NCBI GenBank assembly: GCA_046758965.1
Contig: JBHIBG010000008.1
Coordinates: 2,910 to 66,909 of the forward strand
DNA: 64,000 nucleotides
Direction of reading: 5' to 3'
Origin: Candidatus Methylomirabilia bacterium
GTDB lineage: Bacteria; Methylomirabilota; Methylomirabilia; Rokubacteriales; CSP1-6
Part shown: positions 1-64,000 of the stretch, one piece after another
Numbering within the stretch: the stretch's first letter is position 1
Layout of the letters: each line of letters begins with the position of its first letter
The notes under the pieces: generated by a model
Databases searched by the model: none
What the model was told of the DNA's origin: nothing
The model's input: only the letters and a program-made list of their open reading frames with translations
Made by a program: the position numbers and the translations under genes

Positions 1-709
1 TGAGGCCCCAGAGCCGCGGGACGCTCGCGTAGTGAGCGTAGATGATCCGGTTGCTCAGCGTGATCAAGGCAGCGAGAAAAGTGTTCTGGAGGGCCGCGCC
101 GAGGACGTAGAAGATGCGGAAGCCGTAAGGAACAGCGCCTCGGGGCTGGGGCGCTGGATTGACCACGGGCCACCAGAAGAGGAGCCCCGTCAGGAAGAAA
201 CTCAGGTGTTCGACGTTGTGGGCGAGCTCGCTTTGAAGCGCGGCGTGGTACACGGCGGGGTGGTGCCATGCCCAGAGGTTCACCACGTAGAGGGCCCATG
301 CGCCTGGCATCCAGGTGAGCAGACGGAGCGCAGTGTAGCCTCGGCCGCCCGGGGCCATGAAGCGTCCCGCTCGCCGCCGGACCGGCTCGGGCAGCGCCCA
401 GAGGAAGACCGGCAGCGGATTGCCCAGGAGGAGCAGTGGCGGGGCGAACATGATCAGGAGCACATGCTGGGTCATGTGCATGAAGAACAGGAGCGCCGAG
501 AATGTGTCCAGGGGGGAGAGGAGCGCCACGGCCACCAGGAGGAGCCCAGCGTGGTAGCTGCAGAGCCGCCCGACGAGAGCAGTGCGAGGATCTGCGCGGC
601 ACATCCGCACCCATCCCACTGTGTAGCCAGCGCCCAGCGTCGTGAGGACCAGGAGGACATCCAGCCGCAAACCCCAGGAGCCCAGGAACGCCGCCAGCTG
701 AGCGCTCAT
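1..709 (-). CDS. Cytochrome c oxidase assembly factor, Caa3_CtaG family (3' end runs off the window)
   Basis: Not in the ORF track. Manual minus-strand translation from ATG at 709 gives MSAQLAAFLGSWGLRLDVLL...LLSPLDTFSALLFFMHMTQHVLLIMFAPPLLLLG...WAWHHPAVY...HNVEHLSFF: a multi-TM protein with the CtaG-type HMxQH and WHxP motifs. Confidence 0.8.
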   Translation of the reverse strand, partial: MSAQLAAFLGSWGLRLDVLLVLTTLGAGYTVGWVRMCRADPRTALVGRLCSYHAGLLLVAVALLSPLDTFSALLFFMHMTQHVLLIMFAPPLLLLGNPLPVFLWALPEPVRRRAGRFMAPGGRGYTALRLLTWMPGAWALYVVNLWAWHHPAVYHAALQSELAHNVEHLSFFLTGLLFWWPVVNPAPQPRGAVPYGFRIFYVLGAALQNTFLAALITLSNRIIYAHYASVPRLWGL

Positions 710-856
710 TCCGGCTACTCATCCATCTCAGCGATCGTGCTCGGAGCCGCGTAGCTGCATCGGGTTGGGGGATACGGCGATCAGTATACACCGGCAGCGG
801 CCCGGGACAGGCATGCCGCCGTCGCAACGGCTCTGCCGGGTATACTGTGAAGCAGC

Positions 857-1543
857 ATGCCTCGGGCTATCTTCTTCGACGCCGGTAACACGCTGCTTCA
901 GATCAACTACGGCGCCATCGTGGAGCAGCTCGGCCTTCACGGGATCCGCCTCGCGCCGGAGGCGGTGGCCCGGGCCGAGTACCGCGCCCGCGTCAGGCTG
1001 GACCCCCACCTCGCGCCCGGGGCCAGCACGGAGAGCCAGTCAGTGGCCGCGTACTACTTCCGGTACCTCGTGGAGGAGCTCGGGGTTGGCGACCCGGAGG
1101 TCATCGCAGCGATGGACCGGTGGCGCAGGAGCTACAACCTCCCGGTCGGGCCCTGGAACCAGCCGGATCCCGAGGCCGAGGCCGTGCTCCGCCGGCTCCG
1201 CGCTGAGCGCGTGGTGACCGGGGTGATTTCCAACTCGAACGGCTCGGTGCGGGCGATCCTGGAGGAGCTGGGGCTGGCGCCTTCCCTCGACTTCATCCTC
1301 GACTCCACTGTCGTCGGGGTGGAGAAGCCGGACCCCCGGATCTTCCGGCTGGCCCTGGAGGCGGCCGGGGTCAGCTCCGAGGAGGCGGTCCATATCGGGG
1401 ACCTCTATTCAGTGGATGTGGTGGGTGCCCGCGCAGCCGGGCTCGAAGCCATCCTGCTGGACCCGGGCGGGGTGTGGGGGGATCGCGACTGCCCTCTGGC
1501 GCCGACACTCGGCGAGGCCGTGGCGCTGGCCCTAGGAGGGTAA
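857..1543 (+). CDS. HAD-superfamily hydrolase (subfamily IA)
   Basis: FFDAGNTL motif I, ISNS motif II, EKPDPRIF and HIGDLYSVDVVGA motifs III/IV. Confidence 0.9.
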   Translation: MPRAIFFDAGNTLLQINYGAIVEQLGLHGIRLAPEAVARAEYRARVRLDPHLAPGASTESQSVAAYYFRYLVEELGVGDPEVIAAMDRWRRSYNLPVGPWNQPDPEAEAVLRRLRAERVVTGVISNSNGSVRAILEELGLAPSLDFILDSTVVGVEKPDPRIFRLALEAAGVSSEEAVHIGDLYSVDVVGARAAGLEAILLDPGGVWGDRDCPLAPTLGEAVALALGG

Positions 1544-2911
1544 GGTCACAAACGGGTAGCGGGCGAGGGCGCCGAAGACAACCCGCTTCATCTCCCGGAA
1601 CTCTTCCTTGCTCCTCGCCTCGAAGCGGAGGGTGAGATACGGGTTGGTGTTGGAGGCGCGCACCAGGGCCCACCCGCCGGGGAAGAGGATCCGCGCTCCG
1701 TCGATGTCGATGGTCTCATACGTCGCCTTGAATTCCCTGACCAGCTCCTCCACGACCCGAAACTTCTCCTCGTCGGGGCAGGGGGCTTTGAGCTCAGGGG
1801 TCGCGTGGAGATGGGGGAGCGCCGCGAAATGGGCCGAGACCGGCTCCGGCATTCTCGAGGCGATCTCGATGATCTTCGCCGCGGCGAGGATCCCGTCATC
1901 CACCCCGTAGTAGTCCTCGCCGAAGAACATGTGGCCGCTCACCTCGCCTCCCAACAGGATCCTGTCCTCCCGCATCTTGCGCTTGAGGTGCGAGTGGCCG
2001 GTCTTGTACATGACCGGGACGCCTCCGTGGGCTTGGATGTCGTCGACGAGGAGCTGGGAGGACTTCACGTCGAAGAGCACCCGTTCTCCGGGGTGTCGGG
2101 CGAGGAAATCCCGGGCGAGGAGCATCAGGACGAGGTCAGCCTCGTGCCGGCGCCCTTGCTCGTCCACCAGCCCCATCCGGTCCGCGTCGCCGTCCAAGGC
2201 AATCCCGAGGTCGGCGCGCTCAGCCACGACCCGGGCCTGGAGGTCCCGCGTATTGGCCTCCATCTCGGGGTCGGGGAGATGGTGGGGGAAGCGGCCGTCC
2301 AGCTCGCAGTAGAGCTCCACCACCTCGCAGCCGAGCCGGCGAAAGAGCTCGGGCGCATAGCGGCCGGCCACGCCGTTGCCGGCATCCACCACGACCTTCA
2401 GCTGGCGGGCCGGCTTGACCCGGCTCACGATGGTGGCGAAGTAGTCCTCTCGGGGATCCTGCTCGCGAACGCTCCCGGAGCCGCTTTCGAACTCTCCGGC
2501 CTCGATCGTCGTGCGGAGGGACTGGATCTCGTCCTCGGTGAGCGGGAGCGCGCCGGCGTGGACCATCTTCACCCCGTTGTACTCGATGGGGTTGTGGCTG
2601 CCGGTGACGTTGGCTCCGCCCTCCAGCTTCCAGTGGGCGGTGGCGAAGTAGAGCACGGGAGTGGGGCTGAGCCCGATCTCCACGATGGAGACCCCGGCCG
2701 CCCGCACGCCTTCGGCGAAGCCGGCCCGAAGCTCGGCCGAGGAGAGGCGGTTGTCCTGACCGAGAGCGATGGTCCGTCCGCCTGTGCGCCGGATCAGGCT
2801 CCCGTAGGCGTGGCCGATCAGGCGGAACACCTCGGGCGTGACATCCCCTCCCACGGTGCCGCGGACATCATAGGCCCGGAAGATGTGGGGGTTGACGCGA
2901 CGGCCTGCCAT
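1532..2911 (-). CDS. Phosphomannomutase/phosphoglucomutase (AlgC-like)
   Basis: IFRAYDVRG N-terminus, TGSHNP phosphoserine loop, DGDADR metal loop, GEVSGH, RASNTNP. Confidence 0.95.
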   Translation of the reverse strand: MAGRRVNPHIFRAYDVRGTVGGDVTPEVFRLIGHAYGSLIRRTGGRTIALGQDNRLSSAELRAGFAEGVRAAGVSIVEIGLSPTPVLYFATAHWKLEGGANVTGSHNPIEYNGVKMVHAGALPLTEDEIQSLRTTIEAGEFESGSGSVREQDPREDYFATIVSRVKPARQLKVVVDAGNGVAGRYAPELFRRLGCEVVELYCELDGRFPHHLPDPEMEANTRDLQARVVAERADLGIALDGDADRMGLVDEQGRRHEADLVLMLLARDFLARHPGERVLFDVKSSQLLVDDIQAHGGVPVMYKTGHSHLKRKMREDRILLGGEVSGHMFFGEDYYGVDDGILAAAKIIEIASRMPEPVSAHFAALPHLHATPELKAPCPDEEKFRVVEELVREFKATYETIDIDGARILFPGGWALVRASNTNPYLTLRFEARSKEEFREMKRVVFGALARYPFVTLPS

Positions 2912-2961
2912 AGCTTCAGTGTAACCCGGCTCCCACCCGGAGCCGCTCGATCAATGCGGCC

Positions 2962-4065
2962 TCATCCCCGCAACAGCAGCACGCCGCGGAGGTTCGCGCC
3001 GCTCTTGAGGTCCTCGAATGCGCGATTGACTTCCTCGAGGGGGTAGGTCCGCGTCACCATCTCGTCGAGCTTGAGCTTGCCGGCCTTGTAGAGCCGCAGG
3101 AGCATCGGCATGTCCAGCTGCGGACGGGCCGAGCCGTAGCAGGAGCCGAGCACCGCCTTTTCCTGAAGCACGAGGATCAGGTGCGGAACGGCGATCTGGG
3201 CTGCCGGGGACGCGATCCCGATTACGATCACCTTCCCTCCCCGCCTCACCGCGTCGAAGGCGTGGCTGACCACCTCGGGATTGCCGATCGCCTCAAAGGC
3301 GTAGTCCGAGCCACGCCCGCCGGTGAGGGTCCGGATTTCTCTGGCGGCATCTCCGCCTTTCGCGTTGACGGTGTGGGTCGCGCCGAGCCGCCTGGCAGCC
3401 TCCAGCTTGGAGTCCACGAGGTCCACGGCGATGATGGGGTCGGCGCCGGCGATCCGAGCCCCCTGGACCACTGAGCACCCCACCCCTCCGGCCCCGAAGA
3501 CCGCCACGCTGGCCCCGGGCTCGACCCTGGCTGTGTTGAACACCGCGCCGACGCCGGTGGTGACAGCGCACCCGACCAGGGCCGCTCTGTCCAGGGGGAT
3601 GTCGTGGTCAACCGGGATCGCGCCGCTCTCGGGGACCACGGCGTATTCGGCCATTGAGGCGGTCTGGGTCATGTGGAAGAGCTCCTGGTCCTTCCAGCGG
3701 AGGCGTCTCGTGCCATCCAGCATGGCGCCGGCCAGGCTCATCTGGCTCGCCAGATCGCAGAGGTACGGCTCGCCCCCCCGGCAGTCGGCGCAGCCGCCGC
3801 ACGCGGGACGCCAGGAGAGGACCACGTGGTCGCCTGGTTTCATGCTGGCGACGTTCGGCCCGACGGCCTCCACCACGCCAGCCCCCTCGTGGCCCAGCAC
3901 GATGGGGGTGGGGAGTGGGAGGGTGCCGTCGATCACCGAGAGGTCCGAGTGGCAGACCCCGCTGGCCACGATCCTCACCAGCACTTCGTTCGTCTTGGGC
4001 GGTTCGAGCTGGACCTCATCGACCACCAGCGAACTGTTCCGTTCGCGCAGAATCGCCGCCTTCAT
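2962..4065 (-). CDS. Zn-dependent alcohol dehydrogenase (MDR, class III-like)
   Basis: GVCHSD, GHEGAG, structural Zn CGGCADC...C, GAGGVG NAD-binding motif. Start placed at MKAAILRE (ATG 4065). Confidence 0.92.
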   Translation of the reverse strand: MKAAILRERNSSLVVDEVQLEPPKTNEVLVRIVASGVCHSDLSVIDGTLPLPTPIVLGHEGAGVVEAVGPNVASMKPGDHVVLSWRPACGGCADCRGGEPYLCDLASQMSLAGAMLDGTRRLRWKDQELFHMTQTASMAEYAVVPESGAIPVDHDIPLDRAALVGCAVTTGVGAVFNTARVEPGASVAVFGAGGVGCSVVQGARIAGADPIIAVDLVDSKLEAARRLGATHTVNAKGGDAAREIRTLTGGRGSDYAFEAIGNPEVVSHAFDAVRRGGKVIVIGIASPAAQIAVPHLILVLQEKAVLGSCYGSARPQLDMPMLLRLYKAGKLKLDEMVTRTYPLEEVNRAFEDLKSGANLRGVLLLRG

Positions 4066-4193
4066 ATTGCCGGGCTCCGTTCCGATGGGGTATGGTGAAA
4101 CCAGCGGCTCTACGCTAGGGCTCGCGGGGCTCCGAGTCAATCCCCCGGTGGCGAGGCTCCGATCGAGTGGACGGATGAAACAGGGAGAATCCC

Positions 4194-4916
4194 ATGACGA
4201 AGGAGTTCGTGCTGGTCCACGGGGCTTGCCATGGCGCCTGGTGTTGGGAGGCCGTGGCCGAGAAGCTCTCGGCCCGGGGCCACCGGGTCGTGGCCATGGA
4301 CCTCCCGGGCCACGGCCGCCGGGCTAGCGAGCGCGCCCGGGCCTCGCTGCAGAGCTACGCCCGCGCGGTCCTGGATGCCATGGCTCTGGAGGGGATCAGC
4401 CGTGGGATCGTCGTGGGGCACTCGATGGCCGGGTTGGTGATCCCGAAGGTGGCGGAGCTGGCTCCGGAGCGAGTGGCCCACCTGGTCTTTGTGGCTTCCG
4501 TGGTCGTGCCGCACGGTGGAAATCTCTTCGAAACCCACTTGACCCCCCCGACCTCGACGATGATGCAGGGATTGGCCCGGGGCAGAGGGAACGGCAGCTA
4601 CCACTATTCGGCAGAGACGGCCTGGGCCCGGTGGATGAATGACCTGCCGCGTCATCACCCGGCTGTCCAGGCTGCTTTGCCGCGGCTCACTCCTCAACCT
4701 CTCCGCCCGTGGCTGGAGCGGCTCGACCTCAAGCGCTTCTACGCCATGACGGTTCCCCGGACATACATCCGGTGCCTCAAGGATGTGGCGGTGACGCCGG
4801 AGCAAGCCCTCGGCTATGCTCAACGGCTGGGCGTGACACCCCTTGACATGGCCGCGGCCCACGACGTGATGCTCTCGGCGCCGGAGGCGGTGGCGCGGGT
4901 TCTGGACCGCATATAG
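4194..4916 (+). CDS. Alpha/beta hydrolase (methylesterase-like)
   Basis: LVHGACHGAWCW, DLPGHG, GHSMAG nucleophile elbow, C-terminal AHDVMLSAP. RBS GGAG upstream. Confidence 0.9.
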   Translation: MTKEFVLVHGACHGAWCWEAVAEKLSARGHRVVAMDLPGHGRRASERARASLQSYARAVLDAMALEGISRGIVVGHSMAGLVIPKVAELAPERVAHLVFVASVVVPHGGNLFETHLTPPTSTMMQGLARGRGNGSYHYSAETAWARWMNDLPRHHPAVQAALPRLTPQPLRPWLERLDLKRFYAMTVPRTYIRCLKDVAVTPEQALGYAQRLGVTPLDMAAAHDVMLSAPEAVARVLDRI

Positions 4917-4926
4917 GGAGACGACC

Positions 4927-5079
4927 ATGACCGACGACCTGAAGGCCCTGAAAGAGAGGACCCAGAAGACAGCCGAGGTGATCTTCCAGATGCTGGTGTA
5001 CGGCGGCGCCCCCGTGATGGTCGACGGGCTCCGGGTGGCCAAGCGAGTGCTCCAGGAACGAGGCGAGTGGAAGGATTAA
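4927..5079 (+). pseudogene. 50-aa ORF resembling an internally deleted CMD/AhpD-family gene
   Basis: MTDDLKALKERTQKTAEVIFQMLVYGGAPVMVDGLRVAKRVLQERGEWKD with RBS GGGAG. EVIFQMLVYGGAP resembles the C-terminal CMD helix motif. Confidence 0.5.
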
Positions 5080-5102
5080 TATGGAGAGCCAGGAGCGAGA
5101 CC

Positions 5103-6299
5103 ATGGATTTCTCGGACACCGATCGCGAAGAGGGGTTCCGGCGGGAGCTCCGGGAGTGGCTGGAGGTCAACCTCGCCGAGCACCGACGGCAGTTCCGACC
5201 CTCCGACGATGAGCTGACGCTCCACCCGGACAGGTCCTTCGACTCGAGCCTGGCCTGGCACAAGCGGATGCAGGCGGGGGGCTGGGTCGGGATCCACTGG
5301 CCGAAGGAGTACGGGGGGCGGGGCGCGAGCCTCCTCGAGCAGATGACCTTCACCGAGGAGCTGATCGCGGCCGGCGTCCCGCCGGGGGTCAACATGATCG
5401 GCCTCACTCTGGTGGGGCCGGCGATCATCACGCACGGCACGGAGGAGCAGCGCCGGCGCCGCCTCTCCCCCATTCTCTCCGCTGACGAGATCTGGTGCCA
5501 GGGCTTCTCCGAGCCGGGCGCGGGGAGCGACCTGGCCAACCTCTCCACGCGCGCGGTGGAGGACGGCGATCACTTCATCGTCTCCGGGCAGAAGGTCTGG
5601 ATCTCGAACGCCCACCGGTCGCACTTGTGCATCCTCCTGGCGCGGACCGATCCCCAGGCGCCGAAGCACAAAGGGATCTCCTGCCTCCTCATGGAGATGA
5701 AGAGCCCTGGAATCACGATCCGCCCATTGGTCCAGATCACCGGGGACGCCGAGTTCAACGAAGTGTTCTTTGATCACGTCCGGGTGCCGAAGGCGAACCT
5801 CCTGGGGCCGAAGAACGGCGGGTGGGGGGTGGCCATCACCGTGCTCATGCACGAGCGGATGGCGATTGGCAGCACCGTGATCCTCCATCACTACATCCAA
5901 CGCCTGCTGGACCTGGCCCGTCGCCAGCCGCGCCAGGGGGCTGTCGCCGCTGCTGATCCTCACCTCCGCCAGGAGCTGGCGCAGATCTATCTGGAGGGGC
6001 GGGCGCTCCGTCTCACCGGACTCCGGTACATCACCCGGCAGCTTCGCGGCGAGCCCCCTGGACCGGAGGGGTCGGTCCTGAAGCTGACGCTGACCGAGAC
6101 GTACAAGAAGATGGCCGAGGCAGCCGCCCGGATCGTGGGCCCGTACCACCAGCTTTGGAAAGGGGCCGACTGGGCGCCGGAGGGAGGCCGCTGGGCGTTT
6201 CAGGCGCTCTTCGCCCACCGCTTCGGGATCGCCGGCGGCACCACCGAAATCCAGAAGAACATCATCGGCGAGCGCATCCTCGGTCTCCCGAAGGGATAG
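5103..6299 (+). CDS. Acyl-CoA dehydrogenase (FadE-type)
   Basis: WCQGFSEPGAGSDLA, GQKVWIS, FNEVFFD, IAGGTTEIQKNIIGERILGLP. Start at MDFS (5103). Confidence 0.93.
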   Translation: MDFSDTDREEGFRRELREWLEVNLAEHRRQFRPSDDELTLHPDRSFDSSLAWHKRMQAGGWVGIHWPKEYGGRGASLLEQMTFTEELIAAGVPPGVNMIGLTLVGPAIITHGTEEQRRRRLSPILSADEIWCQGFSEPGAGSDLANLSTRAVEDGDHFIVSGQKVWISNAHRSHLCILLARTDPQAPKHKGISCLLMEMKSPGITIRPLVQITGDAEFNEVFFDHVRVPKANLLGPKNGGWGVAITVLMHERMAIGSTVILHHYIQRLLDLARRQPRQGAVAAADPHLRQELAQIYLEGRALRLTGLRYITRQLRGEPPGPEGSVLKLTLTETYKKMAEAAARIVGPYHQLWKGADWAPEGGRWAFQALFAHRFGIAGGTTEIQKNIIGERILGLPKG

Positions 6300-6428
6300 C
6301 CATGGCGCAGACTCCTCCGTGCAGGCTTCGCGAGCTGGACCTTGTCCGCGAGGAATGCCCTCACGATCCCGCGCAGGGGCTCGCGCCGGAGGACAACTCG
6401 CTCGAACACGTGGTGGGGGGAGGAGCAG

Positions 6429-7187
6429 TTGGATAAAGTCCTGGGAGTGGCGATCGAGGCGGCGCGCGCGGCGGGGGAGGTGGCCCTCAGGTACTACCGG
6501 GGCGGATTCGAAGTCACCATCAAACCAGACCGGAGTCCTGTGACTCAGGCGGACCGGGAGGCTGAGCAGGTCATCGTCGAAACCTTGACGGCAGCGTTCC
6601 CCGAGTATGGGTTCCTCGGCGAAGAGTTCGGCGCGCGAGGGAACAGCCAGGTCCGTTGGATCATCGACCCCATCGACGGCACGAGAAATTTTGTTCGCCG
6701 TATCCCGTTGTGGGGCGTGCTGATCGCGCTGGAGGAGCACGGAGAGGTCACGGCCGGCGTGGTGCTGAACCCCGTCACCGGCGATCTTTACACGGCGCAG
6801 AAGGGGGAGGGGGCCTTTGCCAACGGCGAGCGCCTCCGCGTTTCGGAGATTTCAGCACTGGAGAGCGGACTCCTGGTCCATGCGAGCCTCAACCTCCTTC
6901 GCCAGGGGGATCACTGGGAGGGGTTCGTCCGGCTGGTCGACGTCACCGCCAGGCAGCGCGGTTTCGGTGACTACCTGGACTATGTGCTCCTGGCTGAAGG
7001 GAAAGCGGAGATCGCGGTGGAGGTGGACCTCAAGCCGTGGGACCTGGCTCCCGTGAGGATTCTGATCGAGGAGGCGGGGGGTCGGCTCACTGATTTCGCG
7101 GGGAAACCTACGATCTACTCGGGGACGGCCCTGGCGACCAACGGCGTCCTCCACGACAGAGCGCTCGCCGTCCTCAACGGCAGGTAG
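6429..7187 (+). CDS. Inositol monophosphatase family protein (histidinol-phosphate phosphatase HisN-like)
   Basis: SPVTQADREAE, GEEFG, WIIDPIDGTRNF, KPWDLA. TTG start after GGAG RBS; start uncertain. Confidence 0.88.
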   Translation: MDKVLGVAIEAARAAGEVALRYYRGGFEVTIKPDRSPVTQADREAEQVIVETLTAAFPEYGFLGEEFGARGNSQVRWIIDPIDGTRNFVRRIPLWGVLIALEEHGEVTAGVVLNPVTGDLYTAQKGEGAFANGERLRVSEISALESGLLVHASLNLLRQGDHWEGFVRLVDVTARQRGFGDYLDYVLLAEGKAEIAVEVDLKPWDLAPVRILIEEAGGRLTDFAGKPTIYSGTALATNGVLHDRALAVLNGR

Positions 7188-7189
7188 CG

Positions 7190-8602
7190 GTGCGACGGCG
7201 CACGCTCCGATTTGATCGCGGCTCGCTGCGGCTGAACGCGCCCCGGACCGCGCGCGTCCCGGCCTATCTCACGTGGGACGAGCGCGTCCAGGCCTGGCGC
7301 ACGGAGGCCGTGAACCACCCGCGGCTCCGCGAGGATTGCGCTGCCTACCGCCTGGTGCTCCGCGACGAGGCCGAGCGGTTCTTCGACTGCCCGCCCCTTC
7401 GACCCGACCTGCCACCCCTGCGGCCGGACCAGGAGGCAGCCATCGCCGTCTGGGAGCGGGCGGGCCGGCGCGGCCTCATCGTCAAGCCCACCGGCACGGG
7501 AAAGACCGAGATCGCGCTGGCCATCATCGCCCGTCATCGAGTCTCGGCCCTGATCGTTTCTCCGCTGCGCGACCTGATGTATCAGTGGCAGCGGCGGATC
7601 AGGCAGGGGCTGGGATTCGACGCCGGCGTGCTGGGCGATGGCCGGCGGGAAGTCTGGCCGATCACGGTCACGACGTACGACAGCGCCTATATCCACATGA
7701 AGGAGATCGGCAACCGTTACCGGCTCATCGTCTACGACGAGGCGCACCACCTGCCGGGGCCGACGCTGCACGAGAGCGCCCTCGACTGCCTGGCCCCCAT
7801 GCGGCTCGGGCTCACGGCGACCCCGTATCGCGCCGACGGCAGCGACCGGATGCTGGCGGAGCTGATCGGGCCCGCCGTCTTCGAAGAGCGGATCTCGCAG
7901 GCCCGGGGCAAGACCCTGGCGAACTACTCGATCGTCCGCGTGCCGATCTACCTGACGGAGGAGGAGCAGGCCGAGTTCGACGACCTCTCCCGGAGGATCC
8001 GCGCCTACGTGGCGCGGCGGAGCCGCGAGGGCGGGAGCTTCGACTGGAAGGAGGACCTCGCCAAGCTCTCGCGCACCGATTCCGAGGCCAAGGAGATTCT
8101 CCGCTGCTACCGCCGGAAGCTCGCCCTCACCCACCGATCATCCGAGAAGCTCCGCGTGGTGGAGGACATCCTGCGGCTTCACCCGACCGACCAGTGCGTG
8201 ATTTTCACCGCCTCCAACCGGATGGCCCTGGACGTGTCGGCGCGCTTCCTGATCCCCGCCCTGACAGCCCACTCCGACAAGCGGGAGCGGAACGCCGTGC
8301 TCGACGCCTTCGCCGATGGCAGGATGCGTGCCCTGGCCGCCTGCGAGGTGTTGAACGAGGGGTGGGATGCCCCCGCGCTCAAGGTCGGGGTGGTGCTCGG
8401 AGGCGAGAGGGGCATGCGGGAGGCTGTCCAGCGGCTCGGACGGCTCCTTCGCAGATCGGGAGATCGCTCGGCCCGCCTCTACGAGGTCGTGGTCCAGGAG
8501 ACGCCTGAGGTGGCGAGGGCCCGGCGCCGCTCTCGGACCGATGCTTACCAAAGAGCTACGCGTCTACGAGTGGGACAGGCCAGCCAGCTCGATCTCTTCT
8601 GA
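7190..8602 (+). CDS. SF2 helicase, XPB/Ssl2-like
   Basis: LRPDQ Q-motif, PTGTGKT Walker A, DEAHH, GLTATP, LNEGWDAP, QRLGRLLR, LYEVV. Confidence 0.88.
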   Translation: MRRRTLRFDRGSLRLNAPRTARVPAYLTWDERVQAWRTEAVNHPRLREDCAAYRLVLRDEAERFFDCPPLRPDLPPLRPDQEAAIAVWERAGRRGLIVKPTGTGKTEIALAIIARHRVSALIVSPLRDLMYQWQRRIRQGLGFDAGVLGDGRREVWPITVTTYDSAYIHMKEIGNRYRLIVYDEAHHLPGPTLHESALDCLAPMRLGLTATPYRADGSDRMLAELIGPAVFEERISQARGKTLANYSIVRVPIYLTEEEQAEFDDLSRRIRAYVARRSREGGSFDWKEDLAKLSRTDSEAKEILRCYRRKLALTHRSSEKLRVVEDILRLHPTDQCVIFTASNRMALDVSARFLIPALTAHSDKRERNAVLDAFADGRMRALAACEVLNEGWDAPALKVGVVLGGERGMREAVQRLGRLLRRSGDRSARLYEVVVQETPEVARARRRSRTDAYQRATRLRVGQASQLDLF

Positions 8603-9722
8603 TCGGCTGGAAGACGACTGCCTGCCGCACCTCGCCCGGACCATCGCGGTCTACCGCGGGATGATCGGGGAGTCGAGAGGTCGCGTCCGGAACGCGGCCC
8701 GCGCCGCCCTCGAGGGCCTCCGGCCCGATCGGGTCGAGGCGGCCATCAAGCTCCTCGACGAGGCGGCCACTTACGACTGGCCGCGGGGCGGGCGCCAGGC
8801 CGAGCGGCGGCTCAGAGTGTTCGAGGCCGCGAGTCGCGAGCACCCTGTGCTCGAGCGGAAGCAGGCCAGGCGCCTCCTGCGCATGGCCCTCGACGCGGCG
8901 CCCGACCGACACGACGGAGTTGTCGCCCACCTCTATGCCGACTATCCCGAGTTTCACTCGCTCCGGGCGTTTCCCGCGGATTACTCGGCCCAGGCGCTCC
9001 GGGCGGACTATGACCTGGCCCAGGCCCAGGCCCTTCTGTATTCCGCCACGGAGGTCGCGGTCGACGCGCGGGCTGACTTCAAGCACATCGTGCGGTATGC
9101 GCGGCTCTCCCGCCTGCTGCACCGGATCCAACGCCGGCGGGAGGGCAGCTACCGGATCATCTTCGACGGACCCAACTCCGTGCTGCGGCACACCCATGCC
9201 TACGGCGTCGATTTCGCCAAGTTCCTGGCCGCTCTCGTCCAGGCGCGGGGCTGGCGGATGACGGCCGAGATCGTGCTCCGGAAGGGGTGGCGGCCGTTCA
9301 CATTTACCCTCTCGGCGGCTGACGGCTTGCGCTCGCGAGTCCCTGCCCCCGTGCTGTTCGATTCCGCGCTGGAGGAGACGTTCGCCCGCAAGTTCGGTGC
9401 GGAGCGCGGCGGGTGGCGACTGGGGCGTGAGGCCGCCATCCTCGAGGCGGGGGAGGCCCTCCTCATCCCCGATTTCGTCTTTACCCACGAGGATGGCACC
9501 GAAGTGGCGCTGGAGATCGTGGGCTACTGGACTCCAGAGTACCTGAAGGAGAAACTTGGGAAGCTCGCCGAGGTCAAGCGCGTAGCCCTCATCGTCGCGG
9601 TCAGGAAGTCGCTTGCCCTCCAGGTGGGGACCCTGCCGGCCGCCGTCCTGCCGTACACGACCGGCATCCTGCTGCGCGATCTCATGCCCCGGCTCGAGGC
9701 GTTCAGAGATCGCCAGCCATAG
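8541..9722 (+). CDS. DUF790 / Bax1-like endonuclease
   Basis: MLTKEL start, YDLAQAQALLYSA, DGPNSVLRHTHAYGVDFAKFL, FDSALEETF, IPDFVF...LEIVGYWTPEYL (PD-(D/E)xK-like C-terminus). Overlaps the helicase 3' end. Confidence 0.85.
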   Translation: MLTKELRVYEWDRPASSISSDRLEDDCLPHLARTIAVYRGMIGESRGRVRNAARAALEGLRPDRVEAAIKLLDEAATYDWPRGGRQAERRLRVFEAASREHPVLERKQARRLLRMALDAAPDRHDGVVAHLYADYPEFHSLRAFPADYSAQALRADYDLAQAQALLYSATEVAVDARADFKHIVRYARLSRLLHRIQRRREGSYRIIFDGPNSVLRHTHAYGVDFAKFLAALVQARGWRMTAEIVLRKGWRPFTFTLSAADGLRSRVPAPVLFDSALEETFARKFGAERGGWRLGREAAILEAGEALLIPDFVFTHEDGTEVALEIVGYWTPEYLKEKLGKLAEVKRVALIVAVRKSLALQVGTLPAAVLPYTTGILLRDLMPRLEAFRDRQP

Positions 9723-9755
9723 GCCGAAGCCTCAAACTCAATCTGGCCAGTTTCG
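9720..9755. repeat. 36-bp direct repeat, copy 1
   Basis: TAGGCCGAAGCCTCAAACTCAATCTGGCCAGTTTCG; 35/36 identical to 14035-14070; begins with the DUF790 stop codon. Confidence 0.95.
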
Positions 9756-9769
9756 CCCAATAGCAACAG

Positions 9770-10108
9770 CTACCACTTGCCGTTGAGCCAGGCCCGGTAG
9801 GCGTCGAACCATTCCGCGCCGACCGGTGGGCGGGCAGCCCATTCGAGGGCAGTTGCGTTGACCCGGTACGTCCGCCCCTTCCGCCTGCAGATGGCCATGA
9901 TGCCCTGTGGCGTCCCATCCCAGTCGAAGCCACGAACCTCGACTTCCTCTCCGACGACGAGCGCCCTGAACGGGCAGGCGACGTGATCCTCAAACATCAC
10001 CAAGAATCCCTGGTGCTGCTCGTCCGCCGTATAGCAGTCTACGACGGCTTCTTCGATCAATTTACGGAATCGCCGACTGGTCACCTTGCGTTTCCTGTGA
10101 CTAGCCAT
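9770..10108 (-). CDS. CcbP-like (calcium-binding protein family) small protein
   Basis: IEEAVVDCYTADEQ...CPFRALVVGEEVEV...EWFDAYRAW pattern typical of this family. Confidence 0.7.
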   Translation of the reverse strand: MASHRKRKVTSRRFRKLIEEAVVDCYTADEQHQGFLVMFEDHVACPFRALVVGEEVEVRGFDWDGTPQGIMAICRRKGRTYRVNATALEWAARPPVGAEWFDAYRAWLNGKW

Positions 10109-11745
10109 CTCTCATTTTTCTCCGAGCCCGCAGAGTCCGCTCTAAGTTTTTCCCAGATGAGCCGCTTCTTCGCGTACGCCTGCCTGAGGTGGCGCAGGAG
10201 ATCCGCCCACAACCTCGGCTCGTCCAGCAACTGGGAGAGCTCGGCCACGATCGCACCGTAATGGGCGGCCGGCGTGGCTCGAGAGGGCTTGCCGGAGTTG
10301 AGGTGCAGATCCACGAGCTGCCGGTACATGCCACCGGCCAAGCGCGCATACTCCGCTCGACTCAAGGTCCCAGGCTTCTGGAGGATCAGGCGGAGCCAGT
10401 CGTACGGTTTCTCTTTGTCCCGCTTCAGCCTGCTCTGAAGTTCCCTGAGCTTTTTGAATCGGGCGAGGTCCACTCCTTCCGACAGTCTGGCGACGGCGTA
10501 TTTGGCGACGAGCTTGATCTCGTCGAAACCCATCCGACCGCGCCGCCTGGCGATCCCATCCAGGACCTCGCGCTCTCTGCCTTCGGCCAGGAGGAGCCGC
10601 GTTCTCAGGTCCGGCGGATGCCAGAGGCTTCGCTGCGGCGATGCCGAGGCCCGCAGCAGTCTCTCGAACACCGCGCCCCAGTTGGAGAGGTCCTCTGACC
10701 GCCGCTTCAGCGCGGCGAATTCGGCGGCGCCGGGCGCTTCCAGAAAGTGCGCGATCCGGGCCTCCTGGGCGGCGGAGCGATCCCCGCGGGCCTCGCGGGC
10801 CTTGATGAGGGCCTTCGCAAACTCCCCGGAGTGGCCGAACTGCTTCGCCCCCATCTGAGCCAGCCGCGCCACGCTGTCCCACTCCTTTTTTTGCTCATAG
10901 TGGGCGAGGACCTCCTTCAGATAGACGGCGTTCCGGGAAGCGAACCGCTCTTTCAGCGAGAGGACCTCGATCTGATTCCTCCGGACCCTGGCCAGAGCGA
11001 TCAGGCCCTCCACCTCGTCGGGAGAGCCCAGCCGATCTGTCTTGAGCCCTGTCTCCATCGCTGGTAACAGGCGCGCCTTGAGCCGCTCTCTCCCCTCCGC
11101 GTCCAGGGCCCTAGCCAGTCCCATGAAGCCGCCGGCATATCGATGCTTCTTTGCGACCGGGAGGATTTCCGTGATGACCTCGTCCACGCTTCGGCTGGAG
11201 CGGGAGGCCAGAAGGCTTCGGGTGTAGGCTTCAATCACCTTACCGAAGTCCAGGGGGATCGAATCCTCGGGCGCGCCGTGGTTGCCGAGAATATCGGTGG
11301 TCTGCCCGGCCTCCCTGAGAAGCTCCAGGAGCATCCGGTAGGCCTTGGCCGCCTCCGTGTGTCGGTCCGATCGGGTCAGTTCTAACGCCCCTTTCATCAG
11401 ATCGCTGAAGAGCGCGATCCACTCCTCGAACTCCTCTCCATCGTCGCTCAAGTCGTATTCGTCGTACCACCCGCGATCGTCCTCCCAGGAGACAAAGGCT
11501 CCCGAACGCGATTGGGCGCAGAACGCCTCGATTTCATTGAGCAGCGCGGCCGGCCGGGATGCCGAAGCGGACTGGCCTTTCGGTCTCTCCGGCAGATGGC
11601 GCCGAGCCCACCGCTTCTGCTGGTGATACGGCAGGGTCGAGATCTGCTCGGCCAGGAGCTCGACGAGCTTTCCCTCGCCGAGGCGGAGCAGATCGTTGCG
11701 CTGAATGGTCCCCGACTGAGTGGCCGGCTTTCTTCGCGGCATCAC
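10081..11745 (-). CDS. Hypothetical alpha-helical protein (554 aa) with an acidic patch
   Basis: Long ORF with GGAGG RBS, an acidic segment (WEDDRGWYDEYDLSDDGEEFEEW) and helical-repeat character; no catalytic motif recognised. Confidence 0.75.
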   Translation of the reverse strand: MMPRRKPATQSGTIQRNDLLRLGEGKLVELLAEQISTLPYHQQKRWARRHLPERPKGQSASASRPAALLNEIEAFCAQSRSGAFVSWEDDRGWYDEYDLSDDGEEFEEWIALFSDLMKGALELTRSDRHTEAAKAYRMLLELLREAGQTTDILGNHGAPEDSIPLDFGKVIEAYTRSLLASRSSRSVDEVITEILPVAKKHRYAGGFMGLARALDAEGRERLKARLLPAMETGLKTDRLGSPDEVEGLIALARVRRNQIEVLSLKERFASRNAVYLKEVLAHYEQKKEWDSVARLAQMGAKQFGHSGEFAKALIKAREARGDRSAAQEARIAHFLEAPGAAEFAALKRRSEDLSNWGAVFERLLRASASPQRSLWHPPDLRTRLLLAEGREREVLDGIARRRGRMGFDEIKLVAKYAVARLSEGVDLARFKKLRELQSRLKRDKEKPYDWLRLILQKPGTLSRAEYARLAGGMYRQLVDLHLNSGKPSRATPAAHYGAIVAELSQLLDEPRLWADLLRHLRQAYAKKRLIWEKLRADSAGSEKNERWLVTGNAR

Positions 11746-11788
11746 GTGCCCCCTCCAGAGGTTTACGAGCTCTGCCGGTGTCGGTGGG

Positions 11789-12421
11789 TTACCTCATGCC
11801 GAACCGGTTTCGGCAAAACGGGCAGCGGCGCGGAGGCTGAAAGCCCATCTTACGAGAGTGCTTCTGCTCCCCGACCTCGAAGAGAAACGACCGCCCGCAG
11901 ACAGTACAACGCTGGCGAATTGGCTCCAGAGGCGCCTCTGGTGGACGCTCCTGAACGCCGAAGCGACCGCGCCAGGCGAGGAAAAGGCTCTCGGGGTCCC
12001 GCTGGAAGAGGATCCGCAGGGGTGAGCCGAGAAAGTGGATCGGGTCGAAGCGAAAATCAGGCAGGTTGGCGAGGAACGGCGTCCGCCCGCAGTCGATGGC
12101 GTCACATCGAGCCTTGAGCGTTGGACAGTCCCGACGGTGGCAGAGCCGTCCCAGGTAGACGGGGCCCGATCCAAAGACGAAGACCTCCCAGGCGTGGGTG
12201 GTCGAGCTGATCTGACGAGCCGCCTTCGCCAGCGCGACAAGGTCCTCAAGGTCTTGAAGGGCCAGCGCCAAGTCCAGGTCTCCAGGCCACGGATCGCCGG
12301 CGGCGAGGGAGCCCGTCAGCGCAACCTCACGCACCGAGGAAAACTGTCGTATCTTGTTGGCGAAGGTCTCCGCGGCCTCGGTGAAGAGATCCGCCCTTCC
12401 GTGTTCCACCTCTCTCCTCAT
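11789..12421 (-). CDS. Pol-beta-type nucleotidyltransferase fused to a Cys cluster and a C-terminal zinc ribbon
   Basis: ALTGSLAAG...GDLDLAL (GS...DxD), internal CHRRDC...C...C, terminal CTVCGRSFLFEVGEQ...PRRCPFCR. Confidence 0.75.
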   Translation of the reverse strand: MRREVEHGRADLFTEAAETFANKIRQFSSVREVALTGSLAAGDPWPGDLDLALALQDLEDLVALAKAARQISSTTHAWEVFVFGSGPVYLGRLCHRRDCPTLKARCDAIDCGRTPFLANLPDFRFDPIHFLGSPLRILFQRDPESLFLAWRGRFGVQERPPEAPLEPIRQRCTVCGRSFLFEVGEQKHSRKMGFQPPRRCPFCRNRFGMR

Positions 12422-12501
12422 CGCGACCGCATACGAGATCAGATTGGCAAGCTAACCAGCCGTATCGTCGCGGAAGAGGGCTTGGCCCTGATGAGCAACC
12501 C

Positions 12502-13410
12502 CTATTCCTCTGTGAAATAGTCTGTGTCTATCTTCTTCAGCTCGTAGGTTGCGATCGTCGAGACGCCCAAATTGTGATCAATCATCAGCTCGGCCAGTTT
12601 CTGGCCATCTATAAGTACGACCTTGCTCTCGATGCTCGCGGCATAATCAACGGCATCCTTGCTGAACGACGACGTAGTGATGAAGATCCCCTTTCTAGCC
12701 CGTTGTCCCTGCAGGGCCCCAACAAACTTTTGGATTTCCGGCCTTCCTACGGTGTTGGTCCAACGCTTTGCCTGAATGTAGATGATATCTAGACCGAGCT
12801 TGTCCTCTTTGATGATTCCATCGATCCCCTCGTCTCCGGTTCGGCCGATGGCCTGGCCCGCGTCTAAGCGAGAACCGCCGTACCCTATTTTGACCAGTAG
12901 CTCGACCACAAGCTTTTCGAAGAACGTCGCTGGCCAAGTCATGATCTGTTTTAGAAGTTCGCGCGATAGCTCTTCCCTCGTACGCTGGTACGCAAACTCT
13001 AGCTGCTCTTCCGGCGTTTCCGCCACTTGGCCCCCAATTGAGGCTAGCTGGCCTTCCTTTTCTTCCTTCCTGGACTGGAACTCCAGGAACTCGGGAAACT
13101 GGCTCAGGAATTTATCGTCAATTCGGGCAGGATTCTGTGCAAGGACCTGGAGGCCTCTTTCTGTGATCCGGAAGAAACCGCGGCGTGTGCTTTCCAGGAG
13201 GCCCGCCTTTTTCATATATGTCCGTGCCCACCCTACGCGATTGTCAAACGTCGGCTGCCGCCCACTCGGCAGTAAATGTTTTCGGTTCTCCTCGGCCAGA
13301 CCGAATTCGTTGGCCAGGTGGTCTATGGCGTTCCGAAGTGAGGCCTCCTGCGTGTCGGCGGCATATCGCAGAAGTGGAAGCATGATCGTTTGGTAGTCAG
13401 GTACTGCCAT
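12502..13410 (-). CDS. mrr: Mrr type IV restriction endonuclease
   Basis: Mrr_N (PDYQTIMLPLL...LLPSGRQPTFDNRVGWARTYMKKAGLLES) and Mrr_cat (FFEKLVVELL, GDEGIDG, IYIQAKRW, KGIFITTSSF). Confidence 0.95.
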   Translation of the reverse strand: MAVPDYQTIMLPLLRYAADTQEASLRNAIDHLANEFGLAEENRKHLLPSGRQPTFDNRVGWARTYMKKAGLLESTRRGFFRITERGLQVLAQNPARIDDKFLSQFPEFLEFQSRKEEKEGQLASIGGQVAETPEEQLEFAYQRTREELSRELLKQIMTWPATFFEKLVVELLVKIGYGGSRLDAGQAIGRTGDEGIDGIIKEDKLGLDIIYIQAKRWTNTVGRPEIQKFVGALQGQRARKGIFITTSSFSKDAVDYAASIESKVVLIDGQKLAELMIDHNLGVSTIATYELKKIDTDYFTEE

Positions 13411-13546
13411 CGCTCCAGACCCTACAGACCGTGCTTTCATTGACGGTTACGCGAACAGGTCGTATGCGAACTGAGGTGCGCAGCAGCCAGACTTGGTCGG
13501 GCGTATCGGAACTCGATTTCATGTTTTGAGGGGCGAGTATGCAGGC

Positions 13547-13801
13547 CTACGTGGCAGCCGTCCTGACTGGTCGGGGCTCTGGAATGGAGTCACCCCGGTC
13601 CAGCAGCACCCCAATAAGGCTCCGCCGAGCCTCCTTGAGCTCCGCCAGCGCCTCCTCTGGGAAAGCGCCGGTGCCGAGCGGACCAGACACCGCGCCAAAT
13701 TCCGGATGCCGCGCTACATAGTAGATCGAGCCGTCCGCTCGGACGTCCCGTTCGATTTGAACCTCCCACGGAAGAGAGTCGTAGTAGTTGACGTCCTTCA
13801 T
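13547..13801 (-). CDS. HicB-like antitoxin (short form, no obvious DNA-binding domain)
   Basis: YYVARHPEFG...GTGAFPEEALAELKEA...GDSIPEP. ATGA overlap with the upstream HicA-like ORF. Confidence 0.8.
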   Translation of the reverse strand: MKDVNYYDSLPWEVQIERDVRADGSIYYVARHPEFGAVSGPLGTGAFPEEALAELKEARRSLIGVLLDRGDSIPEPRPVRTAAT

Positions 13802-14037
13802 GCCTCATGCCCTCCTTGCGAAATCATGTTCCTTCGCCGCAGCAGCTCATCGATAAGTCGTACGGCTGTTCGAGCATACGCTGGGTCGAGCTCGTCATGC
13901 CTGGGAACTGTCGTATTCAAATCTGGATGATCGGGATGCCGAACTACGATATGTCGCGCTCCTTCGATTACTTCGAAGCCATAGGCACGATAGAGGCGCC
14001 GAAAATCGTCTTGGCCCCACCCGAAGCGCGTTTGTAG
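13798..14037 (-). pseudogene. 5'-truncated HicA-like mRNA interferase
   Basis: Not in the ORF track. Translation LQTRFGWGQDDFRRLYRAYGFEVIEGARHIVVRHPDHPDLNTTVPRHDELDPAYARTAVRLIDELL has HicA G-x-x-H and T-V-P-x-H motifs. No start codon; an in-frame TGA lies inside repeat copy 2. Confidence 0.75.
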
Positions 14038-14070
14038 GCCGAAGCCTCAATCTCAATCTGGCCAGTTTCG
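14035..14070. repeat. 36-bp direct repeat, copy 2
   Basis: TAGGCCGAAGCCTCAATCTCAATCTGGCCAGTTTCG; one mismatch to 9720-9755. Confidence 0.95.
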
Positions 14071-14168
14071 GGTAACGCGCGACATCGGCTCGGAGGTGGC
14101 GGGTTGGCGAAGTGCCGAAGGCATCTTGGCGGAGACCGAAGGCCGGAGGCGCGAACACGTTGTTAGGC
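14070..14168 (-). other. Degenerate attC-like site (integron cassette border)
   Basis: The minus strand begins GCCTAAC (RYYYAAC, containing the Doc stop codon), has internal CCTTCGG hairpins and ends GCGTTACCC. The L boxes do not pair well. Confidence 0.4.
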
Positions 14169-14579
14169 ATGGTCCCGCCGTGGCGCTTGGTGACCGCTGG
14201 CCCGCACATGCCGCCGGACCCACTCAACCATGGCGTCCCGCCCAACGCTCCCGTCCGCAAGTTGGAGCATCAGGCGTTCCTGGGTTTCCGTAGACGCGTC
14301 GAGCTCGTAGCCATTGAGCACGAGAAAGACTTCCATCGCCGCATGGCCAACGCGCTTATTGCCGTCGACAAAGGGGTGGTTACGGATCAGGAAAAAACAA
14401 AGGGCAGCAACCTTGGCAGGCAGATCTGGGTAGAGTTCCTCGCCACCAAAGCTCATGCGCGGTTGAGCAATGGCGGACTCCAGCGCCCCGGTGTCGCGCA
14501 GGCCGCTGGCACCACCCCAACGCTCTAGGACACGACGATGCAGCTCGAGCACCTCGGCGACGCTGAGATACCGGGTCAC
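14163..14579 (-). CDS. Doc/Fic-family toxin (death-on-curing)
   Basis: GLRDTGALESA...NHPFVDGNKRVG Doc motif; GTGA overlap with the upstream antitoxin. Confidence 0.92.
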   Translation of the reverse strand: MTRYLSVAEVLELHRRVLERWGGASGLRDTGALESAIAQPRMSFGGEELYPDLPAKVAALCFFLIRNHPFVDGNKRVGHAAMEVFLVLNGYELDASTETQERLMLQLADGSVGRDAMVEWVRRHVRASGHQAPRRDHA

Positions 14580-14773
14580 GCCAAGCGGCGATACAGTTCA
14601 GCGTTCTTCTCCAAGACGCGCTGAGCGGCTGCGTGGAACGCCTCATCGGGCTGGCTGATGAGATCCCTGACACCGAGCCGTACCAGCTGCGCCACCGTGA
14701 GGCCAACTTGCCCGCCCAGTTCCTCGAGTCGCCGCACCTCTTCATCCGAAAGATTCACCGTGACATCCGGCAT
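14576..14773 (-). CDS. Antitoxin, ribbon-helix-helix-like, partner of Doc
   Basis: MPDVTVNLSDEEVRRLEEL...FHAAAQRVLEKNAELYRRLA; RBS AAGGAGG; directly upstream of doc. Confidence 0.8.
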   Translation of the reverse strand: MPDVTVNLSDEEVRRLEELGGQVGLTVAQLVRLGVRDLISQPDEAFHAAAQRVLEKNAELYRRLA

Positions 14774-15002
14774 GATCAGCCCCCTCCTTATAGGCTCTAC
14801 TTCAAATAGGCTATCACCTTTCCGGGAATGGTGCATAACGCCTCTAGCACTGTTCCAAGTTAATGGACGAATGACTCCCGAACGCCTTCCGCCGAATATG
14901 ATGTCTCGACCATGCGCAACAGATAGCTCGAAATAGTTGGGACGGCACTGATTAGGAGAAAGCGGCTCCGGAACGGATCCTGCTGCGAGATATCACGCGC
15001 CG

Positions 15003-15031
15003 CCTCACGGCGTTGAGAAGGCTCCGTGAGG
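15003..15031 (-). terminator. Stem-loop just downstream of the YciI-like gene, near the island boundary
   Basis: CCTCACGG...CCGTGAGG inverted repeat; no clear U-tract. Confidence 0.35.
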
Positions 15032-15568
15032 TTAGAGCACCCAGAGCAGCGGACGGGCGCTCAGGCTTTCCGGCTTCCAGAAGCCCGTTTCCTGGAGCCA
15101 CCTCCGCGCCTCATCAGGATCGGCGGTCCGGAAGAGGCCAAGCGTCTGCCCGCCCTCGAAGAAGCCTCCGAAGGCGAGACGTCCCGCTCCCCGGAGCTCG
15201 ATCAGCGCGAAGGTTGCCATCTCCGGCTCGGCGGCGACGCCTTCCGCCAGGGTGGCGGTACGGGAGCCGTCGGTGACCACCGGCGGTGAACCCCAAGGCT
15301 CCACGACCTGGCCGAAGCTTCGAAGGCGGTAGCCGGTCCAGACACCGTGGGCGTAGTACGGATCCTCCTCGAGGAGGGGCGTGATCTGATCGGGCTGACG
15401 CACCCGGTAGAAGAGCTCTGCCGTCTGCCCATCCGGCGCCGGTCCACCGCCTATCACGAGCCCACGGGCCCTGAGCTCCAGAAGCCGCTCCAGGTGAGCC
15501 TGGCGGTGCGGGGCGCGGCGCTGCTGGTAGTCGGGGGCCGCGCTGATCATGGCGTGGTAGACGGTCAT
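15032..15568 (-). CDS. YciI-family protein (probably two YCII domains)
   Basis: RRAPHRQAHLERL...GGP...EDPYYAHGVW; the second half is a degenerate repeat of the same fold. Confidence 0.7.
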   Translation of the reverse strand: MTVYHAMISAAPDYQQRRAPHRQAHLERLLELRARGLVIGGGPAPDGQTAELFYRVRQPDQITPLLEEDPYYAHGVWTGYRLRSFGQVVEPWGSPPVVTDGSRTATLAEGVAAEPEMATFALIELRGAGRLAFGGFFEGGQTLGLFRTADPDEARRWLQETGFWKPESLSARPLLWVL

Positions 15569-15682
15569 GGGGATGGATTATAGCAGGGTGCAAGGCGGGC
15601 GGCGTTCTCGGCGCCAAGGAGGCGTGGTACCCTAGGAGAGACACGGAGGGTTCCGATACTCACTGACATCCTGCCTCGGGAG

Positions 15683-18313
15683 TTGGAGGCGGCCTACCGA
15701 GCCGGCCGCCTCAACGCGGAGCACCTCGACCTTTACCGGAGCTTCGCCGCTCGCTATCCCTTTCCCCTGGACCAGTTCCAGGTCACTGCGGTGCGCGCCA
15801 TCCTGGAAGCGGACTCGGTGATCGTGTCAGCGCCCACGGGAGCTGGCAAGACCCTGATCGCCGAGTTCGCCATCTTCCAGGCGCTGGCCCGTCGGCAGCG
15901 GATCGCCTACACCACGCCGCTCAAGGCGCTCTCAAACCAGAAGTACGCTGACTTCTGCCGCCAGTTCGGCGCGGCGGAGGTGGGGATTCTGACGGGCGAT
16001 GTCAAGGTGAACCCGCGGGCTCCTGTTCTCGTGATGACCACCGAGATCCTCCGGAACATGTTCTACACGGGTGGCGTCGAGGGCTTGGGATACGTCGTGC
16101 TGGACGAGTGCCACTACATCGGGAACGAGGGGCGCGGGACGGTCTGGGAAGAGATCATCGTCAGCGCCCCCAAGGAGGTGGCGCTCGTCGCGCTGTCGGC
16201 CACCGTCGCCAACATCGGCGAGATCGCGGAGTGGATCTCTCTGGTCCACCGGCCCATCGTTGTTGTCACCAACCTCGACCGGCCGGTGCCGCTCAGCTAC
16301 CTGGTCGCCGACCTCTCCGGAGAGCTCCATGCGATGGAGGCGGTGCGGCAGGGGACGGTGAGGCTCGATGGGGAGGGAGGCGCCATTCGGCGGCAAGGCC
16401 GGGCCCGAGGCCGCTGGCACGCGCGGCCGGTGGCGGACCCCACTGAAGTGATCGCCGGCCTGGAGGAACGAGGCTGGCTTCCCGCCCTCTACTTCATCTT
16501 CAGCCGCGCGGGGTGCGAGCGGGCCTTGGATGAGTACCTGGCCGAGGGGAAGCCGTTGCTTGCCCGCCCGCAGCGGAAGGAAGTCGACGCCACCATTCGC
16601 GAGGCGATTCAGGAGAGCCCGGGGATGGTCGAGTCCTCCCTGAACCAGACGATCTTCCAGGCTCTCGGGATGGGAGTGGGGCTCCACCACGCGGGCGTCC
16701 TCCCGAGCGTGAAGCGGCTGGTGGAGCGTCTCTTCGAACGCGGCCTCTGCCGCGTGGTCTTTGCCACGGAGACCATGAGTCTCGGCATTCACATGCCCGC
16801 CAAGACCGTCGTCCTCCAGGGCCTGAGCAAGCGCACGGACCGGGGCTTCCGGCGCCTCACCCATAACGAGCTGACCCAGATGGCCGGCCGCGCGGGGCGT
16901 CGGGGGATTGACACGGAAGGGAAGTGCATCGTCGCCCTGGACCGCCGGGATAGCCTCGAGGAGGCGCTCTGGACGGTCGACGGACCTTCCGAGCCGGTCG
17001 AGAGCCAGTTCCGCCTGGGCTACGGCTCGGTGACGCTCCTGCTCGCGACGACAAGCGACCCGGCGACGATCCGCCGCGTGGTGGAATCCTCCTTCGGCCA
17101 GCATCAGAATCTCAAGCGGATCCGCGAACTCGAGTCGGAGACGAGCCAGACCGAGGCGGCCCTGGCCGCGGTGCGCGCCTATGAGGCCCCGTGCGGTGAC
17201 TTCTCCCGGATCGGGCGCTACCGCCAGCTCCGCCAGGAGGTGGAGGCCCGACGGCGGCTTCAGGGTGGGGGCACCAGACGGCGCCAGGTCGCGCTCGCCC
17301 AGGCTGAGCCGGGGCGGCTGGTCCTGGTCCGCCGACGCGGCGGTGGGGGCCTGGCGGCCATCGTTTCCATCCACTCGAGAAGGGGTCACCGCGTCCTGGC
17401 GGACGCGCTCCTCCCCCACGGCTCGCTGGTCCGGATCAAGCCGGCGAACGTGAAGAAGATCTTCTGGGCCACTTCGCCTCTCGCGCTCCCCCGGGACTGG
17501 CGCCAGCGCCAGAGCGGGATCCTGGCGGAGCTGAGGAAGCTGTCTCTCTCCGACCTCCTCCAGCGGGAGGAAGGCCACGGGCCTGAGGCGAAGCTCGCCG
17601 CCATCGAGTGCCACCGCTGCCCGTGGGGGGCCCAGTCCCGGTGCGATCAGGCCTGGAAGGAGATCGAAAAGCTCGACACCAGGCTCGGCCAGCGGACCGA
17701 GATCCTCGAGGCGTTGAGGAACGCCTACTGGCAGGAGTTCTGTCGCGTCGTGGAGGTGCTCGAGCGCTTTGACGCGGTGAAGGCCGGGGCTCTCCTGGCC
17801 AAGGGGCGGCTCATCGCCTCCCTGCGCCACGACAACGAGCTCCTCGTGGCCGAAACGGTCCGGCGGGGGCTTCTCGCCGGCGCCAGCTTGGCCGAAGCCG
17901 CGGCCCTCTGCTCCTGCCTGATCGAGGAGGCGCGCTCCGGCGACGGCGCCGTTGTCCGGCGCTTCCTGAAACAGCGCTCCCGGCTCCGGAAGACGCTCCG
18001 CCAGCTCGAGACGGTTGGCGAGATTGTCCTGGAGGCCCAGCGCCAGCATCACCTGGGGCTTCCGTGCTCAGTTCAGCCCGGCTTCATGCCGGCGGTCTAC
18101 CGCTGGGCGTCGGGGGACGACGACTGGGCCGGGATCGTCGAAAACGACTTCGGTGGCCACGAGGGCGACCTGATCCGGGCCATGCGCCGGCTGATCGACC
18201 TGCTCCGCCAGCTTGCAGAGGCCCCTGAGGTGCTATCGCCACTCGGGACGCTTCTCGGCCAGGCCGCCCGGGCCATTGACCGCGGGGTCGTCCTCGAGTC
18301 CGCCCTGATCTAA
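15683..18313 (+). CDS. Ski2/HelY-like DExH RNA helicase with DSHCT C-terminus
   Basis: YPFPLDQFQ, APTGAGKT, TTPLKALSNQK, DECHY, LSAT, HHAG, QMAGRAGRRG, EGDLIRAMRRLIDLLRQL. Start uncertain. Confidence 0.92.
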   Translation: MEAAYRAGRLNAEHLDLYRSFAARYPFPLDQFQVTAVRAILEADSVIVSAPTGAGKTLIAEFAIFQALARRQRIAYTTPLKALSNQKYADFCRQFGAAEVGILTGDVKVNPRAPVLVMTTEILRNMFYTGGVEGLGYVVLDECHYIGNEGRGTVWEEIIVSAPKEVALVALSATVANIGEIAEWISLVHRPIVVVTNLDRPVPLSYLVADLSGELHAMEAVRQGTVRLDGEGGAIRRQGRARGRWHARPVADPTEVIAGLEERGWLPALYFIFSRAGCERALDEYLAEGKPLLARPQRKEVDATIREAIQESPGMVESSLNQTIFQALGMGVGLHHAGVLPSVKRLVERLFERGLCRVVFATETMSLGIHMPAKTVVLQGLSKRTDRGFRRLTHNELTQMAGRAGRRGIDTEGKCIVALDRRDSLEEALWTVDGPSEPVESQFRLGYGSVTLLLATTSDPATIRRVVESSFGQHQNLKRIRELESETSQTEAALAAVRAYEAPCGDFSRIGRYRQLRQEVEARRRLQGGGTRRRQVALAQAEPGRLVLVRRRGGGGLAAIVSIHSRRGHRVLADALLPHGSLVRIKPANVKKIFWATSPLALPRDWRQRQSGILAELRKLSLSDLLQREEGHGPEAKLAAIECHRCPWGAQSRCDQAWKEIEKLDTRLGQRTEILEALRNAYWQEFCRVVEVLERFDAVKAGALLAKGRLIASLRHDNELLVAETVRRGLLAGASLAEAAALCSCLIEEARSGDGAVVRRFLKQRSRLRKTLRQLETVGEIVLEAQRQHHLGLPCSVQPGFMPAVYRWASGDDDWAGIVENDFGGHEGDLIRAMRRLIDLLRQLAEAPEVLSPLGTLLGQAARAIDRGVVLESALI

Positions 18314-18420
18314 CTCCGCGCGACCAGCCAGGTGGTAGACTGGCTCTCCGTTGAGGGGTGGTCCTCGCGGCGAGCGCGATCTGAGAGAATGGATGGGGAA
18401 ATGCACGGGAGGAGAAGGCC

Positions 18421-18672
18421 ATGCCTGAGGAGAAGGTGATCGCTAGCTGGCGGTATCAGAAAGGGGTGCTGGATCCCAAGAGCGCCTCCCTCTGCTACCT
18501 CGCGGCGAACCTCGCTGCGGGAAACACCAACTGAGCGAAGCGCGACCTGGCAGGTGCCAGGGCCGCCGGCGCCTCCGAGGAGGAGATCCGGGAAGCCATC
18601 AGCTTCGCCATCCGGGCCAATGCCGCAAAGGCGCACAACGACATCCTGAAGGTCTGGGATGGCGAGCGATAG
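18421..18672 (+). CDS. AhpD/CMD-fold selenoprotein (83 aa, Sec at codon 38)
   Basis: Strong RBS (GGAGGAG) and ATG. The frame stays CMD-like across TGA 18532-18534 (LDPKSASLCYLAANLAAGNTN-U-AKRDLAGARAAGASEEEIREAI), and a SECIS-like hairpin follows. Confidence 0.85.
18546..18561 (+). promoter_or_regulatory. Bacterial SECIS element
   Basis: CCTGGC-AGGT-GCCAGG hairpin starting 11 nt after the UGA; the GCAGGT apex resembles the E. coli fdhF SECIS. Confidence 0.8.
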
Positions 18673-18681
18673 GGGGGATGC

Positions 18682-18999
18682 ATGGCAGAGATCAACCTCA
18701 CCGCAGCATTTTCCACCGTCCCGGCGGCAGAGGGTGAAGCGCTCAAGCAGATGCTGGTAGACACCATCGAGCAGTTGGCCCAGGAGGAGCGCAAGTTCAG
18801 CAGAGCCAAGGTCGTCTTCACCGAATCGGACGAGCGGTGCGGGCTCACCGCGGAGCTTGACGGCGTCAAGAAGGAGGGGATCCCTCTCCAGCTCGACCTG
18901 GACCTCATGGAAGATGCCAAGACCAACTCTGGGGCCCGTGCCCAGCTCAAAGAAGAGATCCGGCTCTACTTCCGGCGAGTCCAGGGCGAGGCTCAGTGA
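18682..18999 (+). CDS. Hypothetical protein (105 aa)
   Basis: RBS AGGGGGGA, coding-like composition, GTGA overlap with the next gene; no family recognised. Confidence 0.75.
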   Translation: MAEINLTAAFSTVPAAEGEALKQMLVDTIEQLAQEERKFSRAKVVFTESDERCGLTAELDGVKKEGIPLQLDLDLMEDAKTNSGARAQLKEEIRLYFRRVQGEAQ

Positions 19000-19712
19000 G
19001 AACCATGACGGGAGAGGACGGGCTCCTGCTCTACGTCTACCGGGGCCTCCTGTTCAAGGTGGCCGAGGGGGTGCAGGTGCCCAAGGCTGGCTCGCTCCAC
19101 TTCTGTCGCCACCTGGAATTCCATCCCGGGGAGGGCGTGCTGGAGTTGGGAACCGGCGTGGGCGTCGCCGCGGTCCTTGCCGCCAAGGCCGGGTGTCAGG
19201 TGGTCGCCACCGATATCGTTCCCCAGGCCGTTCGGTGCGCCCGGGAAAACGCGCTGCTGAACGGGGTCGGCGAGCGCGTGGAAGTCCTGCTCGGCGACTG
19301 CTATGACGCGGTGAGGGGGAAGAGCTTCGACCTCATCTGCAGCAATCCGCCCCAGATGCCAACCCCTGCCGGGCGGGATCGGGATGACTCCGTCGCCGCC
19401 GCGGACAATGGTGGAGTGGATGGCTGGGAGGTCCTGGACCGGGTCATTCAGGGCGCCCGGGCCCATCTGAACCCCGGCGGGCGGCTCGTCTTCACGATCT
19501 TCGCGTTCCTGGGACAGAAGGCGGCCTGCTCGAAGCTCGAGGCCGTAGGACTCAAGCCGAGCATTATCGCCGGCGAGGTGCAGGTCTTCCCGCGCATCGG
19601 CTACGAGCGGCTGGACCACATCCGGAGCCTGGACCGGGAGGGTGTGCTCCCGAAGACCGGCCTCCCCAAGACGGTCGAGCGCCTCGTGATCCAGGGCGAC
19701 AACGCGTCGTGA
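18996..19712 (+). CDS. Class I SAM-dependent methyltransferase, HemK/MTQ2-like
   Basis: VLELGTGVG motif I, ATDI, FDLICSNPPQ (NPP motif), GGVDG, HLNPGG. Confidence 0.88.
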   Translation: MRTMTGEDGLLLYVYRGLLFKVAEGVQVPKAGSLHFCRHLEFHPGEGVLELGTGVGVAAVLAAKAGCQVVATDIVPQAVRCARENALLNGVGERVEVLLGDCYDAVRGKSFDLICSNPPQMPTPAGRDRDDSVAAADNGGVDGWEVLDRVIQGARAHLNPGGRLVFTIFAFLGQKAACSKLEAVGLKPSIIAGEVQVFPRIGYERLDHIRSLDREGVLPKTGLPKTVERLVIQGDNAS

Positions 19713-20461
19713 AGCTCCTGATCGTCAACGCCGACGACTTCGGATTGACGGACGGAGTGAGTCGGGGGATTCTGGAGGCACATCGGAGGGGCGTCGTCAC
19801 CAGCACCTCGCTGCTCGTGAATCGGCCTCTGGATGTGGTGCTCCTGGCCCAGCTCAAGGCGTCCCGGCTCGGCGTGGGCCTTCATGTCAACCTCACTCTT
19901 GGTGCGCCGCTGTCGCGCCCGTCCACGGTGCCCTCGCTGGTGGGCTCCGAAGGGAAGTTCATCCGCGACGCCGGGCAGGTCGCGGCGCGGTCCAGACCGG
20001 ACGAGATCGAAACCGAGCTCAGGGCTCAGCTGACCGCCTTCATGACCCTCATGGGGCGTCTGCCCACCCACCTCGACAGCCACCACCACGTGGGCCGGCA
20101 CTCCCCGATCCGGGAGATCGTCCTCGGGGTGGGCAAGGAGCTCCGGGTTCCGATGCGAAGCCAGGATGAGGAAGTCCGACGCGCGGTGCGGGCGGCGGGG
20201 CTCAGGACGCCGGACCATTTCTTCGGGGAGTCCGGTCCCGACCCCTACTGGGCCACGGAGCGGACGCTCGCTCACCTCGCGGCGCTGCCCGACGGAGTCT
20301 CCGAGTTCATGACTCATCCCGGGTTCTATGATCAGGACCTCGCGTACAGCCGCTACGGCAAACAGCGCGAGGTGGAGCTCCAAGGGCTCACGGATCCCGC
20401 GGTCCGTCAGGCTGTCGAGCGCCACGGGGTCCGGCTCTGCCACTTCGGGGAGCTCGGGTGA
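19709..20461 (+). CDS. ChbG/YdjC-family carbohydrate deacetylase
   Basis: LIVNADDFG, GLHVNLT, PTHLDSHHH, EFMTHPG. Confidence 0.92.
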   Translation: MKLLIVNADDFGLTDGVSRGILEAHRRGVVTSTSLLVNRPLDVVLLAQLKASRLGVGLHVNLTLGAPLSRPSTVPSLVGSEGKFIRDAGQVAARSRPDEIETELRAQLTAFMTLMGRLPTHLDSHHHVGRHSPIREIVLGVGKELRVPMRSQDEEVRRAVRAAGLRTPDHFFGESGPDPYWATERTLAHLAALPDGVSEFMTHPGFYDQDLAYSRYGKQREVELQGLTDPAVRQAVERHGVRLCHFGELG

Positions 20462-21441
20462 GCCGCGAGGCGATCGTCAGCGTAGATGTCGGCGGCACCC
20501 TGATTGCCGGCGGTCTCGTGAGCCCTGAGGGGACGGTCTTGACCGAGGCCCAGGCCGGGACGCATGAGCGCGGGCCCGGGACTGCCCTGGTCACCCTCGA
20601 AGCGCTCCTGGATTCGCTGCTCTCGGCGGCGCCGCGGGAGGGCCTTCGCTTGCAGGGGATGGGCGTGGGGGTGCCCGGGGCCGTGGACGCCGACGAGGGG
20701 GTCGTGGGCGAGGATATCCAGAATGTCCCCGAACTGGCCTACGTGGCCCTCGCCGAGAGGCTCGAGGAACGCTTTGGCCTTGCCGCCTTCGTTGACAATG
20801 ACGTGAACGCCCAGGCACTCGGCGAGTGGCGGTTCGGAGCCGCGCGCGAAAGTAGGTCGCTGGTGCTCCTCTCCGTCGGCACCGGGGTCGGCGGAGGAAT
20901 CGTCCTGGATGGCAGACTGGTGCGGGGTGCGGCGGGCTACGGCGGCGAACTGGGCCACATTCCCGTGAAGTTCGACGGCCGTCCGTGCTTCTGCGGGGGG
21001 CAGGGCTGTCTCAAGGCCTACGTGGCCGGCCCGGACATCGCCGTCAACGCTCAGGAACGGCTGAAAAACGTGGCGGACTCTCGGTTGCTCGGGCTGGCCG
21101 GCGGCGACGCCCAAGCGGTCACGGCGGCCCATGTCTTCAGGGCCGCCGAGGCCGGGGATGCGCTGGCAGTCGCTCTGGTCGAGGAGGTCTGCCAGGCGCT
21201 GGGCGCGGGGCTCGGCGCCATCATCAACGGCCTCAACCCTGAGGTGCTGCTGGTCACGGGTGGGGTGGCGGAATCGCTCAAGCCCCTGGAGACCACGATT
21301 CGCCACTGGACGGAGCACTACACCTTTGCTCGCGCCCTCGGAGCCACCCGGCTCGAGGTGCTCTCCCTGGACAAGCGCGTGGCGCTCCGGGGAGGTGTTG
21401 CGCTCTTTCTGTACGAGATTGAGCGCCGGGCCAGAGCATGA
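20458..21441 (+). CDS. ROK-family sugar kinase
   Basis: VDVGGT, GVPG, DNDVNA, GTGVGGG, GELGH...CFCGGQGCL. Confidence 0.92.
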   Translation: MSREAIVSVDVGGTLIAGGLVSPEGTVLTEAQAGTHERGPGTALVTLEALLDSLLSAAPREGLRLQGMGVGVPGAVDADEGVVGEDIQNVPELAYVALAERLEERFGLAAFVDNDVNAQALGEWRFGAARESRSLVLLSVGTGVGGGIVLDGRLVRGAAGYGGELGHIPVKFDGRPCFCGGQGCLKAYVAGPDIAVNAQERLKNVADSRLLGLAGGDAQAVTAAHVFRAAEAGDALAVALVEEVCQALGAGLGAIINGLNPEVLLVTGGVAESLKPLETTIRHWTEHYTFARALGATRLEVLSLDKRVALRGGVALFLYEIERRARA

Positions 21442-21478
21442 GCAGAGTCAGTGGGACCATCGTTGCCGGAGGCCGCTC

Positions 21479-24340
21479 GTGACCGATCTCGAGCAGGATC
21501 TGCGCCGTGTCGTCGAAGGGGAGGTGCGCTTCGACAAGATGACGCGCCTCCTTTACTCTACGGACGCCAGCATCTACCAGGTGGAGCCCGTGGGAGTGGT
21601 GCTCCCACGCGATACCGGCGATGTCCAAGCGGTCGTCGAGATCGCCAACCGCCACGGCGCGCCGATCTTGCCCCGGGGCGGAGGCACCTCGCTGGCGGGG
21701 CAGGCCGTGAACCGGGCCATCGTGCTGGACTTCTCCCCTCACATGAGCCGGGTGCTGGAGGTGAGCGCTGAGGAGGGGTGGTGCCGGGTCGAGCCGGGTG
21801 TGGTGCAGGATGAGCTGAACGCTCATCTCAAGCCGTTGGGGTTGCTCTTCGGTCCGGACACCTCCACCTCGAACCGCGCGACCCTGGGGGGGATGATCGG
21901 CAACAACTCCGCCGGCGCCCACTCCATCGCCTATGGGCTCACGGTTCACCACGTCCTCGAGCTGACCGTGCTCCTGGCTGACGGAAGCAAAGTGGTGCTC
22001 AAGGACCTGGCGCCCGAGGCCCTCCAGGCCAAATGCCGCGGCGACGGCCTCGAAGGGCAGATCTACCGGGAGGTCGTCCGTCTGGTGGGAGAGCACCGGG
22101 AGGAGATCCTGGCCCGGTATCCGAAGATCATGCGTCGCGTCTCCGGCTACAACCTGAACGAGTTCGTCGCGGCCCGGCCGTTCAACCTGGCACGCCTGGT
22201 CGTCGGCTCCGAGGGGACCCTGGCCACGGTCGTCGAGGCCAAGGTGCGGGTGGTCCCGCACCCGAAACACACCGCGCTCGATGTGATCCACTATGCTGGC
22301 CTCCAGGAGGCGCTCGAGTCCTCCGAGGCGATCCTCGAGACCGGGCCCTACGCCATGGAGGTGAGCGACAAGCTGATCCTGGACCTGGCCCGGGGCAATC
22401 TCGAGCAGTCCCAGCGCATGGGCTTCGTTCAGGGTGACCCGGCGGCGATCATGATCGTCGAGTATGCCGGGGAGAGCGCGAGCGAGGTGCGCGCCAAGGT
22501 CGAGGCCCTGGAGCAGCGGCGCGCCCGGGCGCGGTTCGGCTACGCCGCCCACATCGCCTATGACGCCGCCGAGCAGCAGTCGATCTGGAAGCTCCGGAAG
22601 GCCGGACTCGGCCTGCTTCTGGGAATGAAAGGGGAGAAGAAGCCGATCGCGTTCGTCGAAGACACCGCTGTGGATCCAGCCAGGCTGGCCGCCTTCGTCC
22701 CCCGCTTCAGCGGGATCCTGGCCAAGCACGGGGCCCGGGCTGGGTACTACGGTCACTGCTCGGTCGGCTGCCTCCACATCCGGCCTCTGATCAACCTCAA
22801 GGAGGAGCGGGGCGTCCGTCAGATGGAGGCTATCGCCCGTGAGGTCGCTGAGCTGGTGCTGGAGTTCGGCGGCGCGCTCTCCGGGGAGCACGGCGACGGG
22901 CGGGCTCGGAGCCCCTTCAACGAGCGGCTCTTCGGCCCTCGCCTCTACGATGCCTTCCGCCAGGTCAAGCGCGCCTGGGATCCGAAAAGCGTAATGAACC
23001 CCGGCAACATCGTGGACGCGCCTGGGATGGCGGATGACCTCCGCTACGGCCCGGCCTACGGCGCCTGGGAGCCCCGGACGCTCCTGGACTTCTCGGGGCA
23101 GGGCGGCTTTGCCGCCGCTGTGGAGATGTGCAACGGGATCGGCGTCTGCCGGAAGAAGCTCGAGGGGACCATGTGTCCCTCCTACATGGCGACCCGGGAT
23201 GAGGAGCACTCGACACGCGGGCGGGCAAACGCGCTGCGGGCGGTGCTCTCGGGCCAGGTGCCGGCCGCGGAGTTCACAGGCAAGCGTCTCTACGAGGTCA
23301 TGGATCTCTGCCTCGAGTGCAAGGCGTGCAAGGCCGAGTGCCCGTCCAATGTGGACATGGCCAAGCTCAAGTATGAATTTCTGGCCCACTACCATGCGGC
23401 GAACGGGCTGCCGCTCCGGAACCGGTTCTTCGGGCGGATCGAGCGAACCTCCCGGATCGGCTCGCGCCTGGCCCCGCTCTCGAACTGGGTGGCCAACTCG
23501 GCGCTGAGCCGATGGCTGCTCGAGCGCGTCCTCGGGATTGACCGCAGACGCCCGCTGCCGCCGTTCGCGGCCGAGCCCTTCACCGAGTGGTTCAAGAGAC
23601 GCCGGGGGGGCGGAACGGGCGAGCGGGGGGAAGTCATCCTCTTCCACGACACCTTCGTCACCTACAACACCCCCCGCATCGGGGAAGCCGCGGTGAAGCT
23701 CCTCGAGGCGGCGGGCTACCGGGTGGGGCTCGTGGACAAGCAGTGCTGCGCTCGGCCGCTGATTTCGAAGGGGCTGCTCCGTGAGGCCCGGTCTCATGCG
23801 TCCTGGAACGTTGGACTGCTCGCCCCCTACGCGCGCCGCGGCATCCCCATCGTGGGGCTGGAGCCCTCGTGCCTCCTGACGCTCAGGGATGAATATGTGG
23901 ACTTTCTCAGGAGTGAGGACGCCGGAGCGGTGGCCCGCCAGAGCCTCCTCCTCGAAGAGTTCCTCCAGCGTGAGCGCGCCAACGGGCTCACGCTCGACTT
24001 CCGTGGCAACGGCCGCCAGGCCCTCCTCCATGGCCACTGCCACCAGAAGACGCTGGTCGGCACCGCCCCCACCGTGGCCATACTCCAGTGGGCCGGGTTT
24101 GACGTCCAGGAACTGGACTCGGGCTGCTGCGGGATGGCGGGGTCCTTCGGCTTCGAGCGCGAACACTACGAGCTTTCGATCTCCCTCGGCAATCGACGGC
24201 TTGTGCCTCAGGTGAAGGCGGCGGGAGCCGAGGTCGAGGTGGTGGCGCCGGGCATCTCCTGCCGCCAGCAGATCGAGCATCTGGCAGGGCGGCGGGCCAA
24301 GCATCCGGCGGAAGTTCTCTGGGAATCCCTCGGACGATGA
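21479..24340 (+). CDS. FAD-linked oxidase with 4Fe-4S and CCG domains (YdiJ/GlcD-GlcF fusion type)
   Basis: YSTDASIY, PRGGGTSLAGQ, SGEHGDG, CNGIGVC, CLECKACKAECP, HGHCHQ, GCCGMAG. GTG start after GGAGG. Confidence 0.92.
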   Translation: MTDLEQDLRRVVEGEVRFDKMTRLLYSTDASIYQVEPVGVVLPRDTGDVQAVVEIANRHGAPILPRGGGTSLAGQAVNRAIVLDFSPHMSRVLEVSAEEGWCRVEPGVVQDELNAHLKPLGLLFGPDTSTSNRATLGGMIGNNSAGAHSIAYGLTVHHVLELTVLLADGSKVVLKDLAPEALQAKCRGDGLEGQIYREVVRLVGEHREEILARYPKIMRRVSGYNLNEFVAARPFNLARLVVGSEGTLATVVEAKVRVVPHPKHTALDVIHYAGLQEALESSEAILETGPYAMEVSDKLILDLARGNLEQSQRMGFVQGDPAAIMIVEYAGESASEVRAKVEALEQRRARARFGYAAHIAYDAAEQQSIWKLRKAGLGLLLGMKGEKKPIAFVEDTAVDPARLAAFVPRFSGILAKHGARAGYYGHCSVGCLHIRPLINLKEERGVRQMEAIAREVAELVLEFGGALSGEHGDGRARSPFNERLFGPRLYDAFRQVKRAWDPKSVMNPGNIVDAPGMADDLRYGPAYGAWEPRTLLDFSGQGGFAAAVEMCNGIGVCRKKLEGTMCPSYMATRDEEHSTRGRANALRAVLSGQVPAAEFTGKRLYEVMDLCLECKACKAECPSNVDMAKLKYEFLAHYHAANGLPLRNRFFGRIERTSRIGSRLAPLSNWVANSALSRWLLERVLGIDRRRPLPPFAAEPFTEWFKRRRGGGTGERGEVILFHDTFVTYNTPRIGEAAVKLLEAAGYRVGLVDKQCCARPLISKGLLREARSHASWNVGLLAPYARRGIPIVGLEPSCLLTLRDEYVDFLRSEDAGAVARQSLLLEEFLQRERANGLTLDFRGNGRQALLHGHCHQKTLVGTAPTVAILQWAGFDVQELDSGCCGMAGSFGFEREHYELSISLGNRRLVPQVKAAGAEVEVVAPGISCRQQIEHLAGRRAKHPAEVLWESLGR

Positions 24341-24368
24341 TCCGGGGGGAGCCCCTCATTCCGAGGGC

Positions 24369-25106
24369 ATGGCCGCGCTCCTGAGCGTCTTGACGGTCCT
24401 CCTGGCCTCCTTCATCAAGGGGGCCATCGGCTTCGGCTTTCCGACTGTTGCGACTCCCGTCCTCGCTCTCTTTATGGACGTTAAGGCCGCGGTCGTGATC
24501 TTGATCCTTCCCAATCTGGTGATGGACGGGATCCTGGCTCTGCGCCGTCGCGGGCTCTCTCAGACCGTTCGCCGCCACGCCGTGCTGTACAGCTTCGGCG
24601 TCCTCGGGACCTTCGTGGGAACCTACCTCCTGAAGGTCATCGCCTCCAGGCTGGCGCTCTTGATTCTCGGCGGGCTGGTGATGACCTTCGTGGCGGTGAA
24701 TCTGAGCCGGATCACCTTCCGGGTGGAGCCGCGGTGGGAACGACTGCTGTCGGCGCCGGCCGGCTGTTTCGCCGGGGTGCTGGGAGGGGTCACCAACATC
24801 CCCGGCCTGCCACTCGTCCTCTATTTCTATGCGCTCGGGCTGGAGAAGGGAGAGTTCGTCCGCTCCCTGGCGCTGGGGTTCGTCGTCTACAAGGGGGCGC
24901 AGCTTGTGGCGGTGACCCAGGCCGGCCTCGTGACGCCTTCCCTCCTCGGCCTCTCAGTGGTGGTGACCGTGGTCGGGTTGGGCGTCTTCTGGCTCGGCCT
25001 CCGCGTCCAGGACCGGGTGGACCAGGCGACGTTCAGCCGGGCCGTGCTCGCCTTCCTGACCCTTGTCGGGGCCTTTCTGGTTTTCCGCGTGTTCTACGGG
25101 GCCTGA
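24369..25106 (+). CDS. TauE/SafE-family (sulfite exporter) membrane protein
   Basis: ASFIKGAIGFGF and AGVLGGVTNIPG repeats; about 8 hydrophobic segments. Confidence 0.85.
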   Translation: MAALLSVLTVLLASFIKGAIGFGFPTVATPVLALFMDVKAAVVILILPNLVMDGILALRRRGLSQTVRRHAVLYSFGVLGTFVGTYLLKVIASRLALLILGGLVMTFVAVNLSRITFRVEPRWERLLSAPAGCFAGVLGGVTNIPGLPLVLYFYALGLEKGEFVRSLALGFVVYKGAQLVAVTQAGLVTPSLLGLSVVVTVVGLGVFWLGLRVQDRVDQATFSRAVLAFLTLVGAFLVFRVFYGA

Positions 25107-25268
25107 GGCCTTTTGAGCGCCTGACCCTTCTTCGGCGTTCTTCCCTCGCAGTGTTGGTAGCAGACCACTGCCGGCGCGGAGGGAAGGTCTAGATAATCCT
25201 TACTCTTAGAAAGCTATGGACTGTGCAAGTGCCTCGGTGGGATCTCCGGACGTGCAGCCATTTTGGGC

Positions 25269-25297
25269 TTGACATGGTTGAACGGCCCGCTTATAAG
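25269..25297 (+). promoter_or_regulatory. Sigma70-type promoter of the ABC operon
   Basis: TTGACA-17 bp-TATAAG. Confidence 0.7.
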
Positions 25298-25415
25298 CAC
25301 TCTACAGCCCTTGGCCATGGTGAGAGGTTGAAGGGCCGGTGCGTCCTTGGATGCCGCTTCGACGCCTCGCCCAAGGGAGTGTCCATCACCGCCTAGTCCA
25401 AATGGAGGGTTGACC

Positions 25416-26663
25416 ATGAAGAGACTTATCGCCTCTCTCGTAGCTGCACTGTTCCTGGCCGGCCTTGTGCCAACGATGGCCATGGCAGGAGAAACGGTGG
25501 CCATCCGCCTCGGGGCCTTCTGGGTCATGAGCGGCATCTTCAAGAGCTTCGGCGTGAATTCCAAGGCGGTCTACAAGGCGTACGTGGACGAGCTCCACGC
25601 CAAAGGCGGCGTCAAGCTGAAGGACGGCCGCATTGGGCGTATCGAAACCACGTTCTACGACACGGCCTGCAACGCCGAGCAGGGTATCGCCATAACGCGG
25701 AAGATGGCCACGCGGGACAAGGTCTTGTTGGCGGTGGGACCCGTCTGCTCGAGCGTGTTGGAACCCATCTTCGGGACCCTGCAGAAGAAGCTCGATGATC
25801 CCAGCGACACGGGGCTCCAGTTCATGGTGTTCTCCGACACGTCGATCAAGACCGGGTTGGGGAAGATCTCGGCCTGGGGATTCCGAGCCTCGCCGGACGA
25901 GAACGCGATGTATCTGGATGTCATGAAGCATCTGAAGGCCCTCGGTTACAAGACCATCGCCTTCGGCTACGAAGATGACTTCGCCCACTCCACAGCCACC
26001 TACAAGAAGGTGATGCGCCCGCACGCGAAAAAGGTCGGCCTCGAGGTGGTGAGCGATCAGGCCTGGCATTTCACGGACACCGAGTTCAGCACTCAGGCCC
26101 GAAAGATCCGCGCGGCGAAGGCCGACGTCCTAGCCTTGTCATCGCATCCCTTCACGACCTGCGGCTTCATGCGGGAAGCGAAGCGGCAGCGGATCCGCTA
26201 CAAGCTGCTGCTCGGCCTGACCTCCTCGTCATCGATCGAAACTCTGCAGGGTTGCGCGAGAGAGGTCGAGGGGGTGATCATCCCCACGGCCTTCGCCCCT
26301 GTGAACCCCGAGGCGGTACGTATCGCGAAGCTGGTGAACAAATACGGCGGCTTCATGGACATTCACAGCGCGGCGGTCTGGGAAGTGATGGATGCGTTGG
26401 TCCAGGCCTTCGAAAACGTCGAGCTTGGGCTCAAGCCGGAGACGTTGCAGTCGGACCGGCGAAAGATTCGTGACTACGTGGCCAAGATTGGGAAGTGGCA
26501 GGGCCTCTTGGGGACGATCATCTCGAAAAACAATGAGCCCCAATCCCACGACGGCGACGTCAGCAAGCCCTGGCTGCTGGCCGAGGCCCAAGGCGGCAAG
26601 TGGGGGATCTACTGGCGGCCCAAGGTGCTAGGCGGTAAGGGCCCCCTCAAGGGCGCTGAATAA
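25416..26663 (+). CDS. ABC transporter substrate-binding protein (LivJ/K-like, periplasmic binding protein type 1)
   Basis: Signal peptide MKRLIASLVAALFLAG..., YDTACNAEQG, GPVCSS, TEFSTQARKI. RBS GGAGG. Confidence 0.88.
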   Translation: MKRLIASLVAALFLAGLVPTMAMAGETVAIRLGAFWVMSGIFKSFGVNSKAVYKAYVDELHAKGGVKLKDGRIGRIETTFYDTACNAEQGIAITRKMATRDKVLLAVGPVCSSVLEPIFGTLQKKLDDPSDTGLQFMVFSDTSIKTGLGKISAWGFRASPDENAMYLDVMKHLKALGYKTIAFGYEDDFAHSTATYKKVMRPHAKKVGLEVVSDQAWHFTDTEFSTQARKIRAAKADVLALSSHPFTTCGFMREAKRQRIRYKLLLGLTSSSSIETLQGCAREVEGVIIPTAFAPVNPEAVRIAKLVNKYGGFMDIHSAAVWEVMDALVQAFENVELGLKPETLQSDRRKIRDYVAKIGKWQGLLGTIISKNNEPQSHDGDVSKPWLLAEAQGGKWGIYWRPKVLGGKGPLKGAE

Positions 26664-26690
26664 GCCGCTGCTGTGAACCGTTCTTCCGTG

Positions 26691-26725
26691 TGCCCCTCGT
26701 CGCGGTTATTCCGCGGCGAGGGGCA
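26691..26725 (+). terminator. Strong stem-loop after the binding-protein gene (attenuating or mRNA-stabilising)
   Basis: TGCCCCTCGTCGCGG-TTATT-CCGCGGCGAGGGGCA: 15-bp stem with one G-U pair. Confidence 0.65.
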
Positions 26726-26999
26726 TTGGGGGCCGCCCAAGGGCAATCCCGGCTCTGACGGGACGCCTAGCGGCGACGGTCGCGGTACCCCGCCACTTCG
26801 GCTCGCCGATCCAGGCCTCGGCGACGGACGGCGGCCCCAACAACCTGGTCACTCCGACGGTCAATTGCGCCACCTGATCATCCGGGGGGCCATCCCCCGG
26901 ACCGGCATCGAGTGCCTCAGAGACCGACCACGGCATCCGACAGCGGCCGAAGCCCGGGCCGACGCCGCGGCCCCGAAGGCTGCGTGAGACAGTAGAGAG

Positions 27000-27878
27000 A
27001 TGCTTGAATCGCTCATCGATGGCTTTCTCTATGGCTTCAGCTACTCCCTGATCGGGATCGGCTTCACCCTCATCTTCGGCCTGATGCAGAAATTCAACCT
27101 CGCCTATGGCCCGACGGCGATCGCCGGGGCTTACCTCGGGTTGGCCGTGCATCGCCTCAGCGGCGAAGCCGTGCCGAGCTTCGTCCTGTTTGCCATTGCA
27201 GTGATCGGGGCCGGTGTCATCGGGTGGATCGTGTACCTCGCGTGTTTTCGCTTCCTCCCCGAGGGGTACGAACTGGCCCCGTTGATGAGCACGATGGGCA
27301 TGTTGATCCTGATCGAGGAGGTCCTCGCCCACGCAACCGATGCCCAGCCTTTCGAATTCCCAAACCCCATCATCTACGGGGCGTTCGAGTTTGCAGATGG
27401 CGACATCATTTTGCGCCACGATTATCTCGTGCTCGCTGGCATGGCTCTGCTGGTCCTGGGGCTGCTGTACTATGTCATCTTTCACACACCGCTCGGCCTG
27501 GCCACGCGAGCGGTCTCGGAGCAACCCGTGGCAGCCGAGCTGTGCGGGGCCGTGATCCACCGTGTCAACACCATGGTGTTTATCCTCTCCTCGGCCATCG
27601 GGGGCGCCACCGGCTTCATGGTCGCCATGACCGTCGGCGCCATCATTCCGGCCCTGGCCAGTCTGATGACCGTCAAAGGGCTGGTGGTGGCGGTCTTCGG
27701 AGGCTTGGGCAGTATCCCCGGGGCCCTTATCGCCGGCTTGGTGCTGGGCATGCTGGAAATGGAAACCAACTATCTGTTCGGCGTCACCATCCGCGACATG
27801 GTGGCGTACTTCGTCCTGTTTTCCGTGCTGGTCGTGCGCCCGGGGGGGTTGCTGGGCAAACAGGCCGTGTACCACTAA
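27000..27878 (+). CDS. Branched-chain amino acid ABC permease LivH-like (set 1)
   Basis: YSLIGIGFTLIFG...NLAYG, TPLGLATRAVSE, GGLGSIPGA. Confidence 0.9.
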   Translation: MLESLIDGFLYGFSYSLIGIGFTLIFGLMQKFNLAYGPTAIAGAYLGLAVHRLSGEAVPSFVLFAIAVIGAGVIGWIVYLACFRFLPEGYELAPLMSTMGMLILIEEVLAHATDAQPFEFPNPIIYGAFEFADGDIILRHDYLVLAGMALLVLGLLYYVIFHTPLGLATRAVSEQPVAAELCGAVIHRVNTMVFILSSAIGGATGFMVAMTVGAIIPALASLMTVKGLVVAVFGGLGSIPGALIAGLVLGMLEMETNYLFGVTIRDMVAYFVLFSVLVVRPGGLLGKQAVYH

Positions 27879-27932
27879 TGTGACCGCGCGGGTCTGGTCT
27901 TGCTCCCGCAGGGAGGAAGGCTTGGGGTCGTC

Positions 27933-28859
27933 ATGGAGTACTGGAACGCCCTCCTGATTCAAACCGGCTTTCACATTCTGCTGGGGTTGTCGGTCTATAC
28001 CGTCGCGCTGACGGGACAGATCTCCTTCGGCCAGCAAGGATTTTATGCCATCGGGGCCTATCTCTCGGCGATTGCCACCACCCTCTGGGGCGTCCCTCTC
28101 CTGCCGGCCCTGCTGCTGGGAACCGTTGCCAGCGCCGTAATCGGGTTTCTGGTCGGGTTTCCGGCGCTGCGGGTGCGGGGCCTGTATCTGGCCATTGCCA
28201 CCTTTGCCTTTGGGGAGATCGTCCGGCTCGGCGCTCTCAACCTCTACTACACTCGTAAGGTCGGCGATGCCGAGGTAGGACCGGTCGGGACGGAAGGCTT
28301 CCGCCACATCAGGTACTTTCCTGCGCACGGCTGGACCATGGGGGATATCACGATTCTGGTGGGCGTCGTCGTCTTTCTGGTGCTGGTGCTGTACGCCTTC
28401 CTGGAGCGCTCGCGGTTGGGGAAAACCATGAGAGCGGTCGGCGCAGACGAGCTGGCCGCCTCGATGGTCGGGATCGGTGTGGTGTGGGTCAAAGTGGGGG
28501 CGTTCGCCATCGGGGCCGCCGTCGCCGGCCTGGGTGGGGGGTTGTACGCGCACTACACCTCCTTTCTCGGTCCCCAAGCGTTCGGGCTATCCCTGGCAAT
28601 CATCGCGGTCGCCTATGCGCTCGTCGGAGGCTTGGGCAGTTTCCTGGGACCGGTGGCGGGCGTGGTGTTCTTCTTGATTCTCACCGAGGGCCTGCGTTTC
28701 CTCGGCGAGTATCGCATGATCATTTATGGTGTCGTCGTCGTGATCGCGATGAACGTGCGTCCCCGCGGGTTCATTGACGAAGCGCTCATTCACCGTCTCA
28801 AGCGTCGCATGAACCGTAGGTTCGAGGTCCGCGAGGAGCGTGCCGATGCTCGTTCTTGA
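27933..28859 (+). CDS. ABC permease LivM-like (set 1)
   Basis: GQISFGQQGFYAIGAY, LRVRGLYLAIAT, GGLGSFLGP. Confidence 0.9.
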   Translation: MEYWNALLIQTGFHILLGLSVYTVALTGQISFGQQGFYAIGAYLSAIATTLWGVPLLPALLLGTVASAVIGFLVGFPALRVRGLYLAIATFAFGEIVRLGALNLYYTRKVGDAEVGPVGTEGFRHIRYFPAHGWTMGDITILVGVVVFLVLVLYAFLERSRLGKTMRAVGADELAASMVGIGVVWVKVGAFAIGAAVAGLGGGLYAHYTSFLGPQAFGLSLAIIAVAYALVGGLGSFLGPVAGVVFFLILTEGLRFLGEYRMIIYGVVVVIAMNVRPRGFIDEALIHRLKRRMNRRFEVREERADARS

Positions 28860-29586
28860 CCGCGTAGCGAAGCATTTCGGTGGGCTCCGGGCCGTCGATC
28901 AGGTGTCCTTTGAGGTCAACGCCGGTGAGATTGTGGGGCTGATCGGCCCGAATGGCTCCGGCAAGAGCACCACGCTCAACCTGATCACCAGAGTGTATCC
29001 CCTCACCTCCGGCGCCATCTCCTTCGAGGGCCGTGACATCACACACCTGGCAACGCATCAGGTGATCCGCGCCGGCATCGCCCGCACGTTTCAGAACATC
29101 CGGCTGTTCAACAACCTGACCGTATGGGAGAACCTCTGGGTGGCAGTCCGGGGGCAGGGCGGTTCCGGCTGGAAACGCTGGTTCACCATGGATCAGTCCG
29201 CGCGCGCCTGGATCGATGACATTCTGGGGTACTGCCACCTGCGCCACCGTCGCAATGACCTGGCCGGCCACATCAGCTTTGGCGAGGCCCGCCGGCTGGA
29301 AGTGGCACGCGGCATGGCCGCCGATCCCAGGCTGCTGATGCTGGACGAACCTGCGGCCGGCATGAATGCGGCAGAGATCGCCGAGCTCATCGACACCATC
29401 CGCTCCCTCCGGCAGCGAGGCACCACCATTCTCCTGATCGATCACGTTCTGGATCTGGTGATGAATGTCGCCGAACGGGTGGTGGTCCTGAATTTCGGCC
29501 AGAAGCTGGCGGAAGGGTCGCCGGCGAGCCTCCGAGCCAACCCCGAGGTGCGCGCCGCCTACCTGGGGACCACGGAGCATCCCTGA
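28846..29586 (+). CDS. ABC ATP-binding protein LivG-like (set 1)
   Basis: [31 protein letters not shown]. Confidence 0.92.
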
Positions 29587-30305
29587 TGCTGCGCGTCTCC
29601 GATCTGCGCGTGAGTTACGGCAGGATCGAGGTCCTGCACGGCATCTCCTTTGAGGCCAAGGCGGCGGAGGTGACCTGTCTGATCGGCCCCAACGGGGCGG
29701 GGAAAAGCACCACCCTGGCCACCCTCGCCGGCGTCCTCCGCGCCGGCAGCGGGCGGGTGCAGTTTGGCGACAAGGACCTCACGGGGCTGTCGCCGCCGAC
29801 CATTGTGGGCTGCGGGCTGTCTCTGGTGCCCGAAAACCGCATGATCTTCCCGGGGCTGTCTGTGCGCGAGAATCTCCGCATGGGGGCTTACCAGCGCCTG
29901 CGCACGGACAAGGGTGGTGTGGCCGAAGATATCGGGAGAATGCTCGGCTATTTTCCGCCGCTGCGGGAGCGTCTGGACCAGGAAGCCGGGACGCTGAGTG
30001 GTGGCGAGCAGCAGATGCTGGCCGTGGCTCGGGCGCTGATGGCCCGGCCGAAGATGCTCATGCTCGACGAACCGTCGTTGGGTCTGGGGCCGATCGTCGT
30101 GGCGGAGATCTTCGAGATCATCCGTGCCTTGCACCGGGAGGGCGTAAGCATCCTGCTGGTGGAGCAAAACGTCCAGTGGGCGCTCTCGTGTGCGCAACAT
30201 GTCGTCGTGCTGGAGCTGGGGCAGGTCGCCTTTGACGGCAGCCCGGCGGCCTTTTCCGCCTCGGAGGTCATCCACAAGGCGTACCTCGGGCGCACGAGCG
30301 ACTAG
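29586..30305 (+). CDS. ABC ATP-binding protein LivF-like (set 1)
   Basis: GPNGAGKST, LSGGEQQML, LDEPSLGL, VEQN. Confidence 0.92.
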   Translation: MLRVSDLRVSYGRIEVLHGISFEAKAAEVTCLIGPNGAGKSTTLATLAGVLRAGSGRVQFGDKDLTGLSPPTIVGCGLSLVPENRMIFPGLSVRENLRMGAYQRLRTDKGGVAEDIGRMLGYFPPLRERLDQEAGTLSGGEQQMLAVARALMARPKMLMLDEPSLGLGPIVVAEIFEIIRALHREGVSILLVEQNVQWALSCAQHVVVLELGQVAFDGSPAAFSASEVIHKAYLGRTSD

Positions 30306-30317
30306 GCGCTGTTTGCT

Positions 30318-31232
30318 GTGCAACTCTTGATCGACGTCATTCAAAATTGCCTCGACGGGATCATGGTGGGAGCTTCCTACGCCCTTCTCGGCCTGGGGTT
30401 TTCCCTGATCTTCGGCGTCTTGCGGCGGCTCAATCTGGCCTTCGGCCCGACCATTCTCATCGGAGTGTTTGCGGGCTCGACCACGCTGGCGTTTCTGCCT
30501 GGGCAGCCGTTCCTGGCATTCCTGATCACGATCCTGATGACGATGGTGGCCGGAGTGTATGTCGAACGATTGTGCTTTCGGGCCATCCGGCAAGAAGCGG
30601 CGCTGGCCTCGATGGTCAGCAGCTTCGCTATCTGGATGCAGTTGGAGGAGATGGTCATCCAATCGCCGTGGAGCCAACTGTACCAGTATCCGTTTCCGGC
30701 GCCTGTTGCGATGGGGTCCCTGGAGGTCGCACCGTTCCTGATTCGCACCGACTACCTGTTGATATGGGTATCAACGGTGATCTTGACGGTGCTGCTCTCG
30801 TGGGTCATCTACCGCACGCGGTTCGGCAGGACCATGCGAGCCGTGGCGCACAATCCTCACGCTGCCCGGATGCTCGGACTCAATGTCCATCGTGTCGGCT
30901 TTCAGGCATTCCTGCTCGCGTCCGCCATTGGCGGCCTCGCCGGGTACCTCATTGCCATCAGCCAGCAGCAAGTGACCCCGTTCTTCGGTCTGTGGGCCAC
31001 CATCAAGGGGTTGATCGCCATGATTATCGGCGGCATGGGGTCGATTCCCGGCGCCATCATGGGGGGCATGCTCCTGGGCGTAATCGAAATCCAGGCCGAG
31101 TGGTTCCTGGGCAATGAGTTTAGGGATCTGGTGGCGTATTTTCTCCTGTTCGCCTTCTTGATCCTCAAGCCGGCGGGATTGTTCGGGGCGCCCGGCGGGG
31201 AGGAGTGGGCCTCTCAGACCCAACGCGCCTGA
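30318..31232 (+). CDS. ABC permease LivH-like (set 2)
   Basis: YALLGLGFSLIFG...NLAFG, TRFGRTMRAVA, GGMGSIPGA. Confidence 0.9.
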   Translation: MQLLIDVIQNCLDGIMVGASYALLGLGFSLIFGVLRRLNLAFGPTILIGVFAGSTTLAFLPGQPFLAFLITILMTMVAGVYVERLCFRAIRQEAALASMVSSFAIWMQLEEMVIQSPWSQLYQYPFPAPVAMGSLEVAPFLIRTDYLLIWVSTVILTVLLSWVIYRTRFGRTMRAVAHNPHAARMLGLNVHRVGFQAFLLASAIGGLAGYLIAISQQQVTPFFGLWATIKGLIAMIIGGMGSIPGAIMGGMLLGVIEIQAEWFLGNEFRDLVAYFLLFAFLILKPAGLFGAPGGEEWASQTQRA

Positions 31233-31235
31233 GCC

Positions 31236-32183
31236 GTGGAGTACTTTCTCACCGTTTTCGCCAACATCGGCATGATCGCCTTCGTGGCTCTGAGCGCCTA
31301 TCTCCTGCTCGTTGTCGGGCAGATTTCCTTCGGCCAGCAGGGGTTCTTTGCCATCGGCGCCTACGCGGCTGCCATCTGCACCGCGGTCTGGCAACTTCCC
31401 CTGAGCGTGGCGATCTGTCTCGGCACGCTGGCTGCCGGAGCCGCCGGCTTCCTGCTGGGGCTTCCCACCTTGCGCCTGCGCGGGCTCTATTTCGCCATCG
31501 GGACGCTGGCTTTCGCCGAGATGGTGCGCTTGCTGCTGATCGTGTTCCGCTACCAGGTCGAGATCGACGGCGAGCTGGTCGGGCCCGAAGGCTCGCAGGG
31601 CTTCCGGAACATTCGCTACATTTTTGAGAACGACGTGAGCACGTGGGAGTTCGTGGTGTTGATCTATAGCCTGCTGGCCGTGGTGGTGGCGGGCCTCTTT
31701 TTCCTCGAATACACCCGGCTGGGGTCGATCTTCCGCATGCTGGGCGAGGATGAGCTGGCGACGTCGATGCAAGGCGTTGACGTCACCGTCTCCAAACTGC
31801 TGGCAGTGACGCTCTCAGGCCTCATTGCCGGCGTGGGCGGGACCCTGTTTGCCCACTTTACGACCTACCTGGAACCGCGTAATTTCGGCATCATGCTCGG
31901 GGTCCATAGCCTGGCCTATGGTCTCATCGGTGGTCTGGGCACGGTGTTTGGCCCGCTGATCGGTGTCGGCATCGATATTGGCCTGCTGGAGTCCCTGCGC
32001 TGGTTGAGCGCGTACCGCATGATCGTGTTCGGCGGGCTCGTTGCGGTGCTGCTGATCTTCCGCCATCGCGGGCTGCTTGATGAGGAGCTGATTCACCGCC
32101 TACGCCTGACATGGCGTGGCAGATCGCGGATCGCGAACCCCGGATCGCCGATAGAAAGAGCCGGTACCCCTTCTGCCTCTTGA
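31236..32183 (+). CDS. ABC permease LivM-like (set 2)
   Basis: GQISFGQQGFFAIGAY, LRLRGLYFAIGT, GGLGTVFGP. Confidence 0.9.
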   Translation: MEYFLTVFANIGMIAFVALSAYLLLVVGQISFGQQGFFAIGAYAAAICTAVWQLPLSVAICLGTLAAGAAGFLLGLPTLRLRGLYFAIGTLAFAEMVRLLLIVFRYQVEIDGELVGPEGSQGFRNIRYIFENDVSTWEFVVLIYSLLAVVVAGLFFLEYTRLGSIFRMLGEDELATSMQGVDVTVSKLLAVTLSGLIAGVGGTLFAHFTTYLEPRNFGIMLGVHSLAYGLIGGLGTVFGPLIGVGIDIGLLESLRWLSAYRMIVFGGLVAVLLIFRHRGLLDEELIHRLRLTWRGRSRIANPGSPIERAGTPSAS

Positions 32184-32193
32184 TGAAGGTTCC

Positions 32194-32967
32194 ATGCTGG
32201 CGGTCAAAGAGGTGAGCAAGTCCTTTGGCGCCAATGAGGTGCTTGTCGGGCTGAGCCTGGAGGTCCCAGCCGGCCGGGCGGTGGGGCTGATCGGCCCCAA
32301 TGGCTCGGGGAAAACCACCCTGTTCAATATCCTCACCGGAGTCATTCTCCCCTCGACGGGCCGCATCTGCTTTCGGGAGCAGGACATTACGGGCTGGCCC
32401 ACACATCGCATTATTCGGCTCGGTATTGCACGTACGTTCCAGAATTTGCGCCTCTTCAAGCGTATGACGGTGTTTGACAACGTCTGGGCGGCACAACACC
32501 GGCTGCCGGGGATGCCGAGCTGGCGTCTGGTGCATCACGACCGGCAGGGTGAACGCAGGCGGCGCGCCCGGGTGCATCACCTGCTCGAGCTCACCGGGTT
32601 GGCCGATAAAGCCGATGTCCTGGCCCGGAACCTGCCGCTGGGAGAACAGCGCAAGCTGGAACTGGCCCGGGCCTTGGCGCGCGATCCGGACCTGCTCCTG
32701 CTGGATGAACCCACTGGCGGCATGGTACCTCGGGAAACCGATGAGATGACGCAGCTCCTCGAGCATGTCATCGCGTCCGGGAAGACGTTGCTGCTCATCG
32801 AGCATAAGATGGGCATGGTCATGGAGCTATGCCAGCACATCGTGGTGCTGAACTTCGGCGCGAAGATTTGCGAGGGGCCGCCTCAGCAGGTGCAGGCAGA
32901 CCGGGCGGTCATCGAAGCGTACATGGGATCGGAAGCCGATGAGCCTACTGCAGCTGAAAGGCCTTGA
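32194..32967 (+). CDS. ABC ATP-binding protein LivG-like (set 2)
   Basis: GPNGSGKTT, IARTFQNLRLF, LDEPTGG, IEH. Confidence 0.92.
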   Translation: MLAVKEVSKSFGANEVLVGLSLEVPAGRAVGLIGPNGSGKTTLFNILTGVILPSTGRICFREQDITGWPTHRIIRLGIARTFQNLRLFKRMTVFDNVWAAQHRLPGMPSWRLVHHDRQGERRRRARVHHLLELTGLADKADVLARNLPLGEQRKLELARALARDPDLLLLDEPTGGMVPRETDEMTQLLEHVIASGKTLLLIEHKMGMVMELCQHIVVLNFGAKICEGPPQQVQADRAVIEAYMGSEADEPTAAERP

Positions 32968-33658
32968 AGTCCAGTATGGGAAGATCCGGGCTTTGGTTGG
33001 CCTGGATCTCGAAGTGGAAGAGGGAGAGATCGTCACCCTGCTGGGGGTCAATGGGGCCGGGAAGACGTCCACCATACACGCGATTTGCGGAGTCGTGCCC
33101 CCGGCGGCGGGCCGCATCGAATTCGATGGCGAGCGGATCGACCGCCTGCCGGCGCACCGCATCATGGCCATGGGCATCGCGCACGTGCCCGAGGGCCGAC
33201 AGATTTTTACCAATATGACGCTGCGGGAGAATCTTCTCCTGGGCGGGTATCATCGACCGGATCAGCGCCATCTAGAGCGCGACATTGCCGCTGTTCTTGA
33301 GCTTTTTCCACGCTTGCAGAACCGGCTCGGCGAGCGCGCCTTCAACCTGAGCGGTGGCGAGCTGCAAATGTTGGCCGTGGTCCGGGGCCTGATGGCGCGA
33401 CCGCGCTTGCTCCTGTTGGATGAGCCGTCACTAGGGCTCGCTCCGCAGGTCGTCCGGGAACTGTTCCGGCTCATCCGGACCCTGCAGCAGCAGGGCATAA
33501 CGATCCTGCTCGTCGAGCAGAATGTGCGTCAGGCGCTGACCATTGCGAACCGGGCCTATGTCCTGGAAAGCGGCCGCGTCATTCTGTCCGGGGAGGCGCA
33601 CGCGCTGCTGCGCGATGAAACGGTGGTACAATCCTATCTCGGCGTTAAACGGGGCTGA
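32939..33658 (+). CDS. ABC ATP-binding protein LivF-like (set 2)
   Basis: GVNGAGKTS, VPEGR, LSGGELQML, LDEPSLGL. Confidence 0.92.
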   Translation: MSLLQLKGLEVQYGKIRALVGLDLEVEEGEIVTLLGVNGAGKTSTIHAICGVVPPAAGRIEFDGERIDRLPAHRIMAMGIAHVPEGRQIFTNMTLRENLLLGGYHRPDQRHLERDIAAVLELFPRLQNRLGERAFNLSGGELQMLAVVRGLMARPRLLLLDEPSLGLAPQVVRELFRLIRTLQQQGITILLVEQNVRQALTIANRAYVLESGRVILSGEAHALLRDETVVQSYLGVKRG

Positions 33659-33683
33659 ACTCGGGAGTGACAGGGAGGAGAGG

Positions 33684-34127
33684 ATGATGCGACGGTTTAT
33701 CGTATCAACAATCTCGACGTTTTTCGCAGTGCTCGCAGTCTGGACGCCCTCGATGGCCGGAGCGCGCATGCACTCCGAGGTGGCCTGCAAACCCACTGAC
33801 AAGCCGTTGACGTACCACTGCACGGTCAAGCTGACCGACCGCAAGACCGGCGAGCCCATTGAGAACGCCAAACTTATGATGCACACCAGCATGCCGTCGA
33901 TGCCTATGGCGCATCACATGGCTCCTGTCGAGGGAATGCCAGGCAACGAACCGGGGGTGTATCACGGGAGGTTTCACTTCGAGATGGCCGGAGAGTGGGC
34001 GATTGATATTCGGGTCAGCGCTCCATCGCGGGACCAGATGCGGCACACGATCATGGTCGGCTCCGGCCACATGAAGCACGAGAAACAGATGAAACATGGG
34101 GGACAGATGAAGCAGCACAAGCAATAA
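33684..34127 (+). CDS. Secreted FixH/YtkA-like Ig-fold protein, Met/His-rich
   Basis: Signal peptide, MHTSMPSMPMAHH, PGVYHG...FEMAGEW, tail HMKHEKQMKHGGQMKQH. RBS GGAGGAG. Confidence 0.78.
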   Translation: MMRRFIVSTISTFFAVLAVWTPSMAGARMHSEVACKPTDKPLTYHCTVKLTDRKTGEPIENAKLMMHTSMPSMPMAHHMAPVEGMPGNEPGVYHGRFHFEMAGEWAIDIRVSAPSRDQMRHTIMVGSGHMKHEKQMKHGGQMKQHKQ

Positions 34128-34300
34128 AGGCGGCAGCGCTGCTCGGGCAGGCCCCGGGAGCCCCTGAGCGCGGCGGGGCTGGCCTCGGGCGACAAGGGTC
34201 TCGAGGGCTGGCTGCTGCCTTCTGCTGGGAAGGGCGCGAGTTGGCCGGGTACGCCCTGGGGCCGGCGCTTGCTCCCACAACTCCGCGATAAGAGGCGGAA

Positions 34301-35227
34301 CTACGCCTCTTTGATCGGGTTCTCCAGGACGCCGAGCCCGGTGATCTCCATTCGGACGAAGTCCCCGGGCTGGAGGAACACGGGGGGCTTCCTGGCGAAC
34401 CCCACACCGGCGGGGGTGCCGGTGGCGATGAGGTCGCCGGGGGCGAGCGTGATGAGGTTGGAGAGATAGCTCACCAGGGCGCGCACGTCGAAAATCAAGT
34501 TCTTGGTGTTCCCGTTCTGGAGCACGGTCCCGTTGACCCAGGTGCGGAGCTCCAGGACGTGGGGATCCGGGATCTCTGAGCGGTCGGCAATCCACGGGCC
34601 GATCGGCGCGAAGGTATCGGAGACCTTGCCTGCCATCCACTGGCTCGTCCTGAACTGGAAGTCGCGGGCGCTCACGTCGTGGACGATGGTGTAGCCGAGG
34701 ACGTAGTCCAGCGCCTGCTCGGGTGAGACAAAGTGGCATGGACGCCCGATCACCACCCCGAGCTCCACCTCATAGTCGAGCTGTTGGCACCCTCGGGGGC
34801 GCAAGATCGGCTCGCCGGGATCGAGCACGGCATTGGCCCACTTGGCGAAGAGCGGGGGCTCCTTGGGGATCGGCGCCTTGCTCTCTTCGGCGTGGTCCTT
34901 GTAGTTGAGCCCGATGCAGATGAGCTTCTCCGGATCGTGAATGGGCGCCAGGAGCCGGACTGAGGCACGGGGATGGCTCACCCAGGCGAGCCGGCGCGCC
35001 TGCACCTCTTCCTCTATTTCAGCGACTGCGGTCAAGGCCACCTCGCCGGCCCGGAGGAAGGCCCGCGTGCTGGCCGGGAAGAGAGCGGCGGCCAGCTCAG
35101 CAGAGCGCGTGACGCCGCGCCCGTCCAGGAGGCGCTCATAGGTGGCGGAGAGGTCGTGGACCTGCTCGCCCACCAGCGTGCCGAGGCGTGGGGTGGCGCC
35201 GTTGATCGTGAATCTGACGAGCTTCAT
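34301..35227 (-). CDS. Fumarylacetoacetate hydrolase family protein
   Basis: KLICIGLNYKDH, DYEVEL, DVSARD, PGDLIATGTPAGVG. Confidence 0.93.
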   Translation of the reverse strand: MKLVRFTINGATPRLGTLVGEQVHDLSATYERLLDGRGVTRSAELAAALFPASTRAFLRAGEVALTAVAEIEEEVQARRLAWVSHPRASVRLLAPIHDPEKLICIGLNYKDHAEESKAPIPKEPPLFAKWANAVLDPGEPILRPRGCQQLDYEVELGVVIGRPCHFVSPEQALDYVLGYTIVHDVSARDFQFRTSQWMAGKVSDTFAPIGPWIADRSEIPDPHVLELRTWVNGTVLQNGNTKNLIFDVRALVSYLSNLITLAPGDLIATGTPAGVGFARKPPVFLQPGDFVRMEITGLGVLENPIKEA

Positions 35228-35301
35228 GGCTCTGATCTCCTTCGGTTGAAATCGGGAGTGGGCTTCACGCGCTCCCCATTATCCTGGTCCGCCGGGCGGT
35301 G

Positions 35302-36288
35302 TCAAGGTCGGGTGGAACTCCGCTCCGCCACGACGTTGGTCGGCGAGCCTCGAAGGAAATGCTCCACGTTTTCCACGGCCCGGAGCAGGCCGTCTCGGAT
35401 GACTTCGGGAGTCTGCCCGGCGATGTGGGGAGAGAGCACCACGTTCGGGAGGGCCAGGAACGGGTCGCCGGAATTGACTGGCTCCTCGTGAAAGACGTCG
35501 AGGCCGGCTCCCCAAAGCCGCCGCTCGCGCAGGACCTCCAGCAGCGCCTCACGATCGACGAGCGCCCCGCGACCCGTGTTGATCAGGATGGCTCCCGGCT
35601 TCATGAGGGCAAGCTCCCGCCGTCCGAGGAACCCTTCGGTCTCGGGCGAGAGCCTGATGTGCAGGCTCACCACGTCGGAGATCTGGAGAAGTTCTTCCTT
35701 GGAGACGGCTCGGGCGCCGATCGCCTCGGCCCGGCCATCGTCCCCCCGGGCGCTCCAACCAAGCACGTCCATTCCGAGAGCCTTGCCTAAGAGTGCCAGA
35801 CGGCTTCCGATGGCGCCGAGGCCGAAGATCCCGAGCGTCTTTCCCAGGAGCTGGGTCAAGAGTTCCCGCGGCCAGGCCCCGCCGCGCATCTCGCGGTCAA
35901 GGAGCGGAATGCTGCGGGCCACGGCCAGCATGAGCGCCAGGGCGTGTTCAGCTACCGCGTGGGCGTTGACCCCCGGCGTGTTGGCAACGGTGACGCCGTG
36001 GCGGGCCGCGGCGGCCAGGTCAATGTTGTCCACCCCGGTCCCCCAAACCGAGATCAGCTTGAGCGCGGGAGACGCGGCGAAGACCACCCCCGTGAACCGG
36101 GCGTGGGCCCGGATGTTGATCGCCACCTCTGCCTGGCCGACCCGACGGATCAGCTCCGCTTCCTGGTCGGCGCCCCTCTCGGTAAACACGCGGACCTCTC
36201 CGAGCTGTGTTGCGCGCTCGTGGGCCAGCGTGCCCTGAAAGACGGACGGAAAGTCGTCCGGAACGACGATCTCGACGTTTGACCTCAC
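35302..36288 (-). CDS. D-isomer-specific 2-hydroxyacid dehydrogenase (SerA-like)
   Basis: GTGVDNID, GLGAIG, INTGRG, GLDVF..EP, SPHIAG. Confidence 0.92.
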   Translation of the reverse strand: MRSNVEIVVPDDFPSVFQGTLAHERATQLGEVRVFTERGADQEAELIRRVGQAEVAINIRAHARFTGVVFAASPALKLISVWGTGVDNIDLAAAARHGVTVANTPGVNAHAVAEHALALMLAVARSIPLLDREMRGGAWPRELLTQLLGKTLGIFGLGAIGSRLALLGKALGMDVLGWSARGDDGRAEAIGARAVSKEELLQISDVVSLHIRLSPETEGFLGRRELALMKPGAILINTGRGALVDREALLEVLRERRLWGAGLDVFHEEPVNSGDPFLALPNVVLSPHIAGQTPEVIRDGLLRAVENVEHFLRGSPTNVVAERSSTRP

Positions 36289-36364
36289 GATGGTAGATGC
36301 GCGGTCTTACCCGCGGCCGTTCGCGCTGCTCGCGCGGCGCTCACGCGGCGACGGGTCCGGATCG

Positions 36365-37588
36365 TCAGTCACCCGCCGAAGAGAGGACCGACTGGGCAGC
36401 CGCCACGGCCGCGCCAGGCTCAGCCTTATAGCCGAGATCCCTGAGCGCCAGCTCCAGCGCGGAGAGCGTGGGCAGGATGTAGAGGGGGCTCGCAGTCATC
36501 CCCATGTGCCCCACGCGAAGCGTCGTGGCGCGGATCTTGTCCAGACCGGTGCCGATCAGGATCCCGTAGCCGTCCCGCATCTGGCTGACCACGGCCGCGG
36601 AGTCAATGCCGGCCGGCGTCGTGAAGCAGGAGACCGTGTCTGAGGCGATGGCGGGGTCGGGGAACAGCGTGAGCCCCATGGCGCCCAACCCGGCTCTGAA
36701 CGCGTGCCCCGCCACCGTATGCCGCCTGAGGCGGTGGGGGAGCCCTTCCTCCAAGATGAGGTCCGTCGCAGCGCGCATGGCGGCGGTCAGATGGGTGGGA
36801 ATCGAGATGGGTTGGGTGCGCCGAGAGTCGTCGGGGACCTTGCCGCCCCGGGAGACCGGAATCCAGAGCTCCTTCCAGAGCCGAAGGTCGTAGACCAGGC
36901 TGGCCGCCGGCCTGGCCCGGCGCTCCATGGCCTCCCAGGCCCTCGGGCTCACCCCCACGACCGCCATGCCGAGCGGCGCGGCCAGGCACTTCTGCGAACC
37001 TGTCATGTTCAGGTCCACGCTCCACTCGTCACTCCTGACGTCGAGGCCTGCCAGTGAGGAGACGGTGTCAAGGAAGAAGAGCGCTCCGGCTTGGCGGGCC
37101 ACCCGCCCCACCTCGGCGGCCGGGTAAGTGGCGCCCGTTGACGTCTCGTTGTGAACCAGCGTGACGGCCTTGGGCTTGACCTGATCAGTGATCTTCTCGA
37201 GTTCGGCAGTGTCCAGCGGCTGTCCCCACTCCACGGCGACCTCGGTCACCTGGGCACCCAGTCGCTTCATGATCTCGCGCATCAGCAGCCCGAACAGCCC
37301 GGCCACCACCACGACGACGCGGTCACCAGGCTCGACCACTGAGACAGCGGCGGACTCCAGGGCGGTGCGGCCCGAGCCAGGCATCAGGATGATCTCGCCG
37401 GAGGCGCGAAAGATCTCCCGCAGGCGGAGGCAGGTGGGCTCGAGCACGCTCAGGTTGAAGTGACGGTCGTACTGGATGGTGGGGGGCTGGTTCATCGCCT
37501 GGATCACCGGCCACGGAAGCTCCGTGGGGCCCGGGATCATCAGGATCGGTCTGTTATTGCCAGCTCCCCACCGGATGGTAGGATCCAT
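36365..37588 (-). CDS. Class V PLP aminotransferase (alanine-glyoxylate/serine-pyruvate type)
   Basis: LMIPGPT, VHNETSTG, DTVSS, GSQKCL (PLP lysine), RVGHMG. Confidence 0.92.
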   Translation of the reverse strand: MDPTIRWGAGNNRPILMIPGPTELPWPVIQAMNQPPTIQYDRHFNLSVLEPTCLRLREIFRASGEIILMPGSGRTALESAAVSVVEPGDRVVVVVAGLFGLLMREIMKRLGAQVTEVAVEWGQPLDTAELEKITDQVKPKAVTLVHNETSTGATYPAAEVGRVARQAGALFFLDTVSSLAGLDVRSDEWSVDLNMTGSQKCLAAPLGMAVVGVSPRAWEAMERRARPAASLVYDLRLWKELWIPVSRGGKVPDDSRRTQPISIPTHLTAAMRAATDLILEEGLPHRLRRHTVAGHAFRAGLGAMGLTLFPDPAIASDTVSCFTTPAGIDSAAVVSQMRDGYGILIGTGLDKIRATTLRVGHMGMTASPLYILPTLSALELALRDLGYKAEPGAAVAAAQSVLSSAGD

Positions 37589-37785
37589 CTCGCCCCTCCT
37601 TTCAGGCTCCTATTCTAGCCTGCCGCTCGGGCCGTCGCCACAGCCTTCTGAGCGCCCCACGAGCTGGACCTGGGTTCGCTGAGGGATTCTCTCAGCTCGG
37701 TGAGAGGTCTATGCCCTCGTCGCGGATCGGCGAGCGGCGGGTCCGGTGACGGTCAAGCTCGATGAGCGGGGTATGGGTGGGACCT

Positions 37786-38085
37786 CTAAGGGAGGACCTC
37801 GGTGGGCCGCCCTCTCCGCCAGATCAGGTAGAGGTTCCGCGCATACACGAACAGGCCGGCGCCTTGGCCGACAATGAAGACCGGGTCCTGACGCAGGATC
37901 GCATAGGTCAGGAGCGCCAGTCCGCCGCCGCCGCTGAAGTACCAGAAGTAGATGGGAACCACGCTCTGCCTCTTCCGCTCGGAGACGATCCATTGGACGA
38001 CAAAGCGCATCGAAAAGAACGCCTGGCCGAGGAAGCCGAGGGCCAGAAGGAATCCACTGATTTCCTGCACGCAGGGTGCGTTCAT
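37786..38085 (-). CDS. Lipid A biosynthesis N-terminal (LAB_N) domain membrane protein
   Basis: GFLGQAFFSMRFVVQWIVSERKRQSVVPIYFWYFS...RQDPVFIVGQ...YARNL. Start uncertain. Confidence 0.85.
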   Translation of the reverse strand: MNAPCVQEISGFLLALGFLGQAFFSMRFVVQWIVSERKRQSVVPIYFWYFSGGGGLALLTYAILRQDPVFIVGQGAGLFVYARNLYLIWRRGRPTEVLP

Positions 38086-38124
38086 CGGTCAACACCTCAC
38101 AGGGGTGTGCTACAATGCCTCTCC

Positions 38125-38358
38125 GTGATCAAAGGATACGTGCTCGTCCGTTTGCTCCCTGGTCTCGAAGCCGATGCCATCCAGCAGATCCGGGTCATTC
38201 CCGGCGTCGAGGACATCGTCCTCGTCTTCGGGAGTTGGGACGCTGTGGTCCAAGTCGAGGCCAAGAGCCTGAACGCCTTGTCGCGGCTGGTGATCGGCCA
38301 GATCCGGGGCATCCGGGGTGTTCAGGCGACGGAAACATTGGTCGCCGCCGAGAGCTGA
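38125..38358 (+). CDS. Lrp/AsnC ligand-binding (RAM) domain protein
   Basis: VIKGYVLV...IPGVEDIVLVFGSWDAVVQVEA...IRGIRGVQATETLV. Confidence 0.8.
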   Translation: MIKGYVLVRLLPGLEADAIQQIRVIPGVEDIVLVFGSWDAVVQVEAKSLNALSRLVIGQIRGIRGVQATETLVAAES

Positions 38359-38365
38359 GCGTCCG

Positions 38366-38528
38366 ACCTCAGACCATACTGTAGAACTCCCGAGCCCTGC
38401 AAGCACATTCTCCGTTCAGACCAGGCGGGAGAGTCCCCGGCGATCGGGAGGCCAATCCCCGGTAGCGGCCGGGCACTGATCTCCCAAGGGAAGTGGCGGC
38501 GCCGCTATTCTGCTCGGGCTGGTCGGGG
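38366..38528. ncRNA. Candidate rod-shaped structured RNA (6S RNA-like)
   Basis: Nested complementary segments GACCA/TGGTC, CCCGAGC/GCTCGGG, GGGAGA/TCTCCC and CCCGGC/GCCGGG, with an unpaired internal region, in an ORF-free gap between convergent genes. Confidence 0.4.
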
Positions 38529-38562
38529 CCGCGCGGTTCTTAGAACGAATCAGGCCGCGCCA

Positions 38563-39327
38563 TCACGCGGCGCGGCCTTGCTCGGCCAGGGCGGTAATGA
38601 TATAGGTGCCGCTTTTCGCGTCTCGCTCGAGGGTGACGAGCTTGTGCGTGGCGGCATCCTCCAGGAGCTTGCTGAACGTCGAGTAGCCGTAGTAGGACTC
38701 GTTGAAGGCAGGGTTCTTCCGGATCATGGTCTGTTTCACCATCGAACCCCAGAGCGTCTCCTTGTTCTCTCTCCGGAGGGCGTGGATCGCCTCCGCCAGC
38801 TGGCCGAAGGCTTCGGCCTTCTTCTCCGGCAGCCCGCGGAGCAGTGGGGTCTGCCTGGACTCCCGCATCAGATCCTCGTAGAAGATAAACTCGTCACAGT
38901 TTCCCACCAGGAGCTCTGAGGAGGAGGACTTCACCCCGAGCCCGATCACGTAGCGATCGTTCTCCCGGAGCTTGGAGACGAGCGGTGAGAAGTCCGAGTC
39001 GCCCGAGACCATGGCGAAGGTGTCGATGTGCTCCTTGGCGTGGCAGAGGTCCATGGCGTCCACCACCATGCGGATGTCCGCCGAATTCTTGCCGCTGTAG
39101 CGGCTCTGCGGGATGTCGATGAGTTCGATCGACTGCTCGTGGAAGGGGCGCTTGTACTCAGCGTAGCGGCTCCAGTCTGCATAGGCCCGCTTCACCATGA
39201 TCTTGCCCTTTTCCACCAACCGCTCGAGGACCAGCTTGATGTCAAACCCCTTGTAACGGGCCTCCTTCACGCCGCGGGCGATGTTCTCGAAGTCGATGAA
39301 TAGTGCGAGTTTGCGTTCTTCGTTCAT
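38563..39327 (-). CDS. NYN-domain protein with C-terminal LOTUS/OST-HTH domain
   Basis: ALFIDFENI, KRAYADW, GKNSADIRMVVDA, SGDSDF; YGYSTFSKLLE. Confidence 0.92.
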   Translation of the reverse strand: MNEERKLALFIDFENIARGVKEARYKGFDIKLVLERLVEKGKIMVKRAYADWSRYAEYKRPFHEQSIELIDIPQSRYSGKNSADIRMVVDAMDLCHAKEHIDTFAMVSGDSDFSPLVSKLRENDRYVIGLGVKSSSSELLVGNCDEFIFYEDLMRESRQTPLLRGLPEKKAEAFGQLAEAIHALRRENKETLWGSMVKQTMIRKNPAFNESYYGYSTFSKLLEDAATHKLVTLERDAKSGTYIITALAEQGRAA

Positions 39328-39639
39328 ACCCTAACCTTCCTGGAGGCGCGGGGGTGCTGGCGCGATCCCAGTCGGCCCGCCGCCCCGCCCGAATGTCTCA
39401 TTCCGGCAAACCTCATCGGCTATTATAGCGCTTCGACCAGATCCTCAATCGCCTTTTCTCTTCGAGAGCTCACGATAGCTGACGTACCGGTGTGGGCTTG
39501 CAGGCCGGGAGCCGGGATGGGGCCGACGTGTTGCTCACGGGCAGGACCCCGAGACCGCGGCCGAGCGGTAGTGTATAGTAGGAGGGCGATGAGCGGGAGT
39601 GGAGAAGATGAGCGTGCTCCGATCTCCTGGAGGTGACTC

Positions 39640-40281
39640 ATGAGCGAAGTGGATCCCGAGCTGGCCAGGCGTCTCCCGCCGGGCCAAGTCCTCACCAAGA
39701 AGTGGCCCGTGCTGACCTTCGGGAGGAACCCTCGGGTTGGCCTCGCGAGCTGGACCTTCCGCTGCTTCGGGCTGGTGGAGGAGGAAGTGCGCTGGACCTG
39801 GGAGGAATTCGTGAAACTCCCGCGGGTCGAGATCGTCTCGGATGTCCATTGCGTCACCCGTTGGAGCCGGCTCGATATGCAGTGGGAAGGGGTTCACATT
39901 CGAGAGATCATGAAGCACGTGCGACTCAAGCCCGAAGCCAGTGTGGTCATGGTCCACGCGTATCCCGACTATACCACCAACATCGCCCTCGAGGACCTGG
40001 TGGATGACGACGTCCTCCTGGCCTTCAAGGCGGATGGTCGGGAGCTTGAACCAGAGCACGGCGGGCCCTGCCGCCTAGTCGTGCCCAAGCTCTACTTCTG
40101 GAAGAGCGCGAAGTGGGTGCGGGGGTTCGAGTTCATGGAGGTCAACGCGCCGGGCTTCTGGGAGGTCAACGGCTATCACCTCCACGCCGATCCCTGGAAG
40201 GAGGAGCGCTACTCGGATCAGGAGACCAACGCCATGCAGCGGATGCGGGCGGAGGCCGCCCGAAAGCTTCGCGAGCAGTAG
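39640..40281 (+). CDS. Sulfite oxidase-like molybdopterin oxidoreductase
   Basis: [44 protein letters not shown]. Confidence 0.92.
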
Positions 40282-40337
40282 TCGCTGGCGCTCGGTCGCC
40301 CCGCTACTTCCTCGAACATGGCCGCGAAGCCGGCGAC

Positions 40338-41177
40338 TCACCGCGGAGGGTCGTTCAGGAGGAACTGACGCACGACCTTCGCGAAGCTCTCGGGCTGGTC
40401 GCCCGCGACGGTGTGGCCCGCCTCGGGTAGCTCTGCCAAGCGGGAGTCCTTGAGCGTCTCCAGCATGCGCTTGGCGATCTCGGGGGAGAGGACGTCAGAC
40501 TCCCCGCCCCGAACGATCAGGGTGGGGCAGGCGATGGTGGCGAGGTCTGGCCAGAGGTTCGGGAGGTCGCGCGCCCCGCTCCGGGCCTGATCGCGCAGCG
40601 CCTTGTCATACTTCCAGGCGAGCCTGCCCGTCGCCAGACGGTTGAAGCCGTGCTTGACCCGGTGGCGGAGAAGCGGCTCGGAGTAGCGCGGCGCCGCGGC
40701 GCGAAGGAGCTGATAGGCCTGCTCCTCTGAATCGAGCTCCTCGGGCACGGTGGACACCATGGTCAGAATGCGCCTGAGCCCCTCGGGGGCGATTTCAGGG
40801 CCGATGTCCACGAGCACCAACCGGTCCACGCGTTCCCGATGGGCGGCGGCGTAAGCGATGGACACCCGGCCGCCCATCGAGAGGCCGAGAAGGCTGAACC
40901 GGCCGGGGCAGAGGGCATCGACGAACGCCGCCAGATCGCCGGCCATGGAGGCGATGCGGTAGTCGGCATCGGGCGCCCGGACGCTGTCGCCGTGGCCCCG
41001 CTGGTCCAGGGCTAGGACCCTGAAGCGATCGGCCACGGCCTCTGCGAAGTGATCCCAGGTGCGGGCATGGCCCGTGAAGCCGTGGAGCAGGACGAGGGCC
41101 GGAGCGTCAGGGGCTCCCCACTCGAGGTAATGGAACTTGAGCCCGTTCAACGTGATCCAGCAATCGCGCCGAGTCAT
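40338..41177 (-). CDS. Alpha/beta hydrolase
   Basis: LLHGF, DQRGHGDS, GLSMGG, AGH. Confidence 0.9.
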   Translation of the reverse strand: MTRRDCWITLNGLKFHYLEWGAPDAPALVLLHGFTGHARTWDHFAEAVADRFRVLALDQRGHGDSVRAPDADYRIASMAGDLAAFVDALCPGRFSLLGLSMGGRVSIAYAAAHRERVDRLVLVDIGPEIAPEGLRRILTMVSTVPEELDSEEQAYQLLRAAAPRYSEPLLRHRVKHGFNRLATGRLAWKYDKALRDQARSGARDLPNLWPDLATIACPTLIVRGGESDVLSPEIAKRMLETLKDSRLAELPEAGHTVAGDQPESFAKVVRQFLLNDPPR

Positions 41178-41303
41178 AGATCCTCGTCGGAAACGAGAGT
41201 GCACAAGCGGGAAGCAGTGTAGTGGCTGCTCGAGGCGCTGTCAAGGCGCCTCCCGCCGGGGAGGCGCGAAGGATCTCCTTGATCTGCTGTGAAGGGAGGA
41301 ACC

Positions 41304-41720
41304 ATGGCCAAGAACACGCAGGCGCTGATCAAGAGGATGAAGCAGGCGCGGGGGTATCTCTACCCCGAGTGGGAGCTGGCCGCCGAGATGGATCCCGACT
41401 TCTTCGAGGCCTACGACCGACTGTACCGCGAAGCGCTCGCCAAGAGTGACGGGCTTCCGATCAAGTACCGGGAGCTGGTGGCTCTGGGGATCCTGGCGTT
41501 CAGGGGAGTGAGCGCCGATGCCCTCATGAACCACATCCGGAGGGCCTACCGGCATGGCGCGACGCGCAAGGAGCTGCTGGGGGCCCTGCAAGCGACCATG
41601 GTCCCGGGAGGAGCGGTGACTTTCCTGAACGGGCTCCGCGCCCTGGCTCGGGTGGAACGCGACGGGAAAGGCGGCACCGAGGCGAAACGTCGGGCGCCGG
41701 CTAGGCTCGGGTCACAGTGA
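41304..41720 (+). CDS. Carboxymuconolactone decarboxylase (CMD) family protein
   Basis: LPIKYRELVALGILA...HIRRAYRHGATRKEL. RBS GGAGG. Confidence 0.82.
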   Translation: MAKNTQALIKRMKQARGYLYPEWELAAEMDPDFFEAYDRLYREALAKSDGLPIKYRELVALGILAFRGVSADALMNHIRRAYRHGATRKELLGALQATMVPGGAVTFLNGLRALARVERDGKGGTEAKRRAPARLGSQ

Positions 41721-41985
41721 CGACCAGACCGATTTCGGCCAGGATGCTCCCCACCCGGACGCACTCCTCTTCGGTTCCCGCCTTCACGACAGCTTTCCCG
41801 GTGTTGTGGACCTGCCACGCCAGCTCCCATCCCTCGGCTTCCGAGCAGCCGATCGCCTTCATGAGCTGGCGCACCACCTCCTCGAAGGTGTGGCAGTCAC
41901 AGTTGTGGAGGACCGTGATCCAGGGTGGGCCGGCGGCGGCCTCGACTTCGCCCAGGGTCTCAGGAAGTGGCCGGGTCAGTCCCAT
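41701..41985 (-). CDS. clpS: ATP-dependent Clp protease adaptor ClpS-like
   Basis: WITVLHNCDCHTFEEVV...QVHNTGKAVV; Cys replaces the usual N-D-D acidic residue. Confidence 0.78.
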   Translation of the reverse strand: MGLTRPLPETLGEVEAAAGPPWITVLHNCDCHTFEEVVRQLMKAIGCSEAEGWELAWQVHNTGKAVVKAGTEEECVRVGSILAEIGLVVTVTRA

Positions 41986-42006
41986 CGGGTGTTCCTCGCC
42001 TGCCGG

Positions 42007-43317
42007 TCATCCCTTGATCTCCCGGAGCAGCTCTCGGGCGATGAGGAACTTCATGATCTCGTCCGAGCCCGCGCCGATCCGCATGAGCCGGGCGTTTCGG
42101 AAGATCTGTTGGATCGGGAAATCGGTGGTGTAGCCGATCCCTCCCAGCACCTGCATCGCCTGGTCCGCCACCTGCCAGACCGCCTCCGCTGCGAAGAGCT
42201 TGGTGACCGCTGACTCGCGCTGGGCCGGAAGCCCGGCGTCGATCATCTTGGCGGTCCGGTAAACCAGCTGACGGGCGGCATCGAGTCGAGCATACATCTC
42301 CGCCAGCTTGAACGACACGCCCTCGAACATCGCGATGGGTTGCTTGAACTGGATCCGCTTCGTGGAATACTCGGCCGCGATCTCGAAAGCCCGGCGGGCC
42401 GAACCCAGGCTGGCCATGGCGTAGGTCACTCGCTCCGTGTCCAGCTCATCCATCAGGACATGGTAGCCCCCGTTGACCGGACCCAGGAGGTTTTCCCGGG
42501 GGATATCCACGTCGGTGAGCTCGAAGTGGACGTTATCCATCCAGTCCGCCATAATCACCTCGTCGAGCTGCCGCCGGATCCGAATCCCGGGATGGTCCAT
42601 GGGGACGATGAAGCAGGACATCCCCTTGTGCGGGTGGATGGAGGAGTCGGTGAGAGCGAAGAGCGTCACGTAATCGGCCAACCCGCCCCCCGTGCAGAAT
42701 CGCTTCTGACCGTTGAGGACCCACCGATCGCCCTTCAAGACCGCTTTCGTCTGCATTCTGGAGGTGTCTGAGCCGATCTGGGGCTCGGTGATGGCGAGGG
42801 CGGCCAGCTCCTCTCCCGCCAGCCGCGAGGGGATGTGGCGCCGCTTCTGCTCTTCGGTACCGTAGCGGAGGATGGAGATCGTGCCCAGGGTGAGCGACAC
42901 GGAGCGGATCGAGTCTCCCGGGTGCCCCGCTGCGGCCAGCTCCTCGTCGATGGTGCACTGGGCGACGACTCCGGCGCCGCTGCCGCCGTACTGCTCCGGG
43001 TACAGGGCCCCGGTGAATCCCGCTTCGGCGAGGGCTTTCAAGTAGTCCTTGGCGATGGCGCGAAGCTTCTCCCGGCGCTCGGCGCCCTGGAGCTTCGCCT
43101 TGATCTCCTTCACCTGCCCGTGAGCCTCAACCGCTTTGGGCGCCAGTTCCTGCTGGGCGAAGGCTCGGGCTCTGAGCATCAGCTCGCGCTCCTCGGGGGC
43201 GTAGAGGTGGGTCTGGCCCGCGCTGACGGACCACCCCCCCGGCATCTTCATATCCTCCAGGGTGATACCTTGAAAGAGTTCTTCGTCCACGGTTCGACTC
43301 CTTTCAGACGAGGGCAC
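42007..43317 (-). CDS. Acyl-CoA dehydrogenase
   Basis: AITEPQIGSD, NGQKRF, RIQFKQPI, GGIGY, IGAGSDEI. Confidence 0.92.
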   Translation of the reverse strand: MPSSERSRTVDEELFQGITLEDMKMPGGWSVSAGQTHLYAPEERELMLRARAFAQQELAPKAVEAHGQVKEIKAKLQGAERREKLRAIAKDYLKALAEAGFTGALYPEQYGGSGAGVVAQCTIDEELAAAGHPGDSIRSVSLTLGTISILRYGTEEQKRRHIPSRLAGEELAALAITEPQIGSDTSRMQTKAVLKGDRWVLNGQKRFCTGGGLADYVTLFALTDSSIHPHKGMSCFIVPMDHPGIRIRRQLDEVIMADWMDNVHFELTDVDIPRENLLGPVNGGYHVLMDELDTERVTYAMASLGSARRAFEIAAEYSTKRIQFKQPIAMFEGVSFKLAEMYARLDAARQLVYRTAKMIDAGLPAQRESAVTKLFAAEAVWQVADQAMQVLGGIGYTTDFPIQQIFRNARLMRIGAGSDEIMKFLIARELLREIKG

Positions 43318-43335
43318 CGGCCTGGTGAAGATGGA

Positions 43336-43818
43336 TCAATAGGGAAGCTTCCCTTCGCCTAGGGTGGCGTGGCCTTTCTTCGGCAGCAGGACATGGCGCC
43401 GGAAGGTCATGACCCGCTCGCCGCGCTGGTTGCTCACCCGCGTCTCCACGTACACCACGCCCCGATCGTCCTTGGACGAACCTTTCTTGTCCAGCACCGT
43501 ACTCTCCGCGTAGAGGGTGTCGCCATGGAAGGTGGGGGCGTCGTGAGTGATCTTCTCGTAGTCGAGGTTGGCGATGGCGCGACCCGAGATGTCTGCCACC
43601 GTCATCCCGACGCCCACGGCGAAGACGAGAGTTCCGTTGACCAGGCGCTGGCCATGCTGGGTGTACGTCTCGGCGTAGTGGGCATCGATGTGGACCGGGT
43701 GCTGGTTCATCGTCAGCAGGGTGAACCAGGTGTCGTCCGCCTCGGTGATGGTGCGGCCGGGCCAGTGCTTGATCACCTCCCCGGTCTTGAATTCCTCGAA
43801 GTACCGTCCGAACGGCAT
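43336..43818 (-). CDS. MaoC-family (R)-hydratase/dehydratase
   Basis: GRYFEEF, GRTITEAD, MNQHPVHID, PTFHGDTL. Confidence 0.92.
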   Translation of the reverse strand: MPFGRYFEEFKTGEVIKHWPGRTITEADDTWFTLLTMNQHPVHIDAHYAETYTQHGQRLVNGTLVFAVGVGMTVADISGRAIANLDYEKITHDAPTFHGDTLYAESTVLDKKGSSKDDRGVVYVETRVSNQRGERVMTFRRHVLLPKKGHATLGEGKLPY

Positions 43819-43824
43819 GGGGTG

Positions 43825-46158
43825 CTAGGCTGAATGCGTTGTGAGGAGCTGGTGGGTGATCCGAAGGCGCAGGAGCTCGGTGCTCCCCTCCCCGACGACC
43901 AGCAGCGGGGCGTCCCGGTAGTAGCGCTCCACCGGGAAGTCGGTGATATAGCCGTAGCCGCCGTGGATCCGCATGGCGTCGAGGGCCACCTCATACGCCA
44001 TCTCAGAGGCGAAGAGCTTGGCCATCCCGGCCTCGAGCGAGGCGCCTTCGCCCGCATCCCTCTTCTCGGCAGCCCGGAGGGTGAGGAGGCGGGCGGCTGT
44101 CAGCCTGGTGCCCATGTCGGCCAGCTTGAGCTGGATGGCTTGGTGCTGGCAGATCGGCTTGCCGAAGGCGCTCCGCTGCTGGGAGTACCGGAGGGCCGCT
44201 TCGAACGCGGCCTGTGCGACCCCCACGCCTCGCGCCGCGATGGCGATCTCGTCGCTCTCGGTCCCCGCCATGACCACCGCGAAGCCCTCCCCCTCTCGCT
44301 CACCGACCAGGTTGCCGGCCGGGACGCGGAACTCCTCCAAAATCATCTCGCAGGTCCGGAGCCCCCGGAAACCCAGCATGGCCAGGTCCCGGCTCACCGT
44401 CAAGCCCGGGCCGCCCTTCTCGACGATGAAGCACGAGAGTCCGCTCTCGGGCGATCCCGCCTCGGGGTCGGTCTTGGCCAGGAGCGCGAAGATCGCGCCG
44501 TGGCGCCCATTGGTGACGAACATCTGTGAGCCGGTGATGACGTAGGAGTCGCCGTCGCGCCTGGCAACTGTGCGAACGGCCTGGAGGTCGGGGCCGCCAC
44601 TGGCCTCGCTGAGGGCCAGGCCTCCGAGCTTGTCGCCCGTGGCCAGAGCGGGCAGGAACCGACGGCGCTGTGCCTCGGTGCCGGACCGGGTCACGATGGC
44701 GGCCAGGCTCAGATGGGCGGTGAGGATTGCCGAGAGTGACATCCACCCCCGCGAGATCTCCTCGAGGAGCATGGCGCAGGTCGTGGAGTCCAGGCCGAGC
44801 CCGCCGTATTCCTGGGGGATGGTGGCGCCCAGCAGCCCGAGCTCCCTGAGCTTCTCCACGATCTCGAAGGGGTCCTCGTCAGCCCGCTCGTACCGCGACG
44901 CGAGGGGGATCACGTCCTTCTCGACGAAGGTCCGGACAAGCTGGACCAGCTGGCGCCGCTCCACCGGCTCTCCCTCGAGCGCGTGCAAGGCTCCATGCCG
45001 CTCGCCGTACCGCTCCAGGAGCTGGCGCGCGATGACGAGGCGTTGGATCTCGTTGGTCCCCTCGCCGATGATCATCAGCGGGGTGTCGCGGTAGTAGCGC
45101 TCCACACGGTACTCTTTGAGGGAGCCGTGGCCGCCGTGGATCCGCATGGAGTCCATCGCGATCTCTTGCGCTGCCTCCGAGGCAAAGAGCTTGGCCATCC
45201 CGGCCTCGAGGTCGCACCGCTGGCCCGCGTCCTTCTTCTTGGCGGCCCAGGTCGCCAGCAGGCGGGCGGCGCTGAGTTCGGTGACCATGTCAGCCAGCCT
45301 GAGCTGGATAGCCTGGCGCCCGGCGCCGGAGTGATCGGACGGGGGCCTGAGCTGCGCGTACCGGAGCGCATCCTCGAACGCTGCCTGGGCGACTCCCACG
45401 GCGCGGGCCGCGATGTTGATCCGTCCGGTTTCGAGCCCGGCCATGACGTGCTTGAAGCCCCGCCCCTCCACACCCCCCACGAGATTGTCGGCAGGGACTG
45501 ACACGTCCTCAAAGACGAGCTCGACGGTGTCCAACCCCTTGTAGCCGAGCTTGGAGAGGCTCTGGGCCACCTGAAACCCGGGATGCCCCTTCTCGACGAT
45601 GAAGCAGGACATCCCTCTGTGGGGCGGGCTGGCGGCCGGGTCGGTTCTGGCCAGGAGGGCGAAGGTGTTCCCCTCCCGGCCGTTGGTGACGAACATCTTG
45701 GTGCCGGTAATGCGGTAGGCCTCTCCCTGGCGCCTCGCCACCGTCCGAATCGCCTGCACGTCAGACCCGGCATGGGGCTCGGTCAGGCAGAGCCCCCCGC
45801 GCTTGTCTCCCCTGGCCATGGCTGGGAGGAACCGTTCTCTCTGCTCCTCGGTGCCGAAGTCCGTGACGATGAGGGCCATGATCAGGTGGCTGTTGATCAC
45901 GCCGGCGAGCGACATCCACCCCCGGCAGAGCTCCTCGATAACCAAGGCGTACGCGGTCGAGGTGAGCCCGAGCCCGCCGAAGGCTTTCGGAATGAGGCAT
46001 CCAAAGAGCCCGAGTTCCTTCATCCGCGCGACCAGGTCGTGAGGGTAGATGTCGTCGTGCTCGAGGGCGGAGGCCACCGGCTTGACCTCCTTCTCCACGA
46101 ACTCACGGACGAGAGTGACGATCTGAGGGTCCTGGTCGGCAAGGGCGATGGCTGCCAT
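43825..46158 (-). CDS. Tandem two-domain acyl-CoA dehydrogenase (777 aa)
   Basis: Two complete ACAD modules: LTEPHAGSD...VERYYRD...GEGTNEI and LSEASGGPD...VERYYRD...GEGSTEL. Confidence 0.9.
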   Translation of the reverse strand: MAAIALADQDPQIVTLVREFVEKEVKPVASALEHDDIYPHDLVARMKELGLFGCLIPKAFGGLGLTSTAYALVIEELCRGWMSLAGVINSHLIMALIVTDFGTEEQRERFLPAMARGDKRGGLCLTEPHAGSDVQAIRTVARRQGEAYRITGTKMFVTNGREGNTFALLARTDPAASPPHRGMSCFIVEKGHPGFQVAQSLSKLGYKGLDTVELVFEDVSVPADNLVGGVEGRGFKHVMAGLETGRINIAARAVGVAQAAFEDALRYAQLRPPSDHSGAGRQAIQLRLADMVTELSAARLLATWAAKKKDAGQRCDLEAGMAKLFASEAAQEIAMDSMRIHGGHGSLKEYRVERYYRDTPLMIIGEGTNEIQRLVIARQLLERYGERHGALHALEGEPVERRQLVQLVRTFVEKDVIPLASRYERADEDPFEIVEKLRELGLLGATIPQEYGGLGLDSTTCAMLLEEISRGWMSLSAILTAHLSLAAIVTRSGTEAQRRRFLPALATGDKLGGLALSEASGGPDLQAVRTVARRDGDSYVITGSQMFVTNGRHGAIFALLAKTDPEAGSPESGLSCFIVEKGGPGLTVSRDLAMLGFRGLRTCEMILEEFRVPAGNLVGEREGEGFAVVMAGTESDEIAIAARGVGVAQAAFEAALRYSQQRSAFGKPICQHQAIQLKLADMGTRLTAARLLTLRAAEKRDAGEGASLEAGMAKLFASEMAYEVALDAMRIHGGYGYITDFPVERYYRDAPLLVVGEGSTELLRLRITHQLLTTHSA

Positions 46159-46283
46159 GGTCCGGGTTGGGTTGACTGAAATTCAGTAACGCCAGCCTAG
46201 CAATCCTGAGGGTACAATTGCAAGGGGCCCAAAGCCAGTGGCCGAGCCTGCTCGTGCCAACGTTGGATTGGGTGACGCCAAGA

Positions 46284-47612
46284 TCAAAAGGCGTAGGAGA
46301 TCCGGACGCGCACCCTGTCGTTGTCCCGGAACGTCCCAAAGAAGGTATCACGTCGGCCGCCCAGAACATCTCCCCCGAGCACGATGGTCATCCCGTCCAT
46401 CGGTTGCCACGAGAGTTCCGGCTGGAGCACGAAGTCACCCTCCTCCAAGTTCACAAACCCTTCCAGCCTCACGCGAAGGAACTCGGTGTACTTCCAGGTG
46501 GTGTTGAGCAGGAGGGCGTGGCGAAAGAAGTGGAGGAGTCCGCCGACCTCTTCCTGATTCGCCGCACCCCGCTGGGGGAGCTCGGTGTCGAGGGCGTATT
46601 CGACGATCACGAAGAGGCTCTGGCCCACGGGGATCCGCGAAAACGTGCGGTCCACACCCCCGGTGAAGCGGAGATAGGGGTCACCGACCTCGCTGTCGTC
46701 GGACTCCAGGTCCGTCGTAAGCGTGTACGCAGCCTCGGCGCGGAGGCCCCACTCCGAAATGACTGTCGCGAAGTCTCCCCCGACGATGTGGATCCGCTTA
46801 TGGACGGGGACGAGCGTGATGGTCGCCTCGCTGCCGACAGGGTCGACCCGGGTCACCTCTTGTCGGATGATCGTTGGCACCCGGTCGTAGCCGTAATAGT
46901 ACATGCCGGCGAAGTCCCATCCGCGTGATGAGCCGTTCAGCCGGACCCCGATCTGACCTGACTCGAGCGTCCGCGAGGGCTCCACTCTCCGACCCTCGCG
47001 GAAGGTCAGCCGGGCCCGGCCGAGACCCGGCACTTCCCCTTCCTCAGGGAGGGCGGTCCACCGGTTTTCCGCCCTGAAGGACGTCATGTCCGGGTCGAAG
47101 ACCGGAACCCACACTCCCTCCAACGTCAAGCCGCCGGGGAAGAGATCGAGCTTCACGGCGTCGATAGCTTCTTCCCGGTCCTCGATCAGGTCGGTGTAGT
47201 CGTGGCGCTTGAAGACATCGGTGGGCTTGAGGCTGTCCGCCCGACCCCAGGTGATGAACTGCCGGCCGATCCGAGCAGCCCAGGTCTCGCGGTCCAGGTC
47301 AAGAAAGCCCTCGTAAGGATAGATCCGTGATCGCTCCTCTTCTGAGAAGTCCTGCCGGAGGGCCAGGGAGAAGCGGAAAAAGATGCTCTCGGAGGGTGCC
47401 CACTCGACCTCCGGGATCGCGGTCAGGGCGTTCCGGCTATCCGTCTGGACGCCCCCGCGGGCGCCCAGGTAAGAGAAATGCTCGTACTCCAGCGGAAGCC
47501 GGAAGTGCGCCTTCGCTAACTCTTCGGCCGAGGCTGAACGCAACACGCCGGCGCCCAGACCCAGGACGAGGAGAAGCACCCAGGGCCAGCGAGCGTGCAC
47601 CGCACGGATCAC
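46284..47612 (-). CDS. Outer-membrane beta-barrel protein (DUF1302-like)
   Basis: Signal peptide from GTG 47612, RIGRQFITWGRAD...PTD motif, C-terminal FGTFRDNDRVRVRISYAF. Confidence 0.75.
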   Translation of the reverse strand: MIRAVHARWPWVLLLVLGLGAGVLRSASAEELAKAHFRLPLEYEHFSYLGARGGVQTDSRNALTAIPEVEWAPSESIFFRFSLALRQDFSEEERSRIYPYEGFLDLDRETWAARIGRQFITWGRADSLKPTDVFKRHDYTDLIEDREEAIDAVKLDLFPGGLTLEGVWVPVFDPDMTSFRAENRWTALPEEGEVPGLGRARLTFREGRRVEPSRTLESGQIGVRLNGSSRGWDFAGMYYYGYDRVPTIIRQEVTRVDPVGSEATITLVPVHKRIHIVGGDFATVISEWGLRAEAAYTLTTDLESDDSEVGDPYLRFTGGVDRTFSRIPVGQSLFVIVEYALDTELPQRGAANQEEVGGLLHFFRHALLLNTTWKYTEFLRVRLEGFVNLEEGDFVLQPELSWQPMDGMTIVLGGDVLGGRRDTFFGTFRDNDRVRVRISYAF

Positions 47613-48421
47613 CTTCCACGCTTCAGGTATCGTTCCGTGAAATAGCGCTTTGGCACCCCCAGGCCAATCTTCCGGCTGTGGTAGTTCACGATGGTCACGT
47701 GCCGGCGGCCGAAGTCCTCCATGCGCATCTGGCGCCAGCGATAGTTGCCCGACACCCGCTCGAGTCCGGCCATGGTGAGACGCTTGAAGAAGGCTCCGTC
47801 GCGATTGTAGTAGTCCACGCGTAGGATCACGTCGCGGGCGGGGTCCACCCAGCTGACTGTCTTCGAGTACGCGGTCTCGCGCTGGAGCTTTTCGGCGACC
47901 GGCACAGCCTTGATCACGAGGCAGCGCACCCCCTCCAGCGTCTCCTGCCCACGGCTTGTGTGGCGGTACTCTTCGATCTTCGCGCGCATGATGTCCTCGT
48001 ACAGGAAGTCGGTCCCCATGTATCGGTTGCCGCGGTTCGCGGGAGCGACCCGGCGGGTGGCGTGGTAGGCGGGCAGGTACATCCACTGGTCGTTGTCCCG
48101 GTCGGAATGCTCGATCGTGAGCACGCCACTCTTTCGAAAGTCAGGCGGCGAGTGAAAGCGGATCAGCCGCATCTCGTCGAGCGAGCCAGGCGCAATCTGC
48201 CGCTCGTAGACGGTCCCGGTGCGCTCGCGGATCCGGCCCGAAGAGTCGATGAGCTGCATGGTGAAGTCCACCTTCTCGTCGGTGGCCGTGTCCTGGCGTT
48301 GGACGCGGCGCATCACTTCCGCCGCGTCGCGTTGCTGTCCGGCAGCGAGACCGGCCGCGAGCAGCAGGGTTGCCGTCGCCAGATACCCCAAGGCGTGCCG
48401 CAGCACCCGGCTCCGCGTCAT
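47609..48421 (-). CDS. Outer-membrane lipoprotein-sorting protein (LolA-like)
   Basis: Signal peptide, F.SPPD, DNDQWMYLPA...RR, YMGTDFLYED, YSK. Confidence 0.85.
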   Translation of the reverse strand: MTRSRVLRHALGYLATATLLLAAGLAAGQQRDAAEVMRRVQRQDTATDEKVDFTMQLIDSSGRIRERTGTVYERQIAPGSLDEMRLIRFHSPPDFRKSGVLTIEHSDRDNDQWMYLPAYHATRRVAPANRGNRYMGTDFLYEDIMRAKIEEYRHTSRGQETLEGVRCLVIKAVPVAEKLQRETAYSKTVSWVDPARDVILRVDYYNRDGAFFKRLTMAGLERVSGNYRWRQMRMEDFGRRHVTIVNYHSRKIGLGVPKRYFTERYLKRGR

Positions 48422-50772
48422 TCGATGATCCTGGTCCGGATCGCGTGAGCGATGTTGAGCCGATCGATCATCCGGAGCCCCGGGTACGCGGAGATGGGCA
48501 TGACGGCGATTGCGGCGCCGAGGACCCCGATGAAATCGAAGACCCGGAAGATGTTGATCACCTCATACCACGCCTGGCTCATCCGAGCGTTGAGGAAGAC
48601 GGCGAGCCCGACTCCGACCGGGATGCTGAGGATGGCCGCCAAGCCCCCTTGGCCCAGTGCTTCAGTCAAGATGACGGCGCGCAGGCGGCGCTGGCTGTAG
48701 CCGAGGGATTTGAAGGTGGCGTACTCGGCTCCCCGCTCGGTGATCACGAAATTCACGCTGGTGAAGATGAAGAGCATGGCGACGAATATGCTCACTCCTG
48801 CGGCCATGTACACGATCCCCATCATCTCGCCCATCAGCTGCTGGAAGGCGGCCACCAGGCCCTCCTTGGTGGTAACCTTCGCCACGTAGTCCAGGTGGGT
48901 GAGGGCAGCCGGAAGGTCCGGGGCGGGACCCGCCGTCTCGATGTAGGCGCCGGTTCCCTCGTCCTTGAAGTTCGTAATGACCTGTGCCCGCCGGAAGGGC
49001 ATCATGACCTGGCTCAGGACGATCTCTGCCGAGATGCCGACCAGGTGAAAGGGGTACTCCTCCCCCCGGCGGATCCTGACGGTTACCCGGTCTCCCACTC
49101 CGACCTGGAGCCGCCGGGCCAGGTCTTGGCTCAGCAGAACCTCGTCCGGGGCTCCGCTCAGGAACCGCCCCTCCTTGATCATCGTGCGCTTCATCCCCGT
49201 CTCCGGGTGGATCCCGAGAATGCCGGCGCCTTCGTAACGCCCGTTGGCCCCGACCTCGACAAACCGCCGGAAGTACGGCTCCACCCTCGCGACACCGGGG
49301 AGGGAGCGGATCGGCTCCAGGTCCTCCAGGAAGACCGGATAGAGAAAGTCGACCGCAAGATCCCACCGCTCCCCCTCGAAGACGACCCGGATTGTCTCGA
49401 GCATGGATGTCATGGCGACCATGTACGCGAGGGAGACGCCGAGCGAGAAGGCGATGGCGAGGACGGTTGACAGTGTCCGCCACGGCCGCCGAAACATGTT
49501 CCGCACCCCGAAGCGCACGGGCGTCGGGAGGGCCCCCATCCGCGTGAACGCCGACTGAATCCACCCCCGGGAGACAAGGCCCACGTGCACAGGCTCGCGG
49601 ATGATCGCCTGGGGCGTGAGCCGGATCATTCGGATGATCGGGAGGGCGGTCGCAGCAGCCGTAATCAGGATTGCCGCCGCGAAGCCGACGGCCATGAGCT
49701 GGGGCTCTACCACGTAGACCACGTCCGGCACTCCCATCGCGTTCGCGTAGATTTGAGCGAAGAGGTTCCGAAAGAGGAAGGCAAGCGGCATGCTGATAAG
49801 TGCCCCGGCCCCTCCGAGGAGTGCTCCGGTAGTGAGATAGGCCCAGACCACCTGTCCTTTCCGGTACCCGAGCGCGAGGAGACCGCCGATCTCCTTCCGC
49901 TGCTCCTGCACGAGTCGGTTCACCGTGATCAGGGTGAGGATGAAGGCGAGGGCTCCGAGGATCAGGATGATGGAGGGGGTGTAGATCCGAAATGCCTCGA
50001 GGTCGATCTGGAGGAACTTCCAGATGAAATGCTCCTCTTTCGGCATCACGCGCTCCAGGTTCAGCCGGCCGAGGCGTTCCACCACGGCGTCCGTCACGAC
50101 GCGCGGGTCGGCGGCAGGCTCGAAGCGGAAGAGGAGGTCGTTCACCATCGTGAAGCCGAGCGAGTCGCTCACGCGGGCAAGGTTGGCGAAGACGACACCC
50201 ATCGCGCCCTTCTCCGGGATCACGTAGTCGGGATTGGCCGTGGTGACCAGGTACTCGGGGCTCAGCGCCACGCCCTCGATCCGGCTCTCGTAGATCTTCT
50301 CGCCGACTTGGACCCTGAGACGGTCGCCCACCTTGAAGCCGTGGTAGAGGGCCAGTGAACGCTCGATCACCGCGGATTCGAAGTCATCCGCCTGGATGCG
50401 AGTTCCTGCGACAAGCTCAAGGCTGTTGACGGTCGGCTCCGGGGTCTCGAGGAACACGAGCGTGCCGAGGATTCGCCGATTGTCGCCCAAGAGCACCGTT
50501 CCCGGAAGAATCAGCCGTCGCTCGACGGTCCGGATGCCAGGGATCCCCGTCAAGCCAGGTAGGTTCGCCACATCCTCCGGGAGGAACTGGACCTCCAGGT
50601 CGGCGAAATGCATCCGGTTGAATAGGACGTTTCGGGTGTTGAAGAGTGAGTCGATCGCCATTTCAATGCCCGTGAAGATTCCCGCGCCGCACGCCACGGT
50701 CAATACAATGGTCAACGCGCGCCAGCGGATCTTCCAGAAGTCCCGGGATATCTTGAGCGTCAGCGTGCGCAT
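48418..50772 (-). CDS. ABC transporter permease, double MacB/FtsX domain
   Basis: KISRDF, QRKEIGGLLALGY, RNMFRRPWRT, ERGAEYATFKSLGY. Confidence 0.88.
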   Translation of the reverse strand: MRTLTLKISRDFWKIRWRALTIVLTVACGAGIFTGIEMAIDSLFNTRNVLFNRMHFADLEVQFLPEDVANLPGLTGIPGIRTVERRLILPGTVLLGDNRRILGTLVFLETPEPTVNSLELVAGTRIQADDFESAVIERSLALYHGFKVGDRLRVQVGEKIYESRIEGVALSPEYLVTTANPDYVIPEKGAMGVVFANLARVSDSLGFTMVNDLLFRFEPAADPRVVTDAVVERLGRLNLERVMPKEEHFIWKFLQIDLEAFRIYTPSIILILGALAFILTLITVNRLVQEQRKEIGGLLALGYRKGQVVWAYLTTGALLGGAGALISMPLAFLFRNLFAQIYANAMGVPDVVYVVEPQLMAVGFAAAILITAAATALPIIRMIRLTPQAIIREPVHVGLVSRGWIQSAFTRMGALPTPVRFGVRNMFRRPWRTLSTVLAIAFSLGVSLAYMVAMTSMLETIRVVFEGERWDLAVDFLYPVFLEDLEPIRSLPGVARVEPYFRRFVEVGANGRYEGAGILGIHPETGMKRTMIKEGRFLSGAPDEVLLSQDLARRLQVGVGDRVTVRIRRGEEYPFHLVGISAEIVLSQVMMPFRRAQVITNFKDEGTGAYIETAGPAPDLPAALTHLDYVAKVTTKEGLVAAFQQLMGEMMGIVYMAAGVSIFVAMLFIFTSVNFVITERGAEYATFKSLGYSQRRLRAVILTEALGQGGLAAILSIPVGVGLAVFLNARMSQAWYEVINIFRVFDFIGVLGAAIAVMPISAYPGLRMIDRLNIAHAIRTRIIE

Positions 50773-50782
50773 CAGCGTGGGC

Positions 50783-51490
50783 TCACTTCTCGACGATCTT
50801 CCCCTGGGCGATATGAACCACCCGATCTGCTGCGGTCGCGGTCTGGGGGTTGTGCGTGACAACGATGAAGGCCGCCCCGGTTCGGCGGTTCAGCTCCTTC
50901 ATGAGCAGCACTACCCGCTCGCCCGTCTGGCGGTCGAGGTTCCCAGTGGGCTCGTCGGCGAGGACCAGGGGAGGTTCCTTCGCGAGCGCCCGAGCGATCG
51001 CCACGCGCTGTTGCTCACCGCCGGAGAGCTGGGCCGGAAAGGCGTTGCCACGCTCTAGAAGGCCGACTGCGTCCAGGTAGACGCGAGTGCGGCGGGCGAT
51101 CTCCTGTCTGGACAGGTCAAGGATCTCCAGGGCGATCTCCACGTTCTCGGCTGCTGTGAGCGTGGGGAAGAGGTTGTAGAACTGGAAGACGAAGCCAATC
51201 TTGTTGCGGCGGAACGCGACGCTCGTTTCCGAGGAGCTGGCGCTCAGGTCCACACCTGCCACCATGAGATGCCCACTGCTGGGCGTGTCCATCGCGCCAA
51301 TGAGATTCAGCAGGGTGGTCTTGCCGCTGCCGGACGGCCCGAGGACGACGACGAATTGACCAGGCTCGACCACGAGCGAGGCATCGCTGAGTACCGCGGT
51401 TCGAACTGCTCCCGTGTCATACCACTTACTGACATGTGCGAGGACGACCAGGGGTGAGGACGTGGAGGGATCGAGGACTGGCGCACTCAT
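50783..51490 (-). CDS. ABC ATP-binding protein (LolD/MacB-like)
   Basis: GPSGSGKTT, GFVFQFYNL, LSGGEQQRVAIARA, ADEPTGNLD, VTH. Confidence 0.93.
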   Translation of the reverse strand: MSAPVLDPSTSSPLVVLAHVSKWYDTGAVRTAVLSDASLVVEPGQFVVVLGPSGSGKTTLLNLIGAMDTPSSGHLMVAGVDLSASSSETSVAFRRNKIGFVFQFYNLFPTLTAAENVEIALEILDLSRQEIARRTRVYLDAVGLLERGNAFPAQLSGGEQQRVAIARALAKEPPLVLADEPTGNLDRQTGERVVLLMKELNRRTGAAFIVVTHNPQTATAADRVVHIAQGKIVEK

Positions 51491-51828
51491 GACGTTCAGA
51501 TTGAATTCCTTATGCTTCAGGAGTCATCAGACCGGGCTCGTAAGAAGAGCGGAGATCAGCCGGTCCTCAATCTCGCCAGGCCGCACTCCCGCGCACGGCA
51601 GCCTAGTTCTTCATCGCCGTAGAGAGAATCTGGCAATCGCCTCATTTCCGTGAGGCAAATGCACCGCGCTCCCCTGGGAAGGCAAGAAGCGAGACCAAAG
51701 GCGAGGGGAGTTCGGCACAGCGGCAGCAAATGGCTCGTGGCTGGCCGGTGATGGCGGTCTTGTGACCCACCGGATAGCGGGTGCGTCACCAAGGACTGCG
51801 GCTGGTTGGTCAGCGAGAGATCCCCGGG

Positions 51829-53061
51829 CTATTGGGCCAACTGGATCGCGGCGAGGAGAAGGGTATTGGCCCCGTGCTCGATGTCGTCCATGGCTGTGAA
51901 CTCCTCCTCGCAGTGGCTTCGGCCGTTCTTCGACGGAACGAAGATCATTCCTGCCGGACCGATGGCGGCCATGTACTGGGCGTCGTGGCCCGCGCCCGAC
52001 AGGATCCGCCGGTAGCGGCAGTTGAGGGGTTTGGCGGCTTGCTCCACGGCGTCCACCACCTGAGGGTCGAAGGGAGTGGGTGGCACGCGCCAGTAGTGTT
52101 CGAGCTCGGCGTGCACCCCCTCGCGAGCTGCGGCCTCTTTCACGGCCTGGTCGAGCAGCTCCCGGGCGCGCGTGAGGTGCTCGTCCGTCGGGTCCCTGAG
52201 ATCCACGCTCATGGCGACCCTGCCGGGGATGACGTTCGGGATGTTCGGGGAGAGATCCAGCCGACCCACCGTGGCCACCATGTCTTTGCACACCTGGCCG
52301 GGAATGGCGCGCACGGCTTGCACCACCGCGGCAGCGCCCACCAGGGCGTCGTGGCGGATCCGCATGGGCGTGGGCCCGGCATGGTCCTGGACCCCGGCAA
52401 GTGTCAGCCGCGACCACGCGATCCCGACGATCCCCTCGACCACGCCCACCGAGAGCCCTTCCTCCTCCAGGTGCGGCCCCTGCTCGATGTGGAGCTCCAG
52501 GTAGGCGCGGATCGGGCGGGCGACACACGGCTCCGATCCCAGATAGCCGATCCGCTCCAGCTCGTCCACCAGGCGGATTCCGTTCTTGTCCCGGGCGTTG
52601 TAGGCGTCCTCAAGCGCGATCTTCCCGGCCATCACGCCGCTGGCGATCATGGCGGGCTGGAACCTGGCACCCTCCTCGTTGGTAAAAATCGAGAGCGTGA
52701 GCGGGTGGCGGGTTCTGAGACCGTGATCGTTGAGGGTTCGAATGGCCTCGAGCGCGCAGAGCACGCCGAGCTCGCCGTCATACTTCCCGCCGGTGGGGAC
52801 CGAATCCACGTGGGAACCGATCATGACGGGTGGGAGCGCTTCGGTCCCCTGGCGGTGGCCGAAGATGCTCCCCATCCGGTCCACGCTGACCCGAAGCCCG
52901 GCCTCCTTCATCCAGGCTACCATCTGATCCCGTGCGCCCTTGTCCTCGTCGGTGAGGGCTAAGCGCGTGAGCCCGCCGCGGGGCGTCTCCCCGATTTTTC
53001 CGAGGGTCTCCGCCGCCTCTTCGAGTCGTTTCCGGTTGATGCGCATGATGCGGTGGCTCAC
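51829..53061 (-). CDS. M20 Zn-dependent amidohydrolase (N-carbamoyl-amino-acid hydrolase / beta-ureidopropionase-like)
   Basis: GSHVDSVP.GGKYDG, NEEGARF, ELHIEQGP, HAGPTPM, SGAGHDA. Confidence 0.92.
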   Translation of the reverse strand: MSHRIMRINRKRLEEAAETLGKIGETPRGGLTRLALTDEDKGARDQMVAWMKEAGLRVSVDRMGSIFGHRQGTEALPPVMIGSHVDSVPTGGKYDGELGVLCALEAIRTLNDHGLRTRHPLTLSIFTNEEGARFQPAMIASGVMAGKIALEDAYNARDKNGIRLVDELERIGYLGSEPCVARPIRAYLELHIEQGPHLEEEGLSVGVVEGIVGIAWSRLTLAGVQDHAGPTPMRIRHDALVGAAAVVQAVRAIPGQVCKDMVATVGRLDLSPNIPNVIPGRVAMSVDLRDPTDEHLTRARELLDQAVKEAAAREGVHAELEHYWRVPPTPFDPQVVDAVEQAAKPLNCRYRRILSGAGHDAQYMAAIGPAGMIFVPSKNGRSHCEEEFTAMDDIEHGANTLLLAAIQLAQ

Positions 53062-53582
53062 CTCCGCCGATAGCGCCCCATGAGCTCGGCCTTTCCCAGC
53101 ACGTGGCCCTCCATCGCCTTGAGCGTCTCTGCTTTGGAGTTGCGCGAGGGCAGCGCGAGCTCGATGTCGAGGGCATAGAGGGTGAAGAAGTAACGGTGGG
53201 CGGGGCCCCGGGGCGGGCAGGGCCCACCGTAGCCTACCCTCCTGAAATCGTTTACCCCCTGGACGCCGATGCCGGGGACCGCGTCTTTCGCCGGTACGCC
53301 TTCGGGAAGCTCGCGGAGGGTCGCTGCCAGCCCGTAAAGCACCCAGTGGACCCAGGTCCCGACCGGCGCGTCGGGGTCGTCGACGATCAGGGCGAAACCG
53401 TTAGTCCCGCTGGGCGGGTCAGTCCACCGGAGCGGTGGGGAGCGATCCGGCCCGTCGCAGGTGTGCTTCGCCGGGATCTCGCTGCCGGCTGAGAAGGCCG
53501 GACTCTGAAGCTCAAAGGCCATGGCAGCTCCTCCCAACGCGAAAATGAGAAGGCCCACGAGGAGCGGAATGCTCAGCTTCAA
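53058..53582 (-). CDS. YbhB/YbcL (PEBP/Raf kinase inhibitor-like) protein
   Basis: HTCDG..SPPL.W, DDPDAP...WVHW, YGGPCPP...HRY. Start uncertain. Confidence 0.9.
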   Translation of the reverse strand: MKLSIPLLVGLLIFALGGAAMAFELQSPAFSAGSEIPAKHTCDGPDRSPPLRWTDPPSGTNGFALIVDDPDAPVGTWVHWVLYGLAATLRELPEGVPAKDAVPGIGVQGVNDFRRVGYGGPCPPRGPAHRYFFTLYALDIELALPSRNSKAETLKAMEGHVLGKAELMGRYRRR

Positions 53583-53655
53583 GGAGCGGCGCCCGGGTCG
53601 CCTGGACCGCCCTCGAAGAGGAACTGACCGGGACCGGAGATGATAGAATTTCCTC

Positions 53656-54219
53656 ATGACCCCTCGGGTGCCACCTCAGTTGAGCCCCGACTCGATCCGG
53701 TTCTGTCCTCTCTGCGGCGCCAGCCTGACTCGCAGCCGGATCACGCCGCACGAGAAGGAGGAGGCCGTCTGCCCGAGCTGCGGGTTCATCTTCTATCTGA
53801 ATCCCAAGGTGGTGGCCGGGACCATCCCGGCTGAGGACGGGCGCATCCTCCTGGTTCGGCGGAACATCGAGCCCGCGAAAGGGAAGTGGACCTTCCCCGG
53901 CGGCTTCGTGGAGTGGGGGGAGAGCGTCCCTGCCGGAGCCCAGCGCGAAACCTTAGAGGAAACGGGGCTCACGGTGACCCTCAGCACTCTCGTTGGCGTC
54001 TACTCGTACGCTGGGGCACCGGTGGTGATCGTCGTCTACCGGGCCCGGGTGACCGGCGGCCACCTCGCGCGGTGCCCTGAAATCGCCGAGGCCGCCTGGG
54101 TGAGACCTCATGAGATCCCCTGGGGGGAGCTTGCCTTCCCGTCCACGCGGGATGCGCTCACGGATTACCTCAAGGACGCTAGAGGCGGCTCGGCACTGCC
54201 GCCGTCGCCCTGCCGGTGA
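53656..54219 (+). CDS. NUDIX hydrolase with N-terminal zinc ribbon
   Basis: FCPLCG...[20 protein letters not shown]...RETLEETG Nudix box. Confidence 0.9.
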
Positions 54220-54613
54220 CGACGGCTTCACCGTTTTGACTCTCCGCCCGGACTTCCAGTTCGACCAGGTGCTGGTCATCCTTGGATGACTTGGCCACGA
54301 CCTTTCCCTTGCAGGTGATCACATCCCCGGGGCGGACCAGGGCGGCGAAGCGGACCCCGAGCTTTTTCACGCTCCCCGCGCCGAGCCAGTCGGTGATGGA
54401 CTGGGCCACGAACCCCATTGAGAGCATCCCGTGGGCAAAGACCCCGCCCATCCCGGCAGCCTTGGCGAACTCCTCATCCACGTGAATCGGGTTGAAGTCG
54501 CCTGAGGCTCCTGCGTAGCGGGTGAGCTGAATCCGCTGGAGGGGAGGCTTCACCAGCTCGACCAACTCGTCCCCCACCTGAATATCTTCCGCGTAGACTT
54601 TTGCGTACTGCAT
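54179..54613 (-). CDS. MaoC-type dehydratase (HadB-like catalytic subunit)
   Basis: [18 protein letters not shown]. Start at MQYAK (54613). Confidence 0.9.
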
Positions 54614-54645
54614 CGTTCCTCTCCGCGCAGCCGCTCCCCCCGGCG

Positions 54646-55101
54646 TTAGAGGCGGACGATCATCGTGTTGCGCATCTTCGCCACGATCTGGTTGTCCTGG
54701 TCGGTCACGGCAGTCTCCCGCATCACGAACGCCATGGGGCCGCTCCGTCCGGTCTTCTCGTAGACATCCGTGATCCGGGTGCGGCAGAGGAAGGTCTCTC
54801 CGGGCCGGATCTGGCGGAAGAACTCGAACTCCTGCTCGCCGTGGAGCACCCGCGAGATATCTACGCCCAGGTCGTGCAGGAGGGCCGCAGTATCCGCCTG
54901 CTCGTTGCGGAAGGTGATCGGGAAGGTGGGGGGTGCGATGATGTCGCCCCATTGGGAGGCCCGGCCGATCTCCTCCCTCAGGTAGAACGGGTTCAGGTCG
55001 CCGATGGCTTGCGCGAACTCCTTGATCTTGCCCCGCTCCACGGTGACAGCGAACGGCGGGTACTCCTTGCCGACGAGGTCTCTGTTGACTTGGATCGCCA
55101 T
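54646..55101 (-). CDS. MaoC dehydratase N-terminal/HadA-like hotdog protein
   Basis: VERGKIKEFAQAIGD.NP, APPTF, LHGEQEF. Confidence 0.9.
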   Translation of the reverse strand: MAIQVNRDLVGKEYPPFAVTVERGKIKEFAQAIGDLNPFYLREEIGRASQWGDIIAPPTFPITFRNEQADTAALLHDLGVDISRVLHGEQEFEFFRQIRPGETFLCRTRITDVYEKTGRSGPMAFVMRETAVTDQDNQIVAKMRNTMIVRL

Positions 55102-55115
55102 GAGCCCTTCGCCCC

Positions 55116-55508
55116 CTACGTCCCTTTTGCCATCGCGCGGCTCAGGAATTTTTCGAGGCTCGCAACGACGAGTCGCTCATGCGTCCCCTGCGCCACCTTC
55201 TCCACTTCGTCCGAGGCTTCCACCCGAAAGCGGAAGCGCTTTCCATCGGTCTCCGTGAGCTCGGCCCGGGCTCGCACTCGCATCCCCACGGGCGTCGCGG
55301 CGAGGTGCCTCATCTCCATCCAGGTCCCCACCGTGGCCGCCCCCGGTGGCAGGTGTGGGTGGATGATGGCGCCCGCCGCGTCTTCCAGGAGGCCGATCAG
55401 GAACGGCGTCGCGAAGACCATGACGCCCTTGTTTCCCATAGCGTCCGCGGTCCGCTCGGGCGTCACGATCACGTCCACCTCTGCAACTGCGCCGGGCCTG
55501 AGGTCCAT
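55116..55508 (-). CDS. Thioesterase (fluoroacetyl-CoA thioesterase-like hotdog fold)
   Basis: VFATP...LLE, TVGT...HLAATPVG, GTHER. Confidence 0.88.
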   Translation of the reverse strand: MDLRPGAVAEVDVIVTPERTADAMGNKGVMVFATPFLIGLLEDAAGAIIHPHLPPGAATVGTWMEMRHLAATPVGMRVRARAELTETDGKRFRFRVEASDEVEKVAQGTHERLVVASLEKFLSRAMAKGT

Positions 55509-55639
55509 GCAGATCTCCTCGATGTGTGTCTCTTCTACCTCGACTCTCTGTCGCCGTCAAGGCCAGAAGTGGTCAGGCTCCGGGGCGCACGCGCACTCAA
55601 GGCTTTTCTAGCGTGAGCAGGTGTGGCAGAACTGGCAGC

Positions 55640-56803
55640 ATGGCTCCTGCCATCGCGGCTCTCGGCGCCCTGGTGGTGTCGCTTGACTCTGCCGTCAACA
55701 TTGCCTTCCCTGCCATGTCTTCGGCCTTTGGGGTCGGGCCCACGTCCATCAAGTGGGTGGTCATCACCTACGTCCTGACGTATGCGCTCACGGCCTACGC
55801 GGCGGGATTGCTGGCTGACCGGGTGGGCCATAGGGCTGTCTTTGTGGCCGGGCTCTGGCTCACGGCCGCGAGCCTCCTCGTGCTGAGCTTCGCTCCCACC
55901 TATGGCTGGTTCCTCATCTTCCGCGTAATCCAGGGGCTCGGCGGAGGGCTGGTCTACGGGAGCTCGCCGGCGTTGGTCACCTTGGCGCTTCCGCCAGAGA
56001 AGCGCGGCCGGGGGCTCGGGCTCTTCACCCTCGGCATGGCGGGTGGCTTCGGCGTCGGCCCTCTCATTGGCGGACTGCTCGTGGACGAGTTCGGCTGGCA
56101 TTGGGTCTATCTCTTCCGCGCCCCGTTGGCGCTTGCCCTGGCCTTGGGCGCGGCCCCTGTGCTCCGCGGAATGCCGTACGGCAGTGCGCGCTGGCAGCTG
56201 ATCCGGCTCAGTGAGATCGTCCGACCACAGCTGCTCCTGGCTAATGCCCTGGCTCTCCTCGCCAACCTGGCTCAGTTCGCGGTCTGGCTTCTCGTCCCGT
56301 ATTACCTGGTGAGCATCCTGCGCCTTTCGGCCACGGCTGGCGGTCTCTTCTTCATGCTGACCCCGTTGGGCACCGCTCTCGCCGGGCCGCCGGGCGGCTG
56401 GGCCACCGACCGGTTCGGAAGCCGCCCGCTGCTCACCCTCGGGCTCGCTGCCGAGAGCGCCGGGCTCTTCCTGATAAGCCGGCTGGAGGCCGACAGCGGG
56501 CTGGTCCAAGTGGGCCTTGCGCTGGCCCTGGTGGGGCTCGGCCTCGGAGTCTTTCAGGTCCCCAATATGAGTTTGGTGATGGCGAGCTTTCCTGCCTCCC
56601 AGCAGGGTGGGGCTGGCGGCATGATCTTGATGAGCCGGACCCTGGGCGTGGTGGCAGGGGTGAGCGTGGCAAGCGCCATATTCGGGGCGCGGAGCCGGAG
56701 CCTCGGCTTCTTAGGCGCCTTCCACGATGTGTTCCTCGTGGCGGGAGCGGTCTCGACGGTTGCGCTTCTCCTCTCGCTCGTCTGGCCCAGCCGCCGCAAC
56801 TGA
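55640..56803 (+). CDS. MFS transporter (drug:H+ antiporter-like)
   Basis: LDSAVNIAFP, GLLADRVGHR motif A, RVIQGLGG, GPLIGG, GWATDRFG. Confidence 0.88.
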   Translation: MAPAIAALGALVVSLDSAVNIAFPAMSSAFGVGPTSIKWVVITYVLTYALTAYAAGLLADRVGHRAVFVAGLWLTAASLLVLSFAPTYGWFLIFRVIQGLGGGLVYGSSPALVTLALPPEKRGRGLGLFTLGMAGGFGVGPLIGGLLVDEFGWHWVYLFRAPLALALALGAAPVLRGMPYGSARWQLIRLSEIVRPQLLLANALALLANLAQFAVWLLVPYYLVSILRLSATAGGLFFMLTPLGTALAGPPGGWATDRFGSRPLLTLGLAAESAGLFLISRLEADSGLVQVGLALALVGLGLGVFQVPNMSLVMASFPASQQGGAGGMILMSRTLGVVAGVSVASAIFGARSRSLGFLGAFHDVFLVAGAVSTVALLLSLVWPSRRN

Positions 56804-56956
56804 CCCCGACCCCCAACATCACTCAACCGTCGAGCGGCCCGTCGGGAGCACGTCCGTCGCCGGGCTGGGCCTCCCTCCGGCCTCGCGCCCCGGCCGGTGC
56901 CACCCGCTCGGGAGACGGCGCGACGAGCGGAGGCTTTCGGATGAGAACTCACTGAG

Positions 56957-57925
56957 CTACGGGAGCAGGAGGATCTTTCCGGTGGTCTCGCGTGCGGCGA
57001 GAGCCCTGTGAGCCTCAGCAGCCTGGGCAAGCGGCGGGGTGCGGTCGATCCTGAGCCGGAGCTTCCCCGCTTCGATCCAGCCCAGCACATCGCCCGCTCG
57101 CTGGAGCAGCTCCTCGCGGGTGGGCGTGTAGTGAAAGAGACTCGGGCGGGTCAGAAAGAGCGAGCCCTTGGCCATCAGCACCTGGATGTCGAAGGGCGGC
57201 ACCGGGCCGCTCGACTGGCCGTAGAAGGCCATGTACCCGCGCAGGCCGAGGCAGTTGAGGCTTTTTTCGAACGTGTCCTTTCCCACCGAGTCGTAGACGA
57301 CGTTGAGGCCCTTGCCCCCGGTGAGCTGCTTCACCTTGGCCTCGAAGTCCTCCTGGGTGTAGAGGATCACCTCGTCGGCTCCGGCCTCGCGCGCCAGCTT
57401 GGCTTTTGCCTCGGTGGAGACCGTGCCGATCACCCGCGCTCCTCGCATCTTCGCCATCTGGCAGAGGAGAAGCCCCACGCCTCCGGCGGCGGCGTGCACC
57501 AGGCAGCTATCGCCGGGCTTGAGCGGGTAGGTGGTGTGGCTGAGGTAGTGGGCCGTCATCCCCTGGAGCATGGCTGCCGCCCCGTCCTGAAAGCTGAGCT
57601 TGGCCGGCAAGACCACCAGGCGCTCCGAGGGGATCAGGGCGTGAGTGGCGTACGAGCCAGGAATCCCGTTCCAGGCGACGCGGTTCCCTACCGCGACCTC
57701 CTTGACGTTTGGCCCGGCAGCCTCCACTGTCCCCGCGCCCTCCAGGCCCAGCGCCAAGGGGAGCCCCCCCTTGTAGTGGCCGCTCCGCTGGTAGATATCG
57801 ATGAAGTTGACGCCGGCCGCCTCGACCTTGACCAACGCCTGCCCGGGTCCCGGCGTGGGGGTCGGTACCTCTTCGAGCTTCATCACTTCAGGTCCGCCGT
57901 ACTGGTGCACTCTGACCGCGTTCAT
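56957..57925 (-). CDS. qor: NADPH:quinone oxidoreductase (zeta-crystallin family)
   Basis: GVNFID, LQGMTAHYL, HAAAGGVG, YDSVG, YGQSSG, TTGKILL. Confidence 0.92.
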   Translation of the reverse strand: MNAVRVHQYGGPEVMKLEEVPTPTPGPGQALVKVEAAGVNFIDIYQRSGHYKGGLPLALGLEGAGTVEAAGPNVKEVAVGNRVAWNGIPGSYATHALIPSERLVVLPAKLSFQDGAAAMLQGMTAHYLSHTTYPLKPGDSCLVHAAAGGVGLLLCQMAKMRGARVIGTVSTEAKAKLAREAGADEVILYTQEDFEAKVKQLTGGKGLNVVYDSVGKDTFEKSLNCLGLRGYMAFYGQSSGPVPPFDIQVLMAKGSLFLTRPSLFHYTPTREELLQRAGDVLGWIEAGKLRLRIDRTPPLAQAAEAHRALAARETTGKILLLP

Positions 57926-58067
57926 GGGCGTCTCCTCTTTGGAAATGAACTGGCGCTCCGACTTTACCCGATTCGCCGGGCTCTGGCAATCCAGGGCGTG
58001 ACCGGGCCTCGCGGAGTCTGCCTGACAGTGGCGGGGCGCACCGTTCTATGGTAGATATGAGGCCGTT

Positions 58068-59102
58068 ATGGCGGAGCTCGCCTCCCGCCGCTACGCAGTG
58101 TCCGACGCGATCGACGCCATCGAGCTCTACTTCGACAAGGGCTGGGCCGATGGCCTGCCCGTGGTCCCCCCAACCGAGGAGCGCATCTGCGCCATGTTGG
58201 AGGCTGCCGGGCTCCCCCCGGAGCAGGAGGTGACCTTCGTCGAGCACCGGCGAGTCTCGGTGACCGCCGAGAAGGTGGCGATCAACGCCGTCATGGCGGG
58301 CTGCAGGCGCGAGTATATGCCGGTGGTGGTGGCCGCCATCGAGGCGATTGGAGATTCCCGCTGGGGCTACCATGGCCCCGCGACTTCCACCGGCGGTTCC
58401 GCGGTGCTGATGATCGTCAACGGTCCGGTGGCGAAGGAGCTCGGGATCAACAGCGGCGACAACCTGTTCGGCCCCGGGTGGCGAGCCAACGCGACGATCG
58501 GGCGCGCGGTGCGGCTGGTCATGCGGAACGTCATCGGGACGCTCCCGGGAGCGCTGGACCGGAGCACGCTCGGGCATTCCGGGAAATACACCTACCTCAT
58601 CGCCGAGAACGAAACGGAGAGCCCCTGGCCGCCGCTTCACGTGGAACGGGGCTTTCGGCCCGAGCAGAGCGCCGTGACTGTGCTTGCCGCGGAGGCCCCC
58701 CACCAGTTCTACAACCAGCTCTCCCGCACGGCCGAGGGCATCCTGACCACGCTCTGCGATGACATGCGGATTTCAGGCACGGCGGTGGCCCAGCCGCAGT
58801 ATGTGGTCGTCCTCGCGGGGGAGCACATGAGGACGATCGCGGCCGACGGCTGGTCCAAGGGTGACATCCGTAAGTTTGTCTTCGAGCAGACCCACCGGAC
58901 GGTGGCCCACCTCAAGCGGACGCACCGGCTCCCGGGCGAGGTGGCGCCGGAGGACGAGACCACCCTGCGCCCGCTGGTCCGCTCTCCCGAGGAGATCCTC
59001 GTGGTGGCGGCGGGCGGACGGGCCGGGGCTTTCTCGGCGTACATCCCGGGGTGGGGCGGTGTCCGGACCTCTCAGAGCGTGACGAAGGGCATTCGCGTGT
59101 GA
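58068..59102 (+). CDS. Conserved hypothetical protein, partner of the UGSC selenoprotein
   Basis: GWADGLPVVPPTEERI, EKVAINAVMAGC, ATSTGG, NGP, RANATIGRA, ENE..SPW. From recall, this type of protein is found next to UGSC genes. Confidence 0.75.
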   Translation: MAELASRRYAVSDAIDAIELYFDKGWADGLPVVPPTEERICAMLEAAGLPPEQEVTFVEHRRVSVTAEKVAINAVMAGCRREYMPVVVAAIEAIGDSRWGYHGPATSTGGSAVLMIVNGPVAKELGINSGDNLFGPGWRANATIGRAVRLVMRNVIGTLPGALDRSTLGHSGKYTYLIAENETESPWPPLHVERGFRPEQSAVTVLAAEAPHQFYNQLSRTAEGILTTLCDDMRISGTAVAQPQYVVVLAGEHMRTIAADGWSKGDIRKFVFEQTHRTVAHLKRTHRLPGEVAPEDETTLRPLVRSPEEILVVAAGGRAGAFSAYIPGWGGVRTSQSVTKGIRV

Positions 59103-59128
59103 TGGCAGGGAGGCAGAAGGAGGGGAGA

Positions 59129-59665
59129 ATGGGCACGATTCAGGTATTTGATCCGACCACGGAGGCACGCGAGCAGAGCATGGTGTATGCTCCTCGGCCC
59201 GACTCCCTCAGCGGGAAGCGGGTTGGGCTCGTCGAGAACACGAAGTTCAACTCGGACGTCCTCCTCCTCAAGATCGGCAAGGTCCTGGAGGACGAGTACG
59301 GCGCGGCGGGGAGCGTGCTCTGGCGGAAGCTCAACTCCAGCGTGCCGGCCCACGAGGAGATCCTCGAAGACGCCAGGGGCCGGGCGGATGTCGTGCTCGC
59401 CGGGATCGGAGACTGAGGGTCCTGCTCGTCGGGCAGTGTGCTCGACGCGATCCTCTTCGAGCAACAGGGCATGCCTGCTGCCTCCATCGTCACTGACCTC
59501 TTCGAGCGCACGGGCCGGGCCATGGCCGAGACCTGGGGGGTCCCGCGCTTCAAGTTTCTGCTGATGCCCCACCCCATCGCCAATCTCACCGAGGCCGAGC
59601 TGGAGCAGAGGGCCCGGGAGATTGCCCCGGAAGTCGTCAAGCTCCTGCTTCAGGGCCAGGAGTAA
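59129..59665 (+). CDS. UGSC-family selenoprotein (178 aa, Sec at codon 96)
   Basis: The two track ORFs (ending 59416 and starting 59438) are in frame and read GIGD-U-GSC-SSGSV across TGA 59414-59416. SECIS downstream; RBS AGGAGG. Confidence 0.92.
59427..59447 (+). promoter_or_regulatory. Bacterial SECIS element
   Basis: CGTCGGGCA-GTG-TGCTCGACG hairpin with one G-U pair, starting 10-11 nt after the UGA, with G in the apical loop. Confidence 0.8.
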
Positions 59666-59898
59666 GGGAAGGTCCTCCCGCGCCCACCGTCGCACGCGCC
59701 AGAAGCCGACTCCGGGGGGCCCGGGCTGCGGGGCCGTGTGGCGTGCCTCACGATTGCCCCTGGGCTCCTTGCCGTGGTCCGCGCGGGGAGGCCTCGAGTG
59801 ACCGCGGAGATCACCGGAGCCACCCCGAGCAGGAGGTGGTATGCTGTTCTAAAGCTGCGGGAATAGGGATTCTCCCCGAATTGTTTTACGGATAGAGT

Positions 59899-60465
59899 GT
59901 GGCGACCAACGACAGGGGTCGGGAGTTCGAACAAGCAGCCCTGGTGCACCTCGACCGGGTCTTCCAGCTGGCCCTCCGGCTCTGCGGGAATCGGGCTGAG
60001 GCCCAGGATCTGGCACAGGAGACTTTCCTCCGGGCCTTCCGCCACTTCGATCAGTTCGATCCCGGGACCAACTGTCGGGCGTGGCTCTTCGCGATTCTGC
60101 GGAATACGTTCATCAACCGGGTGAAGCGGCAGGGGAGGGAGCTCCTCGGCCTGGAGGATGGGGCATCGGAGCGACGGGAGGGCGAGTCCTCCGAGATGAC
60201 GGCGGCCATTGCCAGCCCGGAGGAGGAGTTTTTTCGGCACGTGGTGGACTCGGATGTGCTCGCTGCGCTGGAGAGGTTGCCGCTCAGCTTCCGGGAGGTG
60301 GTCCTGCTGGCCGACGTGGAGGAGTGTTCGTACAAGGAGATCGGCCAGATCTGCGGGCTACCGCTCGGCACCGTGATGTCCCGGCTCTTCCGAGGACGTC
60401 AGATGTTACGGCAAGCCCTGGTCGCAGCGGGCCGCGAGCGCCGGGGCATCGGGAGGGAAGCATGA
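59899..60465 (+). CDS. ECF RNA polymerase sigma factor
   Basis: AQDLAQETFLRA, AWLFAILRN, region 4 SYKEIGQICGLPLGTVMSRLFRGR. Confidence 0.93.
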   Translation: MATNDRGREFEQAALVHLDRVFQLALRLCGNRAEAQDLAQETFLRAFRHFDQFDPGTNCRAWLFAILRNTFINRVKRQGRELLGLEDGASERREGESSEMTAAIASPEEEFFRHVVDSDVLAALERLPLSFREVVLLADVEECSYKEIGQICGLPLGTVMSRLFRGRQMLRQALVAAGRERRGIGREA

Positions 60466-61298
60466 CCTGCGAGGAGCTTCGCAGCCGCCTGGAGGCCCAT
60501 CTCGACGGCGAGCTGGACGTTGCGCATTCGCTGGAAGCGGACGAGCACTTGACCTTCTGCATGTCCTGCCAGTGGGCGTACGCCAGGGAGCGGGAGCTCC
60601 GTCAGGTGCTGAAGACCCGGCTGCCTCGCGTGACTGCGCCTGCCGAGCTTCACGCACGGGTCCGGACGGCCATCCGCGCCGCCGATCGCCGGGATCGGTG
60701 GGGCTCGGTTCCCCGCCTTGTTCGCTGGGGACTGCTCCCCGCGGTTGCCGCCGCGCTGGTGCTTATGGTCCTGACCGTGAGCCTGCGCGAGCCGGTTGTC
60801 AGCCCGCCGCCGCTCGCGGTGGCCGGGTTGGTGGGCAAGCATCAGATGTACTCCCGCCTGGACGCCCCCGCGGAGATCGCCAGCGCCAGCTACGAGACGG
60901 TGGGGGGCTGGTTGCGGCAGCGGGTCCGGTTCGAGGTGCCAGTGCCCGACTTCACCTCAGCGGGGATCCGCCTGGTCGGCGCACGGCTCTCGGACCTGGG
61001 CGATCGTGAGGTCGCCTATCTTCTCTACGAGAAGGAAGGAACCCTGGTTTCCCTCTTCGGGTTTCCCAAGCGCGGGCTCGCGCTTCCCGTAGAGGGATGG
61101 GTCGAGCTGGGGGACTCTCGCTTCTACGCGAAGAGGGTGGAAGGGGTCGAGGTCGTGCTCTGGACGCAGGGTGACCTGGCCTATGCGCTCGTCTCACCGC
61201 TCAGTCGAGAGACGCTCTTCCAATGCGCTCTGACCGTCTGGCGCCTCGCTGGCTCCGAGGCGGTCCCTGGCCCCCGCCCCGCTTCCCGAGTGTATTAG
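60462..61298 (+). CDS. Zinc-binding (ZAS, zf-HC2) transmembrane anti-sigma factor
   Basis: MTCEE...HLDGEL...HLTFCMSC (HxxxCxxC), one TM helix, periplasmic LVGARL domain. ATGA overlap with the sigma gene. Confidence 0.9.
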   Translation: MTCEELRSRLEAHLDGELDVAHSLEADEHLTFCMSCQWAYARERELRQVLKTRLPRVTAPAELHARVRTAIRAADRRDRWGSVPRLVRWGLLPAVAAALVLMVLTVSLREPVVSPPPLAVAGLVGKHQMYSRLDAPAEIASASYETVGGWLRQRVRFEVPVPDFTSAGIRLVGARLSDLGDREVAYLLYEKEGTLVSLFGFPKRGLALPVEGWVELGDSRFYAKRVEGVEVVLWTQGDLAYALVSPLSRETLFQCALTVWRLAGSEAVPGPRPASRVY

Positions 61299-61303
61299 AA
61301 TCC

Positions 61304-61843
61304 GTGCGCTCCATATTGAGCGGGCTCCTCTGCGTGCTCGTCGTCATGGCGAGCGCTGGCGAGATCGCCTCCGCCAAGGACCCCTTCAGGGCCTTGGGGC
61401 TGATCAGGCCGGCTCGGGTCCAGCCGGCCCCCGCCTTCACCCTATCCACGCCGACGGGAGTGCCCCTCAAGCTGGGTGATCACAGAGGGAAGGTCGTGCT
61501 CGTCAATTTCTGGGCCACCTGGTGCCGACCCTGCCTTGAAGAGATGCCCGCCATGGAGCGGCTGTACAGGCGGTTTCGGGAGAACGGATTCACCATTGTG
61601 GCCATTTCGGTCGACGCTGAGGGAGGACCGATCGTCGGCCCATTCCTCGAAAAGCACGAGCTGACCTTCCCGGTCGGGCTCGACCCCGAGATGGCCGTGG
61701 CCGAGCTCTATCGCGTGCAGGGGATCCCGAGGAGCTTTCTCATCGACCGGGAGGGGAACCTGCTCGCCCAGGCCATCGGCCCTCGCGAGTGGGATAGCAC
61801 GGACGCCCGCGCGCTGATTACGCACCTGTTGAGGCGCGGGTAG
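61304..61843 (+). CDS. TlpA/ResA-like thiol-disulfide oxidoreductase
   Basis: N-terminal hydrophobic segment, NFWATWCRPCLEEMP, GIP.SFLIDREG. Confidence 0.92.
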   Translation: MRSILSGLLCVLVVMASAGEIASAKDPFRALGLIRPARVQPAPAFTLSTPTGVPLKLGDHRGKVVLVNFWATWCRPCLEEMPAMERLYRRFRENGFTIVAISVDAEGGPIVGPFLEKHELTFPVGLDPEMAVAELYRVQGIPRSFLIDREGNLLAQAIGPREWDSTDARALITHLLRRG

Positions 61844-61853
61844 GAAGACCGGG

Positions 61854-62597
61854 ATGGGTCTGGACGAATCTCTCGGCATCGCTGTGGCCTTTTCCGCCGG
61901 CCTGCTCTCCTTCCTCTCCCCCTGCGTGCTCCCGCTGTTCCCCTCCTACCTTTCCCTGATCACCGGCATGTCGGTCCCCGCGCTTGCAGCAGAGGTCAGC
62001 GGGCAGGCGCGCCGGAAAGTCATGGCGCACTCGCTCGCCTTCATCGTTGGGTTCTCCTTGGTATTCGTGGCCCTCGGCGCGTCGTTCAGCGCCGCCGGCC
62101 AGCTCCTGCTGGATTACCGCGATTGGATCCGGCAGGTGGGGGGCGCCCTCATCATCGTCTTCGGCCTTTACATCGGGGGGTTCCTCCGCATTGGCTGGCT
62201 CAACCGCACCAAGCAGCTTCAGATCACGACTCATCCAGGCAGCGCTGCCGGCTCTCTTCTTGTGGGGGTGACCTTCGCGATCGGGTGGACCCCGTGTGTG
62301 GGACCGATCCTGGGTTCGATCCTCTCCCTGGCCGGGACTGCGGAGACCTTCGGGAATGGTGTGGGGCTCCTCGTGGCTTACTCCATCGGGCTCGCCGTGC
62401 CGTTCTTCCTCTCCTCGCTGGCGCTGGGGGGATTCCTGGGCTTCTTCAAACGCTACCGCCCGCTGATGGGGGTGGTGGAGCGCACCGCGGGCGTCCTCTT
62501 GGTGATCGTAGGGCTCCTCGTGCTCACCAACTACTTCGCCGTCCTCAATTCCTACGCCATCAGCCTCACCCCCGAGTGGCTCTTCAAGTACCTCTAG
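61854..62597 (+). CDS. ccdA: Cytochrome c biogenesis protein CcdA
   Basis: AGLLSFLSPCVLPL and GWTPCVGPIL motifs. Confidence 0.93.
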   Translation: MGLDESLGIAVAFSAGLLSFLSPCVLPLFPSYLSLITGMSVPALAAEVSGQARRKVMAHSLAFIVGFSLVFVALGASFSAAGQLLLDYRDWIRQVGGALIIVFGLYIGGFLRIGWLNRTKQLQITTHPGSAAGSLLVGVTFAIGWTPCVGPILGSILSLAGTAETFGNGVGLLVAYSIGLAVPFFLSSLALGGFLGFFKRYRPLMGVVERTAGVLLVIVGLLVLTNYFAVLNSYAISLTPEWLFKYL

Positions 62598-62641
62598 AGT
62601 GCCCCCTTCAATTTGCCCCGCATTTCTGCCATCCTAGCGCC

Positions 62642-63553
62642 ATGGATCGGGTGCGCGTATGCGTGCCGGCCACCTCCGCGAACCTCGGGCCGGCATTTGA
62701 TGCCTTGGGCCTGGCCTTGGCCCTCCACAATGAGGTGACCCTGGAGCCCGCGGATTCAGTGGTGGTCACCATCGAGGGGGAGGGCGCCTCCCAGCTCGAC
62801 CGGACCGCCAATAACGTGGTGGTGAGGGGGGCCCGAGCCGTCTATGAGCTGGTCGGGCGTCGGTTCACCGGGCTCAAGGTCGCCTGCGTGAACCGCATCC
62901 CTCCGAGCCGGGGCCTCGGGTCCAGCGCTGCGGCCTGGCTCGGTGGGATAGCCGGGGCCAACGCCCTCCTCGGTGAACCGCTGGATGGGCAGGGGCTCCT
63001 TGACCTCGCCGCCTCACGGGAGGGGCACCCGGACAACGTCGCGGCTGCGCTCTTGGGCGGCCTCACCGTATCCTGCTGGAACGGCGGAAAGGTCTTGGCG
63101 GTCTCCCTTCCGGTTCCCGTTGAAATCAGCTGGGTGGTGCTGGCTCCCGAGGTTGAAGGCTCTACGGCCGAGGCGAGGGCTGTGCTCCCTCAGAGCGTGC
63201 CGCGAGCCGACGCGGTGTTCAACCTCCAGCGCGTGGCCCTCTTTCTCGGCGGGCTCCAACTCAAGCGCCAGGATCTGCTCGCGGTGGCCATGGAGGACCG
63301 GCTCCACCAGCCCTATCGGCGTCGCCTCTTTCCCTGGATGGAGGCCGTGGTCGCCGCTGCGCGCGCCGCGGGGGCGATCGGGTGCGTTCTGAGTGGGGCC
63401 GGTCCCTCGCTCCTTGCCGCCGCGCCCCACTCCCCCGAGGCCGTGGGGCGCGCGATGGAGAGGGCCCTCGCCCAGGCGGGCGTTCAGGGGCGAGCCCACG
63501 TCCTGAAGGTTGACCGTGCCGGGACGGTTTGGGAGGTTGGACAAGGGCCTTGA
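62642..63553 (+). CDS. thrB: Homoserine kinase
   Basis: VPATSANLGPAFDALGLAL, IPPSRGLGSSAA, EGHPDNV, DRLHQPYR, LSGAGPS. Confidence 0.95.
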   Translation: MDRVRVCVPATSANLGPAFDALGLALALHNEVTLEPADSVVVTIEGEGASQLDRTANNVVVRGARAVYELVGRRFTGLKVACVNRIPPSRGLGSSAAAWLGGIAGANALLGEPLDGQGLLDLAASREGHPDNVAAALLGGLTVSCWNGGKVLAVSLPVPVEISWVVLAPEVEGSTAEARAVLPQSVPRADAVFNLQRVALFLGGLQLKRQDLLAVAMEDRLHQPYRRRLFPWMEAVVAAARAAGAIGCVLSGAGPSLLAAAPHSPEAVGRAMERALAQAGVQGRAHVLKVDRAGTVWEVGQGP

Positions 63554-63578
63554 CGGCCCCCGAGGCGTCTGCTAAGGT
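63550..63578 (+). promoter_or_regulatory. Sigma70-type promoter with extended -10
   Basis: TTGACG-17 bp-TAAGGT, with TG-N immediately before the -10 box. Confidence 0.55.
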
Positions 63579-63816
63579 TCCCTCAACGTTTTCCCTTCTC
63601 TCTATCTGGAACGTATCGATCTGGAAGACGACACGTAGAGACTCCTGACGCGCTCACCGATGGCTCCCGACGTACGTTCCGGCTCAATCGTCTTGTCCAT
63701 CCGGAGGCTCCCCCTCCAGAGAGCGGGATGCCGGGCGATTCCAGGTGTCCGTGGGCAGCCGCGTCCGGTCGAGCCCGAACCCGATTTAACCTTCACCCGT
63801 CAGGGAGATCAGGCCG

Positions 63817-64000
63817 ATGGACTTCCAGGATAAAGTGCTGGAGTGTCGGGAGTGCGGGAAGGAGTTCCTCTTCTCAGCGGGCGAGCAGGCCTTCTATGCC
63901 GAGAAGGGTTTTCAGCACCAGCCGTCCCGCTGCAGGGACTGCCGGGGTGCCCGGCGGCCGGGGAGTGAGCGGGGGGCCTCCGGGGCGCGACAGCTCTTCG
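63817..64000 (+). CDS. Zinc-ribbon domain protein (zf-trcl type), truncated by the window end
   Basis: MDFQDKVLECRECGKEFLFSAGEQAFYAEKGFQHQPSRCRDCR; RBS GGGAG. Confidence 0.88.
   Translation, partial: MDFQDKVLECRECGKEFLFSAGEQAFYAEKGFQHQPSRCRDCRGARRPGSERGASGARQLF

Follow-up and report, generated by a model that had tools for sequence, protein, structure and literature searches.

AhpD-like selenoproteins have been known as a class since 2005, and AhpD/CMD-like proteins are among the commonest bacterial selenoproteins. To our knowledge, no function has yet been established for them. In the available sections of the Sargasso Sea and GOS reports, and in the tables of a 2026 review (PMC13188914), the selenoprotein families of AhpD type are given only as CxxU. 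The CMD domain-containing or ‘AhpD-like 2’ selenoproteins described in those sections share the PF02627 domain and the place of the selenocysteine (Sec) with the protein analysed here. They differ from it in the first cysteine of the motif, which they retain and which is replaced by asparagine in 160 of 161 sequences of its own family. A metagenome-assembled genome of the Methylomirabilota is predicted to hold 63 selenoprotein genes, according to the part of the same review that was available, so a selenoprotein-rich genome is expected here.

Two related proteins provide the structural background. In Mycobacterium tuberculosis AhpD, the relay comprises Glu118, Cys130, His132, Cys133 and His137, and in TTHA0727 of Thermus thermophilus (PDB 2cwq) a serine occupies the position of Cys130. 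The latter protein has no known function and is taken to lack peroxidase activity (both in the accessible text of PMC3141380).

We analysed a gene within a stretch of 64,000 nucleotides from a Rokubacteria (Methylomirabilota) genome, hereafter the window. Its product is a minimal single-domain protein of the CMD/AhpD fold with 83 residues, which carries an N-x-x-U motif. The term ‘NxxU’ is absent from the texts of PMC13188914, PMC13326102 and PMC12013277. What appears to be new is the N-x-x-U form, which was found neither in the literature cited here, as far as it was accessible, nor among the NCBIfam models. Since the AhpD-like class itself is known, the interest lies in this variant rather than in the class.

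The best NCBIfam match is the GSU3128 family (NF041047; E 5e-12, residues 4–78 aligned to a model of 84 positions). This family, described as a ‘distant AhpD homolog’, is of the same size and, like the Rokubacteria protein, comprises one small CMD-type domain whose Sec occupies the second motif position. However, the GSU3128 family is CxxU, and at 45.7 bits the Rokubacteria protein stays below the cut-off of 110; it is not a member of NF041047.

The gene and its in-frame TGA codon

The features of the gene are as follows, in coordinates of the window.

18407..18414, + strand: Shine-Dalgarno site GGGAGGAG, 6 nt 5′ of the ATG
18421..18672, + strand: coding sequence of the CMD/AhpD-fold selenoprotein, 83 codons from ATG to TAG with the TGA read through (terminal TAG at 18670-18672)
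18493..18495, + strand: codon of Cys25, the sole cysteine of the read-through product
18523..18534, + strand: active-site motif N35-T36-N37-U38 (N-T-H-U in the family)
18532..18534, + strand: TGA, the selenocysteine codon (codon 38)
18535..18545, + strand: spacer of 11 nt between TGA and hairpin, the same spacing as in Escherichia coli fdhF
18546..18561, + strand: SECIS-type hairpin with a 6-bp stem CCUGGC/GCCAGG and the loop AGGU (CCTGGC 18546-18551, AGGT 18552-18555, GCCAGG 18556-18561)

A sequence-only reading had proposed this open reading frame with its ribosome binding site, a TGA at codon 38 and a CCTGGC-AGGT-GCCAGG hairpin exactly 11 nt past it. All of these elements are present, the hairpin being legible directly in the sequence. 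Upstream of most of the 20 orthologs listed, GGAGG-type sites are found as well. Standard gene callers had been suggested to miss the gene; public calls end the protein at residue 37 or begin a second fragment past residue 43. A scan for promoters and terminators between 18150 and 21700 returned nothing informative.

Conservation of the TGA was examined at several scales. In 61 related genomes, every one of the 63 matches to the read-through protein carries exactly one in-frame TGA. These matches comprise 27 full-length orthologs (E-values 8e-50 to 2e-36, 78–88% identity to the other genomes), two partial ones and 34 weaker ones with 38–45% identity. Two unpublished genomes (G009 and G023) supply two of the 27 ortholog rows and two of the 20 sequences in the ortholog set; no conclusion rests on them. 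In 160 further homologous loci, 80 from species genomes and 80 from metagenomes, codon 38 reads TGA at 157 loci; the remaining three have TGC (Cys). When 201 genomes from the phylum were sampled, one of them (G133) unpublished, 84 gave a match at E ≤ 1e-20, and 84 of the 85 match rows show TGA.

The codons on both sides of the TGA are under comparable constraint. Pairwise dN/dS amounts to 0.113 upstream (33 codons) and 0.103 downstream (40 codons; 1494 pairs). Homologs with Cys or TGA at codon 38 and with conservation on both flanks, as the sequence-only reading expected, are therefore what the 160 loci and the dN/dS values of about 0.1 display. The same TGA is seen in contigs assembled for four public runs (X1–X4) that belong to a single study; this DNA may derive from two of them.

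The decoding machinery is complete in the source genome, an assembly of 3.42 Mb in 215 contigs with an estimated completeness of 95.6%. The genes selA (592 bits) and selB (369 bits) lie close to the gene of tRNA-Sec (selC, 72 bits) on contig 14, and selD (338 bits) shares the contig of the window, some 2.7 kb past the end of the window. All four components, which the sequence-only reading had named for a genome check, score above their curated cut-offs. The selD gene (contig 8, 69632-70570; locus L009) itself has an in-frame TGA within the motif A-C-A-G-U-A-S-K and thus encodes a Sec-containing SelD.

Judged from these comparisons, the gene is almost certainly real and routinely truncated in annotation, its apparent stop encoding selenocysteine.

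The downstream hairpin and the decoding of the TGA

On the single sequence, the hairpin is unremarkable. The fold of a 66-nt segment has a z-score of −1.09 and is equalled by 30 of 200 shuffles, so the case rests on the relatives. The stem CCUGGC/GCCAGG hardly varies among 161 sequences, which contain 105 distinct 48-mers. The peptide L-A-G-A-R constrains the hairpin bases too, with the exception of third positions. At these, the entropy in 20 orthologs is 0 within the stem codons compared to 1.2–1.7 in the flanking codons. The Arg codon of the 3′ arm is AGG, a rare choice which is kept where it pairs with CCU.

Pairing is maintained across the family. In the 105 distinct sequences, 99.5% of the pair cells are paired, against 20–53% in slid controls, and the observed covariation score was reached by none of 500 shuffles. 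In three loci, the two arms read CCTCGC...GCGAGG; here, two synonymous substitutions turn GC into CG at one pair and so restore pairing. The covariation support comprises this one stem pair (two distinct sequences) and the loop-closing pair, where A-U is found 76 times, G-C 25 times and G-U three times; the latter pair, if formed, would leave an implausible loop of 2 nt. Four of the six stem pairs have no alternative standard pair, and three of these four are invariant. One of the three Cys forms, locus L054, reads GCCCGC in place of GCCAGG and has lost the hairpin, as expected if the constraint on the RNA is lifted once cysteine is encoded; the other two Cys forms retain it. Overall, sequence variation in the family indicates that the hairpin is kept under selection together with the UGA.

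The hairpin resembles a described bacterial SECIS element. In E. coli K-12 fdhF, the TGA is followed by 11 nt and then by GGTTGCAGGTCTGCACC, which bears out the spacing and the GCAGGU apex that the sequence-only reading gave for this element. The two hairpins have the hexamer GCAGGT in common, with GGT at the same distance from the TGA. In contrast to fdhF, the stem of the Rokubacteria hairpin is perfect and has no bulged U. None of the 105 distinct sequences departs from G22 or G23 (numbering starts at the U of UGA), whereas 25 of them have C instead of U24; in the E. coli element, G23 and U24 are the SelB contacts. An Rfam scan of 17500-19500 at E ≤ 10 gave nothing SECIS-like, only chance matches to eukaryotic RNA families. 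We know of no general bacterial SECIS model in Rfam.

A selected UGA, an fdhF-like hairpin and the presence of selA, selB, tRNA-Sec and selD in the genome make insertion by SelB the most economical reading. UGA at codon 38 is very probably decoded as Sec by SelB and Sec-tRNA bound to the hairpin on the translating mRNA. The selenoprotein reading is thus supported by the codons of the homologs, by the Sec machinery and by the conservation of the hairpin.

Two other meanings of the TGA have to be weighed against it. Were the codon an ordinary stop, the locus would consist of a 37-residue fragment with untranslated DNA behind it, or of a decaying pseudogene. The public gene callers, with their ends at 37 and restarts after 43, and the unexceptional folding energy of the single hairpin sequence are in line with such a picture. 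Yet dN/dS remains at 0.10 across 40 in-frame codons past the TGA, the synonymous sites of the hairpin are constrained and a Pfam domain runs across the codon. Moreover, the exceptions to TGA among the 160 loci are all Cys codons, and we regard termination at this site as scarcely credible. A code change or near-cognate suppression could also place a standard amino acid here (Trp, Gly, Arg or Cys), and some database proteins of the family do show W (P0004, P0005, P0010, P0011), R (P0008) or G (P0009) at position 38. However, TGG, CGA or GGA occurs at codon 38 in none of the 160 DNA loci, so these letters may stem from alternative-code gene calls on short contigs or from rare variants. Furthermore, TGA serves as the terminal stop in four of the 20 orthologs listed, and the complete Sec machinery and the fdhF-type SECIS are in place. 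A standard amino acid at position 38 is accordingly very improbable.

Distribution and neighbouring genes

Close homolog loci are recorded as Candidatus Rokubacteria/Rokuibacteriota or as Methylomirabilota. By family within the Methylomirabilota sample, the gene was matched in 82 of 125 genomes of one Rokubacteria family (f1) and in the single sampled genome of a second family of the phylum (f13). The ten other families gave no match to this query in 74 sampled genomes. As sampled, the N-x-x-U family is almost confined to one family of the phylum. In public protein sets, the protein is cut at residue 37.

When 1.84 billion representative proteins were searched exhaustively with HMMER, this truncation was visible among the 61 matches obtained. 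The only full-length cluster with a high score (P0006, 16 members, one of them on the contig of L054) is a Cys form. Most other strong matches are fragments that end at or near residue 37 or begin past residue 43. Below these, a gap in score is followed by distant small CMD proteins at about 55 bits. The motifs of the latter include N-G-Y-C (P0060), N-A-P-G (P0077, Nitrospinota), G-H-E-H-G (P0062-P0064) and CxxC. As far as sequences tell, the first Cys, and even the second, is not fixed in this corner of the CMD family.

The hairpin-less Cys form L054 lies on contig 142 of genome G083 (locus L201), beside a glycosyltransferase and a sigma-70-type factor. This neighbourhood differs from the context of the Sec form and gives no functional hint. 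In G083 (92% complete), a selD gene with an in-frame TGA was found; selA was not detected, and selB and tRNA-Sec stayed below their cut-offs. A single missing contig could explain these blanks, because selA, selB and tRNA-Sec share one contig in the source genome.

At three loci (L062, L068 and L099), the gene and largely the block of neighbours known from the Rokubacteria records appear under the titles Deferrimicrobiaceae or Verrucomicrobiia, which suggests that the contigs are mislabelled or mis-binned.

Four genes follow the selenoprotein gene on the same strand.

18682..18999, + strand: orf105, whose start lies 10 nt past the stop of the selenoprotein gene (9 nt separate the two), with a predicted fold resembling HPF
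18996-19712, + strand: methyltransferase of the HemK2/MTQ2 family (TIGR00537, 104 bits against a cut-off of 87), a conserved neighbour with overlapping ends
19709-20461, + strand: YdjC, a conserved neighbour with overlapping ends
20458-21441, + strand: ROK kinase, a conserved neighbour with overlapping ends

In 80 genome loci, orf105 is found in 71, the methyltransferase and YdjC in 65 each and the ROK kinase in 54. TIGR00537 is described as archaeal/eukaryotic-type, yet this methyltransferase stands in a bacterial operon with YdjC and ROK. The neighbours (a protein with an HPF-like fold, a protein methyltransferase, YdjC and ROK) point to no redox pathway. Their conservation may reflect shared ancestry rather than shared function, since it is seen within one bacterial family only.

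In many loci, orf105 overlaps the stop of the selenoprotein gene, and it is a probable operon partner. Its 105 residues match no Pfam family, and homologs are seen only in the Methylomirabilota. Cys53 is present in all 68 copies listed. The model (pLDDT 90.6) shows a beta-alpha-beta-beta-beta-alpha arrangement. Its best fold matches, which are weak, are the ribosome hibernation factors HPF/YfiA (E 5e-3, TM 0.42–0.55; TM 0.55–0.62 in the Atlas). On the strength of this predicted structure, a ribosome hibernation factor is a lead, not a membership.

Fold, active site and possible chemistry

The sequence-only reading had placed CMD-like sequence on both sides of the TGA, in a protein of the CMD/AhpD fold in which Sec stands for the second cysteine of CxxC and Asn for the first. 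The Pfam CMD domain PF02627 matches residues 12–78 and so spans the TGA, with 41.1 bits against a gathering cut-off of 23. The AF2 model (pLDDT 83.8) consists of a short N-terminal beta-hairpin and three helices (19–32, 36–48 and 53–79). The best Foldseek matches are the small CMD proteins TTHA0727, 3bey, RclX and gamma-CMD at TM of about 0.68, with E of only about 0.07 for this short chain. These results agree on the fold, and the phmmer alignments agree on the motif. Against 2ouw (CxxC), U38 and N35 align with the second and the first Cys, and D42 and S23 with the distal His and the Glu, respectively; against TTHA0727, U38 aligns with the lone Cys of G-S-E-A-C.

Conservation delimits the active site further. 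Five residues (C25, T36, D42, H72 and D74) never change in the 161 sequences; N35 is shared by 160 of them and H37 by 159. Position 23, the site of the relay Glu, is variable (S, Y, F, A or N). Cys25 is the only cysteine of the protein, as had been noted earlier along with the missing first Cys of the motif; relatives outside the N-x-x-U family have V or I at its position. The motif G-N-T-N-U given in the sequence-only reading is correct for this copy but not for the family, whose motif is G-N-T-H-U. This strain has N37 where 159 sequences have His, and its copy may be atypical for this reason.

Of the described structures, TTHA0727 is the closest, being the best match in sequence (E 2.5e-4) as well as in structure (TM 0.68). 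Its G-S-E-A-C aligns with G-N-T-N-U and the first Cys is likewise substituted. It differs in having Cys instead of Sec and, according to the accessible part of the source, in being a hexamer of 137-residue chains. With M. tuberculosis AhpD, as described in the accessible text, the selenoprotein shares the motif-bearing helix-turn-helix, in which Sec38 corresponds to Cys133 and the H37 of the family to His132. However, it has only one domain, which is of far smaller size; a variable residue (S/Y/F/A) stands in place of Glu118, Asn takes the place of Cys130 and Asp that of His137.

Measured against the AhpD core, the second, reactive Cys position is thus filled by U38 and the first, resolving Cys is missing. 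The relay Glu and the distal His are missing too, with the variable residue 23 and the invariant D42 in their places. Three of the five relay residues are therefore lost, and the AhpD model TIGR00778 gave no match at E ≤ 1.

Sec38 would occupy the reactive second-Cys position of the AhpD C-x-x-C, where the second helix has its N-terminal end. With the first Cys replaced by Asn, the relay Glu variable and the distal His replaced by Asp, the dithiol/proton-relay cycle of AhpD appears impossible for this protein. As the vicinal Cys and the Glu/His relay are missing, a cycle with one Sec and a remote or external thiol is the most economical alternative. In such a cycle, the selenolate of Sec38 would attack an oxidised substrate, which may be a peroxide, a sulfenate or a disulfide. 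The resulting selenenic acid or selenenylsulfide would then be resolved by a thiol which is not part of the motif. Candidates are Cys25 (perhaps of a neighbouring subunit), Cys53 of orf105 or a small thiol. Judged from helix periodicity, Cys25 more likely faces away from helix 2. A peroxidase role is an analogy only, because TTHA0727 is taken to lack this activity and three of the five relay residues are missing. We hold the one-Sec redox protein with its resolving thiol outside the motif as a plausible but still tentative reading, a little short of an even case. Sec decoding combined with this mechanism is the best explanation overall, and as a blend of the two it is somewhat probable.

Sec38 might instead act without catalysis, as a ligand or carrier of a metal or metalloid together with H37, D42, H72 and D74. 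These residues are invariant or nearly so, the proton relay of AhpD is dismantled and a methyltransferase is encoded two genes downstream. In addition, the AhpD-like domains of two fusion selenoproteins, the arsenite methyltransferase ArsM_AhpD_UU (E 1.6e-10) and MduS (E 4.4e-10), score about as well as GSU3128. However, that methyltransferase is of the HemK2/MTQ2 type and, with only 28.8 bits, stays below the arsenite methyltransferase cut-off of 263, and the conserved block contains no metal transporter or resistance gene. H37 is moreover lost in this strain, and for metalloid handling in particular no specific support was found; a ligand role is rather unlikely. In a third arrangement, the protein would be no enzyme of AhpD type but one half of a dedicated selenenylsulfide pair, its lone Sec38 reacting with Cys53 of the translationally coupled orf105. 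The pair would then connect the ribosome or translation factors with the redox state of the cell. We consider this pairing distinctly improbable.

The N-x-x-U branch is also of broader interest. In this well-conserved branch, Sec alone is retained: Asn stands at the resolving position, and a new invariant Cys is found in another part of the chain. The branch may serve as a natural test of whether selenium frees this fold from a vicinal thiol. The relation of N-x-x-U to C-x-x-U can be likened to that of one-Cys to two-Cys peroxiredoxins.

The source genome also encodes a paralog with about 40% identity and one in-frame TGA (contig 25, 7806-8021, minus strand; locus L040, 1438-1737). Here, a hairpin GCUUCGC-GGCU-GCGAAGC lies about 10 nt past the TGA. 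In contrast to the N-x-x-U protein, the paralog has the motif G-C-T-S-U, reaches TIGR00778 (28.5 bits against 27.8) and carries Val at the position of Cys25. The weaker matches in most related genomes (38–45% identity, one in-frame TGA each) are possibly of this type.

A last observation concerns residue 37. A minor contig of run X1 (depth 9.45, compared to 55.7) has C instead of A at 18529, which changes Asn37 to His37. As this contig restores the consensus His, a close relative carrying it co-occurs in the sample.
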